From a virus: a stretch of DNA of 45,018 bases. Below the pieces are notes generated by a model that made no database searches, was not told where the DNA came from, and saw only the letters and a list, made by a program, of their open reading frames with translations. Shown one piece after another: positions 1 through 45,018 of the stretch (positions are counted from its first letter, which is position 1; every line of letters begins with the position of its first letter). The position numbers and the translations under genes are program-made. The stretch lies in IMG/VR virus record IMGVR_UViG_3300023208_000002; one strand, 5' to 3'.

Positions 1-127
1 GGCAAATGCGGTTTTCCCCATTGAAGGTCTGGCAGCAATAATAACTAAATCACTTTTTGATATTTGACCAAGCTGTCTATCCAAGTCCGTAAATCCAGTT
101 TTTACACCTACGTCAACTTTCTCTCCA
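1..127. repeat. Terminal overlap, copy 1 (identical to 44892..45018); marks circular closure of the contig
   Basis: Base-by-base comparison: 1-127 equals 44892-45018 with no mismatch. Confidence 0.95.
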
Positions 128-657
128 CGTTTCCTTGCTTCCATCGTCTTATCAATAGATGCAAATAGAGAAACAGAAACATCATAGGCGTCCGATAAAG
201 TTGGCACTTCATCTTGATTGCTTAGATTCTCTAAAATGCTCTCAGATTTAGATATAGCCTCGTTAATATCGTATTGGGTAGTATCTATGGAGATAGTCTT
301 AATTCTTTCTCCTGCCTCAAATAGCGCTCTTCTAGAAGCATATTCATTTAGTTGGTCGGAGTGTTTATCAAGAAAATGAGCCAGACCTATTGTTGAGTTT
401 AAGTTTATTAAAAAATCTTCATCAATAATTTTTGAGTCATTTGCATTTAACTTAATTGAGTCATAAACCATAACAATGTCATGACCCGAACCAGCATCAA
501 AAAGTTTCTTAAAGTGCTTAAAGATAATTTTATGTTGTGTTGCATAAAAACTATCAGTAGTTAATTTACTTACAACATCATCAATACCACCATTGAGAGA
601 CATAAGGGCAGATAATACCGATTGTTCAATTTGTATTGAGTACAAGTTTTCATTCAT
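1..657 (-). CDS. dnaB: Replicative DNA helicase DnaB, 5' (N-terminal) part; gene continues across the junction into 44205..45018
   Basis: ATG at 657 (minus) reads MNENLYSIQIEQSVLSALMSLNGGIDDVVSKLTTDSFYATQHKIIFKHF..., a DnaB N-domain pattern. The frame is consistent with ORF 44205..44975 through the overlap; 657+687 nt = 448 codons including stop. Confidence 0.85.
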   Translation of the reverse strand, partial: MNENLYSIQIEQSVLSALMSLNGGIDDVVSKLTTDSFYATQHKIIFKHFKKLFDAGSGHDIVMVYDSIKLNANDSKIIDEDFLINLNSTIGLAHFLDKHSDQLNEYASRRALFEAGERIKTISIDTTQYDINEAISKSESILENLSNQDEVPTLSDAYDVSVSLFASIDKTMEARKRGEKVDVGVKTGFTDLDRQLGQISKSDLVIIAARPSMGKTAFA

Positions 658-662
658 TTTAT

Positions 663-1406
663 TTAATCCAAATAATTGATTGGTACAGCTACAGCTCTTC
701 TTACTACGTTTTCTTGGGCTTGAACTTTATCAGCACTATTATTGCTAACCTGCTCAATCCAGTAATCAGTTTTCCAATGTTGCTTGTTTAACCATGAACT
801 AGGTGCTGCTATAAACTCACCATTGTTCTTTGTCCACATTTCATCTTTCTTAAACGCATCTAAAACCTTCATGATCATTTCAAAATCTTTTTGGTATTTA
901 GTAAAAGTTTTATTAGCTGCTTCTTTAGTTCCTTTTCGTTTACATTTTGGATATTCACTCCAAAATTTTTCAAACTTTTCACTGTAAACTACTGGTTGTT
1001 TCTTTGGTTGTTTCTTTGGTAGGTTCTGCGTCCCAATATTGGGTTCATTCAAAGACCCAAATTTGGGTTCATTACATGGGAAATTTGGAATCATTCCGTT
1101 TTTGGGATCATTATTAAATTCTCTACAATTCACACCAACCAACTGCAAAACCCTAACCTTTCCTGTGGAGCCTTTTCTCTCTCCCGTATCAACCAAAAAG
1201 CCATTTTCAATAAGTGTGTTTACAACTTTCTTAACTGTCTTGATGTCAAGTTTAGTGTCTTTTTCAAGTCTAGCCATTGAGGGCCATGCTGTGTTGTCCT
1301 CTCCAGCGCGATCTGCAAAAGCCAATAAAACAAGTCTCTCTGATGATGTGTTTACATCTGCAACCCAAGCCCATCTTAAAGCATCAATACTCAATTTAAT
1401 CACCAT
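663..1406 (-). CDS. Putative replication initiator / primosomal protein (N-terminal winged-helix DNA-binding domain)
   Basis: 247 aa. N-terminus LVLLAFADRAGEDNTAWPSMARLEKDTKLDIKTVKKVVNTLIENGFL is wHTH-like. It lies directly upstream of dnaB and carries internal iteron-like repeats (1037-1112). Confidence 0.6.
   Translation of the reverse strand: MVIKLSIDALRWAWVADVNTSSERLVLLAFADRAGEDNTAWPSMARLEKDTKLDIKTVKKVVNTLIENGFLVDTGERKGSTGKVRVLQLVGVNCREFNNDPKNGMIPNFPCNEPKFGSLNEPNIGTQNLPKKQPKKQPVVYSEKFEKFWSEYPKCKRKGTKEAANKTFTKYQKDFEMIMKVLDAFKKDEMWTKNNGEFIAAPSSWLNKQHWKTDYWIEQVSNNSADKVQAQENVVRRAVAVPINYLD
1037..1112. repeat. Four iteron-like direct repeats (TTGGGTTCATT x2, TTGGAATCATT, TTGGGATCATT) inside the initiator gene; candidate origin
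   Basis: Copies begin near 1039, 1063, 1085 and 1102 (spacing 24, 22, 17 nt). They encode the repeated NEPN/NEPK/NDPK peptide. Confidence 0.45.
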
Positions 1407-1619
1407 TCATCTAAACTGACCACTAACACCGAAATACATTGGCATCGGTTCATTTCCTTTCTTTCGATCAATGTAAGCGTCTTGAATTTCTTGAATCATG
1501 AATTCATCTGATTTGGAATCATAAAAATTCTTTACTTCACCAAATTGATTGATAAATTCGGGATATTCTTTTTCAAACCAAGTTATGAAAAACAGGGCTT
1601 CTTTTGGCATTTCGTTCAT
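1407..1619 (-). CDS. Hypothetical protein (70 aa)
   Basis: ORF abuts the initiator gene start on the same strand. Confidence 0.55.
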   Translation of the reverse strand: MNEMPKEALFFITWFEKEYPEFINQFGEVKNFYDSKSDEFMIQEIQDAYIDRKKGNEPMPMYFGVSGQFR

Positions 1620-1629
1620 TAAATAACCC

Positions 1630-1803
1630 TCACTGAATACGAGTTACAATTACATTGTTTCCAACTTGAGTTGTATTAAACTTTCTATCCCCATAACGGC
1701 GAATAGCATCACGGACTTTTGTTCTCTTGGTGTTTTCAATAACCGTACTTTCAAGCGGTTTTAGTTCACCTAAAAATAAAAATGAAGTTGCTGGCTTGGA
1801 CAA
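1630..1803 (-). CDS. Hypothetical small protein; probable TTG start
   Basis: AAGGAG lies 7 nt upstream of the TTG at 1803. The upstream part of track ORF 1630..1920 is very AT-rich promoter-like sequence. Confidence 0.4.
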   Translation of the reverse strand: MSKPATSFLFLGELKPLESTVIENTKRTKVRDAIRRYGDRKFNTTQVGNNVIVTRIQ

Positions 1804-1926
1804 TTCTAATCTCCTTTTGCTTTGTGTAATGTCATTATGTAATGTTTTATTGACTGTGTCTAATAAATAATTTTTATTAATTAAATTAAAATTTATAAGA
1901 AAAACTGATACAAAGGGCAAATAAAA

Positions 1927-1940
1927 AGCCCCGAAGGGCT
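1927..1940 (-). terminator. Intrinsic terminator after ORF 1946..2389
   Basis: Stem agccc/gggct with 4-nt loop, followed on the minus strand by TTTTATTT. Confidence 0.65.
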
Positions 1941-1945
1941 TAATA

Positions 1946-2389
1946 TTAATGCAAATTAAAGTCTTGTAATATTTGATTATATATTATATTGGATATTCTT
2001 GAGATTTCAGATTCTCCGCGGGTTGTTTTTGTGTATTGAGGATATGAATTCCAGCCATTTCCGCTAACATACTCAAACCCAATTAAAGATTTTTGGCATA
2101 GATCAAATATAAATAAATTATATTTTTCATCTATAAATCTAATGCATACTGGCGAATAAGATCTTCTTTTTATTACTTCCAATATTCCCAACTTTTCTAG
2201 CTTGTTGGCAACATATCTTCTTTTTGCTGAAGTCCATAATTGCGTATGCCATAAACAAACATCAGTCAACCTTATTTCATAATCTTTAACTTTTCGGTAT
2301 TTTGGGAAAGTGTTCCATTCGCACTTATTCATTAGGTTTAAAACCTGTTGCTCACATATTGATTTTAGCAATTCAAGTTCATTTTTCAT
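1946..2389 (-). CDS. Hypothetical protein (147 aa), very AT-rich
   Basis: ORF with a 4-nt overlap to the next gene; no recognisable motif. Confidence 0.55.
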   Translation of the reverse strand: MKNELELLKSICEQQVLNLMNKCEWNTFPKYRKVKDYEIRLTDVCLWHTQLWTSAKRRYVANKLEKLGILEVIKRRSYSPVCIRFIDEKYNLFIFDLCQKSLIGFEYVSGNGWNSYPQYTKTTRGESEISRISNIIYNQILQDFNLH

Positions 2390-2628
2390 TTCTTACTCTC
2401 CCTCCAACAATCAAAACACTCGTTGTTATAAACACGTCTTAGTAATGAACCACATTTGCAAGGCTTAGTATGTTCGTAGAATCTCTTGCCCATAGACCTA
2501 GCATTTGTTCGATTGATTCTCCATATTGGCACATCCTTTCTAGGCTCCTTATCACTAATCTTAAAAGGAATTGCTGCATATCCAAAACGGTCAGGATTCA
2601 TAAATCCGTCATTAATTACTGTGTTCAT
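2386..2628 (-). CDS. Small zinc-finger protein (C-terminal CKCG...CFDC)
   Basis: ATG at 2628 is preceded by GGAG. The longer TTG-started track ORF would overlap the promoter. Confidence 0.55.
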   Translation of the reverse strand: MNTVINDGFMNPDRFGYAAIPFKISDKEPRKDVPIWRINRTNARSMGKRFYEHTKPCKCGSLLRRVYNNECFDCWRESKK

Positions 2629-2651
2629 TCTATTAACTCCAAATAAAAACA

Positions 2652-2681
2652 ATCTTACCTAATTAATTCTCAATAGTAAAT
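2652..2681 (-). promoter_or_regulatory. Conserved-box promoter A (box 2666-2681)
   Basis: Exact 16-mer ATTTACTATTGAGAAT on the minus strand, directly after terminator 2698-2716. Contains TACTAT (-10-like); alternative reading TTTACT-17-TAAGAT. Confidence 0.5.
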
Positions 2682-2697
2682 ATTATATTCAAAATAA

Positions 2698-2716
2698 AAC
2701 CCTCACTAGGAGGGTT
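2698..2716 (-). terminator. Intrinsic terminator after ORF 2733..3158
   Basis: Stem aaccctc/gagggtt with 5-nt loop, followed on the minus strand by TTTTATTTT. Confidence 0.7.
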
Positions 2717-2732
2717 GATTTGCTTTAAATTA

Positions 2733-3158
2733 TCAAATTTCCAAAAGTTCTTTTTTGTTTGGGTGCAGATTTATAATAGCCATACCCATTTCAAAACTTG
2801 GGTTTTTGCGAACGCCTTCACGCAACCACTGAATATATGCAGTTGAGATTCCAGTCATATTCCCAAGCTGATGTTGAGAAATGTTGTTGTATTTAAATAC
2901 TTCATCAATAATTTTTGGCCAATCAACACTACGCATCCCTGTAAATAATTTAGGGTAGTTTTCTTTTACATAGTCACTATTCAGACTGTAGAAATATTCT
3001 GGCTCATTATCATCTGAGACTTTTCGCTTTGCTAGCAAACCTGTTTTTTTGCTATTTGGTTCGTGCTTTAACTTTTCTCCCTTATAGAAGAAGCTTCGAG
3101 TAGTTAATTCAAAATCAACCACTTCTGCCGTCCCTTCAAAAACTTTCAATACTTTCAT
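2733..3158 (-). CDS. HTH (XRE-like) DNA-binding protein; first gene of the leftward arm
   Basis: C-terminal ISQHQLGNMTGISTAYIQWLREGVRKNP is a helix-turn-helix pattern; AGGAG RBS. Confidence 0.6.
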   Translation of the reverse strand: MKVLKVFEGTAEVVDFELTTRSFFYKGEKLKHEPNSKKTGLLAKRKVSDDNEPEYFYSLNSDYVKENYPKLFTGMRSVDWPKIIDEVFKYNNISQHQLGNMTGISTAYIQWLREGVRKNPSFEMGMAIINLHPNKKELLEI

Positions 3159-3180
3159 TTTAAACTCCTAATTTTTCTTC

Positions 3181-3209
3181 ATTGTAGTTTATTAAATTAA
3201 CTATTGCAA
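3181..3209 (-). promoter_or_regulatory. Leftward sigma70-like promoter TTGCAA-17-TACAAT
   Basis: -35 is the palindromic hexamer 3204-3209. -10 is 3181-3186 (attgta on plus). AGGAG and ATG 3158 follow. Confidence 0.5.
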
Positions 3210-3240
3210 ATTATAAATATTAGTTTACTATAGTGATTAT
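3204..3240 (+). promoter_or_regulatory. Rightward sigma70-like promoter TTGCAA-16-TACTAT with a variant conserved box
   Basis: It uses the same hexamer 3204-3209 as its -35. -10 is 3226-3231. TTTACTATAGTGATTAT (3224-3240) matches the box at 13 of 17 positions. Confidence 0.5.
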
Positions 3241-3259
3241 CTTAACAGGAGAAGCAAAG

Positions 3260-4033
3260 ATGAATATCGAAAATATTGCGATTATGTGCAAAGATTTAAA
3301 TCAGAGAAATGAAGCGGAAAAAGTTTTAATAAATCATGGATTAGTAAATGATAATAACCATACAGGGAATAAAAATATTACTGTTGGTGTTGGTCAGGTG
3401 TTTTGGTTTTCAGATCGCCCTAATGGATCGAAAATTAGTTTTGATGAATTCATGGAGAAATATTCAGAAAATGAAATGATCAAAAAAATCCATCAAGCCA
3501 AAAAAGAACTTGGTTTAAACAATAGTGAATTATCTTTAAAGATGGGTAAATCCCGCCCTTATATCGCCAAGATGCTTAACCAGCCGCAAAGCGAAAAGGT
3601 TCAGAATAAGGTTATTGCTGAGCTGGATAAATTGCTAAATCAGCCAGAGGTTGACGATACTTTTGTTTCAAACCTTGCTGATGAAATTGAATCGAAAGAC
3701 AAAGAAATTTCAGATCTTAAAAAGGTTATCGAAAGTAAAGATTTGGCTATCAGTGGATTGATTAAGCAAAACGATGAAGCCAAGAAAATTCATGATAAGG
3801 ATGTGAAAATTATTTCAGAAAAACAAGATCAAATTGATAGATTAAAATCAATTAAAGATCATGATTCATATCAAATCAGTGAGCTATCAAAAGCATTGGA
3901 GTATGGGGAGAATTCTCACGAAGCAAATGTCGATAGCCTTAAATCAAAGATCAAGCGCGAACGAATCATTATTTTAATTGTTATTGCAATTTTAACGGCG
4001 CTATTCTTCTTGAAGGGCTCTATTGGTGGTTGA
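3260..4033 (+). CDS. HTH protein with coiled-coil and C-terminal transmembrane anchor
   Basis: AGGAG lies before ATG 3260. HTH-like LGLNNSELSLKMGKSRPYIAKMLNQ, a long heptad-rich region, and C-terminal IIILIVIAILTALFFL. Confidence 0.6.
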   Translation: MNIENIAIMCKDLNQRNEAEKVLINHGLVNDNNHTGNKNITVGVGQVFWFSDRPNGSKISFDEFMEKYSENEMIKKIHQAKKELGLNNSELSLKMGKSRPYIAKMLNQPQSEKVQNKVIAELDKLLNQPEVDDTFVSNLADEIESKDKEISDLKKVIESKDLAISGLIKQNDEAKKIHDKDVKIISEKQDQIDRLKSIKDHDSYQISELSKALEYGENSHEANVDSLKSKIKRERIIILIVIAILTALFFLKGSIGG

Positions 4034-4078
4034 GTTTTGCAAGATTTGTTGTAAGTACAAATTGTTTTTGAATCATAA

Positions 4079-4330
4079 ATGTTCAGGGTGTGGATTGAGA
4101 TGAAAGAATTATGTTTTTTGGGTTTGATGTATATTATTGCTGGTATTGTTTTGGTGGTAGTTATAAAGGTTGCCGCTGCTCCATTTCAAGCTTATTCTTG
4201 CCAAAACTATGGTAAATTAACTGAAAGAAAAACAGATTTTTCTATATGGAACGGTTGTTTTGTTGAACACAAGGGGAAGTACATCCCTAGATCAGAGCTT
4301 GAAAAGCGCATGATTATGAATTTAGATTAA
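4079..4330 (+). CDS. Small membrane protein (83 aa)
   Basis: One hydrophobic helix LGLMYIIAGIVLVVVIKVAAA. Confidence 0.5.
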   Translation: MFRVWIEMKELCFLGLMYIIAGIVLVVVIKVAAAPFQAYSCQNYGKLTERKTDFSIWNGCFVEHKGKYIPRSELEKRMIMNLD

Positions 4331-4334
4331 AATT

Positions 4335-4355
4335 AGCTCCTTCGGGAGCTTTTTT
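4335..4355 (+). terminator. Intrinsic terminator
   Basis: agctcc-ttcg-ggagct followed by TTTTT. Confidence 0.75.
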
Positions 4356-4366
4356 AATATTTGCGC

Positions 4367-4402
4367 TTGACACATCCATTCAATTCATTTACTATTGAGA
4401 AT
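4367..4402 (+). promoter_or_regulatory. Conserved-box promoter B: TTGACA-17-TACTAT (box 4387-4402)
   Basis: Consensus -35 at 4367-4372 and a 17-nt spacer. The -10 lies inside the exact 16-mer box; ATG is 21 nt downstream. Confidence 0.65.
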
Positions 4403-4422
4403 ATAAACAAGGGGTAAACATT

Positions 4423-4758
4423 ATGAAAAATGCATTAATTTTAGCTGCTTCTGTTGCGTTAGCTGCATGTTCAGGTAAACCAGTTATTACAGGCCCATAT
4501 GAAGTTGAATCGTTAGATATGGAGCATAACGTAGCTGCTATTAAGTCTGGTGATTTGGTTTTAGAAGTTGAGTTTGAAGGTCGATTCTTTAAAGATGGCA
4601 ACGGATTCCAATCATGGAGAGATGTTGAAGTCGAATCTGTAAATGACGTTAAAGTTTTTAACGAAGATGGCGAAACAGAAGACTATGTTTTACCTAGTGA
4701 AGAAGTATCAAACATTGTTCAAGTAATTGAAAACGAAATTGCGGAGAAAATGGAATGA
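4423..4758 (+). CDS. Lipoprotein (111 aa)
   Basis: Signal peptide with lipobox: MKNALILAASVALAAC-SGK. Confidence 0.7.
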   Translation: MKNALILAASVALAACSGKPVITGPYEVESLDMEHNVAAIKSGDLVLEVEFEGRFFKDGNGFQSWRDVEVESVNDVKVFNEDGETEDYVLPSEEVSNIVQVIENEIAEKME

Positions 4759-4937
4759 GTTGGCTTGATGATGTGAAAGAACATGGCGCAGATGCTTACT
4801 TCTGGTCAATTGAAACGGCGTATCAAATGAATGTGATTGACTCTAAAGAATACAGAAAACGTATGCATGAATATCGAGAGATTCAGCATCAGGAAAGACA
4901 AGAAACATTACTTAAATTATTGGAGATTTCTAAATGA
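4755..4937 (+). CDS. Hypothetical protein (60 aa)
   Basis: 4-nt overlaps with both neighbouring genes. Confidence 0.5.
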   Translation: MSWLDDVKEHGADAYFWSIETAYQMNVIDSKEYRKRMHEYREIQHQERQETLLKLLEISK

Positions 4938-5833
4938 GCAATCTAACACAGCAGCAAAAACAAAATGCATTAGCGATTAAACAAACGCTTAGCAATCCAT
5001 CGGTGATGAAGCGCATTGAGGAAATGATAGGGCGTAAATCTGATAGCTATATTACGTCTGTAATGCAAGTGATTAATTCAAACGGGTTATTGGCGCAATC
5101 AACTCCTGAATCCGTGATAGGCGCTGTTTATACGGCTTGTGCGCTTAATTTGCCATTAAATAATAATCTTGGTTTTGCTTATATTGTTCCATTCAAAAAC
5201 CGCCAAAGTGGAAATCAAGAAGCGCAATTTCAAATGGGGTGGAAAGGCTATTTACAATTGGCTCAGCGCTCTGGTCAGATTAAAAAGATTGCCTCAATTG
5301 CAGTTTATGACACAGATACAGAAGAAAGTGTAAAGGCTCGTTTAACTTCATTCATTCCACAAAAAGTTAGTGGAGAGGTTATTGGGTATCTAGCTTATCT
5401 TGAGACTGTGACAGGGTTTGAAGCTCATTTAACAATGACTAATGAAGAGCTTGAACAGCATGCAAGCAAGTATAGCCAGACGTATAAAACTGCAAAATCG
5501 AAAGGGCAAAACTATTCTGTTTGGCACCAAAATTGGGATGCAATGTGTCAAAAGACTGTCATTAAATTGCTTATCTCAAAATATGCTCCTATGTCGGTTG
5601 AGCTTCAACAGGCAATTGAATTTGATCAAGCAGTGATTAATGAAGACGGTGAAGCTTCGTATGTTGATAACGAACAAGAGAGTGAAAAGCCATTAGCTCG
5701 ATTGATTTCCGAGGATCAATTCCCGCAATTCGTGGCGGCTATTGAAGCTGGAAGCTTAACTAAAGAGCATGCTTTAAATCCAGATATTTACGCATTAAGC
5801 GAAGAGCAAAAGAAAATAGTTGAGGTGTTATGA
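4934..5833 (+). CDS. recT: RecT-family single-strand annealing protein
   Basis: LGFAYIVPFKN...AQFQMGWKGYLQLAQRSGQIKKI matches the RecT core pattern. Confidence 0.8.
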   Translation: MSNLTQQQKQNALAIKQTLSNPSVMKRIEEMIGRKSDSYITSVMQVINSNGLLAQSTPESVIGAVYTACALNLPLNNNLGFAYIVPFKNRQSGNQEAQFQMGWKGYLQLAQRSGQIKKIASIAVYDTDTEESVKARLTSFIPQKVSGEVIGYLAYLETVTGFEAHLTMTNEELEQHASKYSQTYKTAKSKGQNYSVWHQNWDAMCQKTVIKLLISKYAPMSVELQQAIEFDQAVINEDGEASYVDNEQESEKPLARLISEDQFPQFVAAIEAGSLTKEHALNPDIYALSEEQKKIVEVL

Positions 5834-6585
5834 ATCTAATCTTTCGATGTTCTGAACTTCATCGACTAATGGGGAATGCAAAGTCTATTGACTCTGCATT
5901 TCTCACAGAAGAAGTTCAAGCAATAAAGGCGAAGAAAAAACGTACCGATGAGGAACAAAAGATTTTAGATGATCTTCTGGATAAAACTTTATCGGCTACT
6001 GCTAAAACACTGGTCAAGGAAAAAGCTAGGCAGTTAAGACATAAAGCTCCAAGTAAGTTTACTGGAAGTAAAGAGACAAGAAAAGGGAATTTAGTGGAAG
6101 ATGACGCAATCTTGTTTCTAATGCAGCAGAAGTTTATTAGTGCTGAAAAGAATACGATTCGTTTTACTAATGAATGGATCACTGGCGAACCAGACATTAT
6201 TACCAATACAGCAATACGTGACACAAAATGCCCGTGGTCATATTGGACTATGGAATACTTTAAGGAAGATATTGAAGGCAAAGCATTAGACGCTGGTTAT
6301 GATTGGCAACAATTGGGATACATGAATCTGTTAAGAGAAAATCATGATTACGAGCCAAAAATAATTAATGAGGCTTATCTTGACTTTATCCTAATGCCAA
6401 CACCTAAAGAATGCTTAACTCGATATGATGATGAATATTTGCATATCGACTATGTTTTAGAGATGAATCCTAGTGATCGTATTTCATCGTATAGAGTTGA
6501 ATATGATCAAAAGAAAATTGACTTAATTAAACTAAAAGTCGAAATGGCTAGAGAATATGCCAAGACTTTAGTTTTTGGAGGATAA
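5830..6585 (+). CDS. Putative recombination exonuclease (PD-(D/E)XK type), partner of RecT
   Basis: Translationally coupled to recT. GEPDIITNTAIRDTKC resembles a D...(D/E)xK nuclease motif. Confidence 0.5.
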   Translation: MNLIFRCSELHRLMGNAKSIDSAFLTEEVQAIKAKKKRTDEEQKILDDLLDKTLSATAKTLVKEKARQLRHKAPSKFTGSKETRKGNLVEDDAILFLMQQKFISAEKNTIRFTNEWITGEPDIITNTAIRDTKCPWSYWTMEYFKEDIEGKALDAGYDWQQLGYMNLLRENHDYEPKIINEAYLDFILMPTPKECLTRYDDEYLHIDYVLEMNPSDRISSYRVEYDQKKIDLIKLKVEMAREYAKTLVFGG

Positions 6586-6879
6586 ATGAAAATCAAGGAA
6601 TCATTGGTCTTTGTGTTTGTTTTTTGGATGCAGAAAGGTGGGCATAACTTAAACGAGCGTAAAGGCAATATTGTTATGCGTAAAAACGGAAAGGTGGCTG
6701 AAATTTATTTTTCGGATGCTGATTATTATGAAATTAACGACTATTGCAAGGAACGGTACGAATTGTTTTTAACGCAATGGCTTAAATATGGAGTGGAGTT
6801 TATCAAGAATTTAAAACGTGAAGGTGCGTTAGAAGTAATGCGTAATAGAGGGCAACGATATTTGGAGCTGAAGAAATGA
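6586..6879 (+). CDS. Hypothetical protein (97 aa)
   Basis: GGAGG RBS before ATG 6586. Confidence 0.5.
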   Translation: MKIKESLVFVFVFWMQKGGHNLNERKGNIVMRKNGKVAEIYFSDADYYEINDYCKERYELFLTQWLKYGVEFIKNLKREGALEVMRNRGQRYLELKK

Positions 6880-7094
6880 GTAAATATGATTGGTCGAATG
6901 TTCCACCTGAAGTAAATTGGATTGCTACAGATGCAAATGGTAGAAAGTATGGATATGTTAATTACGAACCGTTCCTTGATGGCGTAATACCTTGCCGGGA
7001 TAGCCTTGAAGAAAGTATCCCATTGGGTTACATGGGTTTAGATCTTAATGGTTGCTATTTGTGGCAAGACTCACTAGAGGAGCGTCCAAAATGA
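6876..7094 (+). CDS. Hypothetical protein; paralogue of 30696..30926
   Basis: Shares KYDWSxVPxEVNWIATDxxGxxYG and a C-terminal SLE(E/Q)RPK with the minus-strand ORF at 30.7 kb. Confidence 0.6.
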   Translation: MSKYDWSNVPPEVNWIATDANGRKYGYVNYEPFLDGVIPCRDSLEESIPLGYMGLDLNGCYLWQDSLEERPK

Positions 7095-7255
7095 ACCCAA
7101 TAGCAATGATTTTATTATCCTTTGTTTTGAGCTTTGTTTTTGTGGTTGTCTTATATTTATATGAGGCATATAAGCGGAAGCGATACGTGCAAAGAAAACA
7201 AGATGATCAGCGTAAATTTAATCCTATTCGTGAGAAGGTGTGGTGGAAGAGATGA
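7091..7255 (+). CDS. Small membrane protein
   Basis: GGAG RBS and an ATGA overlap; hydrophobic MNPIAMILLSFVLSFVFVVVLYLY. Confidence 0.5.
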   Translation: MNPIAMILLSFVLSFVFVVVLYLYEAYKRKRYVQRKQDDQRKFNPIREKVWWKR

Positions 7256-7494
7256 ATCAAACAATTGTAGTTTTATTAATGTTGCTAATTCTATCTAGCT
7301 TGATGAGAACTGCTAGAAATTCAAAGATTTCAACAAAAGATAGATATATTGAGTTTTACAAGCAAAAGATTATTGATGAAGAAAAATCAACCACATCGGA
7401 TGGAGTAAAAGTATTTGCATCCTTGACAGTGTTATTAATTGACATTGCAATTATATATTTTTCAATTCAAGCAATTTTTTCTTTAGTTGAATAG
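7252..7494 (+). CDS. Small membrane protein (two hydrophobic helices)
   Basis: ATGA overlap with the previous gene; N- and C-terminal hydrophobic segments. Confidence 0.5.
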   Translation: MNQTIVVLLMLLILSSLMRTARNSKISTKDRYIEFYKQKIIDEEKSTTSDGVKVFASLTVLLIDIAIIYFSIQAIFSLVE

Positions 7495-7504
7495 GATTTA
7501 TAAA

Positions 7505-7978
7505 ATGTTAAGCGTAAAAATTAAGAAATTATCACAAGATGCAGTTATCCCAACTTATGCCAAGCATGGTGATGCTGGGATGGATTTAACAGCAACTAGC
7601 AAGGAATATGATGATAATGGAAACGTGGTTTACGGCACATCCTTAGCCTTCGAAATCCCAAATGGATATGTAGGTCTATTGTTTCCACGTTCAAGCAACA
7701 CAAAGAAAGATTTGATTTTAGGTAATTCAGTTGGTGTTCTTGATTCTGGTTATCGCGGTGAGGTGTTTTTAAAATTTAAAAAAACATGCGGGTTTATTGA
7801 TAATTGTGAAGGTCATGATTATCAAATTGGCGACCGAATAGGGCAAATTATCATTATCCCAATTCCACAAGTTAATTTTATTGAAGTTGATGAATTGTCA
7901 AGCTCAGATCGTGGAGTTGGGTCTTTTGGGTCAACTGATCCAATCACAAAATCAATAGAAGATAATCTATCTTTGTAA
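7505..7978 (+). CDS. dut: dUTP diphosphatase
   Basis: AVIPTYAKHGDAGMDL, GNSVGVLDSGYRGE and SDRGVGSFGSTD are classic trimeric dUTPase motifs. Confidence 0.85.
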   Translation: MLSVKIKKLSQDAVIPTYAKHGDAGMDLTATSKEYDDNGNVVYGTSLAFEIPNGYVGLLFPRSSNTKKDLILGNSVGVLDSGYRGEVFLKFKKTCGFIDNCEGHDYQIGDRIGQIIIIPIPQVNFIEVDELSSSDRGVGSFGSTDPITKSIEDNLSL

Positions 7979-7987
7979 TATAATAAC

Positions 7988-8044
7988 TGTGCTTAACTAC
8001 CTTTAGCGGGGGAAAGTCGCAAACCTTGGCGATTGTTAAGCACA
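7988..8044 (+). other. Long-stem hairpin between dut and the HNH gene
   Basis: 10-bp stem tgtgcttaac / gttaagcaca encloses 37 nt with two competing small hairpins; no following T-run. Confidence 0.4.
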
Positions 8045-8077
8045 TAAATTCAAGGGTTAGCTTAAAGGAAGCTATTT

Positions 8078-8518
8078 ATGAAAGTTGACAATAGACACAA
8101 AATTATTGGTGGAAAGCACAGAGCTCTATCTAGATTTTACATGATATAAAATAGAATAAAGGATCAAAAAAATCCTAAAAACAAGAAGTATGAAAATATG
8201 GATTTTTCATTAGATAAAGATGAATTTGTGGAATGGTTTATGCAAAGAGATTACAAAGGTTGTAGTGTTGATAGAATTGATAACTCAAAAGGTTATCATA
8301 TGGATAATATTCAAATAATACCAACAAGAAGAAATATACAAAAAGATAAGACAAAAATTCTTGATGGTAAAAGATGGTGTTATTCATGCAAGGAATACAA
8401 GGAATTTAGTGAAATGTGTACAAGTAACCGTATTGAGTGCGGAACTTCAACCTTATGTTCAAAATGCAATTATGCAAGAAAAAAAGATTATTTAAGTAGG
8501 AAGAAGAGCAGTGCTTGA
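8078..8518 (+). pseudogene. HNH homing endonuclease gene interrupted by one in-frame TAA (8147-8149)
   Basis: ATG 8078 is in the same frame as ORF 8198..8518 (offset 120 nt). Read-through gives ...KHRALSRFYMI*NRIKDQKNPKNKKYENMDFSL...GCSVDRIDNSKGYHMDNIQIIPTRRN, an HNH_3-type pattern. Confidence 0.55.
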
Positions 8519-8741
8519 TAAATTTGCAAAGTCATTGGGTTTTCTTGGTGTAGATGCATCTAACATGAATTATCAAACTTGTGAAAAGAATCATTATAAG
8601 TTTGAGGATGAAAATATAGATAAGCAATGGCGGTGCTTCTATGCTTTTTATAAAAGCGGATCTGAAGAAGGTTACAAGCGCGGATGGAATGCGGCTTGTG
8701 ATGAATTTGGCGCTACAGCAATTAGACTAATCAATAAATAA
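8511..8741 (+). CDS. Hypothetical protein (76 aa, GTG start)
   Basis: Last ORF of the rightward operon, before terminator 8747-8768. Confidence 0.45.
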   Translation: MLDKFAKSLGFLGVDASNMNYQTCEKNHYKFEDENIDKQWRCFYAFYKSGSEEGYKRGWNAACDEFGATAIRLINK

Positions 8742-8746
8742 AGACA

Positions 8747-8768
8747 AGCCCCGTAATGGGGCTTTCTT
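8747..8768 (+). terminator. Intrinsic terminator at the convergence point of the two transcription directions
   Basis: agcccc-gtaat-ggggct followed by TTTCTT. Confidence 0.7.
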
Positions 8769-8833
8769 AATTCACGCATTGAACGCAAACAACAACGTGA
8801 ATATTGTTTTTGATTGAATGGGCGGTGCAGCCA

Positions 8834-9442
8834 CTACAAACTACGCAAAGCGCGCTCAAAAATAAGAGCGATTTCAGCAATCTTTTGCGCTTTATCCGAT
8901 CCATTAATGATTCGTCTTGCACTAACATAATCCTTTTTAGATTGATAGATATAGTCAGATAGTTTTTTACCAGTAAACCAGCCTTCTTTCATTCCAGTTA
9001 AAAGAATTTGGATTGCATATTCTTTTTTCATAACATCATCCGGATTTGACAAAAAGTCATGTCCTAGTTTTTTGGAAGCCTTCTCATAGTTATCAAACCA
9101 AGTAAGCTGAACGTAGCCGCGACCATAATACAAATGCGGGTAGGATTCTTGCAAATAAGCCGTAGTCTTTGACCCATCTTTGAAGGTGTACAGTTGATCT
9201 TTACTATTTTTGTACCATGTTCCATAAGGTCGACCTTTCCCTTTTCCATATTCAGAAATAGGTAGCATGGTTTTTGCTGTTTCCCACCATGTTGTTGCTA
9301 ATACATATGCACCTTGTGAATAAGATATAGACTTGTCTTTATCCATCGCATCAACAATAAAGTTAATTTCAGCAACTTGGCTTTCTGTTAGCCTTCCTAG
9401 AGAGTCTCTAAGAATGGCGAATCCACCTTTAGTCATTTTCAT
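8834..9442 (-). CDS. Endolysin, glycoside hydrolase family 19 (chitinase-like) type
   Basis: YYGRGYVQLTWFDNY is a GH19 signature. The C-terminus ...RRIINGSDKAQKIAEIALIFERALRSL matches my memory of the Acinetobacter LysAB2/PlyAB1 endolysin class. Confidence 0.85.
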   Translation of the reverse strand: MKMTKGGFAILRDSLGRLTESQVAEINFIVDAMDKDKSISYSQGAYVLATTWWETAKTMLPISEYGKGKGRPYGTWYKNSKDQLYTFKDGSKTTAYLQESYPHLYYGRGYVQLTWFDNYEKASKKLGHDFLSNPDDVMKKEYAIQILLTGMKEGWFTGKKLSDYIYQSKKDYVSARRIINGSDKAQKIAEIALIFERALRSL

Positions 9443-9704
9443 GCTTCTTCACCTTTAAATATTCATGGATAAAAAGAATTGTTAAACAACCAAGACCTAA
9501 GCGGACTAATATTTCAGCATCTTGCATGTGACCATAAAAATCTTTGCCTTGTAGTGTATTGATGAACATTGCAGTAACACCAATAGCAAGGATAAACATG
9601 ATTACGTCAACATGTACGGGAAAGCTAATCTTGGGATGGAATACCACAAACATTAAACTGCCAGTAATCAAGAAAAAGCTTAAGTAATTAAGAAACGTCA
9701 TCAT
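9429..9704 (-). CDS. Membrane protein of the lysis cassette (holin/antiholin candidate)
   Basis: 91 aa with three hydrophobic helices; overlaps both the holin candidate and the endolysin gene. Confidence 0.5.
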   Translation of the reverse strand: MMTFLNYLSFFLITGSLMFVVFHPKISFPVHVDVIMFILAIGVTAMFINTLQGKDFYGHMQDAEILVRLGLGCLTILFIHEYLKVKKHEND

Positions 9705-10023
9705 CGAGCTTCACTCCCGTTTTAGATTCAATTTCTACCTTACTACGCTTTTCGATAGCTTTAATTAGCATTTTTGCTAACGTAATGCCACCCATGCCAT
9801 AAATAAAGCCAAAAACTTCGACACCGCTCCCACTTGCTAAAAGATTGGCAGTAGGTGTTGAAAGTGCTGCACACAGTATAACACCAACAATCCAGCTAAT
9901 AACTCGTTCAGCTAATGGCTTGCCAGAAGGCACTAGAGCGGTGACTGTTGCTCCAGCCACCCCCATAAATATGACGCCTACGTGCGCTTTTAGCCACTCT
10001 AGAATCATGTTAATAAAATCCAC
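9688..10023 (-). CDS. Holin candidate
   Basis: 111 aa with 2-3 TM helices and a charged C-terminus (KRSKVEIESKTGVKLDDD); first gene after terminator 10065-10080. Confidence 0.55.
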   Translation of the reverse strand: MDFINMILEWLKAHVGVIFMGVAGATVTALVPSGKPLAERVISWIVGVILCAALSTPTANLLASGSGVEVFGFIYGMGGITLAKMLIKAIEKRSKVEIESKTGVKLDDDVS

Positions 10024-10064
10024 TATAGATTCACCCTATATAAGTTTTACTTATAATAACAAAA

Positions 10065-10080
10065 AACCCCCGAAGGGGTT
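10065..10080 (-). terminator. Intrinsic terminator after the tailspike gene
   Basis: aacccc-cgaa-ggggtt followed on the minus strand by a T-run (TTTTGTT). Confidence 0.75.
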
Positions 10081-10106
10081 AATTTTGGTTGATTTTTATG
10101 GGTGCT

Positions 10107-12149
10107 TTATGCCAATTTTACCAAGCCTCTACATTGATATGTTGTTGTGTTGTTTGAGTTCTTTATTCCATTCAGAACAACAACTACAACACCTCCAACA
10201 TTTTCTACGGTTACTGTTGGGGTAAATGTTGTGAATCCGCTATATTCAATCGTCCCTGCTGTTCCAAAGAATTTTCCAAAGATACGACTATTTGTGTCAA
10301 CGGTATTCAACAATAAAGCAAAATCCCCTCTCACAAACTCACTATAAGCAATACAAGTTGTAATTCTTACACTAAATGTATTATCAGCTTGTAATGCGCC
10401 TGCCGTATGTGTGCAAAATGGAATTACGTTAGTTTTGTTGGATATTGGGTATTTCCCGAAATAAACATAAGGAACTGTAGTCCCCATATACGACTTAGCT
10501 TGCAGCATGTTTGCGCCAGATGCATTGTCGTATACTGTAACCATCTGCTCAGAAATACCATTTGCAGTTGCAAAACCTGTATTTTTGTTTGTGGTTGTCC
10601 CTGATGGGGTGTTGTCGGCTGGATATGTGGCATTATAAGCCTTAAATGAGTTTTCAGCTTGAGAAAACAATCTAAATGCCGATGTTGCCCCCTCTGACCT
10701 AGAGCCAATAGTGCCTCGCCATCTGTTTTGAAACTCCCTCATGTATCCACTTGCGTTTGTTGCAAGGATTCCAGTGGTACAATTGTTGATAAAGTTGTTT
10801 CTGAATTCTGCACCAATAACAACTGAGCCGCTTACATCAAGAACAACTCCACAATTTTCAAAGTAACAAGCATGAATATCTGGCTCTTCAAGCTCACCCC
10901 TTATTCTTAATGCTGTTTCACACGATTCAGCATCCAAGTGGCTAAAATCTGTAGACTGTGCAGAATAAAATGTGTATGCAAGAGGTGCGCTTGAGCATTG
11001 AATGGTTTCAATGTTGATCATTCCATTCAGTGTCCACAAATCATAAGCTGGCGTTCTCTGATCAACAGGTAATCCAGAACCAAGCCCGCAATGATCGGCA
11101 TAAGATTGCCTGAATGTGCAAAAGTAGTGCTCTCTGCTCCAGAGATGCTGGTCGCAATCTCTACTCCGAACATCTTCTATTGCACACCCTTGTGTCATCC
11201 CACGCAGTCGCATTGATGCTTTACAATACCTAAATCTAAAACCTCGTATTTTAGTGTTTGTGAGGAATTTAGTGTTTTCTGGCTTATCATAAAGAGGAGT
11301 AAGGACTCCATTTACATAATAGCCAGTATAAAAAATATCATTTGCTCTACCGTTTCCAAAAATCTGAGCGCCATTCCCTACAACTTCTGTAAAATCAGGA
11401 ATGATAACTGGTGTAGCAATATAGTGTTTTGCCAGTGAATCAAATTCAATTACACACGGATTTTCTTTGTAATATGCAACAACATTTTGTATCGCTGGCC
11501 CGTCATCTGTACCTTTATTGGTTTGATCAACATAATCAGCTTTAGCTCCACCCATATACGGAGTTAACACTGAGTTGGTTAGCACTCTAACCCATCCATT
11601 AAAAATTACAACACCATCATTTATTGATGATTTTGATGAGTCGTAAACAAACCAACCCCCACCCTTACCAAGCCCACTATGATATGACAAAACATTGGCA
11701 ATATCGCCATCCTTTGGATTTTGAATGCTAAGGAGTGATGAAATTGATTCTGTTGTTGCGATACCCCCTTTCCTAACCCACCCATTCATGTTTGAATTTG
11801 GATTATTAACATTATTGGCAATTGTTGATTGAACAATATCACCATTAGAGAGCATAACGCGGGCATTTAATGGATAACCGCCAATAGTATCGGCGAAGGA
11901 TTGATCAAATTCATAAGGCAGTCCCTTATTTAAGTGAACAATATGCTGACCATACAAATTTAGGATACCATTAAAATCATTTCGCTCAGGAGGAATACCG
12001 CCCTCAGAAATCTTTTGTTGGGTGACTGGCGGGAAGCCAGCATCATTGGAAGCTAGTTGAGGTTTTGTTGGGTCAGTGTTTACGTTGGGGATAATGTTTT
12101 TATCGCCATTTTCAGCGAATGGGGTTGTAACAAGTGTTGGATTGGTCAT
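10107..12149 (-). CDS. Tailspike / receptor-binding protein with probable beta-helix polysaccharide depolymerase domain
   Basis: 680 aa. It has a fibre-type N-terminal anchor (GGIPPERNDFNGIL...GGYPLNARV...NNVNNPNSNMNGW). The central part is rich in short beta-strand repeats with many Cys, Asn and Gly. It is the last structural gene. Confidence 0.7.
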   Translation of the reverse strand: MTNPTLVTTPFAENGDKNIIPNVNTDPTKPQLASNDAGFPPVTQQKISEGGIPPERNDFNGILNLYGQHIVHLNKGLPYEFDQSFADTIGGYPLNARVMLSNGDIVQSTIANNVNNPNSNMNGWVRKGGIATTESISSLLSIQNPKDGDIANVLSYHSGLGKGGGWFVYDSSKSSINDGVVIFNGWVRVLTNSVLTPYMGGAKADYVDQTNKGTDDGPAIQNVVAYYKENPCVIEFDSLAKHYIATPVIIPDFTEVVGNGAQIFGNGRANDIFYTGYYVNGVLTPLYDKPENTKFLTNTKIRGFRFRYCKASMRLRGMTQGCAIEDVRSRDCDQHLWSREHYFCTFRQSYADHCGLGSGLPVDQRTPAYDLWTLNGMINIETIQCSSAPLAYTFYSAQSTDFSHLDAESCETALRIRGELEEPDIHACYFENCGVVLDVSGSVVIGAEFRNNFINNCTTGILATNASGYMREFQNRWRGTIGSRSEGATSAFRLFSQAENSFKAYNATYPADNTPSGTTTNKNTGFATANGISEQMVTVYDNASGANMLQAKSYMGTTVPYVYFGKYPISNKTNVIPFCTHTAGALQADNTFSVRITTCIAYSEFVRGDFALLLNTVDTNSRIFGKFFGTAGTIEYSGFTTFTPTVTVENVGGVVVVVLNGIKNSNNTTTYQCRGLVKLA

Positions 12150-12150
12150 G

Positions 12151-13002
12151 TTAATATCCTATTGCAAGCCATGAAATACCAACATTCTGTGTTGTTGGCG
12201 TGTATTCGTATAAGTAAGCGGTAAATCCAGTTCGACTTTTTGTTAAAACAGATGCAAATGCATTTGGATTGCTGCCGCCAGTTGCGTCTGGTGTTAATTG
12301 TAGATTTAAGCATGCATTCGGGAATGCTGTTGCAAATGATACACTAACAGGTGATCCACTTGATGAAATATCCTGATTTGGGGTTTTTCCCCATTTTATA
12401 ATCAAGTTTGAACCACCAAAAGGAATTTTAACCTCTCCTGTTGTCCCAAGGCTTGATGTAAACTTCAAAAATATATCGTTTAACGATTTTCCTTGTGCGG
12501 CACTTAAAGCAGATCCAACATCATTACTATTTAAGACATTTAAAACCTTTGTAATGCCTGCGGTTGTGCTTGTTGCAGTTGGAATGCTTCCTTGTCCACT
12601 GTAAACCTCCCAAGCTCCACCAAGACCATTATTCGGGTTTACCGTGTTGTTAGCTACAAGGCTTCTAAACTCTTTGGTAGTGTCATTAGATTGAACAATT
12701 GCGCCCAATGCGTAGCCGCCAAATTCATCCACAACATCTTGAGACCAAGCATAACGGTTGCCATTTTGTCCATAAATCACATGCTCAGACAAAGCATTAA
12801 AAACACCATTTACATCTTGACCCTTTGGTGCTTTACCACCATCTTCGATTTTAGTCATAGTAATTAAGGGAGCGCCCTCATTCCATGTAAAATCTTCTGG
12901 ATCTTGACCAACTTGCCGAACCTTTTGAATAAGGTTCTTAATTCCGTTAGCAGCAAATGCTATCGGGATAAAAATAGGATTAGCCACTATAGAAAACTCC
13001 AT
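12151..13002 (-). CDS. Tail fibre protein (second receptor-binding protein)
   Basis: 283 aa. The N-terminal ~135 aa are homologous to the tailspike N-terminus (GGKAPKGQDVNGVF...GGYALGAIV...NNTVNPNNGLGGAW). Confidence 0.7.
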   Translation of the reverse strand: MEFSIVANPIFIPIAFAANGIKNLIQKVRQVGQDPEDFTWNEGAPLITMTKIEDGGKAPKGQDVNGVFNALSEHVIYGQNGNRYAWSQDVVDEFGGYALGAIVQSNDTTKEFRSLVANNTVNPNNGLGGAWEVYSGQGSIPTATSTTAGITKVLNVLNSNDVGSALSAAQGKSLNDIFLKFTSSLGTTGEVKIPFGGSNLIIKWGKTPNQDISSSGSPVSVSFATAFPNACLNLQLTPDATGGSNPNAFASVLTKSRTGFTAYLYEYTPTTQNVGISWLAIGY

Positions 13003-13606
13003 TATTAAAGTTGCTTAAATCTGAGCCATTAAAGCCAAGTGTTTGATCGACAGCTACCTCTTTATATGATATTCCAACACCTGAAGGCATTGGCAACATT
13101 TTGAGAGTGTACACAATAAGTCGATCAAATGGCGTTAGTGCAAACTCAAAAACATATTCGGCCGACATGTGGCCTATAATATCGTAATAAGCCTTGCGAC
13201 CATCAAAAACCATTAGCAAAAACTTATTAATATTCCATGCGGTTGCATAGAGGATATTTGAAGCTGCTTTGATGATAATTAGCTTTCTTAGGTCTGCATC
13301 AGTTAAACGATAAGAAGCAAACGCACCGCCATCAGAAAAAGGGTAGGTATTGAATGGCTGGTAATCTGGCTGAAATCCCCATGTTTTTGCATTTGGATCT
13401 GCTGTTTTAGCAAACCGAGAGACGCCAACTTTATCTGCCCAAATATCTAATCCAAAGCCTTCTGCGCTAGATAGTCGATAAACCTTTTCATAAAAATCAT
13501 CAATAAAATATTGAGGATCTATTACTTCATTAATGCCATCAATAAGCGCTAATATTGTGGGGCTGTGTGCGTACTGCGACATTATCGTATCTTTAATATT
13601 CTCCAT
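12980..13606 (-). CDS. Baseplate protein (DUF2612-like, P2 gpI / Mu gp48 position)
   Basis: N-terminal IMSQYAHSPTILALIDGI pattern; positioned after the baseplate-J gene. Confidence 0.55.
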   Translation of the reverse strand: MENIKDTIMSQYAHSPTILALIDGINEVIDPQYFIDDFYEKVYRLSSAEGFGLDIWADKVGVSRFAKTADPNAKTWGFQPDYQPFNTYPFSDGGAFASYRLTDADLRKLIIIKAASNILYATAWNINKFLLMVFDGRKAYYDIIGHMSAEYVFEFALTPFDRLIVYTLKMLPMPSGVGISYKEVAVDQTLGFNGSDLSNFNNGVFYSG

Positions 13607-14790
13607 TAGCTTTCCTCAATAGAAATTCTAAAAGAATTTAAAGATGGGTATTGATCAATGCCAACAGGGATTTCATCAACCCATGTGGCATTGTCTGTAC
13701 TTGCCACAATTCCTTTTAATCCAATCTTTGGCATGCCACAAATATAATCAGCAGGAATAAAATCCTTACCAATACGAACCTTATTTTCACCAGACGCGGC
13801 GCTATTCAAAATATGATTAATAACTTCTTGTTCAATGGTGTAAGAAATCGCATCTTTATCTTTAACGATAACTTTTACCCAAATATCAAGAAAATCAGGG
13901 CGTAAAATTTTGATTGGGTATTGTGGTGGGTTAGATGGATAATCCTCAGCAATTACTGTCACGTCTGTATTGCCATTCCAAGAGCAGCCAGTGCCAGCTT
14001 TAATAAAAGCAGCTTTTGCCACATCATAATCATTGCCACCAACAACGGAAACACAGATAGAATTGCGGATTAACGGATAATTTGTTGAGCCTACTGTTAC
14101 AGTAGCATCAGTTGGATTTGAAATTACATAAGCATCCACAACATCACGAACCGCCAGAACTGCGCCAAGTGTAGCTGAATCAGTCATTTTCGAATTGATT
14201 GCTACAGACTCTTTTCGGCGCACCTCAAAATCGACACGGCTTTCTTCATCATACCCCATTACCGCACTATCTTCATTGTAAACACGGTCAAGACCATTTA
14301 TAGACGTTGGAATAACAACAATAGAATTTGGCAATGCTTCGATTGCTCCAGCTTCATCACAAGTTACTGTAATCGTCACTTTGCCATTTGAACCAATATT
14401 ATAAGTCCCATTAGTTCGCCAAGTTCGACCAGATAAGTCTTGAACGGCAAATCCTTCTGGTATTGGCGCACCAGACAAACCCTCAAACACAACAGGGCAT
14501 TGAGAGCGGGTAGCAAGCTTTCTTGTTAAAAAATAAAGCTCACCTATCGCATCCTGAAAAATACCTTGTGCGTATCGCGGATCATATTGATTGGCTAAAT
14601 AAACAAGCATGTCGTAACAATCTTTAATTACAGCAGTCCATGACGTATTTAATTGATATTGGGGTGAACCTTGAACACGAGAAACATTACCCCCGAAAGA
14701 GTCGTCAATCATTTCCCATGTTCCGTTGTTAATGCTTTCAGTGTCGGGGACTGAATATCCGACATCAGTTATTTCTATCTTTGGGATCAT
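13606..14790 (-). CDS. Baseplate J-like protein
   Basis: 394 aa; size and position between the W/gp25-like and DUF2612-like genes. Confidence 0.65.
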   Translation of the reverse strand: MIPKIEITDVGYSVPDTESINNGTWEMIDDSFGGNVSRVQGSPQYQLNTSWTAVIKDCYDMLVYLANQYDPRYAQGIFQDAIGELYFLTRKLATRSQCPVVFEGLSGAPIPEGFAVQDLSGRTWRTNGTYNIGSNGKVTITVTCDEAGAIEALPNSIVVIPTSINGLDRVYNEDSAVMGYDEESRVDFEVRRKESVAINSKMTDSATLGAVLAVRDVVDAYVISNPTDATVTVGSTNYPLIRNSICVSVVGGNDYDVAKAAFIKAGTGCSWNGNTDVTVIAEDYPSNPPQYPIKILRPDFLDIWVKVIVKDKDAISYTIEQEVINHILNSAASGENKVRIGKDFIPADYICGMPKIGLKGIVASTDNATWVDEIPVGIDQYPSLNSFRISIEES

Positions 14791-15140
14791 AAGCCCACTA
14801 CTCCGCTAAGATTTTTATCATTCGTAAACTCAATAGATCCAGATGCTACACGATCCTTATCTAAAGCCAATTTTACATTAACTGATACTACACCAGAAAC
14901 AAGCAGGGATCTTTCTTGTAAATGGCGTTGATATAAAGATATTGGATAGCCAAATTTGCCCATGATTGACTCTAAGTAAGGTATGCCATCATTCTTGTTG
15001 TAATAATCATCTCCAAGAAAAACACGGCATGAACACGCAATATCTTGCGCTTGCTGGTATTCTTCAGTAGCCACAGCAATATTTCCTTGTGTGTCTAAAG
15101 CTAAATCCCAAGTTTTCGGATTTAAGAACATTGTTTTCAT
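14787..15140 (-). CDS. Baseplate wedge protein (gp25/gpW-like)
   Basis: 117 aa. WDLALDTQGNIAVATEEYQQAQDIACSCRVFLGD pattern; positioned before baseplate J. Confidence 0.5.
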   Translation of the reverse strand: MKTMFLNPKTWDLALDTQGNIAVATEEYQQAQDIACSCRVFLGDDYYNKNDGIPYLESIMGKFGYPISLYQRHLQERSLLVSGVVSVNVKLALDKDRVASGSIEFTNDKNLSGVVGL

Positions 15141-15283
15141 AAAATATTCACCCCCATGATATTTAGTACGATCAACAAGGTGAAAAATGCCGCCACTGCA
15201 TAAGCAATACTTCTTGCTGAATGCAAAACAATAAATGCTGCCACAAAACCAATAAAGAACCAGAATAACTCATGTAATTGCAT
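15137..15283 (-). CDS. Small membrane protein (48 aa) not in the ORF track
   Basis: My translation: MQLHELFWFFIGFVAAFIVLHSARSIAYAVAAFFTLLIVLNIMGVNIL. ATGA overlap with the next gene. Confidence 0.4.
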   Translation of the reverse strand: MQLHELFWFFIGFVAAFIVLHSARSIAYAVAAFFTLLIVLNIMGVNIL

Positions 15284-15285
15284 AA

Positions 15286-15930
15286 TTAAGCCTTTGGACC
15301 ATCTGTATCGCTAGAGCCTCTTTGAACTCCACCATGTTTATGAGTAAACAAACTAATACCTTTAGTGATTATATCAGTTAAAGATTCAATTATGCCTGAT
15401 ACTGTTAATTTTCCTGTTATGCTAACTTCAGGAGCATCAAGAACAATCTTTGAATTTGCTTTAATGTGGATTTCATCACCCTTAAACCAGATGTATTGCT
15501 CTGCTTCTTCTTTACTCCATGTCATCGTTAGAAATGCGTCCGACTGGTCGCAAATGCGATTTACGTTTGGTCCAACTCTTGATCTGGTTCGCTTTAACAG
15601 TGATGTGTCACGAGTCGCAAATACGCAAAAACCTATATCTCCAACTTGAGGGTCGCATATAACCGCATTCTTCCCGCCTTGTATTCGGTAATAAGGCACG
15701 TTATGGATTTCACCTAGTTCAAGATTGTTGTTGTCTGCGCCAATGCGATAAAGCATAGGTTTAACAGAAACAAAACCGACTGGACCATTATCATTTGAAT
15801 AAACTTCTGTTATCTCTACAACTTCACCAGTATTTAGCTCACTAGAAAGAATTGAGAGAATATTAGCCTTAAATTCTTTAGCTCCACCCAGATTATTGAT
15901 GTTAAAGCCACTAGCGTTGGACTGCTGCAT
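15286..15930 (-). CDS. Baseplate central spike (gpV / Mu gp45 / gp138-N like)
   Basis: GGAGG lies 10 nt before ATG 15930. GFVSVKPMLYRI...NVPYYRIQGG...GDIGFCVFATRD is the OB-fold spike pattern. Confidence 0.6.
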   Translation of the reverse strand: MQQSNASGFNINNLGGAKEFKANILSILSSELNTGEVVEITEVYSNDNGPVGFVSVKPMLYRIGADNNNLELGEIHNVPYYRIQGGKNAVICDPQVGDIGFCVFATRDTSLLKRTRSRVGPNVNRICDQSDAFLTMTWSKEEAEQYIWFKGDEIHIKANSKIVLDAPEVSITGKLTVSGIIESLTDIITKGISLFTHKHGGVQRGSSDTDGPKA

Positions 15931-16801
15931 CTTTCGAGTTCCTCCAAGTCGCATTTACATTCATTTGCCACTTGCCTTGTGGGATATTTGCCTCAAGTGT
16001 AGCAACAAGACCATATACGCGCCAATCTTGATTAACAACATCACCTATAATACTTTCCCTGATTTGCACAATGCCACCAAATCTAACAAGTGGATCATAC
16101 GCACAACTAAATGTTATTCCTCTTTGATCTGGTGCAGGGTAGCCAATTAAACCCGTCTTAGGCGTGATGATTGGTATCTTAACTTCCCTATCCCCACCCT
16201 TCTTGCAAATAACAATCAATCTTTGCTCGATGTACAAATCAAAGTCGCACATTTGAGCCAACTTCTCAATTTTTTCTATATTTGATCCGTTTAGTGTGGT
16301 GTCTGTTAGGATATGAGTAACCCCGTAGTTTTCAAACTCATATTGCATATCTTGCGCCAAGAATTTAACAATATCAGCCGCATCGACTTCTTCACCTTTC
16401 GGAATAGTGAATGGATCGGTAGGGCGCATTTTTTCAACTACAGCCATTTGACTTGTGATTACTAATGCTACATTTGGCGCACCATCCATATTGATTGTTG
16501 CAAAAGTGATATTCCCCTCATAAGCAACTTTTAGTGGCTGCCCTTGTTCACCAACTTCAATCTTGACCATATTTAAAATAGCTTGCATGGTATTCCATTG
16601 AATACGCATAAGCTTAATCATTGTGGAAAGTGGAAGCCCGTAGACAGTGATTTGAGCAGTCGGAGAAATAGCCCCATTACCATATGTGATATTGGTAGAT
16701 ATAGCTAAGCCCGTAGATGACAATCGGTTATCACCTTCGGCTGTAAAAGTTTGAACGCCATCTTGCAATGTTAGCGTTATTTTAATGACCTTCTTTTTCA
16801 C
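15911..16801 (-). CDS. Baseplate hub protein (P2 gpD / Mu gp44 position); GTG start
   Basis: 296 aa; sits between the tape-measure-proximal genes and the spike. Its SD GGAGG lies in the 3' arm of hairpin 16810-16826. Confidence 0.5.
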   Translation of the reverse strand: MKKKVIKITLTLQDGVQTFTAEGDNRLSSTGLAISTNITYGNGAISPTAQITVYGLPLSTMIKLMRIQWNTMQAILNMVKIEVGEQGQPLKVAYEGNITFATINMDGAPNVALVITSQMAVVEKMRPTDPFTIPKGEEVDAADIVKFLAQDMQYEFENYGVTHILTDTTLNGSNIEKIEKLAQMCDFDLYIEQRLIVICKKGGDREVKIPIITPKTGLIGYPAPDQRGITFSCAYDPLVRFGGIVQIRESIIGDVVNQDWRVYGLVATLEANIPQGKWQMNVNATWRNSKDAAVQR

Positions 16802-16809
16802 AATGAAAA

Positions 16810-16826
16810 GCCTCCGTATTGGAGGC
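16810..16826 (-). terminator. Hairpin/terminator after the 65-aa ORF; also sequesters the hub-gene Shine-Dalgarno
   Basis: Minus strand reads GCCTCC-AATAC-GGAGGC-TTTTCATT-GTG. Confidence 0.55.
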
Positions 16827-16839
16827 TAGTATAACTTAA

Positions 16840-17037
16840 TTACGATAACTTACTAATAACCTTATGAGCTAAGAACTCAAATTCTCTTCTTGTTAAGGAT
16901 TCAAGAATTTGAAATAAATTATGTCTTTTATCATCTTTTAAAACAAAGTAAAACCAATCAGAATCTTGACATATTAATTTAATATCGTCTTTCTTTGGTA
17001 AATTATCTAACAACTCAATTTCATCTAAATAGTACAT
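16840..17037 (-). CDS. Hypothetical 65-aa protein; AT-rich insertion (moron-like) in the baseplate operon
   Basis: Strong SD (ACGGAGGCAGTTATG) and its own downstream hairpin. It is visibly lower in GC than the flanking genes. Confidence 0.55.
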   Translation of the reverse strand: MYYLDEIELLDNLPKKDDIKLICQDSDWFYFVLKDDKRHNLFQILESLTRREFEFLAHKVISKLS

Positions 17038-17120
17038 AACTGCCTCCGTTATAGCCTAAATTGGTGTGGCAATGGTAGGCTCTCCCATCTTTCGAGTTGC
17101 AATCTCTAGCCACACTGAAA

Positions 17121-17396
17121 TCATACTTCGTCTGTCCAGATAAGTAAATAACGAGTACCTAAGCCAGTGTATTCAGGATCACTGTTTCCATCTATATCAA
17201 CAAAGATAAAACCATGACCCAAGTAGGTTCGGTTTAGGCATATTCGATTTAATAATACATTGCCATCATTATTATTAGATAAACTGATATATAAATTATT
17301 TAATCTAGTTTCTAGCGTGATTGACCAAGTAACACCATTTAGTGATGTGGTGAAAAATTGGTTCGGGACTTGTGCTAACGGTATTTGATAAATCAT
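17121..17396 (-). CDS. Tail/baseplate assembly protein (91 aa)
   Basis: Position between the tape-measure-proximal gene and the hub gene; 4-nt overlap. Confidence 0.45.
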   Translation of the reverse strand: MIYQIPLAQVPNQFFTTSLNGVTWSITLETRLNNLYISLSNNNDGNVLLNRICLNRTYLGHGFIFVDIDGNSDPEYTGLGTRYLLIWTDEV

Positions 17397-18010
17397 AATC
17401 CAAGAATACCTCTTACTACATTTCCAACTATATTATCACCACCCAGAATGCTAGTAGATTGTTTAGCTCCACCATCTACAGTTTTAGAGTCGCTAGGTGC
17501 TTTTACTTCTTCAATAGAATATTCCACTTTAGCCTCTAACACTTCTTCAAGATCAATATTAACAGTGATCATAGTTGCGCCATCTTGAGCAGAACGAGCA
17601 TGATTGATACCAACAATCTGATAATTTAGATAAACGTATTCAGGTGTAATGATGTGAAAGCTTACAGTTGACTTTAATAGAGCTTCAATCTGACCTAGAA
17701 ACAGACTTCTTTCTAAAACTCCACCACTGCCCTTTGACATTGAAACGGTAGCCATAGACGGTGCATTCACTTTGTTATATGAAGCAAACGATCCTTGTTC
17801 TACTGGGTATTTTGAAATACTAGAGCCAGCATCATAATTCATGCTCACAACAGTATCAGCTAAAACAATAGGGATGCCAAATTGATTGACAATCCCCCAT
17901 GTTTTGCCAAAAACTGCATTAATTAAAGCAGCACCACCCAACGAAAGCCCGACATTTGTCAAAGCTTCCACTGGTATAAAATCTGGCACAGAAGGCATTC
18001 CAGCTAACAT
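17393..18010 (-). CDS. Tail protein downstream of the tape measure (Mu gp43 / tube-initiator position)
   Basis: 205 aa; called on synteny only. Confidence 0.4.
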   Translation of the reverse strand: MLAGMPSVPDFIPVEALTNVGLSLGGAALINAVFGKTWGIVNQFGIPIVLADTVVSMNYDAGSSISKYPVEQGSFASYNKVNAPSMATVSMSKGSGGVLERSLFLGQIEALLKSTVSFHIITPEYVYLNYQIVGINHARSAQDGATMITVNIDLEEVLEAKVEYSIEEVKAPSDSKTVDGGAKQSTSILGGDNIVGNVVRGILGL

Positions 18011-18017
18011 AAATCAC

Positions 18018-20066
18018 CTAATTAAATGAATTTCGGAATTGATAGAATTGATCTTTAACTGCGCCCATTGCGTCTTGAACGTTACCAGTAACGGTACTTG
18101 ATGAAGTCTGAATATTAATATCTCCTACATTCACCTGAACTTCATTAGCCTTGTTTGCAGTAGATTGGTTCTGTCTAGCCTTGGTTAAGTCAATGAAATC
18201 ACCTTGACGAGTAGATTGAAGTGCGGCCGCAACAGCTTGATTGCCAATAGTAGCTTTATTAAATCCAGCCGCATCATGAACACCGCCGCCAGTAGTTTTT
18301 TGAATAGATGCCCAGCGAGCCGCAAGAACGTTGTTCTGAAATTGCTCAGGCGTGGCTTTGCCAGCACGCACAGCATTTAAACCATACTTACCCTTGCTTA
18401 AGATTGCCATTGCCATAGCATCCTGATTTTCAGGGCTAAACATATCTTTGTCACTTAATCCAGCAGCACGGATATAGTCATCAAAGCCAGAATAAATAAA
18501 CTGATAACGACCCATTGCCGAGGATCTGCGGTTAGCAGGAATGCCGCGAGATTTCTGTTCATTTAGATTTGCCCTTTGCAATTCTTTAACTTGCCCAATC
18601 GTCAATTGAGATAAGTCTTTACCAAATTTTTGTTGTGCGGAGATTCGAGAGCCGCGATAAGCCACGTTATAGCCACTTGCTCCAGTGGTTCCGACTTCTC
18701 CTTTTGCGATTAAATCTAAAATTGCATTACCGCCTTTTGATGTTGCGCTTGCAATTGATGGAGCGGATGAAGTTGGGGTTCTTGGGTTTACAAGATTACC
18801 TACAGCATTGGCCAGTGTTCCCTGTGCTTGACCTGTTAAGTCGTCAACAACACCAGCAACGTTTGCACCAAATTGTTTGATCATTGCCCAAGCTTGAGCG
18901 CCAGCGCCTCTAAAGTCGCCACTCAATAGCTTTTGAATTACTTCAGCATAGCCTTGCAAAGTAGGCATTGCGCTACTCATAATTTCTTTGGTTAAGTTTT
19001 TAAATGCATTTTTAAGATTATCAGTCGATAAGGTTGAGTCATCAATATACTTTCTGAATGCGCCCCAATCGAATAAAGACTTGCCACCCTCTGCCCAAGT
19101 TTTATAGTCATCATAAAGTAGGCCAAATGCCGCGCCTAAAGCACCTACAACTAAAATAAATGGAGCAAATGGAGCGATAAACGCTAAAGCCGCAATAGTA
19201 GCCTTTGCTAGAATTGGAATTAAGATAGCACCAATTACAAATGCTATGCCTTTAAATACCGCCTGTACTGCTTGTTGTTTTTCTTGAAGATATTCGAATA
19301 TACCAAGCGCAACTTCACTAAGTTTCACAAATAACGGGATGATAGCATTTGCCATCATTGTTTTAAGTGATTCCCAATGCTGACCTAGCAATGCACGGTT
19401 TTGCGCTAATTGACGAGATGCTTTTAATTCTTCTTCAGAAGATTTGTACATCTTAGATTGATATTCAAGCATCTTCTCCATTTCTTTACGCCCTTGTACA
19501 AGCGTATTGAATGTACCCTCATCAATTCCCATTTTTGAGGCAATAGAAAATGCTTGCTCGCGATCCATTTTAGAGAATGAATCCGCAAGGTCTAACATCA
19601 CATCATCAGTTTTTCTTAGCTTACCTTGAGCATCGACCATGCCAACACCCAAAGCATTCATGAATGGCAATAGAGTAGTATCGCCCATTGTGACAAAATC
19701 ATTCATTCCCATGTTTAGGGATTTGATTGATTCAGTCATGCCTTGAGCAGAACCACCCATTGCACCAGCAGCGCCTTGCCAGTTCTTGATAGTGCTTGCT
19801 GACATTCCTAGATTGCGCTCAAGATGATAAAGCTCGTCATTGAGCTTTTGCACCTGATCAACCATTCTAAGAATGCCAGTAGCAGTAGCAGCTACACTAA
19901 ACCACCGCGCTAAAGTCTTTGTTACGTTGCCAACGATCTTATCAGTTTCACTGACAGACTTATTCAGCTTGTCATTATTTGACTTGGCTTTTTCGGCTTC
20001 ACGATTATATTGTGAGCCGTCCAACCCAAGCTTTACAATTATCGACTCAACAATATTTTCAGCCAT
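18018..20066 (-). CDS. Tape measure protein with lambda-R-like (GH104) lytic transglycosylase domain
   Basis: 682 aa with a coiled-coil N-part and central hydrophobic segments. SSAMGRYQFIYSGFDDYIRAAGLSDKDMFSPENQDAMAMAIL...ARWASI aligns with lambda R GAGRYQLLSRWWDAYRKQLGLKDFSPKSQDAVALQQI...NIWASL. Confidence 0.8.
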   Translation of the reverse strand: MAENIVESIIVKLGLDGSQYNREAEKAKSNNDKLNKSVSETDKIVGNVTKTLARWFSVAATATGILRMVDQVQKLNDELYHLERNLGMSASTIKNWQGAAGAMGGSAQGMTESIKSLNMGMNDFVTMGDTTLLPFMNALGVGMVDAQGKLRKTDDVMLDLADSFSKMDREQAFSIASKMGIDEGTFNTLVQGRKEMEKMLEYQSKMYKSSEEELKASRQLAQNRALLGQHWESLKTMMANAIIPLFVKLSEVALGIFEYLQEKQQAVQAVFKGIAFVIGAILIPILAKATIAALAFIAPFAPFILVVGALGAAFGLLYDDYKTWAEGGKSLFDWGAFRKYIDDSTLSTDNLKNAFKNLTKEIMSSAMPTLQGYAEVIQKLLSGDFRGAGAQAWAMIKQFGANVAGVVDDLTGQAQGTLANAVGNLVNPRTPTSSAPSIASATSKGGNAILDLIAKGEVGTTGASGYNVAYRGSRISAQQKFGKDLSQLTIGQVKELQRANLNEQKSRGIPANRRSSAMGRYQFIYSGFDDYIRAAGLSDKDMFSPENQDAMAMAILSKGKYGLNAVRAGKATPEQFQNNVLAARWASIQKTTGGGVHDAAGFNKATIGNQAVAAALQSTRQGDFIDLTKARQNQSTANKANEVQVNVGDINIQTSSSTVTGNVQDAMGAVKDQFYQFRNSFN

Positions 20067-20068
20067 TT

Positions 20069-20311
20069 TTACCTCTGTTCCTGACTAGCAAAATATTTAA
20101 TTTTTGCTTCGTTGTAGTCGGCGACTTGCTTAACCTCAATCATGTTTAGCGCACCCTCAAGACCGATACAAGTGTTTAATTGGTGGTAACTACACATTCC
20201 AGTCAATAACGCCCTATATACGGTTTCAGATACATTTAGAGGGCTAGCCAATACACCTTCTTTTAGATCCTGATTGCTCATCGCGTCCTTGCGATAAGAA
20301 TAATCAAGCAT
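20069..20311 (-). CDS. Tail assembly chaperone, downstream frame (probably expressed as a -1 frameshift fusion)
   Basis: It lies in the -1 frame relative to 20311..20736 and is reachable from slippery site 20329-20335. Confidence 0.55.
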   Translation of the reverse strand: MLDYSYRKDAMSNQDLKEGVLASPLNVSETVYRALLTGMCSYHQLNTCIGLEGALNMIEVKQVADYNEAKIKYFASQEQR

Positions 20312-20736
20312 TAAGCTTCGCCTTGTTCCAAAAAATTAATATGAATCCCAACGGCGTGAGCAGCTAGAATTGTAAAGTTTTCAAAATCCTTAATCTCCTG
20401 ATCCCACATGCACATGCGAGGCTCACCAGCTTTAGGAATAATTTGAACACAACGATCAAGGAGATCAAATTTAAGCGCCCTAGACTCTTCGCGCGGGATT
20501 CTTCCAATAATTGTGATAATTGCAGCGCCAATTTCAATCATTCCAGCCATGGACTTTGTATCAAGATTAAGAATGTTTACATTTTTCAAATCCACACCAC
20601 TAAGTGTGGCTTGCTCCAAAAGATGATGCGCCCACTCATCCGCTTGAATTGCTGGCATTTCAGTAATTTTGAAAGATTTACCTTTATCGCGACCTTTTTC
20701 AATAGTAACGATTTTTGTCTTTAAGCCTTCAGACAT
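20311..20736 (-). CDS. Tail assembly chaperone (gpG/gpE-like position)
   Basis: 141 aa; sits between the tube and tape-measure genes. Confidence 0.6.
   Translation of the reverse strand: MSEGLKTKIVTIEKGRDKGKSFKITEMPAIQADEWAHHLLEQATLSGVDLKNVNILNLDTKSMAGMIEIGAAIITIIGRIPREESRALKFDLLDRCVQIIPKAGEPRMCMWDQEIKDFENFTILAAHAVGIHINFLEQGEA
20329..20335 (-). promoter_or_regulatory. Candidate -1 programmed frameshift site T_TTT_TTG
   Basis: Zero-frame codons AAT TTT TTG, five codons before the stop. The -1 frame reads FFGTRRSL then MLDYSYRK..., which is ORF 20069..20311. Confidence 0.55.
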
Positions 20737-20761
20737 TTTTTTAGCCTCTAAAAAAATAGAA

Positions 20762-20777
20762 AGGGGATTTCTCCCCT
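20762..20777 (-). terminator. Intrinsic terminator after the tail tube gene
   Basis: agggga-tttc-tcccct followed on the minus strand by TTCTATTTTTTT. Confidence 0.65.
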
Positions 20778-20782
20778 TATGG

Positions 20783-21232
20783 TTAGTTAGTTTCTTCGAT
20801 ACCGCTAGACATCATATTAAAGTTGTATGTATGCCCGTTTAAAAGCTGTGCAATACCAGTACCACCAGATTTAGTTACCATTGTACCTGTAAGCGTTTGT
20901 TTGCGCTTAACAGATGGATAGCTTACTTGGAACTCACAGCGGCGAACTTCCATGTTTTGAATAAAGTCATTATAGACAGTTTCCAAAACTGGTACAGATC
21001 GGCTATTTGCTTCAAGTGATACAGTAATCGGGGTTTCATGCGGAATGAAGCCCATAGACTGCTTACCATCAACACCAACACGGGTTTGAGCTAATGTAAC
21101 ATCAGAGAACGTTACAAATGCGTCAGACTGTGCGCCTTCAATAGTAATCCAGTCATCATACAAACCAACACAGCGGAACTGTACAATACTATTTGCCGCT
21201 GTAATAGTATTTGGATTATATCCCATTGCCAT
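20783..21232 (-). CDS. Tail tube protein
   Basis: 149 aa; immediately downstream of the sheath gene. Confidence 0.65.
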   Translation of the reverse strand: MAMGYNPNTITAANSIVQFRCVGLYDDWITIEGAQSDAFVTFSDVTLAQTRVGVDGKQSMGFIPHETPITVSLEANSRSVPVLETVYNDFIQNMEVRRCEFQVSYPSVKRKQTLTGTMVTKSGGTGIAQLLNGHTYNFNMMSSGIEETN

Positions 21233-21244
21233 AAGTTAATCTCC

Positions 21245-22708
21245 TTACTGAACGTTAGTAGCAGTCATTTCTAGACGTTGCATGCTAGAGCCGTCCGTAT
21301 AGAATAACTTGATGATAAATGATTCACGTGCAACGCGTGTTTGAGAATCTGGAAGAGTAACGGATAAAGCCCAGCCTTTTGTAAACAATTGACTAGCAGC
21401 ATCAAAACCAGCTTCTTGGTTCACTTGGAATTTTTGAGCATTAGACAAGTTTACACCAGCGCGGATACCACCAAAGTTAATACCCTGATCAATTGGATCT
21501 TGTGAGTACGCTCGAACTGTAGCAATACCTTGATCATTGTATGGAATTGTCTTTTGAGCTTGGAACATGTTCATATACGCAAGCTGTAATTGAGTACGCA
21601 AGAACACTTGGAAGTCAAAGTTATCAATCCACTTGTATTGACCAGTTACAGAGCCATTGCCAGCAAACTGGAATCGGTCATTAGCGGTTGCCCAAGCGCC
21701 ATAAAATGAATAGCCATTTTTAACTAATGTTTCTGCATCGGCTTCATTAGTCACATCTGGAACTAAACCATCTTGACTACGGAAAGCAGTAGTTGTGCGT
21801 CCATTTTCTTCTTGATAGTTAATTGAGCCAGAAACACCGCATAAGAAAGCAGCTTTATCAAAAGTTCCGTAAATGGGTGTTACGCCACTTGTGTTTGCTA
21901 CTGCCCATTCGCCAAATGAAGCACCGCTTTGACCAAGAGCAACAGGATCAAGCCCCCAGCTGTAAAGTTTGAATCGACTATTTTGTTGAGTAATCCAAGT
22001 AGCAAAAGCTTTTAGAGCATCGTCATCAAATACGCCATTTGCATAAGTGAAGTTCACAAAGTTACTGCTAAACTGAATTGCATTCAATGCGGCAGTTTCA
22101 GGCGTATCTTGCGTTGTATGATTGTTTAGGATTGCGCCAGTGTCTTGAGTTAATTTCAACTTATCAGCCACAGTACCAGTCGCAAAGCTAATGGTTGAGC
22201 CTTCACCTGTAGTACCAGATTGAATTACAAAACCTTTGGTTGTGGATTGGTAAACACAAGTCAAAGTTAATGCTGTGCCGATTAGAGCAGCCGCATCGCT
22301 ATATGAGTTTGCAGTGCTTAAATCGACAGTAACGTTCTTTGATACACCATCAACAACGATATTCAGACTGCCGTTAATCAATTTAAGGTCGGTAATGCTT
22401 GTACCAGTAATATCACCGCCGATAATAGTGGCAGGGTATTCATCTGAATTATATGTTGCAATGAATAGCGAGTTTGGTCGAGTAGTTGCGTTATTAAAGC
22501 CGTTAAAGTAAACGGTCGCAAACTTATAAACATCACTTTCTAAACCGTAGTGCTGACCGACCAAAGTATTAGAAAAATATTCATAGTTTGGATATACAGC
22601 TTCATTTACAAATAAAGTTGTATTTAATCCTAGTGGATTGCCACCGCCACCAATTACGGCAGGGTAGACAGCAGCAATATTACTTGCTGGGATAGAGTTA
22701 AACTGCAT
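21245..22708 (-). CDS. Tail sheath protein
   Basis: 487 aa from ATG 22708 (GGAG RBS), MQFNSIPASN.... Size and position upstream of the tube gene support the call. The longer track ORF start would overlap the previous gene by about 100 nt. Confidence 0.7.
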   Translation of the reverse strand: MQFNSIPASNIAAVYPAVIGGGGNPLGLNTTLFVNEAVYPNYEYFSNTLVGQHYGLESDVYKFATVYFNGFNNATTRPNSLFIATYNSDEYPATIIGGDITGTSITDLKLINGSLNIVVDGVSKNVTVDLSTANSYSDAAALIGTALTLTCVYQSTTKGFVIQSGTTGEGSTISFATGTVADKLKLTQDTGAILNNHTTQDTPETAALNAIQFSSNFVNFTYANGVFDDDALKAFATWITQQNSRFKLYSWGLDPVALGQSGASFGEWAVANTSGVTPIYGTFDKAAFLCGVSGSINYQEENGRTTTAFRSQDGLVPDVTNEADAETLVKNGYSFYGAWATANDRFQFAGNGSVTGQYKWIDNFDFQVFLRTQLQLAYMNMFQAQKTIPYNDQGIATVRAYSQDPIDQGINFGGIRAGVNLSNAQKFQVNQEAGFDAASQLFTKGWALSVTLPDSQTRVARESFIIKLFYTDGSSMQRLEMTATNVQ

Positions 22709-23192
22709 TGATAGACTCCAAATCGATTTGAGAAACGTCTTCCAGTATATTAACTGTTTTTTCGTACTTTGTATTGTATTGCAAGTCGGCTTCAATCATA
22801 AAGCGCAATTCATACATTCCAGCCTCATTAACGAAAGATAAATCGCGTATGCGTGGATTGCCCAATGGTACGCAGTTAATTAGCGTATCAGTAGTATAAG
22901 GGCTATTCCATAGCGTTTGCACTTCTTGCGCCCGATCCATTGAATCTGGTCCGTAAAAATCTAACTGCATTGTGCCTTGCATAGAATTAAAGATGATCTG
23001 TTTGTTGCCATCATAATTAACAGACTTTTGATCCAAATGACGACCATGCATAAAAGTAATGATAATTGCATTTTTAGGGATTGGGTTTAGGTTGTTGTAA
23101 CCCCTAATTACCGTTGTGTCATTTGCGGGTAGATTAAAGGTTTTAAGCAGATATTGACGCATATCTGTGTAAAGGTCGGTTAATATACTCAT
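22698..23192 (-). CDS. Tail completion / terminator-like protein
   Basis: 164 aa; synteny only. Confidence 0.4.
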   Translation of the reverse strand: MSILTDLYTDMRQYLLKTFNLPANDTTVIRGYNNLNPIPKNAIIITFMHGRHLDQKSVNYDGNKQIIFNSMQGTMQLDFYGPDSMDRAQEVQTLWNSPYTTDTLINCVPLGNPRIRDLSFVNEAGMYELRFMIEADLQYNTKYEKTVNILEDVSQIDLESINAV

Positions 23193-23602
23193 TCACTCAC
23201 CTTATATATCACTTCAGCAACAAATGGGTCGCTAACAAATCCATCATCACCATGAGGGTCATGATATGGGAATCCGTTATTGTAAATAACAGCGTGATCG
23301 TTACCTCTTTTGGATGTCCCACAGACTATATAAAAGAAGTTCTCGTCACTATGAAAAGGTAGGTATCCATCTTTGTCATAATAGTGATACCGCGCCATAG
23401 CATAGCCATTATCACTTAAGAAGCTAAATATTAGCCTGTAAAATTCATTTGCCTTTTCTTGATAAGGCTCAATCCCTTCCACTAGATCAATAAATCTAGG
23501 AACCTCATTAAAATCAATTTGTAAAAGAGATGCTATACATGCTGTTACGCAAGTTCCCTTTTTTCCAAAAGAATCTTGAAAAACTTTATTGCATTTGTTC
23601 AT
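23189..23602 (-). CDS. Hypothetical protein with papain-like Cys/His peptidase features
   Basis: GKKGTCVTACIASLL (candidate nucleophile Cys) and GNDHAVIYNNG (candidate His). Confidence 0.4.
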   Translation of the reverse strand: MNKCNKVFQDSFGKKGTCVTACIASLLQIDFNEVPRFIDLVEGIEPYQEKANEFYRLIFSFLSDNGYAMARYHYYDKDGYLPFHSDENFFYIVCGTSKRGNDHAVIYNNGFPYHDPHGDDGFVSDPFVAEVIYKVSE

Positions 23603-24102
23603 GGCGCGAATACTCCCTGTGTAAATGGCTTAGCATCAGATCCAGCAAATCCGAAATAACGAGCATCATGTGGCGATTCTTTGCCAGTATTTTGAACCAG
23701 CACTTTCACCCATCCATCATAGTTGTTTTCACCTTCGATAGCGATTTCATCACAATAAGACTCAAGCACAGCCTTAACTTGCCATTCAGTAGGAAATTCT
23801 TCACCGTATGGATTCATAACAATAATAGACGTACCTTTTTGCATAGCTCGTCTAATCGCTGGAATCATGCCATCAGCATAGATGGATAAGAATTGCCCTT
23901 GTTGGTTAGCAAATCCAAGATGCTTCAAATCCTCCACGCTCATTGACTGAGCTTGCACGACTTTAGGCTGTACAATGTATTGTGGAACTTGTGTTCCATC
24001 TGGCGTGACAGTAAAACCTGTACTTACTTTCAATAATGCTTCTGTGTTGCTATTTACTGCCGTTGTGATGCTATTAGCTATACTTCTTAATCTTAGACCC
24101 AT
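23599..24102 (-). CDS. Neck / head-tail joining protein
   Basis: 167 aa; synteny only. Confidence 0.4.
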   Translation of the reverse strand: MGLRLRSIANSITTAVNSNTEALLKVSTGFTVTPDGTQVPQYIVQPKVVQAQSMSVEDLKHLGFANQQGQFLSIYADGMIPAIRRAMQKGTSIIVMNPYGEEFPTEWQVKAVLESYCDEIAIEGENNYDGWVKVLVQNTGKESPHDARYFGFAGSDAKPFTQGVFAP

Positions 24103-24109
24103 TAAAAAA

Positions 24110-24129
24110 GCCCCATCGTTTGATGAGGC
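24110..24129 (-). terminator. Intrinsic terminator after the clamp-like gene
   Basis: 8-bp stem with one mismatch (gccccatc/gatgaggc), followed on the minus strand by TTTTTT, which abuts ATG 24102. Confidence 0.65.
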
Positions 24130-24139
24130 TATTTTAACA

Positions 24140-24697
24140 TTAAATTCGTCTTGGCATTAACAGCCCATGCGCCTTTTCTGTCAATTCCACATAAGCACAA
24201 TTTATTTCAGTGGTTGGGAATATTTCTGGAGAATGGTTTAATCCAAGAATTTTACCAACTTTCAAAAATAAATTTAAATAATTAAAATCAAAACTTGGAA
24301 AGTTTTTAAATTCAACTTTTTCTGGTTTTTCAATATCAACCTTTTTAATGTCTGGAAATTTTCCATCAATTGGTTTAAATAACTCAAGCGACCCATTATG
24401 ATCAAGCAACCAAAAATCACTATCCTCAGCCAATTGATGCAATTTGACAGTTTTAAACATTGGATTATTTCCAACTTTTTTTATTAAAGAGTCTATTGTT
24501 TCTGCTGGAATAATTAGATCAAAGCCAGATAAGTTTTCATCATCGACAATTAAAGCAATATGTCCATTTGTTGACGCAATAAATCCGTCTCCAATGTAGA
24601 CGCCAGTTAAATAAAATCTAACATCATTTTTTGCTTTGCAAATAGATGCTGCTTTTAAATTTTTGTATTCGATTTCTACAGTTTTTAAAAATTTCAT
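24140..24697 (-). CDS. Truncated DNA polymerase III beta sliding-clamp homologue (185 aa)
   Basis: Three matches to E. coli DnaN: DVRFYLTGVYI...ASTNGHIALIV vs DVRYYLNGMLF...VATDGHRLAV; IDGKFPDIKKV vs VDGRFPDYRRV; C-terminal GLLMPRRI vs YVVMPMRL. Confidence 0.6.
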   Translation of the reverse strand: MKFLKTVEIEYKNLKAASICKAKNDVRFYLTGVYIGDGFIASTNGHIALIVDDENLSGFDLIIPAETIDSLIKKVGNNPMFKTVKLHQLAEDSDFWLLDHNGSLELFKPIDGKFPDIKKVDIEKPEKVEFKNFPSFDFNYLNLFLKVGKILGLNHSPEIFPTTEINCAYVELTEKAHGLLMPRRI

Positions 24698-24729
24698 TTT
24701 AAATTCCCGATAAAGATTATTGAGATTTA

Positions 24730-24758
24730 ATTATATTTATTTACTATTGAGAATGCAA
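24730..24758 (-). promoter_or_regulatory. Conserved-box promoter C: TTGCAT-17-TATAAT with the box (24739-24754) inverted inside the spacer
   Basis: -35 at 24753-24758 and -10 at 24730-24735 (minus-strand reading). The exact 16-mer is present but in the opposite orientation to the other sites. Confidence 0.55.
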
Positions 24759-24770
24759 TAGGTGTTTTAA

Positions 24771-24956
24771 TTAATCTATAACTTTTGTTGTGAAGAGTGT
24801 TTGATCAAATATAAGTATTGCCTTAATGTAATCATCTGAACACTTACCAAGATCAACATCATTCAATTGTCTTGATTCTGCACCCTTGAAATATTCAATG
24901 GCTTTTTCAATCTTTTGGTAAAGCTTTTCTGAGTTTACTTGTATTGATACTCTCAT
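24771..24956 (-). CDS. Hypothetical protein (61 aa)
   Basis: 4-nt overlap with the upstream gene. Confidence 0.45.
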   Translation of the reverse strand: MRVSIQVNSEKLYQKIEKAIEYFKGAESRQLNDVDLGKCSDDYIKAILIFDQTLFTTKVID

Positions 24957-25390
24957 AGTTTACCCTCAACAACTTCGTATTTGATTGAGTCGTGCATTAA
25001 CATAGTATCTCGTAACGGGGCGTTAAATCCCTTCTTAGCAATCGTATAAGGCGAGTTTGGTGGGTCACTCCATATCATAATAGAGTGCTGAATCTCATTC
25101 TGCATACTCAACCCAACCAAATTAAGCGTATGCTCTAATGTATACCCAGCCTTGATACCTTTCTTGGTTAGCTCCACCCAAGCATCCTTTTGCTCTCTTA
25201 CGGTGGTTCTCATAAATGGGCGACTCGGAATATTCTTAAACCCATACTCGTTCTTATAAGCCACAGTAGCAACGCTAGTGCCGTCTGGATATTTAGACCC
25301 TTCCAAGACACCAGCCTTCACATACTGATCATTACTAGAGATTAAGCGGTTTAATGCTTGGTCTAGTGAGCCTGTGCGTTTTATTGACAT
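24953..25390 (-). CDS. HK97 gp10-like head-tail joining protein
   Basis: VATVAYKNEYGFKNIPSRPFMRTTV pattern. Confidence 0.55.
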   Translation of the reverse strand: MSIKRTGSLDQALNRLISSNDQYVKAGVLEGSKYPDGTSVATVAYKNEYGFKNIPSRPFMRTTVREQKDAWVELTKKGIKAGYTLEHTLNLVGLSMQNEIQHSIMIWSDPPNSPYTIAKKGFNAPLRDTMLMHDSIKYEVVEGKL

Positions 25391-25392
25391 TA

Positions 25393-25845
25393 CTAATAAT
25401 TACCCCATCCGAAAGGATAAGGCCATTTAGTGCGCTTAACTGGCATCGGAGCGGTAGCAGCAACCCACAATGCTGTGCGATATGGCGCAGTAAACGCATA
25501 GAATTTAGCCCCGTAAGGCGTTTGTTTGAGCCACTGCTCTAAAGCACCGCTACCCATAGAATAATCAGTGCTAATAGACACGGAACCTTCTGTAGCAGAG
25601 CTAATACGACCAACTAAGCCAGAGTTTCCGTCATTGATCCTATTTTGCAATTCTGCGTTATGAGCAACGAGAAGATAAAACCACTTTTTACGATCTTTCA
25701 GACTAAAACAAGATGACTCTGTATTATCGACAATAGTGTTTTCTACTTCCTCAAAGAAGTTTGTTAGCTGTTCATTAGTGAACTTTGCAAACTGCGGATA
25801 AGCAAGCTTAAACGCAGTAGGATCAAAAACGAAAACGTTAGACAT
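25393..25845 (-). CDS. Head-tail connector (DUF4054-like)
   Basis: N-terminal FDPTAFKLAYPQFAKFTNEQL pattern. Confidence 0.55.
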   Translation of the reverse strand: MSNVFVFDPTAFKLAYPQFAKFTNEQLTNFFEEVENTIVDNTESSCFSLKDRKKWFYLLVAHNAELQNRINDGNSGLVGRISSATEGSVSISTDYSMGSGALEQWLKQTPYGAKFYAFTAPYRTALWVAATAPMPVKRTKWPYPFGWGNY

Positions 25846-25854
25846 ATCTAGTCC

Positions 25855-26208
25855 TTATTCATCGGCGCTTTGGTCTTTCTTTGCGCCAGCTACCTTTTCA
25901 AGCTCAGTCGGTGTTTTTTGCTCAAGGCCAGTTTTTACGCTTTTAGTCTCTTTTGCTTGTGCCTTTGCGCTAGATTCAGACTTAGCTTCAAAAACAAATT
26001 GCTCAGCACATAAAGGGTGACTAGCAAACTTAGTACGCCATGCATCCCATAATGACTTGTCTACATCATATGTAATGCCAACAGTTAAACCCTTCTCAAC
26101 CATGATAAATCCATCTTCTGATTGAGTACCATTAATTTTAACTTTTACCCCTTCATGTTCCATCCAAAAGCCATTAGGGGTTTTACATCCGATAATTACA
26201 GTTGCCAT
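25855..26208 (-). CDS. Hypothetical head-module protein with Lys/Ala/Glu-rich tail
   Basis: 117 aa; follows the capsid-gene terminator. Confidence 0.5.
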   Translation of the reverse strand: MATVIIGCKTPNGFWMEHEGVKVKINGTQSEDGFIMVEKGLTVGITYDVDKSLWDAWRTKFASHPLCAEQFVFEAKSESSAKAQAKETKSVKTGLEQKTPTELEKVAGAKKDQSADE

Positions 26209-26253
26209 TGATTAAGCCTCTTGTTTGATAATGCTATCTTAACCCAAAAAAAA

Positions 26254-26272
26254 TGCTACCGCTAGGGTAGCA
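26254..26272 (-). terminator. Intrinsic terminator after the major capsid gene
   Basis: tgctacc-gctag-ggtagca followed on the minus strand by T8. Confidence 0.8.
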
Positions 26273-26287
26273 CTTTCTTGGTATTAA

Positions 26288-27295
26288 TCAGGGTGTTTCA
26301 TCATAAGATGCAAGCATATTAGCAACAAGCATCGGATAGTAGATGATCGCACCGATAGTTGACTGAGAACGTTTTTGCAAGAATCCAGAAGTTTTAACTT
26401 CCACCTTGTGAGTACGCAACTTATCAACAAAGCCCAAGTGAATAGTTTCTTGACCCATGTAAGAATCAAGCACTAATTGAACTTTTTCACCAGCATCAGT
26501 CGAGTATTCAGGGATTGGAACAATCTTAAGGTTCGGCAAGTTATCCTTGATGTACTTCATTGCATTTAAACCGTATTGGTTAGATGCAAGTAAGCGTGCA
26601 TTCATCTTAGGCGACAATACCAAAGTCATTGCGTCAGTTTCCTGAACAAGACCATTAGACTGAGTTACCAGCTGAGTGAACAACTTAAGGACTTCATTGT
26701 ACAAACCTAATGAGTCTAAAATTGCCCAGTTAGCACCTACAGAATCAGGCAATAAATCAGGATCATTCAACAAGCCATAGTTCTTAAGACCTTGCACACC
26801 ATACAAATAAATAGCGTTTTGCGTTTTATTTAATGTAAGTGTGGTTGCTTGGATTTGGCGTTCAACTAAACTAAAACGAGCCGCTGCCGCACGTTCTTCC
26901 GCAATCTCACCAATTTTAATATTGGTTTGATATGCATACGGTTGACGGTATTCGTAGTTTTCGTTGTCATTTGACATGCCGTTATCGTTAAAATCGCCAT
27001 AACTAGACGTTTCACCGTAAAGCTCGAAAGTAGGGATTGCAATGTTAGTTGTAACACGGTCACCGAACTGCTTTTCGTCAAATGCTTTTGCCGCGTTCAT
27101 TGGAGCGGTTAAAAACTCAATCCACTTAGGCGACAAGAATGTGGTGAGCATTGCTGGAATACCGCCGTTAGGCGCAGTCTGAGCAACACCAGCTACGTAA
27201 GAATCCATAGCGATTGTTTGAGCATCAAGAGGGAAATTTGTTCCCAATGCTAAGTTAATCGCTTGAATGTCAGCGCTTGAATATTGTTGAGTCAT
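26288..27295 (-). CDS. Major capsid protein
   Basis: 335 aa; positioned after the protease/scaffold and decoration-like genes and followed by a strong terminator. Confidence 0.75.
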   Translation of the reverse strand: MTQQYSSADIQAINLALGTNFPLDAQTIAMDSYVAGVAQTAPNGGIPAMLTTFLSPKWIEFLTAPMNAAKAFDEKQFGDRVTTNIAIPTFELYGETSSYGDFNDNGMSNDNENYEYRQPYAYQTNIKIGEIAEERAAAARFSLVERQIQATTLTLNKTQNAIYLYGVQGLKNYGLLNDPDLLPDSVGANWAILDSLGLYNEVLKLFTQLVTQSNGLVQETDAMTLVLSPKMNARLLASNQYGLNAMKYIKDNLPNLKIVPIPEYSTDAGEKVQLVLDSYMGQETIHLGFVDKLRTHKVEVKTSGFLQKRSQSTIGAIIYYPMLVANMLASYDETP

Positions 27296-27305
27296 TTATC
27301 TCTCC

Positions 27306-27800
27306 TTATTGCGCTGTAATCTTAAGAACAGTGCCAACCGCGCCAGATTTAGCAACAGTAAAATTAGTTTCAGTGTGACCCGCCACAGTTGCGCCAGCCG
27401 CACCAGTTGCGATAGTTCCGTCAGTATCAGAAGCAAATACTTTCTGACCTACAGTTGCGACAGTAGTTGCCACAACAAAGAAGTCGCCACGATCATAAGC
27501 ACTAATTGGCATACCTTTAGGGACAACCATTGTTGCTTGACCTTGCCAATCTGTAATTACACCAATGTTCGTATCACGCTCAATAAACCCAACAACCCAG
27601 TTAGCTGTGTCAGCAGGCTTAGCATTTTGAACTGTGCCATCAATCGTATTACACCAAGCAAAACGAGCAATAGTTACACCAGCAGTACCAGCAACAAATT
27701 GCTCAACACCAGCCAATGCGGTATGTGAAACACCAATAGAGGCAAACGCACCCACAACACCAATTGGCGGGTTTAAGTTAACTGTTTTCTGAAAGCTCAT
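27306..27800 (-). CDS. Head decoration / cement-like protein
   Basis: 164 aa, Gly/Ala/Val/Thr-rich; sits between the scaffold/protease and capsid genes. Confidence 0.45.
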   Translation of the reverse strand: MSFQKTVNLNPPIGVVGAFASIGVSHTALAGVEQFVAGTAGVTIARFAWCNTIDGTVQNAKPADTANWVVGFIERDTNIGVITDWQGQATMVVPKGMPISAYDRGDFFVVATTVATVGQKVFASDTDGTIATGAAGATVAGHTETNFTVAKSGAVGTVLKITAQ

Positions 27801-27809
27801 GTTAGCTCC

Positions 27810-29168
27810 TTACTTAACAAAACGTTTAATTGAGTTTAATGTGCTCTCAGCCACTTTACCTTTAGGTGCTGAATCCATTGCAACTGTTGGAGATTTTTGC
27901 GACTTAACTAAGGCCGCCAATCCAGCAGTATTAATACCAGTGGTGTCTACACCTTTCTGCTTAAGCGCATAAGCATAAACTTCATGGTCTGAGCTAAAGC
28001 CATCAAGAGCGATAACACCGACTAAAGGCTCAACTTCACGACCAGCCTTAAAGATGTTCATAATAGAGCCGCGAACTTCTGCCGCATCCATCGCTTGTTT
28101 CTTATCTTCGTCACGGTCTTTTTCTTCACGCTTTTCGCGTGCTTTAAGACGCATAGCTTCAGATTCATTGTCTTTGTCGGCTTGAGTTTGTTTATCCTCA
28201 TCCTTCGCTTTTTTGTCGTCATCAGAATCTTCAACGATTTCTACATCGTCCTCATCTTCTGCTTTTTTGTCTTCTTCGTCCTCGGCTTTCTTGTCATCTT
28301 CATCAAGAGCAAGCGAACCATGAACCGCCAGAATAACTTTTTTCAAATCTTCGGCAGAGTCCATACCCAATTGCTCACGCAATTTGGCAAGGCTGCCCTT
28401 TTTTAAAACAACATTTTTAGCCATTAATTGACCCTCTATTGAATCTGCGATAATCGCGTCACTTCCAATCCTACCACGTTCAACGATAGCAACGTGATTA
28501 CCATGAATATTAGTCATAATACCATCATAAGGTACACCATTAAAAGTACCCGACTTCATGACAGCATCATAAGCATAACCAGCGCTTAATTCTCCTAATG
28601 CCTTACTTTCGATATAGTCAATCCCTTCTTGGTCAAATACACGCAATGATGACCAGACACGACCTTCGTCATCCATTGTTATGTCTGTACCAATAGATCC
28701 GATAGTCGATTCTTTCTCTGGTTGAGATGCGTCAACAGGGATATGGCGTTTAAGAAGCTGCAACCCTTTGAATGTATCTAAAGATTTACGCAACTCTTCA
28801 GGATCACGCAATAACATGTATTCTTTGTTTGGATCTAAGCCTAATTCCTTCCATCTTGGAATAGAATCGCCACGATAAGGATTTACTGCGGCTTTTGTGA
28901 TAATGGTTTTATCAACAATTAGATGCCCATTGCGGTCATAGCTACGAGCCGACTTATCCATTGCATGTTCTGGCTCTTTCTTTTCCTCTTCAAGCCATTG
29001 ATCAAACAATTCTTCTAACTTGTCAAAGTCAGTATCATTAGCCATTCCAGCTTCTTTGTAAGCTATAGCAATCGCTTGATCTTTCGGTTTTCCTGATTCA
29101 ATTAACTCACGAATGTTTTTATGAATAACATCCTGTGAACTACCTTTAATTAGAGGCATATCACTCAC
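27810..29168 (-). CDS. Prohead protease/scaffold protein (DUF2213-like) with acidic repeat region
   Basis: YMLLRDPEELRKSLDTFKGLQLLKRHIPV pattern; DKKAEDE repeats and a charged coiled region. Confidence 0.6.
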   Translation of the reverse strand: MSDMPLIKGSSQDVIHKNIRELIESGKPKDQAIAIAYKEAGMANDTDFDKLEELFDQWLEEEKKEPEHAMDKSARSYDRNGHLIVDKTIITKAAVNPYRGDSIPRWKELGLDPNKEYMLLRDPEELRKSLDTFKGLQLLKRHIPVDASQPEKESTIGSIGTDITMDDEGRVWSSLRVFDQEGIDYIESKALGELSAGYAYDAVMKSGTFNGVPYDGIMTNIHGNHVAIVERGRIGSDAIIADSIEGQLMAKNVVLKKGSLAKLREQLGMDSAEDLKKVILAVHGSLALDEDDKKAEDEEDKKAEDEDDVEIVEDSDDDKKAKDEDKQTQADKDNESEAMRLKAREKREEKDRDEDKKQAMDAAEVRGSIMNIFKAGREVEPLVGVIALDGFSSDHEVYAYALKQKGVDTTGINTAGLAALVKSQKSPTVAMDSAPKGKVAESTLNSIKRFVK

Positions 29169-29200
29169 CTATATCAATTTTTCTTATTATGCAATAAAAA

Positions 29201-29220
29201 AGCCACTCGTTAAAGTGGCT
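29201..29220 (-). terminator. Intrinsic terminator embedded in the last codons of ORF 29210..29401
   Basis: agccact-cgttaa-agtggct followed on the minus strand by a T-run. Confidence 0.65.
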
Positions 29221-29401
29221 TTAAATCATATGGCGCATTAGCATTGCCAAATGGATATTCTTTCCATTCATTATCATGCCACCAATGCCAACAGCTATCT
29301 AATTTCCAGTAATCAATAGTATAATCAACTACACAGCTACATTCATAGTGCGTAGCCCCGTCAGGCGCATTTCTCTTAATCTCGTCAATGTTCATCATCA
29401 A
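29210..29401 (-). CDS. Small protein of the 'GATHY' paralogue family
   Basis: IDEIKRNAPDGATHY...DLKPL parallels 37659..37844 (IEEIRKNAPGGATHY...SIKPL). Confidence 0.55.
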   Translation of the reverse strand: MMMNIDEIKRNAPDGATHYECSCVVDYTIDYWKLDSCWHWWHDNEWKEYPFGNANAPYDLKPL

Positions 29402-29492
29402 TCCTCATCTTGTCGCAATGTATGCATAAATAAGCTTTATAGATCCAGCAGTATTGGTAGATATGGTTGCATTCTTTGAGTGTGGTCATTGG

Positions 29493-29855
29493 TCACCGTA
29501 TCGCTTTCTTGATTTCACGGATACAGAACTTCAAAGCAAATACTCTCTGATCATTACCGTTCTTTAGATTCTGCTCTTTCGCCAATTCAAGTTGACTAAC
29601 AAGCTGATTAGCTGCATTTCTTAACTTGTCATTTTCAATCTTTGAGTTATGTAATTCTTGAGCTAGGCGATCTACTTCTAAGATTGCTTGCTCTCTTGTA
29701 AGCTCTTGGTCAGCAAAGCAAGTTCCGCCTGCATGGCAATAACCGTCTGCGCCACAGTAAGGGCTTCCACCCTTACAGCGCATCACAGCATTAGCCCATA
29801 TTTCATCGTTCTTGCTTAGCAAGTCGTGCTCACATGGAATCTTGATTGCTTTCAT
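29493..29855 (-). CDS. Cys-rich N-terminal domain plus coiled-coil protein
   Basis: CEHD...CKGGSPYCGADGYCHAGGTCF followed by heptad-rich sequence. Confidence 0.5.
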   Translation of the reverse strand: MKAIKIPCEHDLLSKNDEIWANAVMRCKGGSPYCGADGYCHAGGTCFADQELTREQAILEVDRLAQELHNSKIENDKLRNAANQLVSQLELAKEQNLKNGNDQRVFALKFCIREIKKAIR

Positions 29856-30703
29856 CCTTCCCCCTTGAGCGCTTGCTCTAAATCACCAAGAGTTATGTCT
29901 CTTCCCTGTTTTTGATTGATTTCATACGCTAGCTTTTCTAAGAACTCGCTGTTGTCTTTTGTTTCATAAGCAAGCTCAGCTGCTTTTCTAGATGCATAAA
30001 CACCGGCTATCCAACCTTCCATGCCTAATACATAGAATCTACCTTCAGCTTCTAAAACAGGAGCGCCTCGAACCTCTAAAGCCTCTTTCAATTCACTTGC
30101 ACATTGAAGTGCAAAATGCGCATGTTCTGTAGACTCAGCCCACTTCCAGATCAATTTTTCCGCTGCCTCCTGTTTTCGTCTTAGACTTTCCACTCGCTTT
30201 TGCAGCTCTCCATTCAGCTTTGCAGTTGCCATTTCATCTAAGGCATATTGAGTTGCACGGTTATCTAAATCAGTGACTTGCTTTTGCAGCCCCTCCACTT
30301 TCGCTTGCTGGTGCTGCCATACCTGATCAGCCAAACCTTTTGCACCTTCATAGCGATGAATATCTGCATCATCAATCCAGAAGTCGTAGGCATCTTTAAA
30401 TACTTCTTCAAATGACTGTGGTTTATCCATCTCAAACATCCTTTGATTTACACAGTGGGCTGATGTGGTTTCTATTCTGTCTAGGACTTCCAATTCCCTC
30501 GGATTCGATGGTTTATCAATGCGGTGTCCTGCTGCTATTTCTTCATCTTCGGCAAAACGAAAGTTAACTTTATGAGCGAATGAATAATGCTCTTTATCCC
30601 AATATGCTCGAATGAATTCTTTGTAGCTTTCTTGAATGGTCATTACCTTGTTCTGGCTGCTACTCTTTAAAACAACCTTATCCCCAACTTTAAACTCACT
30701 CAT
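29852..30703 (-). CDS. Hypothetical protein (283 aa), N-terminal small beta-barrel-like motif
   Basis: FKVGDKVVLKSSSQNKVMTIQ (DUF2158-like), a central coiled coil and an unknown C-domain. Confidence 0.5.
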   Translation of the reverse strand: MSEFKVGDKVVLKSSSQNKVMTIQESYKEFIRAYWDKEHYSFAHKVNFRFAEDEEIAAGHRIDKPSNPRELEVLDRIETTSAHCVNQRMFEMDKPQSFEEVFKDAYDFWIDDADIHRYEGAKGLADQVWQHQQAKVEGLQKQVTDLDNRATQYALDEMATAKLNGELQKRVESLRRKQEAAEKLIWKWAESTEHAHFALQCASELKEALEVRGAPVLEAEGRFYVLGMEGWIAGVYASRKAAELAYETKDNSEFLEKLAYEINQKQGRDITLGDLEQALKGEG

Positions 30704-30926
30704 GGCTGGCTCCTTTTGGACGTTGTTCTAATGATTTTTCCCAGTCATCTTTAAATGGGTTACTCTCTTTAGGGATTGAGATTACAAACTCAATAGGACT
30801 CCATATTCCAAGACCAACTCTAATTTTTGGCTGACCAACAAACCCGTAAGCCCAACCGTCTTGATCTGTTGCAATCCAATTAACTTCGGCAGGTACTAAC
30901 GACCAATCGTACTTATGCATTTTCAC
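30696..30926 (-). CDS. Hypothetical protein; paralogue of 6876..7094
   Basis: KYDWSLVPAEVNWIATDQDGWAYG...SLEQRPK. Confidence 0.55.
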   Translation of the reverse strand: MKMHKYDWSLVPAEVNWIATDQDGWAYGFVGQPKIRVGLGIWSPIEFVISIPKESNPFKDDWEKSLEQRPKGASHE

Positions 30927-31326
30927 CGCCTCCGTATATTGATTCGTGGACAGAAACTACCTTCTTCCCAAACACTGCGTCTTGTGCTTCGATTGCTCGC
31001 TTGATCTGGTTTGCTCTTTCTGTCTGGCCTCTCATGCAAGCCTTCATGAACTCACGGTTTGCATTCTTTTTAGTTTTTAGCTCTTTGAATAAATCCAACG
31101 ACTCCACCAGACGCTTGAGGTCTGGAAAGTCGACAAATGGAGGTAGTTCTAGATTCTGTATCGTTAAGTTATCAACTGCCTTCCACTCGCTGCCATTCCA
31201 GAACTCAGTTGAACGTAAATAAACTTCAAAAGGGATGTCGTAGTGAGTTGCACCTTTTGGCGCCCCCTCAACAACCTCTCTCGCCTTCTCCACCCCATAC
31301 TCACGAATAAACTGTTCTGGTTTCAT
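30913..31326 (-). CDS. Hypothetical protein with N-terminal 'GATHY' module
   Basis: VVEGAPKGATHYDIPFEVY... Confidence 0.5.
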   Translation of the reverse strand: MKPEQFIREYGVEKAREVVEGAPKGATHYDIPFEVYLRSTEFWNGSEWKAVDNLTIQNLELPPFVDFPDLKRLVESLDLFKELKTKKNANREFMKACMRGQTERANQIKRAIEAQDAVFGKKVVSVHESIYGGGENA

Positions 31327-31415
31327 AGCAAATCAACCCCTTGTATTTTTGCAACTGTGTAGCAAATTACACAAACCACGAGGAATAGGTAAAACCAAAT
31401 GTAATCATTTTTCAT
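31323..31415 (-). CDS. 30-aa hydrophobic peptide (not in ORF track)
   Basis: MKNDYIWFYLFLVVCVICYTVAKIQGVDLL; ATGA overlap with 30913..31326. Confidence 0.3.
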   Translation of the reverse strand: MKNDYIWFYLFLVVCVICYTVAKIQGVDLL

Positions 31416-31581
31416 TTAATTCTCCATGCAATATTTAATTGCTTGTTCTAATGATTGGAACATATCAACATGAGTTTCCAACTCATACACATGATACAAC
31501 CAATCTAAATGATCTATTTTTATTGTTCTGCCATTAACAAAAATAGATTCACCATCAAAAAACCACTTCCGCTTTAATCAT
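31416..31581 (-). pseudogene. Small ORF broken by a frameshift at a T6/A6 run (31557-31562)
   Basis: ATG 31581 (ATGA-coupled) reads MIKAEVVF then a stop. Removing one T restores a 54-codon ORF ...DGESIFVNGRTIKIDHLDWLYHVYELETHVDMFQSLEQAIKYCMEN. Confidence 0.35.
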
Positions 31582-31760
31582 TTCGCCATTACTCCATGTA
31601 TGCAATAACTACGAACAACTAGTTTGTCGTTTTTAGAATATGCATCCTTGTTTATCTCACATTGCCTCATGTTCGCTTGAGGTATTTGTATTGATTCCAT
31701 TGATTGCCCTCTTGTTCCACCATGATGTAGAACCAAAACCAAGTAAACTACGTTAATCAT
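31578..31760 (-). CDS. Hypothetical small protein with N-terminal hydrophobic segment
   Basis: MINVVYLVLVLHHGG...; 4-nt overlap with the upstream gene. Confidence 0.45.
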   Translation of the reverse strand: MINVVYLVLVLHHGGTRGQSMESIQIPQANMRQCEINKDAYSKNDKLVVRSYCIHGVMAK

Positions 31761-32086
31761 TCTACAAACTCCTCTTTATATTTTTTAATATCCATCTTTG
31801 GCTTAGGTTTGTAGTGGATCTCTTTTAGATCAGCAGGAAGATCAATGCTCGATAAAAGCCCATTAAATCCTAAACCACCTAAACAATTTAATTTAGCATT
31901 CTCAATAAAAATATCATCACCAACGATTCTCGGAGATTTATCAAGAAGCCAAGTAATTTCCTCACCCTTCGGACACACAAACCCATCAATGGTTTTTAAA
32001 TCCTCAGTGGTCTGCATAACCAAGGCACAAATAAACTCAGGATATTTATCCCAATCAACAATATTACTATTTTCAACCACAATCAT
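31757..32086 (-). CDS. Hypothetical protein (109 aa); first gene after conserved-box promoter D
   Basis: AAGGGG RBS; ORF. Confidence 0.55.
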   Translation of the reverse strand: MIVVENSNIVDWDKYPEFICALVMQTTEDLKTIDGFVCPKGEEITWLLDKSPRIVGDDIFIENAKLNCLGGLGFNGLLSSIDLPADLKEIHYKPKPKMDIKKYKEEFVE

Positions 32087-32134
32087 TTCAAACCCCTTCT
32101 ACTGAATAACTAAATCATACCACTCTTAAATATA

Positions 32135-32150
32135 ATTCTCAATAGTAAAT
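32135..32150 (-). promoter_or_regulatory. Conserved box D (exact 16-mer), immediately after terminator 32174-32193
   Basis: ATTTACTATTGAGAAT on the minus strand. Possible readings are TACTAT as -10, or TTGAGA-17-TATGAT. Confidence 0.5.
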
Positions 32151-32173
32151 ATAAAATAGTTTAGATAAAATAA

Positions 32174-32193
32174 AACCACCCGTTAGGATGGTT
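32174..32193 (-). terminator. Intrinsic terminator closing the ORF-free segment
   Basis: Minus strand reads AACCATCC-TAAC-GGGTGGTT (one mismatch), followed by TTATTTTATC. Confidence 0.65.
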
Positions 32194-32194
32194 C

Positions 32195-32650
32195 TATTGG
32201 CTTAACTAACACACTTTGCATTTTGCCTTATGCGCTAAGACCTTTTGTGTTTAAGGGCTAGTGATTGCACTTTCATTGATTCACTTCGCAAGACGTAATA
32301 TCCCTTTCGGGTTTGTGCTTTCGTCTGAATTTAAACTTAGATGAAGTGAACGCTAGCAACCAACAGGAATCCCCATCAGAATTCACTTCTCTAAGTTGCC
32401 CACTTTCTGGCGGTCACTAAGCTGAATAACCTAGAATACAAGTAAACATCAATCGGGGTTTCATGCCCCAAGCTATATACAATTTACCTATATGTTAAAA
32501 CACAGGTTTCGCCTCATCCAATAAAACCAAGTATTGTGAAGCTCCGCCACAGATTAAAGCTCTTGGAAGCATCTGTTTTGCGCTGTGCTATTGATCGGCA
32601 ACGTGCGAATAGTTGCATTAGTGATACCACACCACACGATGACCATTGTT
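32195..32650 (-). ncRNA. Candidate large structured non-coding RNA of unknown class (strand tentative)
   Basis: No ORF in any frame. About 44% GC against an AT-richer genome. Several strong hairpins, including a 15-bp stem and a GNRA-looped helix on the minus strand, plus a terminator at the minus-strand 3' end. Confidence 0.3.
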
Positions 32651-32780
32651 TTTTTTAATTGCCAATAGTTCGTGATTATGTCGCACATGGATTCAATCAA
32701 TAATCAAATAATACCAAACCAAACTAAAAATACAAATCAGTTGTTTTGATATTGGTTATCAATTTTACTTAATTCAAAAA

Positions 32781-33722
32781 ATGCGATTGTATGATAAAAT
32801 TAATCATCAATTACATGCGAGAGTACACATGGTTAATAAAGTATCTGATCAAGAAATCAATCAAGTAATATCCCTAGTCTTTAATGATGGTGCTACATTC
32901 AAAGATGCCTGCTTGCAAGTTGGCAGACACCAGAGTGTTATGTCGAAAATAATTCGCAATATGGGTTACACAATACCAAAAGAAACAGGAAAGAACACAA
33001 GAAAGAATTTACCAACACAAGAAATCATAAATATGTATAACAGTGGTCTTAGCGAATTATTTATAGCTAAAAAACTCAATGTTAGCAGATGCGCTATAAG
33101 ACAAAGACTTGTAGAAAATAACGTATATATCAGGACTCCAAGCGAAGCAAGTTATATTAGCGCAAAACAATTCACTCCTGAACAAAGAAAATTAAGGGCA
33201 TTTGCTGCACATAAAGCCAAAAGAGGTAAGGCTGAACGCGAAGAAAGCAGAATAATGAGAGCAAAAACACTTGAAAATAATGCTTACGAAAATATGACTG
33301 GAAAAGGAGAGCTTGAAATAAAAGAAATATTCGAAGCTAGAAAAATAAAACATACATGGCAGAAAGCCGTTGGTAGGTATAGCTTGGATTTTTTAATTGG
33401 AAATGTGGCGCTGGAATTAAGGAGTGGAACTGGCTATAGAGGGGATACACACAAGAAAAACGGCAGGATTAAATTCCTTAAGAGCTTAAATTTGACCACA
33501 ATCTATGTTCTATTTGATGATGTGTCAAACCTTATTGCAAATGTAGATTATGTGATTGATGAGATTCACAAGGAAAATAAAAGCCCATTACCTGACGGTT
33601 ATTTTAAAGTATTAACCATTAGATCAAAGGATTGCGAATTAAGAACTGGCAATGATGGTAAATTCTATTCTCAGAAAATAGAACCTACCATTGTGAAAAG
33701 CATTAAAATTTACAGCTATTGA
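32781..33722 (+). CDS. Free-standing nuclease: tandem HTH modules plus C-terminal PD-(D/E)XK (Vsr/DUF559-like) domain; probable homing endonuclease
   Basis: HTH-like GLSELFIAKKLNVSRCAIRQRL. The C-terminal GELEIKEIF...WQKAVGRYSLDFLIGNVALELRSG resembles the E...D...ExK core. It is on the opposite strand to all neighbours. The start may be ATG 32829. Confidence 0.55.
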   Translation: MRLYDKINHQLHARVHMVNKVSDQEINQVISLVFNDGATFKDACLQVGRHQSVMSKIIRNMGYTIPKETGKNTRKNLPTQEIINMYNSGLSELFIAKKLNVSRCAIRQRLVENNVYIRTPSEASYISAKQFTPEQRKLRAFAAHKAKRGKAEREESRIMRAKTLENNAYENMTGKGELEIKEIFEARKIKHTWQKAVGRYSLDFLIGNVALELRSGTGYRGDTHKKNGRIKFLKSLNLTTIYVLFDDVSNLIANVDYVIDEIHKENKSPLPDGYFKVLTIRSKDCELRTGNDGKFYSQKIEPTIVKSIKIYSY

Positions 33723-34492
33723 TTAATTAAGTTATCTGGTATCTCAATTATAAGCTTGGCTCTACACTTGCACATTGGGAGCCAAGCGGGCTGGATAAAT
33801 TCTCCGTCGATATAACACCCTTCCTTGATATTATATCTTGTCCCGTTAGCCTTTTTGTGGCTAGCACGTGGTTCTCTTGATGCGCCAGAATGTAGCCAAA
33901 TAGCTTCCTTGATCCCCAACTCTTCAGCGCGCGCCTTTTCAAAGGCCTGATTCAACTTAGCCGTCTGATCCTTTGCAATATTCTTTGCCCTACGATCTGT
34001 TACGCCGTCAATCTCTTTGAGTTGCTTGATTAGTGATTCAACATCATAGCCATTCTTGACACTACGCCAAACCGCAGACCGAACTTTATCTAAATACTCA
34101 TTACCGATTGATTTAATTAGAGCAACATTCTCACCTAAGGCAATCTGCGCTTGATCTTCCATGTATTGCGTATGACGAAAATTAACAGTGAATCCACGCT
34201 TACGAAGAATGCCTAACAAGCGCTTGTCGTAGTTGGTTTTAGCCTTACTCACCAACTCTTGCGCTACTTGAGTCGATAGCTTATCTAAACGATCTTGCCA
34301 CCGACTCACTAAACCGTCAATAACATGTCCCATCCAATCCAAAATGCCATCCATAGCAATTTCAGACCGCATAGGCTTAACTACGTCCCGAATTAAATCG
34401 GAACGCATTTCATCCATCATGCCTTGCATTTGCTCCCTGTACCACTTAGTTAGGGATGCATTAGGTGCTATTGAATCAAGGGTTATTTCCAT
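33716..34492 (-). CDS. Head morphogenesis protein (Mu F / SPP1 gp7 family)
   Basis: 258 aa, directly after the portal gene. AKNIAKDQTAKLN and WLHSGASREPRASHKKANG...CKCRA patterns. Confidence 0.75.
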   Translation of the reverse strand: MEITLDSIAPNASLTKWYREQMQGMMDEMRSDLIRDVVKPMRSEIAMDGILDWMGHVIDGLVSRWQDRLDKLSTQVAQELVSKAKTNYDKRLLGILRKRGFTVNFRHTQYMEDQAQIALGENVALIKSIGNEYLDKVRSAVWRSVKNGYDVESLIKQLKEIDGVTDRRAKNIAKDQTAKLNQAFEKARAEELGIKEAIWLHSGASREPRASHKKANGTRYNIKEGCYIDGEFIQPAWLPMCKCRAKLIIEIPDNLINQ

Positions 34493-34494
34493 AT

Positions 34495-35925
34495 CTATTT
34501 TTCATCAATATCGATGTTTTCGTTTTCAACATAAGGATCACGCTCAGGCGCATTGCCCTCTAATTGATAACCACTATCTTCATCATCATTCAAGGCTTGG
34601 CGCGCCTCTTCATTATCAATCACGCCTTCTTGAATGTAAATCTGAGCCGTTTGCGCTTTCTTCAAGTTTACGTCTGCTTGCTCATTGTCATCTAATTGAT
34701 AAAGCGGATTAAAGACAAACTTAATGCTTTCATCAATATCGCCAAACAAGCTTAATTGCATACAGTCAAGGATAACTTTGATCTGTGGCAAGATATACGC
34801 TTCCTGCTGTGCTGATACGCAATCGTAAAACACTCGTATCTCACCATCAGAAGTATTACCGAGTCCCGCCGTTGGAGTTCCAAATATCTTCAATACTGGA
34901 ATCTTAGAAGGATAGGCAAGCATTTGTGTGAACTTGTCTAGCAATGTATCAAGACCAGTCAAAGGAGTGTTAATTTGGAAAAATTCCTCCGTCTCTTTGT
35001 CCATAGCCACAACACTTTCATTATCTCGACCCAAAGATAAAGCCTTTAGTCGGCTAACAAGTTGATTTGCTCCACCTTCTGTTCCAGAAAGTATTGCCGT
35101 CATGTCTGTTTTTATACCAGTCAAGCTAAACATAGTAATCAATTTAGCCACTGAATCCACAATGGATTGATGACGCTGTACATACGGCAACATCAATTGA
35201 GACATTGAAATACCATAGAAGTTGTAAGCTGGCTTCAACATGTCTGGCACTTGGCGCATAACCAAAGTTAATAGTCGGCTATGATGCACATTATTACCCA
35301 AAACCCACCATTGTTTAGGCTTGAAGAAGTCAGGCTCTAGTGCGTTGTTTGCGTTATACAAACTAGGTGTGGACCATAATGGCTCAATAACCGTGAAGCC
35401 TTTTAATGAACCTTTCTTAATGCCTTTCTCATTGATCAATAAAGGTAGATCGGTTTTATCTTCTTGCCCCTCAATCTGAATGTATAGCTGAGATCCACCA
35501 TAGTAGTAATCATTCTCGATGTGCTTGCGGATAAGATTGCGAATATCTAGCCTGTTAAACTCCTCCATGAGAATATCAACACGCTTCTGGTCATCACCTT
35601 TAACTTCTCCCCATTCGCGTGTCATTTCCTGAGCAAAGGTCTCAGCAACTAAGCGATATTCAGTAGACTGAGCCAATTGAGCCAATATTTGATAGCCCAA
35701 AAAGTTGCTATAAAACTGCGGCTCTAATCCCGCATATTGCGAAGCTGTGCAAAAGCCATCCATTGCCATAGCGCTATGACCATCTGGTGCAACACCATCA
35801 GGCAAAGAAGGCGCTTTATACTGAATCGCCACGCCATCATTATGCGCCTGCATAGCATTTAACAAAGCGTTCCATTTCGGCTTTCGCTTTGGCGCTTCTT
35901 CTTTCTTTTTGAACCAATCAAACAT
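34495..35925 (-). CDS. Portal protein
   Basis: 476 aa with an acidic C-terminus; sits between the terminase large subunit and Mu F-like genes. Confidence 0.8.
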   Translation of the reverse strand: MFDWFKKKEEAPKRKPKWNALLNAMQAHNDGVAIQYKAPSLPDGVAPDGHSAMAMDGFCTASQYAGLEPQFYSNFLGYQILAQLAQSTEYRLVAETFAQEMTREWGEVKGDDQKRVDILMEEFNRLDIRNLIRKHIENDYYYGGSQLYIQIEGQEDKTDLPLLINEKGIKKGSLKGFTVIEPLWSTPSLYNANNALEPDFFKPKQWWVLGNNVHHSRLLTLVMRQVPDMLKPAYNFYGISMSQLMLPYVQRHQSIVDSVAKLITMFSLTGIKTDMTAILSGTEGGANQLVSRLKALSLGRDNESVVAMDKETEEFFQINTPLTGLDTLLDKFTQMLAYPSKIPVLKIFGTPTAGLGNTSDGEIRVFYDCVSAQQEAYILPQIKVILDCMQLSLFGDIDESIKFVFNPLYQLDDNEQADVNLKKAQTAQIYIQEGVIDNEEARQALNDDEDSGYQLEGNAPERDPYVENENIDIDEK

Positions 35926-35927
35926 AT

Positions 35928-37238
35928 TTACCTTCCGAAAGCCGATTCAATATCAGCCATATTGATTTTAAGACCCATGCCACGTTTCATGACTTTTTCA
36001 AGCGCATAGCGTAATGCATCGATATAATGGTTGTCTTTATCAATGATAATAGGTAATACCTCATCTGTCAGCCTGTCTTTTTTGTATGAGTAATCACGGA
36101 ACTCTTTTAGCGTTTCTTTGCATCGTGAATGAATATAGACTTTCTTAAACGACTTAATAAACTCAATACCATCCTCAACAGAACCTTTACCCTTCTCAAC
36201 AGGCGCAATTCTACGCAAACCTTTTTTCTTTAAATGACTAATGGACTCGGGACGAGCGCTATCCGCATAAACAGCATACTTCTTAATGTCTGGTATTTTC
36301 TTTTCTAAAAACTCAACAGTATCGTCTAACTCAAGACCAACTTTACCGCCTTCGTGTTCAATCCACAAACAATCATCATGAATCCAGACTTTGACACATG
36401 CCGTTGGATCCTGAGCAAAACCAAAGTCCAAGCCAATATAAGGACCATGCCATTTTTGAGGATCTGGTGTAAAATCCTTTTTCTCGTATTTGCCCTTGAA
36501 GATTTGCGCTTCCGACATTTCAAGATAAGCGCCTTCCCATATCCATCGGTAAGTTACATCATCAAGATTAGCTTGATCTCGTCTGCGCTCTAAATCAAGA
36601 ACATGAGGAAACCACGGATTATCTGAATAGTTCATCTCAGCACCAATGCCGATTAGAACGCCTTCATCATCAAATATTTCTTCATGTCTAAACCGTGTTG
36701 ATGTCGGACTATCTCGTCTTTCAGGGTTCCATGTTACCCATACCTCAGAGTAAACAATCTTACCATTAGGTAGCACAATTTCTTCACGTACAGTTGGCAA
36801 TAGCTTACGCCAAGCCATCTCGCTAACCGTTTCAGCTTCATCTACCCAACTAAGCAAAATACGTGCTTTAGATTTGATGCTGTCCAAGTTATGACGCAAA
36901 CCACAGAATGAGTAAGTCACACGCTTATTCTTGGTTCTTATGTAATTCTCACCCATTTCATAATAGTTGTTTAGAAATGGCTCTTCACGAATAGCTTGCT
37001 TGATTTCCTCCATAGAAGAATCGGCAAGCGTATTCATAAACTCACGACCACAAAGCAAAGTTCCACTCACGCCCATTTCAGCAAACATATAGCCTTTAAC
37101 GGCTGTCATCTTTGCAAACGAGCGCGTCTTACCTGAGCCCCTTCCTCCCCAGCTTTGACGATATCGCACATCCTGAGCAGAAAAGACAGGTACAAGTTTA
37201 GGTGGTAGCTTAATCTGAACTTTCGACATTATGAGCAA
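35928..37238 (-). CDS. terL: Terminase large subunit
   Basis: Walker A SWGGRGSGKTRSFA and a Walker B-like LLSWVDEAE. The C-terminal nuclease region contains HYIDALRYAL. The start may be ATG 37229. Confidence 0.85.
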   Translation of the reverse strand: MLIMSKVQIKLPPKLVPVFSAQDVRYRQSWGGRGSGKTRSFAKMTAVKGYMFAEMGVSGTLLCGREFMNTLADSSMEEIKQAIREEPFLNNYYEMGENYIRTKNKRVTYSFCGLRHNLDSIKSKARILLSWVDEAETVSEMAWRKLLPTVREEIVLPNGKIVYSEVWVTWNPERRDSPTSTRFRHEEIFDDEGVLIGIGAEMNYSDNPWFPHVLDLERRRDQANLDDVTYRWIWEGAYLEMSEAQIFKGKYEKKDFTPDPQKWHGPYIGLDFGFAQDPTACVKVWIHDDCLWIEHEGGKVGLELDDTVEFLEKKIPDIKKYAVYADSARPESISHLKKKGLRRIAPVEKGKGSVEDGIEFIKSFKKVYIHSRCKETLKEFRDYSYKKDRLTDEVLPIIIDKDNHYIDALRYALEKVMKRGMGLKINMADIESAFGR

Positions 37239-37605
37239 CTAATTCGATTACGGTAGGATTGTTTATGTTTTCTCCATTAGTTGTTATGTCAGTTTCAACC
37301 TTGTCACTATACCCATGATTGGCAAGCATTAGCTTAGTAATCGTCCCGCTAAATTGCTGGCTAAGACCGCCATTAATTAAAAGCATTTCTTGCTTCATCA
37401 TAATTGCATCTAACGTGTCCGCAAATTCAGGGCTTAAAGCCTTGTATTCATAGATAGTTGAACGCCCAATTCCCAAATAACAACCAAGCCCAGCTATACT
37501 AGGAACAATATTTTCAATTTCCTTGTACCCGCTAACTAAATATTCTTTTGCTTTTTCAATAAGCTCAGGTGTAAGACCGCTAGGTCTACCCACTTCATTA
37601 CTCAT
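37210..37605 (-). CDS. terS: Terminase small subunit (HTH type)
   Basis: GRPSGLTPELIEKAKEYL...IAGLGCYLGIGRSTIYEY; overlaps terL. Confidence 0.65.
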   Translation of the reverse strand: MSNEVGRPSGLTPELIEKAKEYLVSGYKEIENIVPSIAGLGCYLGIGRSTIYEYKALSPEFADTLDAIMMKQEMLLINGGLSQQFSGTITKLMLANHGYSDKVETDITTNGENINNPTVIELVAHNVESSD

Positions 37606-37650
37606 AGCCTAACCTCTCTTTAGCCTCCCAAAATAATAACACAAAAAGAA

Positions 37651-37670
37651 AAACCGCGTTAAAGCGGTTT
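37651..37670 (-). terminator. Intrinsic terminator embedded in the last codons of ORF 37659..37844, just upstream of terS
   Basis: aaaccgc-gttaaa-gcggttt followed on the minus strand by TTCTTTTT. Confidence 0.65.
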
Positions 37671-37844
37671 AATTGATAGTGGATAAGAGAAGTACCCATG
37701 TGGCAAAGGAAGCCATTTTTCTAAATACCAAACATCAAAAACACTTTTATCATGATACTTGAAATAATCAATTCCGCCAGATTTCCAATGTTTGTAGTGA
37801 GTTGCACCCCCTGGAGCATTCTTCCTAATTTCTTCAATATTCAA
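37659..37844 (-). CDS. Small protein of the 'GATHY' family
   Basis: MNIEEIRKNAPGGATHYKHW...SIKPL. Confidence 0.55.
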   Translation of the reverse strand: MNIEEIRKNAPGGATHYKHWKSGGIDYFKYHDKSVFDVWYLEKWLPLPHGYFSYPLSIKPL

Positions 37845-38028
37845 TTTTAATTAACTCCTTTTCAAGCCTATCATGCTCCGATGAATGAACAGGATAACCA
37901 CCCCATTCACTTTCAACATAACACCATCTACCCATTAAATCTTTAGCATATGAAATAACTTCATTTCCATCAATTTCATAATGTGTTGCACCCTTAATTA
38001 ATTTAGATTTTATTTCTTCAATGGTCAT
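37834..38028 (-). CDS. Small protein of the 'GATHY' family
   Basis: MTIEEIKSKLIKGATHYEIDG... Confidence 0.5.
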   Translation of the reverse strand: MTIEEIKSKLIKGATHYEIDGNEVISYAKDLMGRWCYVESEWGGYPVHSSEHDRLEKELIKIEY

Positions 38029-38121
38029 ATCATTTACCTACACAAGAGTAGCAAAAACCATGTGGCATAGGGTCTCCACATACTTTACATGATTTAGACA
38101 TGCTATTTATTTCCATAAACT

Positions 38122-38331
38122 TCATCTATTCACCCTCTTCAAAATACCACCCAACCCCGTTCGACTGATCGCAAGCAGCTTAGCCGCCTCAGTCTGATTT
38201 CCTCTCGTCTTAATCAAGGCTCTTTCTAAAATGGCTTTTTCTACATGGCTTCTAATCTTGTAAAAACTTTCACCATTGGCTATAGCTTCGTCAATTTCTT
38301 GCTCTGTGATTATTGGAATTAATTCACTCAT
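38122..38331 (-). CDS. Fis-type (HTH_8) small DNA-binding protein
   Basis: ILERALIKTRGNQTEAAKLLAISRTGLGGILKR vs E. coli Fis [33 protein letters not shown]. Confidence 0.6.
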   Translation of the reverse strand: MSELIPIITEQEIDEAIANGESFYKIRSHVEKAILERALIKTRGNQTEAAKLLAISRTGLGGILKRVNR

Positions 38332-38675
38332 CCCTCAGCTCCCTCTTCTTGTTTCTCCTTAGCCCAAATTGCATCAGCACCGTCTTCGGTATAGTAAATA
38401 GACATCAAGAAGAATCCATGAGGTGCCATTGGCTGCCATTTTGATAAATCTGCATCATCCATAATTTCATCAAACTCATCAGGAGATACGGTTGACTCTA
38501 AGTAAGTTTTAACTGTCACAATATTGAAGTGACGCTTCAACTCACCCCATTGCTCACGGGTCATAAACTCAGCATCATCACCAAGAATATTTTTCAAGTA
38601 AGCGTCTACTTCTGGATGTGTCCATTCGCCATACTGGTTACGTATCACTTCAACTGGTTTTAATTGATTAATCAT
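38328..38675 (-). CDS. Acidic hypothetical protein (115 aa)
   Basis: ORF; ends ...EEGAEG with the repeated junction sequence. Confidence 0.5.
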   Translation of the reverse strand: MINQLKPVEVIRNQYGEWTHPEVDAYLKNILGDDAEFMTREQWGELKRHFNIVTVKTYLESTVSPDEFDEIMDDADLSKWQPMAPHGFFLMSIYYTEDGADAIWAKEKQEEGAEG

Positions 38676-38896
38676 CCCTCAGCTCCCGATTCGCTTGCTT
38701 CTTCAACTTCATCCCAATTGACAAAGGCAACCGCTGAATCACATTCTATTTCACCCTTGTGATTGCAATTAGGACACTGAACCTTGTCCCCATCCCACAA
38801 GTAGCACCCAATGCCACGTTCAGTTATTACTTCTGCATAGTCGCCAAAACCACAATTAGAGCAAGCATCAAGCCAAGTAATTTTAAGAGTTTTCAT
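38672..38896 (-). CDS. Zinc-ribbon protein
   Basis: AGGTGA lies before ATG 38896. CSNCG...CPNCNH; ends ...SGAEG. Confidence 0.5.
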   Translation of the reverse strand: MKTLKITWLDACSNCGFGDYAEVITERGIGCYLWDGDKVQCPNCNHKGEIECDSAVAFVNWDEVEEASESGAEG

Positions 38897-39230
38897 TTTG
38901 ATCACCTGCTGCTTCAACCATTGCCTTATAACCAGTTTTACTCAGCGTCGACATTGGTGCGACTGAAGATCGTTCGTAGGCTTGGAACATCTTTTCTGTT
39001 GGAACTCTTGGTAAAAGAACATAACCCTCTGGCACCGCCTGAGCTTTGGCTTTTTGCCACAAATCCCATCCATAATTAATTTCGGCTAGGGCAGATAGGT
39101 TAATTTCAGTTAGTGGCAAATGAGCATGTAAGCAATATGCATTGGTTGCCTCATCAAACTTGACTATCTTGAAAACCTTGTCACTGTGTTGAGCCTCAAA
39201 CTCACTTCTTAACTTATTCAAATCTGTCAT
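38883..39230 (-). CDS. Hypothetical protein (115 aa from ATG 39230)
   Basis: The longer track ORF overlaps the upstream gene; MTDLNKLRSEF... starts right after stop 39232. Confidence 0.5.
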   Translation of the reverse strand: MTDLNKLRSEFEAQHSDKVFKIVKFDEATNAYCLHAHLPLTEINLSALAEINYGWDLWQKAKAQAVPEGYVLLPRVPTEKMFQAYERSSVAPMSTLSKTGYKAMVEAAGDQNENS

Positions 39231-39231
39231 T

Positions 39232-39558
39232 TCAATGAAACTCCTTAATATTGGTCGCACGTTTTTCTTCATCTTTACAAATCTGGTATGACTCGTTGGC
39301 AAAATTAGACGCAATAACCGCCTTGTCTTCACCATTGTAAATAGGGAATGAATAAGCCCAATCAACATTGGCATCCATTAAATTAGCTAACGTATTGTCT
39401 ACACTCCGCATCTCCTCAACCACTTCTTTAGCCTGATGCTTTGAGTAGCCTTCTTGACGCATCAGCATGGTAGCTTCCGCAAAGTCATAAACAGCGTCAC
39501 AGAATCCAGCATTAGCAAAACTTGGAACCATCAATAACGCAATTAATAATTTTTTCAT
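39232..39558 (-). CDS. Secreted/periplasmic hypothetical protein
   Basis: Signal peptide MKKLLIALLMVPSFANA. Confidence 0.55.
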   Translation of the reverse strand: MKKLLIALLMVPSFANAGFCDAVYDFAEATMLMRQEGYSKHQAKEVVEEMRSVDNTLANLMDANVDWAYSFPIYNGEDKAVIASNFANESYQICKDEEKRATNIKEFH

Positions 39559-39719
39559 TTTAAAATTTCCTTAAATACAACCATGGCGTTTAAAATATCC
39601 CATCGTTCAGCAAGAGATACACAAATTATTTCAAGTTTGTTTGATTTTGCATAATCATTGATCCTATCATCGAGATCACAACTATGTTTTTCGCTAAAGC
39701 TTTTCACAAAAATACTCAT
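39555..39719 (-). CDS. 54-aa hypothetical protein (not in ORF track)
   Basis: ATGA-coupled at both ends; MSIFVKSFSEKHSCDLDDRINDYAKSNKLEIICVSLAERWDILNAMVVFKEILK. Confidence 0.4.
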   Translation of the reverse strand: MSIFVKSFSEKHSCDLDDRINDYAKSNKLEIICVSLAERWDILNAMVVFKEILK

Positions 39720-39934
39720 CCCAAAACCCCTTCCACACCTTTTAAAAACATCTTCACATCACCCATTGTTAAATTGCCTTCTTTGTGCAAAGCTTTTAAC
39801 GTCTTGATGTGTCCCGTAATATCGTCAATCTTTTGTTGCTGGTGATTGTAAATTTTCTCGCATTGCTTATATGTGCTTATATCAAATCTCTCACCCAAGC
39901 AAACTTTTCGATAGATTGCATTAAATTCACTCAC
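39716..39934 (-). CDS. Hypothetical protein (72 aa, GTG start)
   Basis: ORF. Confidence 0.45.
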   Translation of the reverse strand: MSEFNAIYRKVCLGERFDISTYKQCEKIYNHQQQKIDDITGHIKTLKALHKEGNLTMGDVKMFLKGVEGVLG

Positions 39935-40049
39935 AATCCACCTCTTTCCAGCATTTACGGCAAACTTTATAAGTCTCGCCAGTTAAATTACTTTCCTCAT
40001 ATTCCCACTCATGTCGGCAGAATAGGCGCTTTAAAAATTTATAGATCAT
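39927..40049 (-). CDS. 40-aa zinc-ribbon peptide (not in ORF track)
   Basis: MIYKFLKRLFCRHEWEYEESNLTGETYKVCRKCWKEVDCE; ATGA-coupled to the upstream gene. Confidence 0.35.
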   Translation of the reverse strand: MIYKFLKRLFCRHEWEYEESNLTGETYKVCRKCWKEVDCE

Positions 40050-40396
40050 TTGTTATTCTCCATTAGCCTGCGAACATAAAACCCAAAATTTGGATGGGAT
40101 AAGATTTTATGCATGACCTCATACAGATCATCCTTATCAACAGCCTTATAATGACCACTTATTGTATCAAGTGTTAATGGAAATCCCTCTTGGCTATTAA
40201 TACTTATAGATCTACAAGCTGGAGTCATAGTAAAGCCTCTATCACTTTTTACGCCAACAAATCCCCCAACTATTCCACTTTTGTCATATATAGCCTTGTT
40301 TGCCTCGCCGATCACCTCAATAATATCATCAAGATTTCTATCGTAATTTTTTGAAGCTTCAAGACCTTTTTTAATAGCTTCTATAAAATCCATCAC
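40046..40396 (-). CDS. Hypothetical protein (116 aa)
   Basis: ORF with AAGGGG RBS. Confidence 0.5.
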   Translation of the reverse strand: MMDFIEAIKKGLEASKNYDRNLDDIIEVIGEANKAIYDKSGIVGGFVGVKSDRGFTMTPACRSISINSQEGFPLTLDTISGHYKAVDKDDLYEVMHKILSHPNFGFYVRRLMENNK

Positions 40397-40456
40397 TTAC
40401 CCCTTAACCAATTAAATACAATCATTCCAGCGTGATACACAATCAACACTGACCCT

Positions 40457-40696
40457 CTAAGCAAATCTATTGCCGCGTACTTTAACACCCTTAGATTTAC
40501 CCTTAACTCTTTTTGGTGATTCATTTTTCAATACCTTGTATTTACGCACCACAATTAAAGGAAATAAAACCACACTCAAGATTAGAGACAAAACACCAGC
40601 TAAAGCCCAAAACAATTCAACCAACAATTTAGGCGCATGTTTGAATAACTTTGCCACATCAACAATTGCCAACCATAAAGCTTTAACTAGAATCAT
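40457..40696 (-). CDS. Membrane protein with basic C-terminal tail
   Basis: Two hydrophobic helices followed by KRVKGKSKGVKVRGNRFA; first gene after box E. Confidence 0.5.
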   Translation of the reverse strand: MILVKALWLAIVDVAKLFKHAPKLLVELFWALAGVLSLILSVVLFPLIVVRKYKVLKNESPKRVKGKSKGVKVRGNRFA

Positions 40697-40714
40697 TTTA
40701 TCTCTCCTCTTTAT

Positions 40715-40750
40715 ATTCTCAATAGTAAATTATATTTATAATTAATGCAA
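40715..40750 (-). promoter_or_regulatory. Conserved-box promoter E: TTGCAT-17-TACTAT (box 40715-40730)
   Basis: -35 at 40745-40750 and -10 at 40722-40727 (minus-strand reading). It lies directly after terminator 40771-40795. Confidence 0.65.
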
Positions 40751-40770
40751 GAATTTTATGCAAAAAAAAA

Positions 40771-40795
40771 TCCGCATCTTGGGGTTAGATACGGA
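40771..40795 (-). terminator. Intrinsic terminator
   Basis: 9-bp stem (one G-U on the minus strand) followed by T9. Confidence 0.8.
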
Positions 40796-40838
40796 TATAA
40801 AAAGTTTCTTTAGTTCGCTAAATATAGCAAATTTTTAG

Positions 40839-41120
40839 TTAATTGCAAGTAACAATTTTAATTGCTTGATCAACACAGTTAACCACATTGACTTGACCAT
40901 TCCATAAGTCATGCCATTCGACTTGATCTGGCGTTAATTTTTGCGCTGAAATCGGTTTAGCCCCATCTTTTATCTCCAATAAAAAGTTTCTACCACGATA
41001 GCCGACCAAAATGTCGGGACACCCTTTTCCAACACTTGAAAGAATTTGAACCGTACACCCAATCTTTCTAAGTGCTGCAACTATTTCTGGTTGATTTGCA
41101 TCTATCTTAGCTGCTCTCAT
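40839..41120 (-). CDS. VRR-NUC-type nuclease (PD-(D/E)XK)
   Basis: ANQPEIVAALRKIGC...GKGCPDILVGYRGRNFLLEIKDG...LTPDQVEW. Confidence 0.6.
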   Translation of the reverse strand: MRAAKIDANQPEIVAALRKIGCTVQILSSVGKGCPDILVGYRGRNFLLEIKDGAKPISAQKLTPDQVEWHDLWNGQVNVVNCVDQAIKIVTCN

Positions 41121-41443
41121 TTAATTTTAACCATATTATTAAAAAGTATTTTAGCCATTCCAGCTTTCATTATATAACCATTAAATTTCACTTCCGCATA
41201 ATCTGGATAGTTAACAGTAATATCAAACTCAGGATAGATTAATACTTCAGGCCGACTTTTATCTTCCCGCTTTTCGTTTTCCGCAAGCATTTCTTCCGCA
41301 AAATTAAAAGAGCTTGAAACAATTGATTTAACAATTTCATCAGTATTTGTCAAAAATAGATCTCCCGATTCAGCAGAAATCTTCAACATTATCTTCGCAT
41401 AATCATGCGCCAATTCTAATTTATTCATTTTCTTCAACCTCAA
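41117..41443 (-). CDS. Hypothetical protein (108 aa)
   Basis: ORF. Confidence 0.5.
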   Translation of the reverse strand: MRLKKMNKLELAHDYAKIMLKISAESGDLFLTNTDEIVKSIVSSSFNFAEEMLAENEKREDKSRPEVLIYPEFDITVNYPDYAEVKFNGYIMKAGMAKILFNNMVKIK

Positions 41444-41648
41444 TTAATTTATTTTGATACCATTGCGCCTTTTTAAGACACTCAACCCCGTTTTTAAGCT
41501 TATAGCGCCATTGATATTTAAAAATATTCCCTCGCAAATAACCTATAAACTCTTCACGACTTAACATAGCTTGCATAGCATCAATGCATTCAATCGAAAA
41601 GTTAGCGTAATGGCTTGGCTGATTTACCTTGTCGTCTGCGTCTTTCAT
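41421..41648 (-). CDS. DUF3310-family protein
   Basis: VNQPSHY...ECIDAMQAML...GNIFKYQWRYKLKNG...LKKAQWY. Confidence 0.6.
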   Translation of the reverse strand: MKDADDKVNQPSHYANFSIECIDAMQAMLSREEFIGYLRGNIFKYQWRYKLKNGVECLKKAQWYQNKLIEVEENE

Positions 41649-41809
41649 TCCTCATCCTCACATAAAACATAATTTCTTTCGTCATCTTCTTTCTTAGCTT
41701 CTAGCTCAATGTGAATCTTTTTCCATTGCTCTATTAGCATTTCCTTAGTCTCACCATCAATCAAAGGCTCAGACCCATTAATCTTGTCGCGTAACTTTTT
41801 TAAATTCAT
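41645..41809 (-). CDS. 54-aa acidic hypothetical protein (not in ORF track)
   Basis: ATGA-coupled at both ends; MNLKKLRDKINGSEPLIDGETKEMLIEQWKKIHIELEAKKEDDERNYVLCEDEE. Confidence 0.4.
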   Translation of the reverse strand: MNLKKLRDKINGSEPLIDGETKEMLIEQWKKIHIELEAKKEDDERNYVLCEDEE

Positions 41810-42381
41810 CCTTCAACTCCTAACCCAAACTCAGGATTCATTAAATTAATTGATTTAAATTCCATTTCATGTCTAAAGCTTTTGAATGTAGAAAAGCATG
41901 TTAAGCAACAATGATTGGTCTTAACCACAAATTCACCGTTACCCACTTCTTTCAAATAAGCTTCAAGCTCATGATTAAAGCCAAGCCATTTCTTTTTAAA
42001 ACCACCATCATTGACGTAAATTTCAGATTCAACATCACCTAAGAACTGCCACAAATGCATAACAGTATCTGTAGCCAACTGGAACTCACAATCAACCGTT
42101 TCGCCTGTTTTCTCATTAACCGCATGAATTCGACTAACGATATGAAAACTTTGCTCCGCTGGTATCGTCTGCGTCTTTAATGCTAAAGCCAAATCACCCT
42201 TATGCGCTTTCATCCAAACTTTAAGTGGCGTATGGGTAGATTCTTGCGGATCTACGCCATTAAGCAAGTGATGAAGCTCGATAATGCTTCTAGCCTCATT
42301 AACCTCCCAAGTCATTTGAAACTTGTGAATCTTCTGCTTTACAACCTGCTTGCCATTGTATTTTTTATTACGCTTTTTCAT
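41806..42381 (-). CDS. Hypothetical protein (191 aa)
   Basis: ORF. Confidence 0.5.
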   Translation of the reverse strand: MKKRNKKYNGKQVVKQKIHKFQMTWEVNEARSIIELHHLLNGVDPQESTHTPLKVWMKAHKGDLALALKTQTIPAEQSFHIVSRIHAVNEKTGETVDCEFQLATDTVMHLWQFLGDVESEIYVNDGGFKKKWLGFNHELEAYLKEVGNGEFVVKTNHCCLTCFSTFKSFRHEMEFKSINLMNPEFGLGVEG

Positions 42382-42432
42382 ACAGCACCTTTGATTTTTC
42401 TTAGCTGCTCTACGACTTGCTTGATTTCAAGA

Positions 42433-43026
42433 TTAATCATCTATATTTACCTCATAATCAATTAATGCTTGATAAACTCTAGGGTCAATAACAGGTTTAT
42501 ATTTTTCAGCCAAAAATTTAGATTGCTTTTCTTTTTCAACTTTGTATGCCGAAAAAGCATCATATGGATTGTCAAAAACTCCTAAATATTTTTTGGTAGA
42601 ATTTACCGTTATTTGTGAGATTAATTTACCCGAAGCCTTGTGGAATAAAACACCAATTGGATATTCTCCTTTTGTCGATTTCCTATTTGTTTTGAATGCA
42701 TTTATTTCAGGCGGAATGAAGCATATCGTTTCTGTGCTGTACAGCTTTCCATTTCCAAGTATATCTTTATCAAGATGAAATGATTTACCATTAGAATCTC
42801 TATCAAAAAATCCAATTTGATCTCTAGCAAATTTATAAAAATTAGAAAAATCCAACAACCAATCATCAACAATGCAGTTTGTGTAGCTTGGTCTGTTCAC
42901 TTTTATTCCAATTGAATAACACCTTCTTAACATTTCTGTCCATATTTTGTATTCACGAATATGAACGCCATTTAATGATATAGCCCCATGAAAATTATTT
43001 ACACCAACGCCATAAACCTTTCTCAT
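42433..43026 (-). CDS. Homing-endonuclease-like protein (HNH_3-like region plus AP2-type DNA-binding domain)
   Basis: YKIWTEMLRRCY...HLDKDILGNGKLYSTETICFIPPEIN, then GVLFHKASGKLISQITVNSTKKYLGVFDNPYDAFSAYK. The gene is AT-rich. Confidence 0.55.
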   Translation of the reverse strand: MRKVYGVGVNNFHGAISLNGVHIREYKIWTEMLRRCYSIGIKVNRPSYTNCIVDDWLLDFSNFYKFARDQIGFFDRDSNGKSFHLDKDILGNGKLYSTETICFIPPEINAFKTNRKSTKGEYPIGVLFHKASGKLISQITVNSTKKYLGVFDNPYDAFSAYKVEKEKQSKFLAEKYKPVIDPRVYQALIDYEVNIDD

Positions 43027-43139
43027 CACACACCCCATACCATATTGTGAATTAACTTGCTTAACCCCATTACTGCAAAAATCACGATCAAATAAAACAA
43101 AACCATGACTTTTGCAAATTTTATAAACTCTTTACTCAT
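43026..43139 (-). CDS. 37-aa membrane peptide (not in ORF track)
   Basis: MSKEFIKFAKVMVLFYLIVIFAVMGLSKLIHNMVWGV; ATGA-coupled to the Imm-like gene. Confidence 0.35.
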   Translation of the reverse strand: MSKEFIKFAKVMVLFYLIVIFAVMGLSKLIHNMVWGV

Positions 43140-43348
43140 TTGTTGTTGATCTGGTTATTTACGATTACTGTCTGGTTACCGCCTTTATTCGACAATGACC
43201 AGAACAAGCTCCAAAACCAGAACAACACAGACCAACCTAAAAACAAGTTCATCGCAAAGATTGCCCATTTACTTGCATGTCCACGCATAAAACCAATAAT
43301 GCTAGGCGCGAAATACATAATTACTGAAACAACTAAAACTAATTCCAT
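43136..43348 (-). CDS. Superinfection-immunity-like membrane protein
   Basis: GGAG lies before ATG 43348. FAPSIIGFMRGHASKWAIFAMNLFLGWSVLFWFWSLFW resembles the Imm_superinfect family pattern. Confidence 0.55.
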   Translation of the reverse strand: MELVLVVSVIMYFAPSIIGFMRGHASKWAIFAMNLFLGWSVLFWFWSLFWSLSNKGGNQTVIVNNQINNK

Positions 43349-43361
43349 AATAAATCTCCAA

Positions 43362-43523
43362 TCACTTTTGCTTAATATAATCAAGAGAATCTGTTTCAAG
43401 ATCCATTCTCTTAAACACTTCTTCAATTAAATGCATAACTGTTTCATCGCCATGATGGTGAGCAAAACTAAATTCATCACTAAGCATATCTATCAACTTT
43501 TGCTTAAATTCATTTAATTCCAT
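43362..43523 (-). CDS. 53-aa hypothetical protein (not in ORF track); first gene after the palindromic box
   Basis: MELNEFKQKLIDMLSDEFSFAHHHGDETVMHLIEEVFKRMDLETDSLDYIKQK. Confidence 0.4.
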   Translation of the reverse strand: MELNEFKQKLIDMLSDEFSFAHHHGDETVMHLIEEVFKRMDLETDSLDYIKQK

Positions 43524-43545
43524 AATAAACTCTCTGTTAATTTAT

Positions 43546-43581
43546 ATTCTCAATAGTAAATACTATTGAGAATAATTGCAA
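43546..43581 (-). promoter_or_regulatory. Conserved-box promoter F with 28-bp perfect palindrome (43546-43573); TTGCAA-17-TACTAT
   Basis: ATTCTCAATAGTA-AA-TACTATTGAGAAT. -35 at 43576-43581 and -10 at 43553-43558 (minus-strand reading). Confidence 0.65.
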
Positions 43582-43593
43582 CTGTTTTTTAAA

Positions 43594-43761
43594 TTATTTG
43601 CATGTGATTATGGGTTTTACATTCAATGCGGAAACAAAACCTTTAATAAATAATTCACCATTTTTTAAGCACAAGAGTTGCTCTCCATTTAAATTGAAAG
43701 ATGTTAAAACATCATATTTTTTGCCCTTAAAATAAACCCGATCACCGATTTTGTATTTCAT
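43594..43761 (-). CDS. 55-aa hypothetical protein (not in ORF track)
   Basis: ATGA-coupled; MKYKIGDRVYFKGKKYDVLTSFNLNGEQLLCLKNGELFIKGFVSALNVKPIITCK. Confidence 0.4.
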   Translation of the reverse strand: MKYKIGDRVYFKGKKYDVLTSFNLNGEQLLCLKNGELFIKGFVSALNVKPIITCK

Positions 43762-43940
43762 TTCTTAATCTCCACGAATACTGGAATTTCATACATGATG
43801 TTATCTAACTCTTGCTCTGCAATTTTACGCGCATATTTGTGAGTTAATTTTTCATCTTGTAATATCTCTAAAACCTTATAAAGCTTGTCACTTAATCCAG
43901 ATATTGCTTTATTTACATATTCCAAATCTTGCTTATTCAT
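43758..43940 (-). CDS. Hypothetical protein (60 aa)
   Basis: ORF, 4-nt overlaps. Confidence 0.45.
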   Translation of the reverse strand: MNKQDLEYVNKAISGLSDKLYKVLEILQDEKLTHKYARKIAEQELDNIMYEIPVFVEIKK

Positions 43941-44194
43941 ACTCTACACCCCTTCTCTATCTCTTCATCCGTTGCGTGACGCAAACATTTAGTACCTGCA
44001 CGCAAACTATCAATCTTATGAATAACACTGTCTTTGCTATATTCCTCCTTAAATACAACAAGGTCGCCTATTTCAAAAATATTGTTTTGTCGGCGGTATT
44101 CGAGTAAAGCTTTGTTTAAATGGTCGTCAAAACCCCATTGTTCACCCTGCTTCTTAGCTTCTACATAGCCGCCCAATCTATCAATTAAATTCAT
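43937..44194 (-). CDS. Hypothetical protein (85 aa)
   Basis: ORF immediately downstream of dnaB. Confidence 0.5.
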   Translation of the reverse strand: MNLIDRLGGYVEAKKQGEQWGFDDHLNKALLEYRRQNNIFEIGDLVVFKEEYSKDSVIHKIDSLRAGTKCLRHATDEEIEKGCRV

Positions 44195-44204
44195 TTAAAA
44201 ATCC

Positions 44205-45018
44205 TCACATGTCCAAATATTCTAAATTAAGATTGCTAAATCTTGAGTATTGTAGTTCAGTTGCTAATCTAACTGTTCCAACCTCACCATCACGCGCTTT
44301 GGCTACAATAATTTCGGCAATACCCTGATCTTTTGAGTTCTTATCATAATACTCATCACGATATATAAACATGATCACATCTGCGTCCTCTTCAATAGAC
44401 CCTGACTCACGAATGTCAGACATTAGAGGTCGTCTATCTTTTCTAGATTCTAAGCTTCGGCTTAATTGCGCTAAACAAAAAACAGGACAATCAAATTCTT
44501 TTGCTATAGCCTTAAGACCTTTTGATATTGCACCAACTGCCAAGTGATTGTTGTCAGTAGATAATGGTGATTTAAGCAATGTTAAATAGTCAACGAATAC
44601 TGCACCCACATAACCATATTTTGCTTTCATGATTCGGCAATTTTTTCTAATATCCGATAGGCTAGGTCTTGCTCTATCATCAATTAAAAGCTTTGATGCC
44701 TTCAATTTCTCAGTTGCTTTATAGAAGAACTCCCAATCCTTGTCTTTAATATCAGAATCACGAATATCTCTTAAATTTATTGAGGCTAGACTAGCAACCA
44801 ATCTTTGCCCAATTTTTTCTTTCGACATTTCAGCAGACTGGAATAAAACTGGATGTTGTTGCAGAAAAGAAACACTCAACATTAAGCTTTGGGCAAATGC
44901 GGTTTTCCCCATTGAAGGTCTGGCAGCAATAATAACTAAATCACTTTTTGATATTTGACCAAGCTGTCTATCCAAGTCCGTAAATCCAGTTTTTACACCT
45001 ACGTCAACTTTCTCTCCA
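44205..45018 (-). CDS. dnaB: Replicative DNA helicase DnaB, 3' (C-terminal ATPase) part; 5' part is 1..657
   Basis: Walker A AARPSMGKTAF, Walker B-like VGAVFVDYLTL, SQLSRSLESRKDRRPLMSDIRESGSIEEDAD. Confidence 0.85.
   Translation of the reverse strand, partial: GEKVDVGVKTGFTDLDRQLGQISKSDLVIIAARPSMGKTAFAQSLMLSVSFLQQHPVLFQSAEMSKEKIGQRLVASLASINLRDIRDSDIKDKDWEFFYKATEKLKASKLLIDDRARPSLSDIRKNCRIMKAKYGYVGAVFVDYLTLLKSPLSTDNNHLAVGAISKGLKAIAKEFDCPVFCLAQLSRSLESRKDRRPLMSDIRESGSIEEDADVIMFIYRDEYYDKNSKDQGIAEIIVAKARDGEVGTVRLATELQYSRFSNLNLEYLDM
44892..45018. repeat. Terminal overlap, copy 2 (identical to 1..127)
   Basis: Exact 127-nt identity with the window start. Confidence 0.95.

What the first reader, a model, noticed from the sequence alone, without database searches (positions are those of the whole stretch)
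32174..32660. About 0.45 kb of ORF-free, GC-enriched, hairpin-dense sequence with its own terminator: candidate large structured phage RNA
About 690 bp separate ORF 31757..32086 (-) from ORF 32781..33722 (+), and no frame carries an ORF of 60 aa or more. Hand translation of both strands gives only 8-44 codon fragments without Shine-Dalgarno sequences. This is by far the longest non-coding stretch in a genome where most genes overlap or abut.

The core (32195-32650) is about 44% GC by my count of four 60-nt lines (40-48%), against a visibly AT-richer genome. It is packed with helices:
- A 15-bp stem with one bulged base: 32335-32350 pairs with 32382-32396 around a 31-nt loop.
- The 5' strand of that stem (gaagtgaa, 32343-32350) can instead pair with ttcacttc at 32280-32287, giving two mutually exclusive folds.
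- agacg/cgtct (32291-32295 / 32322-32326) encloses ccc-N4-ggg (32302-32311). Its loop reads GAAA (GNRA) on the minus strand.
- GGGG-N7-CCCC at 32455-32469.

On the minus strand the segment ends in an intrinsic terminator (32174-32193 plus a U-tract). A conserved promoter box follows immediately. The segment therefore behaves as a separate transcription unit or a long structured 3' region. I cannot assign it to any RNA class I know.
Basis: partly seen in the sequence, partly recalled or inferred. Interest (0 to 1): 0.7.

Follow-up and report, generated by a model that had tools for sequence, protein, structure and literature searches.

The report
Modular structured RNA island in phage
This gene-free stretch of an Acinetobacter phage most likely encodes a chain of five small folded RNAs that no database describes, are better conserved than the neighbouring protein genes, are shared by unrelated Acinetobacter phages and two small plasmids, and in larger phages sit beside transfer-RNA genes and the enigmatic GOLLD RNA.

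Summary
The observation largely holds. 32087-32780 has no ORF above 48 aa, folds better than shuffles on the minus strand only (z -2.9), and ends in a real terminator hairpin. GC enrichment is weak (41.2% against 37.7%), and the proposed alternative fold is not conserved.

The window is an Obolenskvirus myophage. The stretch is a promoter-to-terminator unit on the minus strand (extended -10 at 32716-32708, start near 32701, terminator 32193-32164). It is not one large fold. It is five independent modules:
- M1: 32701-32590
- M5: 32589-32485
- M3: 32484-32417
- M2: 32415-32334
- M4: 32333-32199

Compensatory base changes support M1, M2 and M4. One-sided changes in their helices give G-U on this strand, apart from a few unpaired cells. 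Module cores are 92-100% identical where flanking genes are 70-91%.

The modules recur in other orders in Friunavirus and in 51-, 94- and about 100-kb phages. M5 also occurs on two small plasmids. Single modules there have their own promoter and terminator.

In phages Ab15 and Herod, M4 and M5 (and, in Ab15, M2 and M3) head a tRNA array that holds a bona fide GOLLD RNA. The M2 stem encloses a tRNA in three relatives.

Rfam and the literature have nothing on these modules. Their function is unknown and there are no transcript data.

The parts
32708..32735 (-). Promoter of the RNA unit: weak -35 TTGTAT (32735-32730), 16-nt spacer, extended -10 TGgTATTAT (32716-32708). Predicted start near 32701.
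   Evidence: Sequence. In independent upstream contexts, a -10 hexamer, TGn-extended in all but two (L025, L043), ends 5-7 nt before the first base of module 1. The block is conserved in relatives. The simple sigma-70 scan does not call it, because the -35 matches only 3 of 6.
32590..32701 (-). Module 1. Outer stem P1: 32701-32694 with 32597-32590. Hairpin HpA: 32690-32676, loop UGCGA. Hypervariable insert: 32675-32617. Hairpin HpB: GCAAC-UAUUCGCAC-GUUGC, 32616-32598.
   Evidence: 28 distinct copies were collected. Alignment A1 holds 19 distinct conserved-core sequences: 94% of cells paired, 8 pairs changed on both sides, 0/500 shuffles reach this. Unconstrained folds of most copies recover the P1 + HpA + HpB junction. 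HpB is invariant, but for many loci it was the search key.
32485..32589 (-). Module 5: an 81-nt two-hairpin core (32584-32504) closed by CACAG/CUGUG.
   Evidence: It is 95-96% identical to two small A. pittii plasmids, where it has its own TATAAT promoter, a long outer stem and a terminator. It also occurs in phages Ab15, Herod and IME-Ap7. There is little variation; the changes seen keep pairing as G-U on this strand.
32417..32484 (-). Module 3: hairpin GGGG-CAUGAAA-CCCC (32469-32455) followed by the conserved GAUUGAUG.
   Evidence: It is shared with AP22, IME-Ap7, Phab24 and Ab15. Relatives read UCCC, a G-U pair on this strand only. The scan lists it as a weak terminator-like site.
32334..32415 (-). 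Module 2. Hairpin Hc: 32415-32398, loop GAAAGU. C arm: 32397-32381. Cargo: 29 nt, 32380-32352. D arm: 32351-32334. C and D form a 16-pair stem with one bulged A.
   Evidence: Alignment A2. The C-D stem is 99.6% paired, 5 pairs changed on both sides, and all one-sided changes give G-U. Three pairs of the Hc stem changed on both sides. In relatives the cargo is a tRNA or tRNA-like sequence.
32199..32333 (-). Module 4: three helices with invariant unpaired blocks (CGAAAG, GAUAUUA, CAAUGAAAG, UUAGCG, CAAAGUG).
   Evidence: Alignment A4: 21 pairs, 97.6% paired, 11 pairs changed on both sides, 0/500 shuffles reach this. Covariance model R1 finds one copy here (169 bits), and copies in L001-L003, L005-L007, L037, L043, Ab15 and Herod.
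32164..32193 (-). Intrinsic terminator: AACCAUCC-UAAC-GGGUGGUU followed by UUAUUUUAUC.
   Evidence: fold, -15.8 kcal/mol. Annotated as a terminator in phage fThrA. Relatives keep the hairpin with a different stem and loop.
32114..32142 (-). Next promoter (TTGAGA-17-TGgTATGAT), driving ORF 32086-31757. It marks the downstream boundary of the RNA unit.
   Evidence: It is 93-100% conserved in relatives.

Best explanation
**What it is.** The stretch is a non-coding RNA island on the minus strand. A host-type promoter with an extended -10 (32716-32708) starts transcription at about 32701. The intrinsic terminator at 32193-32164 ends it. The primary transcript would be about 530 nt.

The transcript is a chain of five independently folding modules (M1, M5, M3, M2, M4). 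In M1, M5 and M2 a stem pairs the module's own two ends.

**Shown**
- The helices are conserved through compensatory changes.
- One-sided changes in the helices give G-U on this strand, apart from a few unpaired cells.
- The conserved cores are better conserved than the flanking protein genes.
- The same modules occur alone and in other orders in unrelated Acinetobacter phages, and M5 on two plasmids. Single modules there have their own promoter and terminator.
- In the about 100-kb phages Ab15 and Herod, M4 and M5 (and, in Ab15, M2 and M3) open a tRNA array that also holds a true GOLLD RNA.
- The M2 stem encloses a tRNA in three relatives.

**Inferred**
- The transcript is cut between modules by the host enzymes that mature tRNA precursors.
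- The closing stems act as processing and stability stalks. They release compact RNAs of about 70-135 nt.
- The invariant loops are surfaces for a host factor common to Acinetobacter.
- The variable inserts are cargo positions where tRNA or tRNA-like pieces come and go.

This window carries a version without tRNA or GOLLD, so the modules must have a role of their own. Most likely they act in the same process as phage tRNA islands: supporting or protecting translation during infection.
For: **Transcription unit**
- Promoter and terminator.
- The -10 box ends 5-7 nt before the first base of M1 in independent upstream contexts.
- L026 has promoter, M1, terminator and nothing else. L043 has promoter, M1, M4, terminator. 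The plasmids have promoter, M5, terminator.

**Structure**
- M1: 8 pairs changed on both sides.
- M2: 8 pairs changed on both sides, 5 in the C-D stem and 3 in Hc; the C-D stem is 99.6% paired.
- M4: 11 of 21 pairs changed on both sides.
- In all three, 0/500 shuffles reach the observed pairing and covariation scores. Sliding the 3' partners by 1-3 columns drops pairing to 23-47%.
- The minus strand folds at z -2.9, the plus strand at z -1.1.

**Selection**
- Module cores are 92-100% identical where flanking genes are 70-91%.

**Spread**
- 243 Acinetobacter phage records match a 132-nt query made of M1 plus the start of the Friunavirus tail-tube gene. Some Friunavirus records match only the gene part.
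- Other phage lineages and the two plasmids.
- The core 23-mer is absent from the genome collection except in one phage-like contig.

**tRNA and GOLLD link**
-.
- GOLLD and ROOL lie near tRNA islands, and tRNAs occur in the GOLLD linker (PMC12286853).
Against: - No transcript data exist. The promoter, the start site and the processing are all predictions.
- HpB and the proposed loop-loop pairing of M1 never vary, so they give no covariation evidence. HpB was also the search key for many loci.
- Much of the covariation in M2 and M4 comes from a few lineages (L034/L037/L042/L044; L037 and L043).
- The island is dispensable. Relative L013 lacks it, and part of Friunavirus has an unrelated filler in the same outer stem.
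- No consistent protein partner is encoded nearby.
- M5 has almost no variation.
- The proposed role in translation or tRNA biology rests on genomic association only.
Confidence: 0.7

Rival explanations
1. Cis-acting leader. The RNA modifies RNA polymerase or recruits a factor, like HK022 put or lambda nut boxB. Transcription started at 32701 would then read through the terminator into the 23-kb late operon downstream.
For: - The unit lies between a promoter and a terminator, upstream of the structural genes.
- M1 begins at the predicted start site.
- Hc-type hairpins have covarying stems and a conserved GAAAG(U/A) or GAAUAGA loop, which recalls boxB.
Against: - A separate strong promoter follows the terminator directly (32142-32114), so read-through is not needed.
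- The same M1 sits inside a late operon of T7-like Friunavirus, which uses a different polymerase.
- M5 stands alone on plasmids with no downstream operon.
- tRNAs are embedded in the modules.
Confidence: 0.1
2. Anti-defence decoy RNAs. The modules, or their tRNA-like cargo, mimic a host RNA that a defence system targets, such as tRNA for anticodon nucleases or a CRISPR repeat as in RNA anti-CRISPRs. This rival concerns function only and is compatible with the best explanation.
For: - The modules spread across unrelated phages and plasmids of one host genus. The inserts are hypervariable between near-identical genomes, a pattern typical of arms-race loci.
- The cargo includes tRNAs with abnormal anticodon loops.
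- The 3' end of Hc plus the start of the C arm share AUUUAGA with the A. baumannii I-Fb repeat GTTCATGGCGGCATACGCCATTTAGAAA, and the D arm starts GUUCA (one search confirms the repeat sequence).
Against: - Similarity to the CRISPR repeat is limited to 7 + 5 nt. The hairpin stem covaries freely, whereas a Cas6f mimic should keep the repeat's stem. The 'handle' is buried in the C-D stem.
- No Rfam tRNA or CRISPR-repeat hit for the window.
- The variable parts show no significant complementarity to the phage genome.
Confidence: 0.15
3. Relic of a decayed tRNA array. Short conserved blocks persist only as homology arms for recombination between phages, and the modules themselves have no RNA function.
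For: - The region is a mosaic with presence/absence polymorphism.
- The window's M2 cargo keeps 14 nt of the 3' half of a T-arm.
- Ab15 keeps only the 3' end of M1.
Against: - Compensatory changes keep 24 + 21 + 21 pairs at 94-98% pairing.
- Invariant unpaired blocks persist across distant copies of M4.
- The cores are more conserved than coding DNA, even in the 70%-identity relative L014.
- Stand-alone genes with their own promoter and terminator exist.
Confidence: 0.07
4. A DNA-level element (replication origin, packaging site or protein-binding array), or a decayed or small protein gene.
For: The locus lies next to the packaging and head genes. Some deposited relatives annotate 29-48-aa ORFs over it.
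Against: - One-sided changes give G-U on one strand, which would be A-C mismatches on the other.
- There are no iterons or tandem repeats, and the GC-skew change coincides with the plus-strand ORF rather than an origin.
- The small ORFs match no PHROG family.
- Conserved blocks of 20-35 nt are separated by indels of arbitrary length.
Confidence: 0.03

Closest known systems
GOLLD and ROOL RNAs (large ornate phage and prophage RNAs near tRNA islands; Rfam RF02032 is GOLLD)
   Same: - Phage-encoded, with structure supported by covariation and no known function or protein partner.
- Found beside tRNA islands, with tRNAs inside variable linker regions (PMC12286853).
- In phages Ab15 and Herod, M4 and M5 (and, in Ab15, M2 and M3) lie in the same island as a true GOLLD RNA (219 and 225 bits).
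   Different: - No sequence or structure match to either family in the window or in the module regions.
- The window has no GOLLD and no tRNA.
- The modules are small (about 70-135 nt), occur singly and in shuffled order, and one also occurs on plasmids.
- Whether they oligomerise is untested.
Bacterial and phage Y RNA-like RNAs (YrlA)
   Same: - A stem formed by the RNA's two ends holds a tRNA-like domain.
- They occur in phages that carry tRNA arrays.
- They are processed from a common precursor (PMC4201824).
   Different: - No Ro60/Rsr gene within 4 kb.
- By eye, no GNCGAAN0-1G motif near the 5' end; M1 reads AUCGAAUC.
- No hit to any Rfam family.
- The tRNA-like cargo has normal rather than permuted topology, and it is optional.
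Processing stalks of rRNA operons and stable RNAs of the phage T4 tRNA cluster (own knowledge, not tested here)
   Same: - Long-range stems formed by the sequences that flank a structured RNA within a polycistronic non-coding transcript.
- Small stable RNAs of unknown role co-transcribed with phage tRNAs.
   Different: - No sequence similarity is known.
- Cleavage of these stems by RNase III, E or P is only inferred.
- The stems are conserved even when the cargo is a 29-nt hairpin.
Lambda nut boxB and HK022 put antitermination RNAs (own knowledge)
   Same: Small hairpins with covarying stems and a conserved purine-rich loop, placed just downstream of a promoter and upstream of a terminator.
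   Different: - The loop is 6-7 nt (GAAAGU, GAAUAGA) rather than the GNRA-like pentaloop.
- No boxA.
- An independent promoter follows the terminator.
- The elements also occur in operons transcribed by a phage polymerase and on plasmids.

Membership tests
GOLLD RNA (RF02032) | Match to the conserved 3' domain covariance model at or above the gathering score (150 bits) | tested here: not met
   - No hit in the whole window at gathering score.
- No hit at E up to 10 in 32000-32850.
- The model itself works in this setting: 219 and 225 bits in Ab15 and Herod, 760-1000 nt downstream of the shared modules.
GOLLD / ROOL kind | Phage-encoded structured RNA located in or beside a tRNA island | tested here: inconclusive
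   - Met in relatives: tRNAs in L002, L016, L025, L034, L041, Ab15 and Herod.
- Not met in the window itself: 0 tRNAs.
ROOL RNA | Match to the Rfam covariance model | tested here: not met
   No hit.
tRNA (RF00005 / ARAGORN) | Cloverleaf with anticodon arm, scored by a covariance model or ARAGORN | tested here: not met
   - Window: none, even with ARAGORN thresholds relaxed to 80% on the M2 cargo.
- Relatives carry tRNA at the homologous cargo site: 45.3, 40.8 and 44.7 bits.
YrlA / bacterial Y RNA | Encoded within about 4 kb of a Ro60/Rsr (TROVE) gene on the same strand | tested here: not met
   The neighbours are a Mu F head-morphogenesis gene, a portal-sized ORF (by synteny with annotated relatives), an HTH protein and small ORFs. 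The criterion comes from PMC4201824.
YrlA / bacterial Y RNA | GNCGAAN0-1G motif near the 5' end, plus D- and T-arm mimics | tested here: not met
   - By eye, the 5' end of M1 reads AUUGAU(C/U)GAAUC, which does not fit the motif.
- No Rfam hit.
RNA anti-CRISPR (repeat mimic) | Sequence and hairpin similarity to the host CRISPR repeat | tested here: not met
   - Only AUUUAGA and GUUCA are shared with the A. baumannii I-Fb repeat.
- The Hc stem varies freely with compensation.
Known self-cleaving ribozymes and riboswitches (all Rfam 15 families) | Covariance-model match | tested here: not met
   Only three chance-level hits, at E of 5 to 10. Catalytic activity itself cannot be tested here.
Independent transcription unit (sigma-70 promoter plus intrinsic terminator) | -10 box at start-site distance and a GC-rich hairpin followed by a U-tract | tested here: met
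   - Extended -10 TGgTATTAT 6 nt before M1.
- Terminator hairpin of -15.8 kcal/mol plus UUAUUUUAU.
- These are predictions only; there are no transcript data.
RNase III / tRNA-precursor processing stalk | Cleavage of the closing stems in vivo | not testable with these tools
   Only the architecture is shown: a 16-pair bulged stem that flanks tRNA cargo with the tRNA 3' end 1-5 nt from the D arm.

The most novel reading that the evidence does not exclude
These modules are a new class of horizontally mobile RNA scaffolds of Acinetobacter mobile elements: at least five phage lineages plus small plasmids. Ultra-conserved stems and loops would hold hypervariable or tRNA-like cargo. With GOLLD and phage tRNAs they would form one functional RNA system, for example presenting tRNA mimics or shielding phage tRNAs from tRNA-targeting defences. 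They would then be a small and tractable entry point to the unsolved function of GOLLD/ROOL-type islands.
Probability: 0.3. Interest if true: 0.85.

Novelty: new variant of a known kind. Interest (0 to 1): 0.72.

Why it matters
Obolenskvirus and Friunavirus phages are leading candidates for therapy against multidrug-resistant Acinetobacter baumannii. Their genome papers report no tRNA genes and do not discuss this region. Deposited records leave it blank or annotate 29-48-aa 'hypothetical proteins' over it.

The data show that these genomes carry RNA genes under stronger constraint than their structural proteins. The same RNA genes are exchanged between myophages, podophages, larger phages and plasmids.

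The modules co-occur with GOLLD RNA and tRNA arrays. They are short (about 70-135 nt) and exist in a minimal version without tRNA or GOLLD in a 45-kb lytic phage that can be engineered. That offers a direct experimental handle on a long-standing open question: what the structured RNAs of phage tRNA islands do.

Tried and rejected
- **Rfam.** The whole window at gathering score, and the region at E up to 10, gave nothing meaningful.
- **tRNA search.** ARAGORN found none in the window.
- **Repeats.** The repeat search found only short two-copy matches, with no iterons or tandem arrays.
- **Small ORFs and decayed gene.** The five longest ORFs (35-48 aa) have no PHROG match.
- **Mis-specified D-arm pattern.** A 19-mer was used instead of the intended 18-mer. 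It returned six chance hits in coding regions (L046-L051), which were discarded.
- **Guide-RNA idea.** The variable parts show no complementarity to the rest of the genome beyond shuffles. One 16-nt same-sense identity of M3 at 21026-21041 lies inside a gene, lacks the hairpin arm and is probably chance.
- **More copies of M4.** Model R1 found none beyond the known ones in 31 sources. Fuzzy motif search shows that M1, M2 and M4 are single-copy in the window.
- **RNA anti-CRISPR and YrlA.** Both were considered and failed their defining features.
- **Host origin.** The exact core 23-mer is absent from 185,579 genomes, except in one phage-like contig.
- **Literature.** No paper holds the core sequences. 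No transcriptome covers a phage that carries the modules.
- **Hc-like hairpin scan.** A strict scan was too narrow to be informative: 9 hits on the RNA strand, 0 on the other.
Full report
**Setting**

The window is close to a whole genome of an Acinetobacter myophage of the genus Obolenskvirus. The intergenic DNA matches 95 Acinetobacter phage records, and the three relatives whose records were opened are classified as Obolenskvirus.

Genes from about 45 kb down to 8.8 kb run on the minus strand. Within that run, terminase- and portal-sized ORFs, assigned by synteny with annotated relatives, are followed by a Mu F head-morphogenesis gene at 33716-34492. Next comes a 313-aa ORF on the opposite strand (32781-33722), then the finding, then small genes and the capsid and tail genes.

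**Check of the observation**

- No ORF exceeds 48 aa in 32087-32780. It is the longest ORF-free gap in the genome.
- As RNA, the minus strand of 32160-32660 folds at -139.6 kcal/mol (z = -2.90, 0/100 shuffles). The plus strand gives z = -1.09.
- The terminator hairpin at 32193-32174 with its U-tract is real. A relative annotates it as a terminator. The simple scan missed it.
- The downstream promoter TTGAGA-17-TGgTATGAT (32142-32114) is found.
- GC enrichment is weak: 41.2% against 37.7%, and 19% of equal-sized windows are as high.

**Comparative anatomy**

Eleven relatives were aligned in minus-strand orientation. They show short islands of near-perfect identity separated by unalignable inserts of arbitrary length. 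From this and further loci, the stretch resolves into a promoter, five modules and the terminator.

*Promoter.* An extended -10, TGgTATTAT (32716-32708), ends 6 nt before module 1. In independent upstream contexts (Obolenskvirus, L022/L034, L025, L026, L037/L044, L041, L043), a TAnnnT box ends 5-7 nt before the same first base. That box is TGn-extended in all but L025 and L043. This is the spacing expected if the RNA starts there.

*Module 1 (32701-32590).*
- An outer stem encloses a hairpin with loop (G/U/C)GCGA, a hypervariable insert of 30-95 nt, and the hairpin GCAAC-UAUUCGCAC-GUUGC, which abuts the 3' strand of the outer stem.
- Across 19 distinct conserved-core sequences, 94.3% of cells pair and 8 pairs changed on both sides. 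No shuffle in 500 reaches this. Sliding the partners drops pairing to 23-45%.
- All one-sided changes in the inner eight pairs of the outer stem give G-U on this strand.
- Most unconstrained folds of 28 full copies recover the same junction.
- Caveat: the second hairpin, and a possible GCGA:UCGC loop-loop contact, never vary. That hairpin was my search key.

*Module 2 (32415-32334).*
- It begins with a hairpin that has a covarying stem (GCCU/AGGC, GCCC/GGGC, GCCAC/GUGGC, UGCUAG/CUAGCA, GCCUG/CAGGC) and a conserved GAAAG(U/A) loop.
Five pairs changed on both sides and the one-sided changes are all G-U.
- What the stem encloses varies. It holds a tRNA-Ile(UAU)-type gene in L016 (40.8 bits) and IME-Ap7 (45.3 bits, with a 6-nt anticodon loop). 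It holds a tRNA-Lys-like gene in Herod (44.7 bits). Several other relatives carry weaker T-arm-bearing sequences, and the window carries a 29-nt hairpin.
- The window's cargo keeps 14 nt of the 3' half of a T-arm-like hairpin seen in L037. It is homologous to the cargo of Ab15, and by eye the differences keep the hairpin paired.

*Module 4 (32333-32199).*
- With the distant copies L037 and L043, 11 of 21 pairs changed on both sides. Pairing is 97.6%, no shuffle reaches this, and slid controls give 26-41%.
- The unpaired blocks are invariant.
- A covariance model finds it once in the window (169 bits), and in L001-L003, L005-L007, L037, L043, Ab15 and Herod.

*Module 3 (32484-32417).* It carries the GGGG/CCCC hairpin. 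Relatives read UCCC, which pairs only on this strand.

*Module 5 (32589-32485).*
- It looked like spacer until a plasmid search. Its 81-nt core is 95-96% identical to two small mobilizable A. pittii plasmids.
- There it has a TATAAT promoter, a long outer stem and a terminator.
- It also occurs in Ab15, Herod and IME-Ap7.
- Variation is too low for covariation inside the module.

The strand at 32280-32287 belongs to a helix of module 4. It changes together with its module-4 partner, not with 32343-32350. The proposed switch is therefore not supported.

**Constraint and spread**

- Against ten relatives, the flanking head and portal DNA is 70-91% identical. The module cores are 92-100%, and that includes the most distant relative, L014.
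- M1 occurs in Obolenskvirus. It occurs in part of the T7-like Friunavirus, between a small gene after the capsid gene and tail tubular protein A, inside a longer stem. Phage P1 fills that same stem with an unrelated 40 nt.
- M1 also occurs in the 94-kb phage Phab24, in the 51-kb phage HFM1 next to tRNA-Asn, and in metagenome contigs.
- Abp95, a myophage, and vB_ApiP_P2, a podophage, share the same insert sequence. This points to recent exchange.
- One relative lacks the island altogether.
- The core 23-mer is absent from one genome per species of 185,579 species, apart from one phage-like contig.

**Link to tRNA islands and GOLLD**

In phage Ab15 (102 kb), a promoter is followed by a relic of M1, then M5, M3, M4 and M2, then a tRNA-like sequence, tRNA-Ile and tRNA-Asn. 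A GOLLD RNA at 218.9 bits (gathering score 150) comes next, followed by four more tRNAs. The deposited record annotates only tiny 'hypothetical proteins' there.

Phage Herod (97 kb) has the same layout with GOLLD at 225.2 bits.

GOLLD and ROOL are described as phage RNAs of unknown function near tRNA islands, with tRNAs sometimes in the GOLLD linker (PMC12286853). The window has neither GOLLD nor tRNA.

**Interpretation**

*Shown:* a set of RNA structures on the minus strand that are under selection and exchanged horizontally. They sit between a predicted promoter and a terminator and belong to the repertoire of Acinetobacter phage tRNA islands.

*Inferred:* one primary transcript of about 530 nt is cut into compact small RNAs. 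The closing stems serve as processing and stability stalks. The invariant loops bind a host factor. The role is tied to tRNA or translation during infection.

I put 0.7 on the structural and transcriptional reading. I put much less on any particular function.

**Rivals**

- *Antitermination-type leader:* weakened by the promoter right after the terminator, and by occurrence in operons transcribed by a phage polymerase and on plasmids.
- *Decoy RNAs against defence systems:* compatible with the data but untested. The specific CRISPR-repeat mimic version fails, because the hairpin stem covaries freely and only 7 + 5 nt match the I-Fb repeat.
- *Relic or recombination linkers:* contradicted by the compensatory changes and the stand-alone genes.
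- *DNA site or coding sequence:* contradicted by the strand-specific G-U changes, the indel pattern and the absence of protein matches.

**Comparison with known families**

- The stretch works like the GOLLD/ROOL kind of tRNA-island RNA. It is not a member of either family.
- It resembles YrlA in holding a tRNA-like domain on a terminal stem. It lacks the Ro60 neighbour and, by eye, the 5' motif.
- No paper in the library contains the core sequences. An Obolenskvirus genome paper reports no tRNA genes and does not discuss the region.

I therefore rate it a new variant of a known kind.

Noticed in passing
L054 3184-3549 (phage Ab15, PP763259.1) and L055 3527-3895 (phage Herod, MW316732.1): Bona fide GOLLD RNAs (218.9 and 225.2 bits; gathering score 150) lie inside the tRNA arrays of two about 100-kb Acinetobacter phages. 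The Ab15 record annotates only 29-58-aa hypothetical proteins over this island.
   Followed up: partly
window 32781-33722 (+): A 313-aa ORF on the opposite strand carries HTH-type DNA-binding matches. Only three other Acinetobacter phages have it (96% identity). Otherwise it appears at about 35% identity in Vibrio, Haemophilus, Klebsiella and Salmonella phages. This patchy spread, and relatives carrying different genes at this site, suggest a mobile gene next to the RNA island. No nuclease domain was identified.
   Followed up: partly
L002 2768-2840 (phage IME-Ap7, OR791279.1): An unannotated tRNA (45.3 bits) with a 6-nt anticodon loop, which ARAGORN reports as tRNA-??? with a two-base anticodon. 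It sits inside the module 2 stem. It resembles the tRNA-Ile(UAU) of L016.
   Followed up: partly
L053 2001-2081 (plasmid NZ_CP107290.1) and L052 2201-2281 (plasmid NZ_CP139253.1): The plasmid copies of module 5 are stand-alone small RNA genes. One lies just downstream of repM. The other is convergent with an operon of HTH regulator, reverse transcriptase and PBECR2 nuclease. Whether that neighbourhood means anything is unknown.
   Followed up: no
L038 1440-1520 (Friunavirus P1, MF033350.1): This phage has the same long outer stem, CTTTAAGATATGAT...ATCATATCTTAAAG, as the Friunavirus phages that carry module 1. Its interior is an unrelated 40 nt, with no target-site duplication. The stem may be a native processing site into which interiors are swapped by recombination.
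   Followed up: partly
L040, L016, L042, L044, L034 (downstream or upstream of module 1): A small hairpin motif recurs on the RNA strand: (U)GAC, then a variable 4-6-bp stem, then a loop GAAAG(A/U) or GAAUAG(A/U). It is sometimes present twice per island. A strict scan gave 9 hits on the RNA strand and 0 on the other.
   Followed up: partly
window 21026-21041: A 16-nt identity with module 3 (GCATGAAACCCCGATT, same sense) lies inside the gene at 20783-21232. It lacks the 5' arm of the hairpin. One in 100 shuffles reaches this length, for one of five segments tested, so it is probably chance.
   Followed up: yes
L014 842-907 (phiAC-1-like contig): A match to the Rfam int-alpA RNA just above the gathering score (37.9 against 35.8 bits), well away from the island.
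   Followed up: no
window 37633-37641 and 10053-10061 (-): Two further sites where a terminator-like hairpin with a U-tract is followed directly by an extended -10 box (TGTTATTAT). This is the same punctuation as at both ends of the RNA island and suggests a general operon-boundary syntax in this phage.
   Followed up: no

What the first reader, a model, noticed from the sequence alone, without database searches (positions are those of the whole stretch)
43546..43573. Perfectly conserved 16-nt box ATTTACTATTGAGAAT at six intergenic sites, once as a 28-bp perfect palindrome
The exact 16-mer occurs at 2666-2681, 4387-4402, 24739-24754, 32135-32150, 40715-40730 and 43546-43561. The 13-nt core TACTATTGAGAAT occurs a seventh time at 43561-43573, forming the palindrome ATTCTCAATAGTA-AA-TACTATTGAGAAT. 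A 13/17 variant sits at 3224-3240. A specific 16-mer is expected about 2e-5 times by chance in 45 kb.

Every copy is intergenic. Four follow directly after an intrinsic terminator. Five sit 19-49 nt upstream of a start codon in the gene orientation.

In three cases a good -35 lies 17 nt upstream of the box's TACTAT (TTGACA at 4367, TTGCAT at 40745-40750, TTGCAA at 43576-43581). The box therefore spans the -10 through roughly +8.

At 24739-24754 the box is inverted and lies in the spacer of a TTGCAT-17-TATAAT promoter, like the upstream arm of the palindrome. Conservation beyond the -10, use in both orientations and the palindromic version all point to an operator for a dimeric phage regulator superimposed on a promoter family. 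The 141-aa XRE-like, 266-aa HTH-membrane and Fis-type proteins are candidate regulators.
Basis: seen in the sequence. Interest (0 to 1): 0.65.

Follow-up and report, generated by a model that had tools for sequence, protein, structure and literature searches.

The report
Shared promoter box in Acinetobacter phages
A 16-base sequence sits inside the main promoters of this Acinetobacter phage, its relatives and unrelated Acinetobacter prophages; it is real and strongly conserved, most likely a promoter core that also serves as a regulator's binding site, but the protein that reads it is unknown.

Summary
ATTTACTATTGAGAAT occurs six times exactly, plus a seventh 13-nt core, and every copy is intergenic. 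The window is a complete ~44.9-kb Obolenskvirus (AP22/AB1-like) Acinetobacter myophage.

Across 11 related genomes the box stays almost invariant at orthologous sites (5 of 96 columns vary), while adjacent intergenic DNA varies about five times more.

The box lies in sigma70-type promoters in three registers:
- TACTAT serves as the -10, with a conserved -35 exactly 17 nt upstream (three sites).
- TTGAGA serves as the -35 of an extended -10 promoter (head of the late block).
- The box is inverted in the spacer of TTGCAT-17-TATAAT, a mobile moron-type cassette.

Two degenerate copies lie between the divergent HTH genes.

The "palindrome" is not conserved in relatives. Inverted pairs elsewhere have variable spacing, so it is weak evidence for a dimeric operator.

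New finding: the same box occurs in temperate Acinetobacter prophages, always just downstream of a Q-type antiterminator gene (22 of 80 unselected loci), and it sits at mosaic junctions.

Best reading: a portable promoter core that doubles as an operator. The binder is unidentified; the membrane-anchored protein at 3260-4033, whose HTH is invariant, is the leading candidate.

This is a new member of a known kind.

The parts
2666..2681 (-). Box copy heading the leftward unit (p88 zinc-ribbon gene 2652-2386 and replication genes). It has no -35 at 16-18 nt.
   Evidence: Position 1 (A/G) and position 13 (G/T) vary among relatives.
2698..2716 (-). Intrinsic terminator ending the 141-aa gene, directly upstream of the 2666 box.
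   Evidence: -9.4 kcal/mol.
3196..3211 (+). Degenerate box 1, ATTAACTATTGCAAAT (13 of 16). It contains the self-complementary TTGCAA (3204-3209), which serves as the -35 for both divergent promoters.
   Evidence: (TTGCAA-17-TACAAT on the minus strand), and sequence reading.
3224..3239 (+). Degenerate box 2, GTTTACTATAGTGATT (12 of 16). Its TACTAT is the -10 of the promoter of the 257/266-aa HTH gene (TTGCAA-16-TACTAT).
   Evidence: It is conserved as GTTTACTATAG(T/G)GA(T/A)T in relatives.
4335..4350 (+). Intrinsic terminator upstream of the 4387 box.
   Evidence: -11.1 kcal/mol.
4367..4402 (+). Complete promoter TTGACA-17-TACTAT with the box at 4387-4402 (-15 to +1). It heads the lipoprotein/RecT/exonuclease unit.
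   Evidence: 10 of 12 consensus positions; the -35 and the box are invariant in 11 genomes while the spacer varies.
24730..24758 (-). Class B promoter TTGCAT-17-TATAAT with the box (24739-24754, + strand) inverted in its spacer. It drives the 185-aa cargo gene 24697-24140, which has its own terminator at 24130-24109.
   Evidence: The cassette is conserved in AP22, AB1, BUCT628 (two copies) and C62 in front of different cargo genes.
32114..32150 (-). Box at 32135-32150 heading the 23-kb head-tail block. Its TTGAGA (32142-32137) is the -35 of TTGAGA-17-TGgTATGAT. Its TACTAT has no -35.
   Evidence: 10 of 12 plus TG; the box and the downstream GTGGTA(T/A)GATTTAGTTATTCAG are invariant in 12 genomes.
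32169..32198 (-). Intrinsic terminator directly upstream of the 32135 box.
   Evidence: -15.8 kcal/mol, z -4.9.
40715..40750 (-). Promoter TTGCAT-17-TACTAT with the box at 40715-40730. It heads the unit that runs through the Fis-type gene to terminase and portal.
   Evidence: 10 of 10 genomes exact.
40770..40796 (-). Intrinsic terminator upstream of the 40715 box.
   Evidence: -12.8 kcal/mol, z -5.9.
43546..43581 (-). Promoter TTGCAA-17-TACTAT with the box at 43546-43561. It heads the 53-aa gene and the superinfection-immunity genes.
43561..43573 (+). Inverted 13-nt arm lying in the spacer of the 43546 promoter. It is not conserved in relatives.
3260..4033 (+). Candidate reader p257. It has a variable N-terminal domain, an invariant XRE-type HTH (residues 72-119), an invariant coiled coil and a C-terminal membrane anchor.
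38122..38331 (-). Candidate reader p69, a Fis/NtrC-type HTH_8 protein.
   Evidence: (E 2.2e-9).
2733..3158 (-). p141, with an XRE/immunity-repressor-type HTH at its C-terminus. It more likely reads the divergent control region than the box.

Best explanation
The box is the shared core of a portable promoter cassette: terminator, optional -35, box, Shine-Dalgarno site, first gene. One such cassette heads nearly every transcription unit of this phage.

Host sigma70 RNA polymerase uses parts of the box as promoter hexamers. TACTAT is the -10 in most sites, and TTGAGA is the -35 at the head of the late block.

All 16 positions are fixed, and the box also sits, inverted, in a promoter spacer that polymerase does not read. 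The box is therefore most likely also the landing site of a sequence-specific protein. Bound over -15 to +1, over the spacer, or over the -35, that protein would occlude polymerase and so switch all units together, as a repressor-type operator does.

Shown: the copies, their conservation, their promoter context and their spread to other phages. Inferred: that a protein other than polymerase binds, that it represses, and which protein it is.

The leading candidate is the membrane-anchored HTH protein encoded at 3260-4033, whose own promoter carries a weakened box. The Fis-type protein, or a host or prophage factor, remain possible.
For: Copies and chance:
- Six exact copies plus one 13-nt core; 0 of 100 shuffles reach the count.

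Conservation across 11 genomes:
- 5 of 96 box columns vary, against 33 of 120 (-20 to -1) and 27 of 120 (+1 to +20).
- The -35 hexamers are kept at exactly 17 nt while the spacers vary.

Context:
- Four copies follow terminators.
- The box occupies three registers and two orientations in promoters.
- The class B cassette is conserved in front of four different cargo genes.
- Degenerate boxes lie in the divergent HTH-gene control region.

Variants and spread:
- The variants ATTTGCTATAGCGAAC and ATTTACTATAGCGAAC at the same prophage position include one that cannot be a -10.
- At least 19 unrelated contexts in Acinetobacter phage DNA share only the 16-mer, with sharp edges.

Candidate reader:
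- The p257 HTH is invariant in 9 genomes, with 4-11 synonymous against 0-2 non-synonymous codon differences.
- phiAC-1 lacks the box and also lacks p257, p141 and p69.
Against: - No binding or transcription data exist for this box.
- The palindrome is not conserved, and inverted pairs have variable spacing (4-nt overlap, 1-nt gap, 10-nt gap). That fits independent back-to-back promoters better than a dimeric operator.
- In 4 of 7 class B contexts the box's own strand also has a usable -35 (TTGAGA-16 or TTGCAT-18), so even that copy could be a promoter.
- Prophages that carry the box have no close p257 relative. They appear to hold only one or two copies, near Q, so a phage-encoded global repressor is not a general explanation.
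- The internal dyad is weak (5 of 8 pairs).
Confidence: 0.45

Rival explanations
1. The box is only a promoter. It is the -10, discriminator and start region of a strong sigma70 promoter that spreads between Acinetobacter phages as a small terminator/promoter cassette by recombination. Its uniformity reflects recent copying and selection for one optimal polymerase-binding sequence, not a separate binding protein. Inverted copies are back-to-back divergent promoters, possibly making antisense RNA.
For: - The -35 lies at exactly 17 nt in three sites, and boxes follow terminators and precede SD-ATG.
- A G two bases after the -10 is the favourable sigma region 1.2 contact (established knowledge).
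- Boxes sit at mosaic junctions. 22 of 203 homology endpoints fall within 60 nt of a box, against 3.7 expected. In prophages, homology breaks 10 nt before the box or just after Q.
- Inverted pairs have variable spacing.
- The distant relative phiAC-1 has its own uniform promoter family, so uniform promoters are a habit of this group.
Against: - Sigma70 does not require 16 fixed positions.
- Identity stops abruptly at the box edges in unrelated contexts, whereas recombinational spread should leave ragged shared flanks.
- The class B copy is conserved in a spacer.
- The TGCTAT variant keeps the rest of the box.
- Several copies lack any -35.
Confidence: 0.3
2. The box is the docking site of a factor that modifies RNA polymerase at the promoter. 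This could be a functional analogue of lambdoid Q at PR'/qut, or a sigma-appropriating factor. Transcripts started at boxes would then read through the many intrinsic terminators inside the units.
For: - In prophages the box lies 560-1233 nt after the start of a PF06530 Q gene in 22 of 80 unselected loci, and nowhere else in those loci.
- L023 shows the order RusA, Q, terminator, box, small genes, terminase, portal.
- The late block of the window has sense-strand terminators with no room for a new promoter, at 29222-29199 and 24130-24109.
- A -10-like hexamer often starts at box position 16, which corresponds to +1 to +6, the place of the lambda pause element (Q cassette described in 10.1101/651190).
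Against: - The window has no Q homologue (phmmer best E 0.077; profile of 9 Q proteins best E 0.02).
- The box is identical next to Q proteins that are only 27-37% identical and have different HTH helices.
- 11 of 25 loci with the identical Q lack the box.
- Internal terminators may simply set expression ratios.
Confidence: 0.12
3. The box is a DNA-level site without a transcription role, such as a recombination boundary, a homing-endonuclease target, or a replication or packaging site.
For: - Boxes coincide with mosaic junctions.
- HNH genes lie next to some boxes, for example the LZ35 28553 context.
Against: - The position relative to -35, SD and start codons is consistent, and orientation follows the genes in 5 of 7 copies.
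- Breakpoints favour intergenic DNA in any case.
- A site repeated 6-7 times in the phage's own genome is an unlikely nuclease or packaging target.
Confidence: 0.03

Closest known systems
Lambda-type operators overlapping promoters (OR/OL)
   Same: A short site embedded in the core promoter. Weaker copies lie between two divergently transcribed HTH regulator genes.
   Different: Lambda operators are clear dyads confined to the immunity region. This box is largely asymmetric (5 of 8 internal pairs) and is dispersed over all transcription units. No repressor has been identified, and the phage group is regarded as virulent.
Dispersed asymmetric operators of phage P1 C1 repressor (recalled from memory, not tested)
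   Same: An asymmetric site of about 17 bp is scattered over the genome at many promoters, and some sites occur as inverted pairs.
   Different: No C1-like protein was found here. There are 6-7 copies rather than more than 15. This is a resemblance only.
Mycobacteriophage cluster A operators/stoperators (PMC9283540)
   Same: An asymmetric, near-invariant short site in intergenic DNA across the genome, mostly oriented with transcription.
   Different: Stoperators number more than 20 and lie mostly in short gene gaps without promoters, where they stop elongation. Here every copy is in a promoter. No two-domain HTH-plus-Stoperator repressor is evident.
PeSL composite terminator/promoter cassettes of T4-like phages (PMC4122927, PMC2839356)
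   Same: A small conserved stem-loop-plus-promoter unit, repeated between genes, that marks the points where unrelated genes are swapped.
   Different: This is a different phage group and a different sequence. Here the conserved part is only 16 nt, and the terminators differ from copy to copy. The unit is shared between virulent myoviruses and temperate prophages.
Lambdoid late promoter PR' with qut site (10.1101/651190)
   Same: In prophages the box lies just downstream of a Q-family gene and upstream of late genes. The layout is a -10, six bases, then a -10-like hexamer.
   Different: The box does not co-vary with Q, is absent from many loci with the same Q, and is used 6-7 times in a phage with no Q homologue.
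Morons (promoter-gene-terminator units in phage genomes; established concept)
   Same: The 185-aa gene at 24140-24697 has its own box promoter and its own terminator, and it occupies a different place in BUCT628.
   Different: The box also heads essential replication and structural units, not only accessory genes.

Membership tests
Sigma70-type promoter | A -10 hexamer of the form TAnnnT | tested here: met
   TACTAT is present in every exact copy. One prophage variant, TGCTAT, fails this test.
Sigma70-type promoter | A -35 hexamer 16-18 nt upstream | tested here: inconclusive
   Met at 4387, 40715 and 43546 (4-6 of 6 matches, spacing 17, conserved in relatives). Not met at 2666, 32135 or the LZ35 extra copy. 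The consensus scan as a whole finds no more sites than shuffled sequence does.
Sigma70-type promoter | A transcript 5' end about 7 nt downstream of the -10 | not testable with these tools
   No transcriptome of an Obolenskvirus was found.
Operator of a dimeric HTH repressor | Dyad symmetry with fixed half-site spacing | tested here: inconclusive
   The internal dyad is ATTnnCnA|TnGnnAAT, 5 of 8 pairs. CTATTG-N6-CAATAG occurs in class B and some prophage sites. Inverted whole-box pairs have variable spacing, and the window's palindrome is not conserved.
Operator of a dimeric HTH repressor | Overlap with core promoter elements | tested here: met
   The box covers -15 to +1, or -33 to -18, or -42 to -27, depending on the site.
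Operator of a dimeric HTH repressor | Bound by a cognate protein | not testable with these tools
   Only indirect evidence: the p257 HTH is invariant and p69 is conserved.
Stoperators (cluster A mycobacteriophages) | Many (>20) asymmetric sites in short intergenic gaps outside promoters | tested here: not met
   There are 6-7 copies, all within promoter-like contexts.
PeSL-type mobile regulatory cassette | Composite terminator plus promoter, repeated between genes | tested here: met
   Four of five class A copies follow a terminator. The same arrangement occurs in prophages.
PeSL-type mobile regulatory cassette | Copies coincide with insertion, deletion or replacement junctions | tested here: met
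   22 of 203 homology endpoints lie within 60 nt of a box, against 3.7 expected, p 4e-11. Prophage breakpoints agree. Caveat: breakpoints favour intergenic DNA generally.
Q-dependent late promoter (PR'/qut) | A Q gene immediately upstream | tested here: not met
   Met in prophages (22 of 80 loci). Not met in the window, which has no Q homologue.
Q-dependent late promoter (PR'/qut) | A Q-binding element specific to its Q | tested here: not met
   The box is identical next to Q proteins of 27-37% identity with different HTH helices. It is absent from 11 of 25 loci with the identical Q.

The most novel reading that the evidence does not exclude
The box is the docking site of the tail-anchored membrane protein p257, which has an invariant XRE-type HTH, a long coiled coil and a C-terminal transmembrane helix. 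On this reading every transcription unit of the phage genome is held at, or silenced from, the inner membrane through its promoter. Because temperate Acinetobacter phages carry the same box at their Q-proximal promoter, virulent Obolenskviruses and resident prophages could control each other's promoters. That would be a form of cross-immunity or hijacking mediated by a shared portable operator.
Probability: 0.08. Interest if true: 0.75.

Novelty: new member of a known kind. Interest (0 to 1): 0.45.

Why it matters
Obolenskviruses are among the phages most often proposed for therapy of multidrug-resistant Acinetobacter baumannii, and nothing is known about how they time their genes.

- One 16-nt box marks essentially all of their transcription units. 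That gives a direct handle for mapping the transcription programme, for finding the master regulator, and for building compact Acinetobacter promoters or switches.
- The same box sits next to the antiterminator gene of common A. baumannii prophages. Resident prophages or a host factor might therefore influence therapeutic phages, which is testable.
- The box also marks the points where gene cargo is exchanged between virulent and temperate Acinetobacter phages.

Tried and rejected
Searches that led nowhere:
- A scan of genome contigs for the 16-mer was saturated by single chance hits in unrelated taxa. It says nothing about host chromosomes.
- Rfam (gathering threshold) and tRNA scans of the window gave no hits.
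- Literature searches for the sequence and for Obolenskvirus promoters or transcriptomes found no description. The promoter table of the fThrA paper is not held.
- A database search with the p257 HTH segment returned a single partial hit.
- An 8-mer-based scan found p257 only in Obolenskvirus contigs.
- The single-sequence AlphaFold model of p257 was confident only for the long helix 133-255, so no fold search was run.
- A co-variation test with the variant box ATTTACTATAGCGAAT in metagenomic locus L133 failed because no regulator gene lies in that short contig.

Readings rejected:
- TTGAGA as the general -35. At 4387 and 40715 the downstream -10 would overlap the start codon.
- GAGAAT as the -10. 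The spacing to the conserved -35 is wrong.
- An RNA-level element. Inverted copies exclude it.
- IHF, Fis, Fur and sigma54/32/28 sites. These were checked by eye against consensus sequences recalled from memory and fit poorly.
- Phage RNA polymerase promoters. No polymerase gene is present.
- PHROG or Pfam annotation of about 40 early proteins gave no sigma factor or antiterminator.

Full report
**What the window is.** Megablast places the window among Acinetobacter myophages of the Obolenskvirus group (BUCT628, LZ35, AB1, AP22, YMC-13-01-C62 and others), at about 89-92% identity over 45-80% of its length. Bases 1-127 repeat 44892-45018 exactly, so the window is a circularly closed genome of 44,891 bp. 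G+C is 37.7%. No RNA polymerase gene, tRNA or Rfam family is present.

**The observation.** The 16-mer ATTTACTATTGAGAAT occurs exactly at six places, and its 13-nt core at a seventh. No shuffle approaches this count, and it is the most repeated 12-mer in the genome.
- All copies are intergenic.
- Five copies point with the downstream gene and end 18-48 nt before its start codon.
- Four follow a convincing intrinsic terminator, and the 43546 copy does not.
- At 24739 the box does lie inverted in the spacer of TTGCAT-17-TATAAT.
- The '28-bp perfect palindrome' is two perfect 13-nt arms around AA.

**Conservation in relatives.** I compared 11 genomes.
- The 4387-, 40715- and 32135-type copies are exact in every genome that has the site.
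- The 2666- and 43546-type copies vary only at position 1 (A/G), position 10 (T/C) or position 13 (G/T).
- In ungapped orthologous alignments, 5 of 96 box columns vary. By comparison, 33 of 120 columns vary in the 20 nt upstream and 27 of 120 in the 20 nt downstream.
- In the 4387-type site TTGACA and the box are invariant while the spacer between them has many substitutions. This is the signature of a working -35/-10 pair.
- The upstream arm of the window's palindrome is not maintained: it reads ATTCTCgATAGT, ATTCTCtATAGT, cATTataGATAGT or ATTgcggATAGT in other genomes.
- The distant relative phiAC-1 has no box. It has its own uniform promoter family, TTGCAA-TAATTTTATA-n7-TATAAT.

**Three promoter registers.**
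- Register 1: at 4387, 40715 and 43546 the box spans -15 to +1, with TACTAT as the -10.
- Register 2: at 32135, the head of the 23-kb head-tail block, TACTAT has no -35. Instead, the box's TTGAGA is the -35 of TTGAGA-17-TGgTATGAT, an extended -10 promoter. Its downstream part is as invariant as the box in 12 genomes.
- Register 3: at 24739 the box is inverted in the spacer of a near-consensus promoter. That whole 29-nt cassette recurs in AP22, AB1, C62 and twice in BUCT628, in front of different cargo genes. The window's 185-aa cargo gene has its own terminator and sits elsewhere in BUCT628, which is a moron-like unit.
- Control region: between the divergent 141-aa and 257/266-aa HTH genes lie two degenerate boxes. 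One contains a self-complementary TTGCAA that serves as the -35 for both directions. The other supplies the -10 of the rightward promoter.

**Beyond this phage group.** The exact box also occurs in many IMG/VR contigs from isolate genomes with Acinetobacter-like G+C that are not Obolenskviruses.
- There it follows terminators or gene ends and precedes small genes.
- It lies downstream of a Q-family antiterminator gene: PF06530, E 2.6e-10, above the Pfam cut-off, and phrog_79, E 1.9e-23.
- In L023 the gene order is RusA, Q, terminator, inverted box pair, small genes, terminase, portal.
- To remove ascertainment bias I fetched 80 loci by Q homology alone. Of these, 22 carry a box with at most two mismatches. 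It is always on the Q strand, 560-1233 nt after the Q start, and nowhere else in the 6.4-kb loci.
- Further variants occupy the same place: ATTAACTATTGAGAAT, ATTTACTATAGCGAAC and ATTTGCTATAGCGAAC. The last lacks the A that a -10 needs.
- The box does not track Q. It is identical beside Q proteins that are only 27-37% identical and have different HTH helices. It is absent from 11 of 25 loci with the identical Q, where homology ends 75-85 nt after Q or, in one case, 10 nt before the box.
- The window has no Q homologue.

**Mosaic junctions.**
- Between the window and four relatives, 22 of 203 blastn segment ends fall within 60 nt of a box, against 3.7 expected. Breakpoints favour intergenic DNA in any case, so this is a caveat.
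- The first gene after a box often differs between genomes, while the box and the leader are kept.
- Window genes just downstream of the 32135 box (29493-31326) have homologues in the prophage loci, one at 94% identity.

**Candidate readers.**
- p257 (3260-4033) hits HTH_3 only weakly (E 0.0019, below the cut-off) and belongs to a PHROG annotated as a transcriptional regulator.
- In nine genomes the p257 N-terminal domain is of several unrelated types and its linkers diverge. The HTH segment, a coiled-coil segment and the C-terminal membrane helix are invariant, with 4-11 synonymous against 0-2 non-synonymous codon differences in the HTH. A single-sequence model is confident only for the long helix.
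- p69 is a clear Fis/NtrC-type HTH protein and is also well conserved.
- p141 carries an immunity-repressor-type HTH. Its recognition helix differs in LZ35-type phages that keep the exact box.
- All three proteins are absent from phiAC-1, so presence or absence does not discriminate among them.
- Close p257 relatives were not found in the prophage contigs.

**Interpretation.** The promoter role is well supported. The case for an additional reader rests on four points: all 16 positions are invariant with sharp edges in at least 19 unrelated contexts; the box is used in several registers and orientations, including a spacer; the TGCTAT variant keeps the rest of the box; and degenerate copies lie in the regulators' own control region. 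Against a classical dimeric operator are the weak internal dyad, the decay of the palindrome, and the variable spacing of inverted pairs. Those features fit back-to-back promoters equally well. I therefore rate the readings as follows:
- promoter core that doubles as an operator: 0.45
- promoter only, spread as a PeSL-like cassette: 0.30
- polymerase-modifier docking site: 0.12

**Comparison with known systems.** The box works like an operator-bearing promoter family.
- It resembles the dispersed asymmetric operators of P1 (from memory) and of cluster A mycobacteriophages (PMC9283540). It fails the stoperator criterion of many promoter-independent sites.
- It resembles the T4-type PeSL terminator/promoter cassettes in composition and in marking exchange points (PMC4122927).
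- In prophages it occupies the position of lambdoid PR' (10.1101/651190), but it fails the Q-specificity tests.
- No paper in the searchable library contains the sequence.

**Verdict.** This is a new member of a known kind, of moderate interest.

Noticed in passing
window 1-127 and 44892-45018: The two ends of the window are identical over 127 bp. The record is therefore a circular or circularly permuted assembly with a true unit length of 44,891 bp.
   Followed up: yes
window 3181-3231: The divergent promoters of the 141-aa and 257-aa HTH genes appear to share one self-complementary -35 hexamer, TTGCAA (3204-3209). Leftward it reads TTGCAA-17-TACAAT and rightward TTGCAA-16-TACTAT. This would make their use mutually exclusive.
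   Followed up: partly
L124 (phiAC-1) 6579, 8448, 15010, 30040: The distant relative phiAC-1 lacks the box. It has its own uniform promoter family, gTTGCAAtTAATTTTATA-n7-TATAAT, with a conserved 10-nt spacer element. Two copies lie right after terminators.
   Followed up: partly
window 24109-24758: The 185-aa gene matches PHROGs annotated as RusA-like resolvase and, weakly, as DNA polymerase processivity factor. It is a self-contained promoter-gene-terminator unit in the middle of the tail genes. The same gene with the same promoter sits at a different place in BUCT628 (9611-10225), and other relatives carry different cargo at the window's site.
   Followed up: partly
window 32190-32780: A stretch of about 600 nt has no convincing ORF. 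It lies between the + strand 313-aa gene and the 32135 box and contains a terminator-like hairpin at 32471-32453(-). A gap in the same position exists in LZ35, AB1, AP22 and BUCT628, but sequence conservation is patchy. There is no Rfam hit.
   Followed up: partly
window 29199-29222 and 24109-24130 (- strand): Strong sense-strand intrinsic terminators lie immediately before the prohead protease start (29168) and before the gene starting at 24102. There is no room for a new promoter. The late genes therefore need read-through or antitermination, or these terminators set expression ratios.
   Followed up: no
window 3260-4033 and orthologues in L120-L123, L264-L272: The HTH protein is modular. 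Unrelated N-terminal domains (at least three types) and variable linkers are joined to invariant HTH, coiled-coil and membrane-anchor segments.
   Followed up: yes
window 29493-31326; L045, L086, L069: Four genes of unknown function just downstream of the late-block box have homologues next to the Q gene of Acinetobacter prophages. The 120-aa protein is 94% identical in L045. This points to recent exchange between virulent and temperate phages.
   Followed up: partly
window 6876-7094 and 30696-30926: Two paralogous small proteins (72 and 76 aa, sharing the motif KYDWS..P.EVNWIATD) are encoded in different modules. Homologues occur in prophage loci.
   Followed up: no
L019 (IMG/VR 3300032562_001647), ~260 and ~3149 (- strand): An unrelated low-G+C (0.32) viral contig carries the box-like ATTTGCTATTTAGAAT twice. 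Each copy lies two bases after a TATAAT, which is an operator-like position over the start site.
   Followed up: no
L064 5184-5372; L069 8120-8314: A conserved 62-64-aa ORF lies between the Q gene and the box in many prophages. Its C-terminus (…KNAESVERLK) ends 8-16 nt before the box.
   Followed up: no
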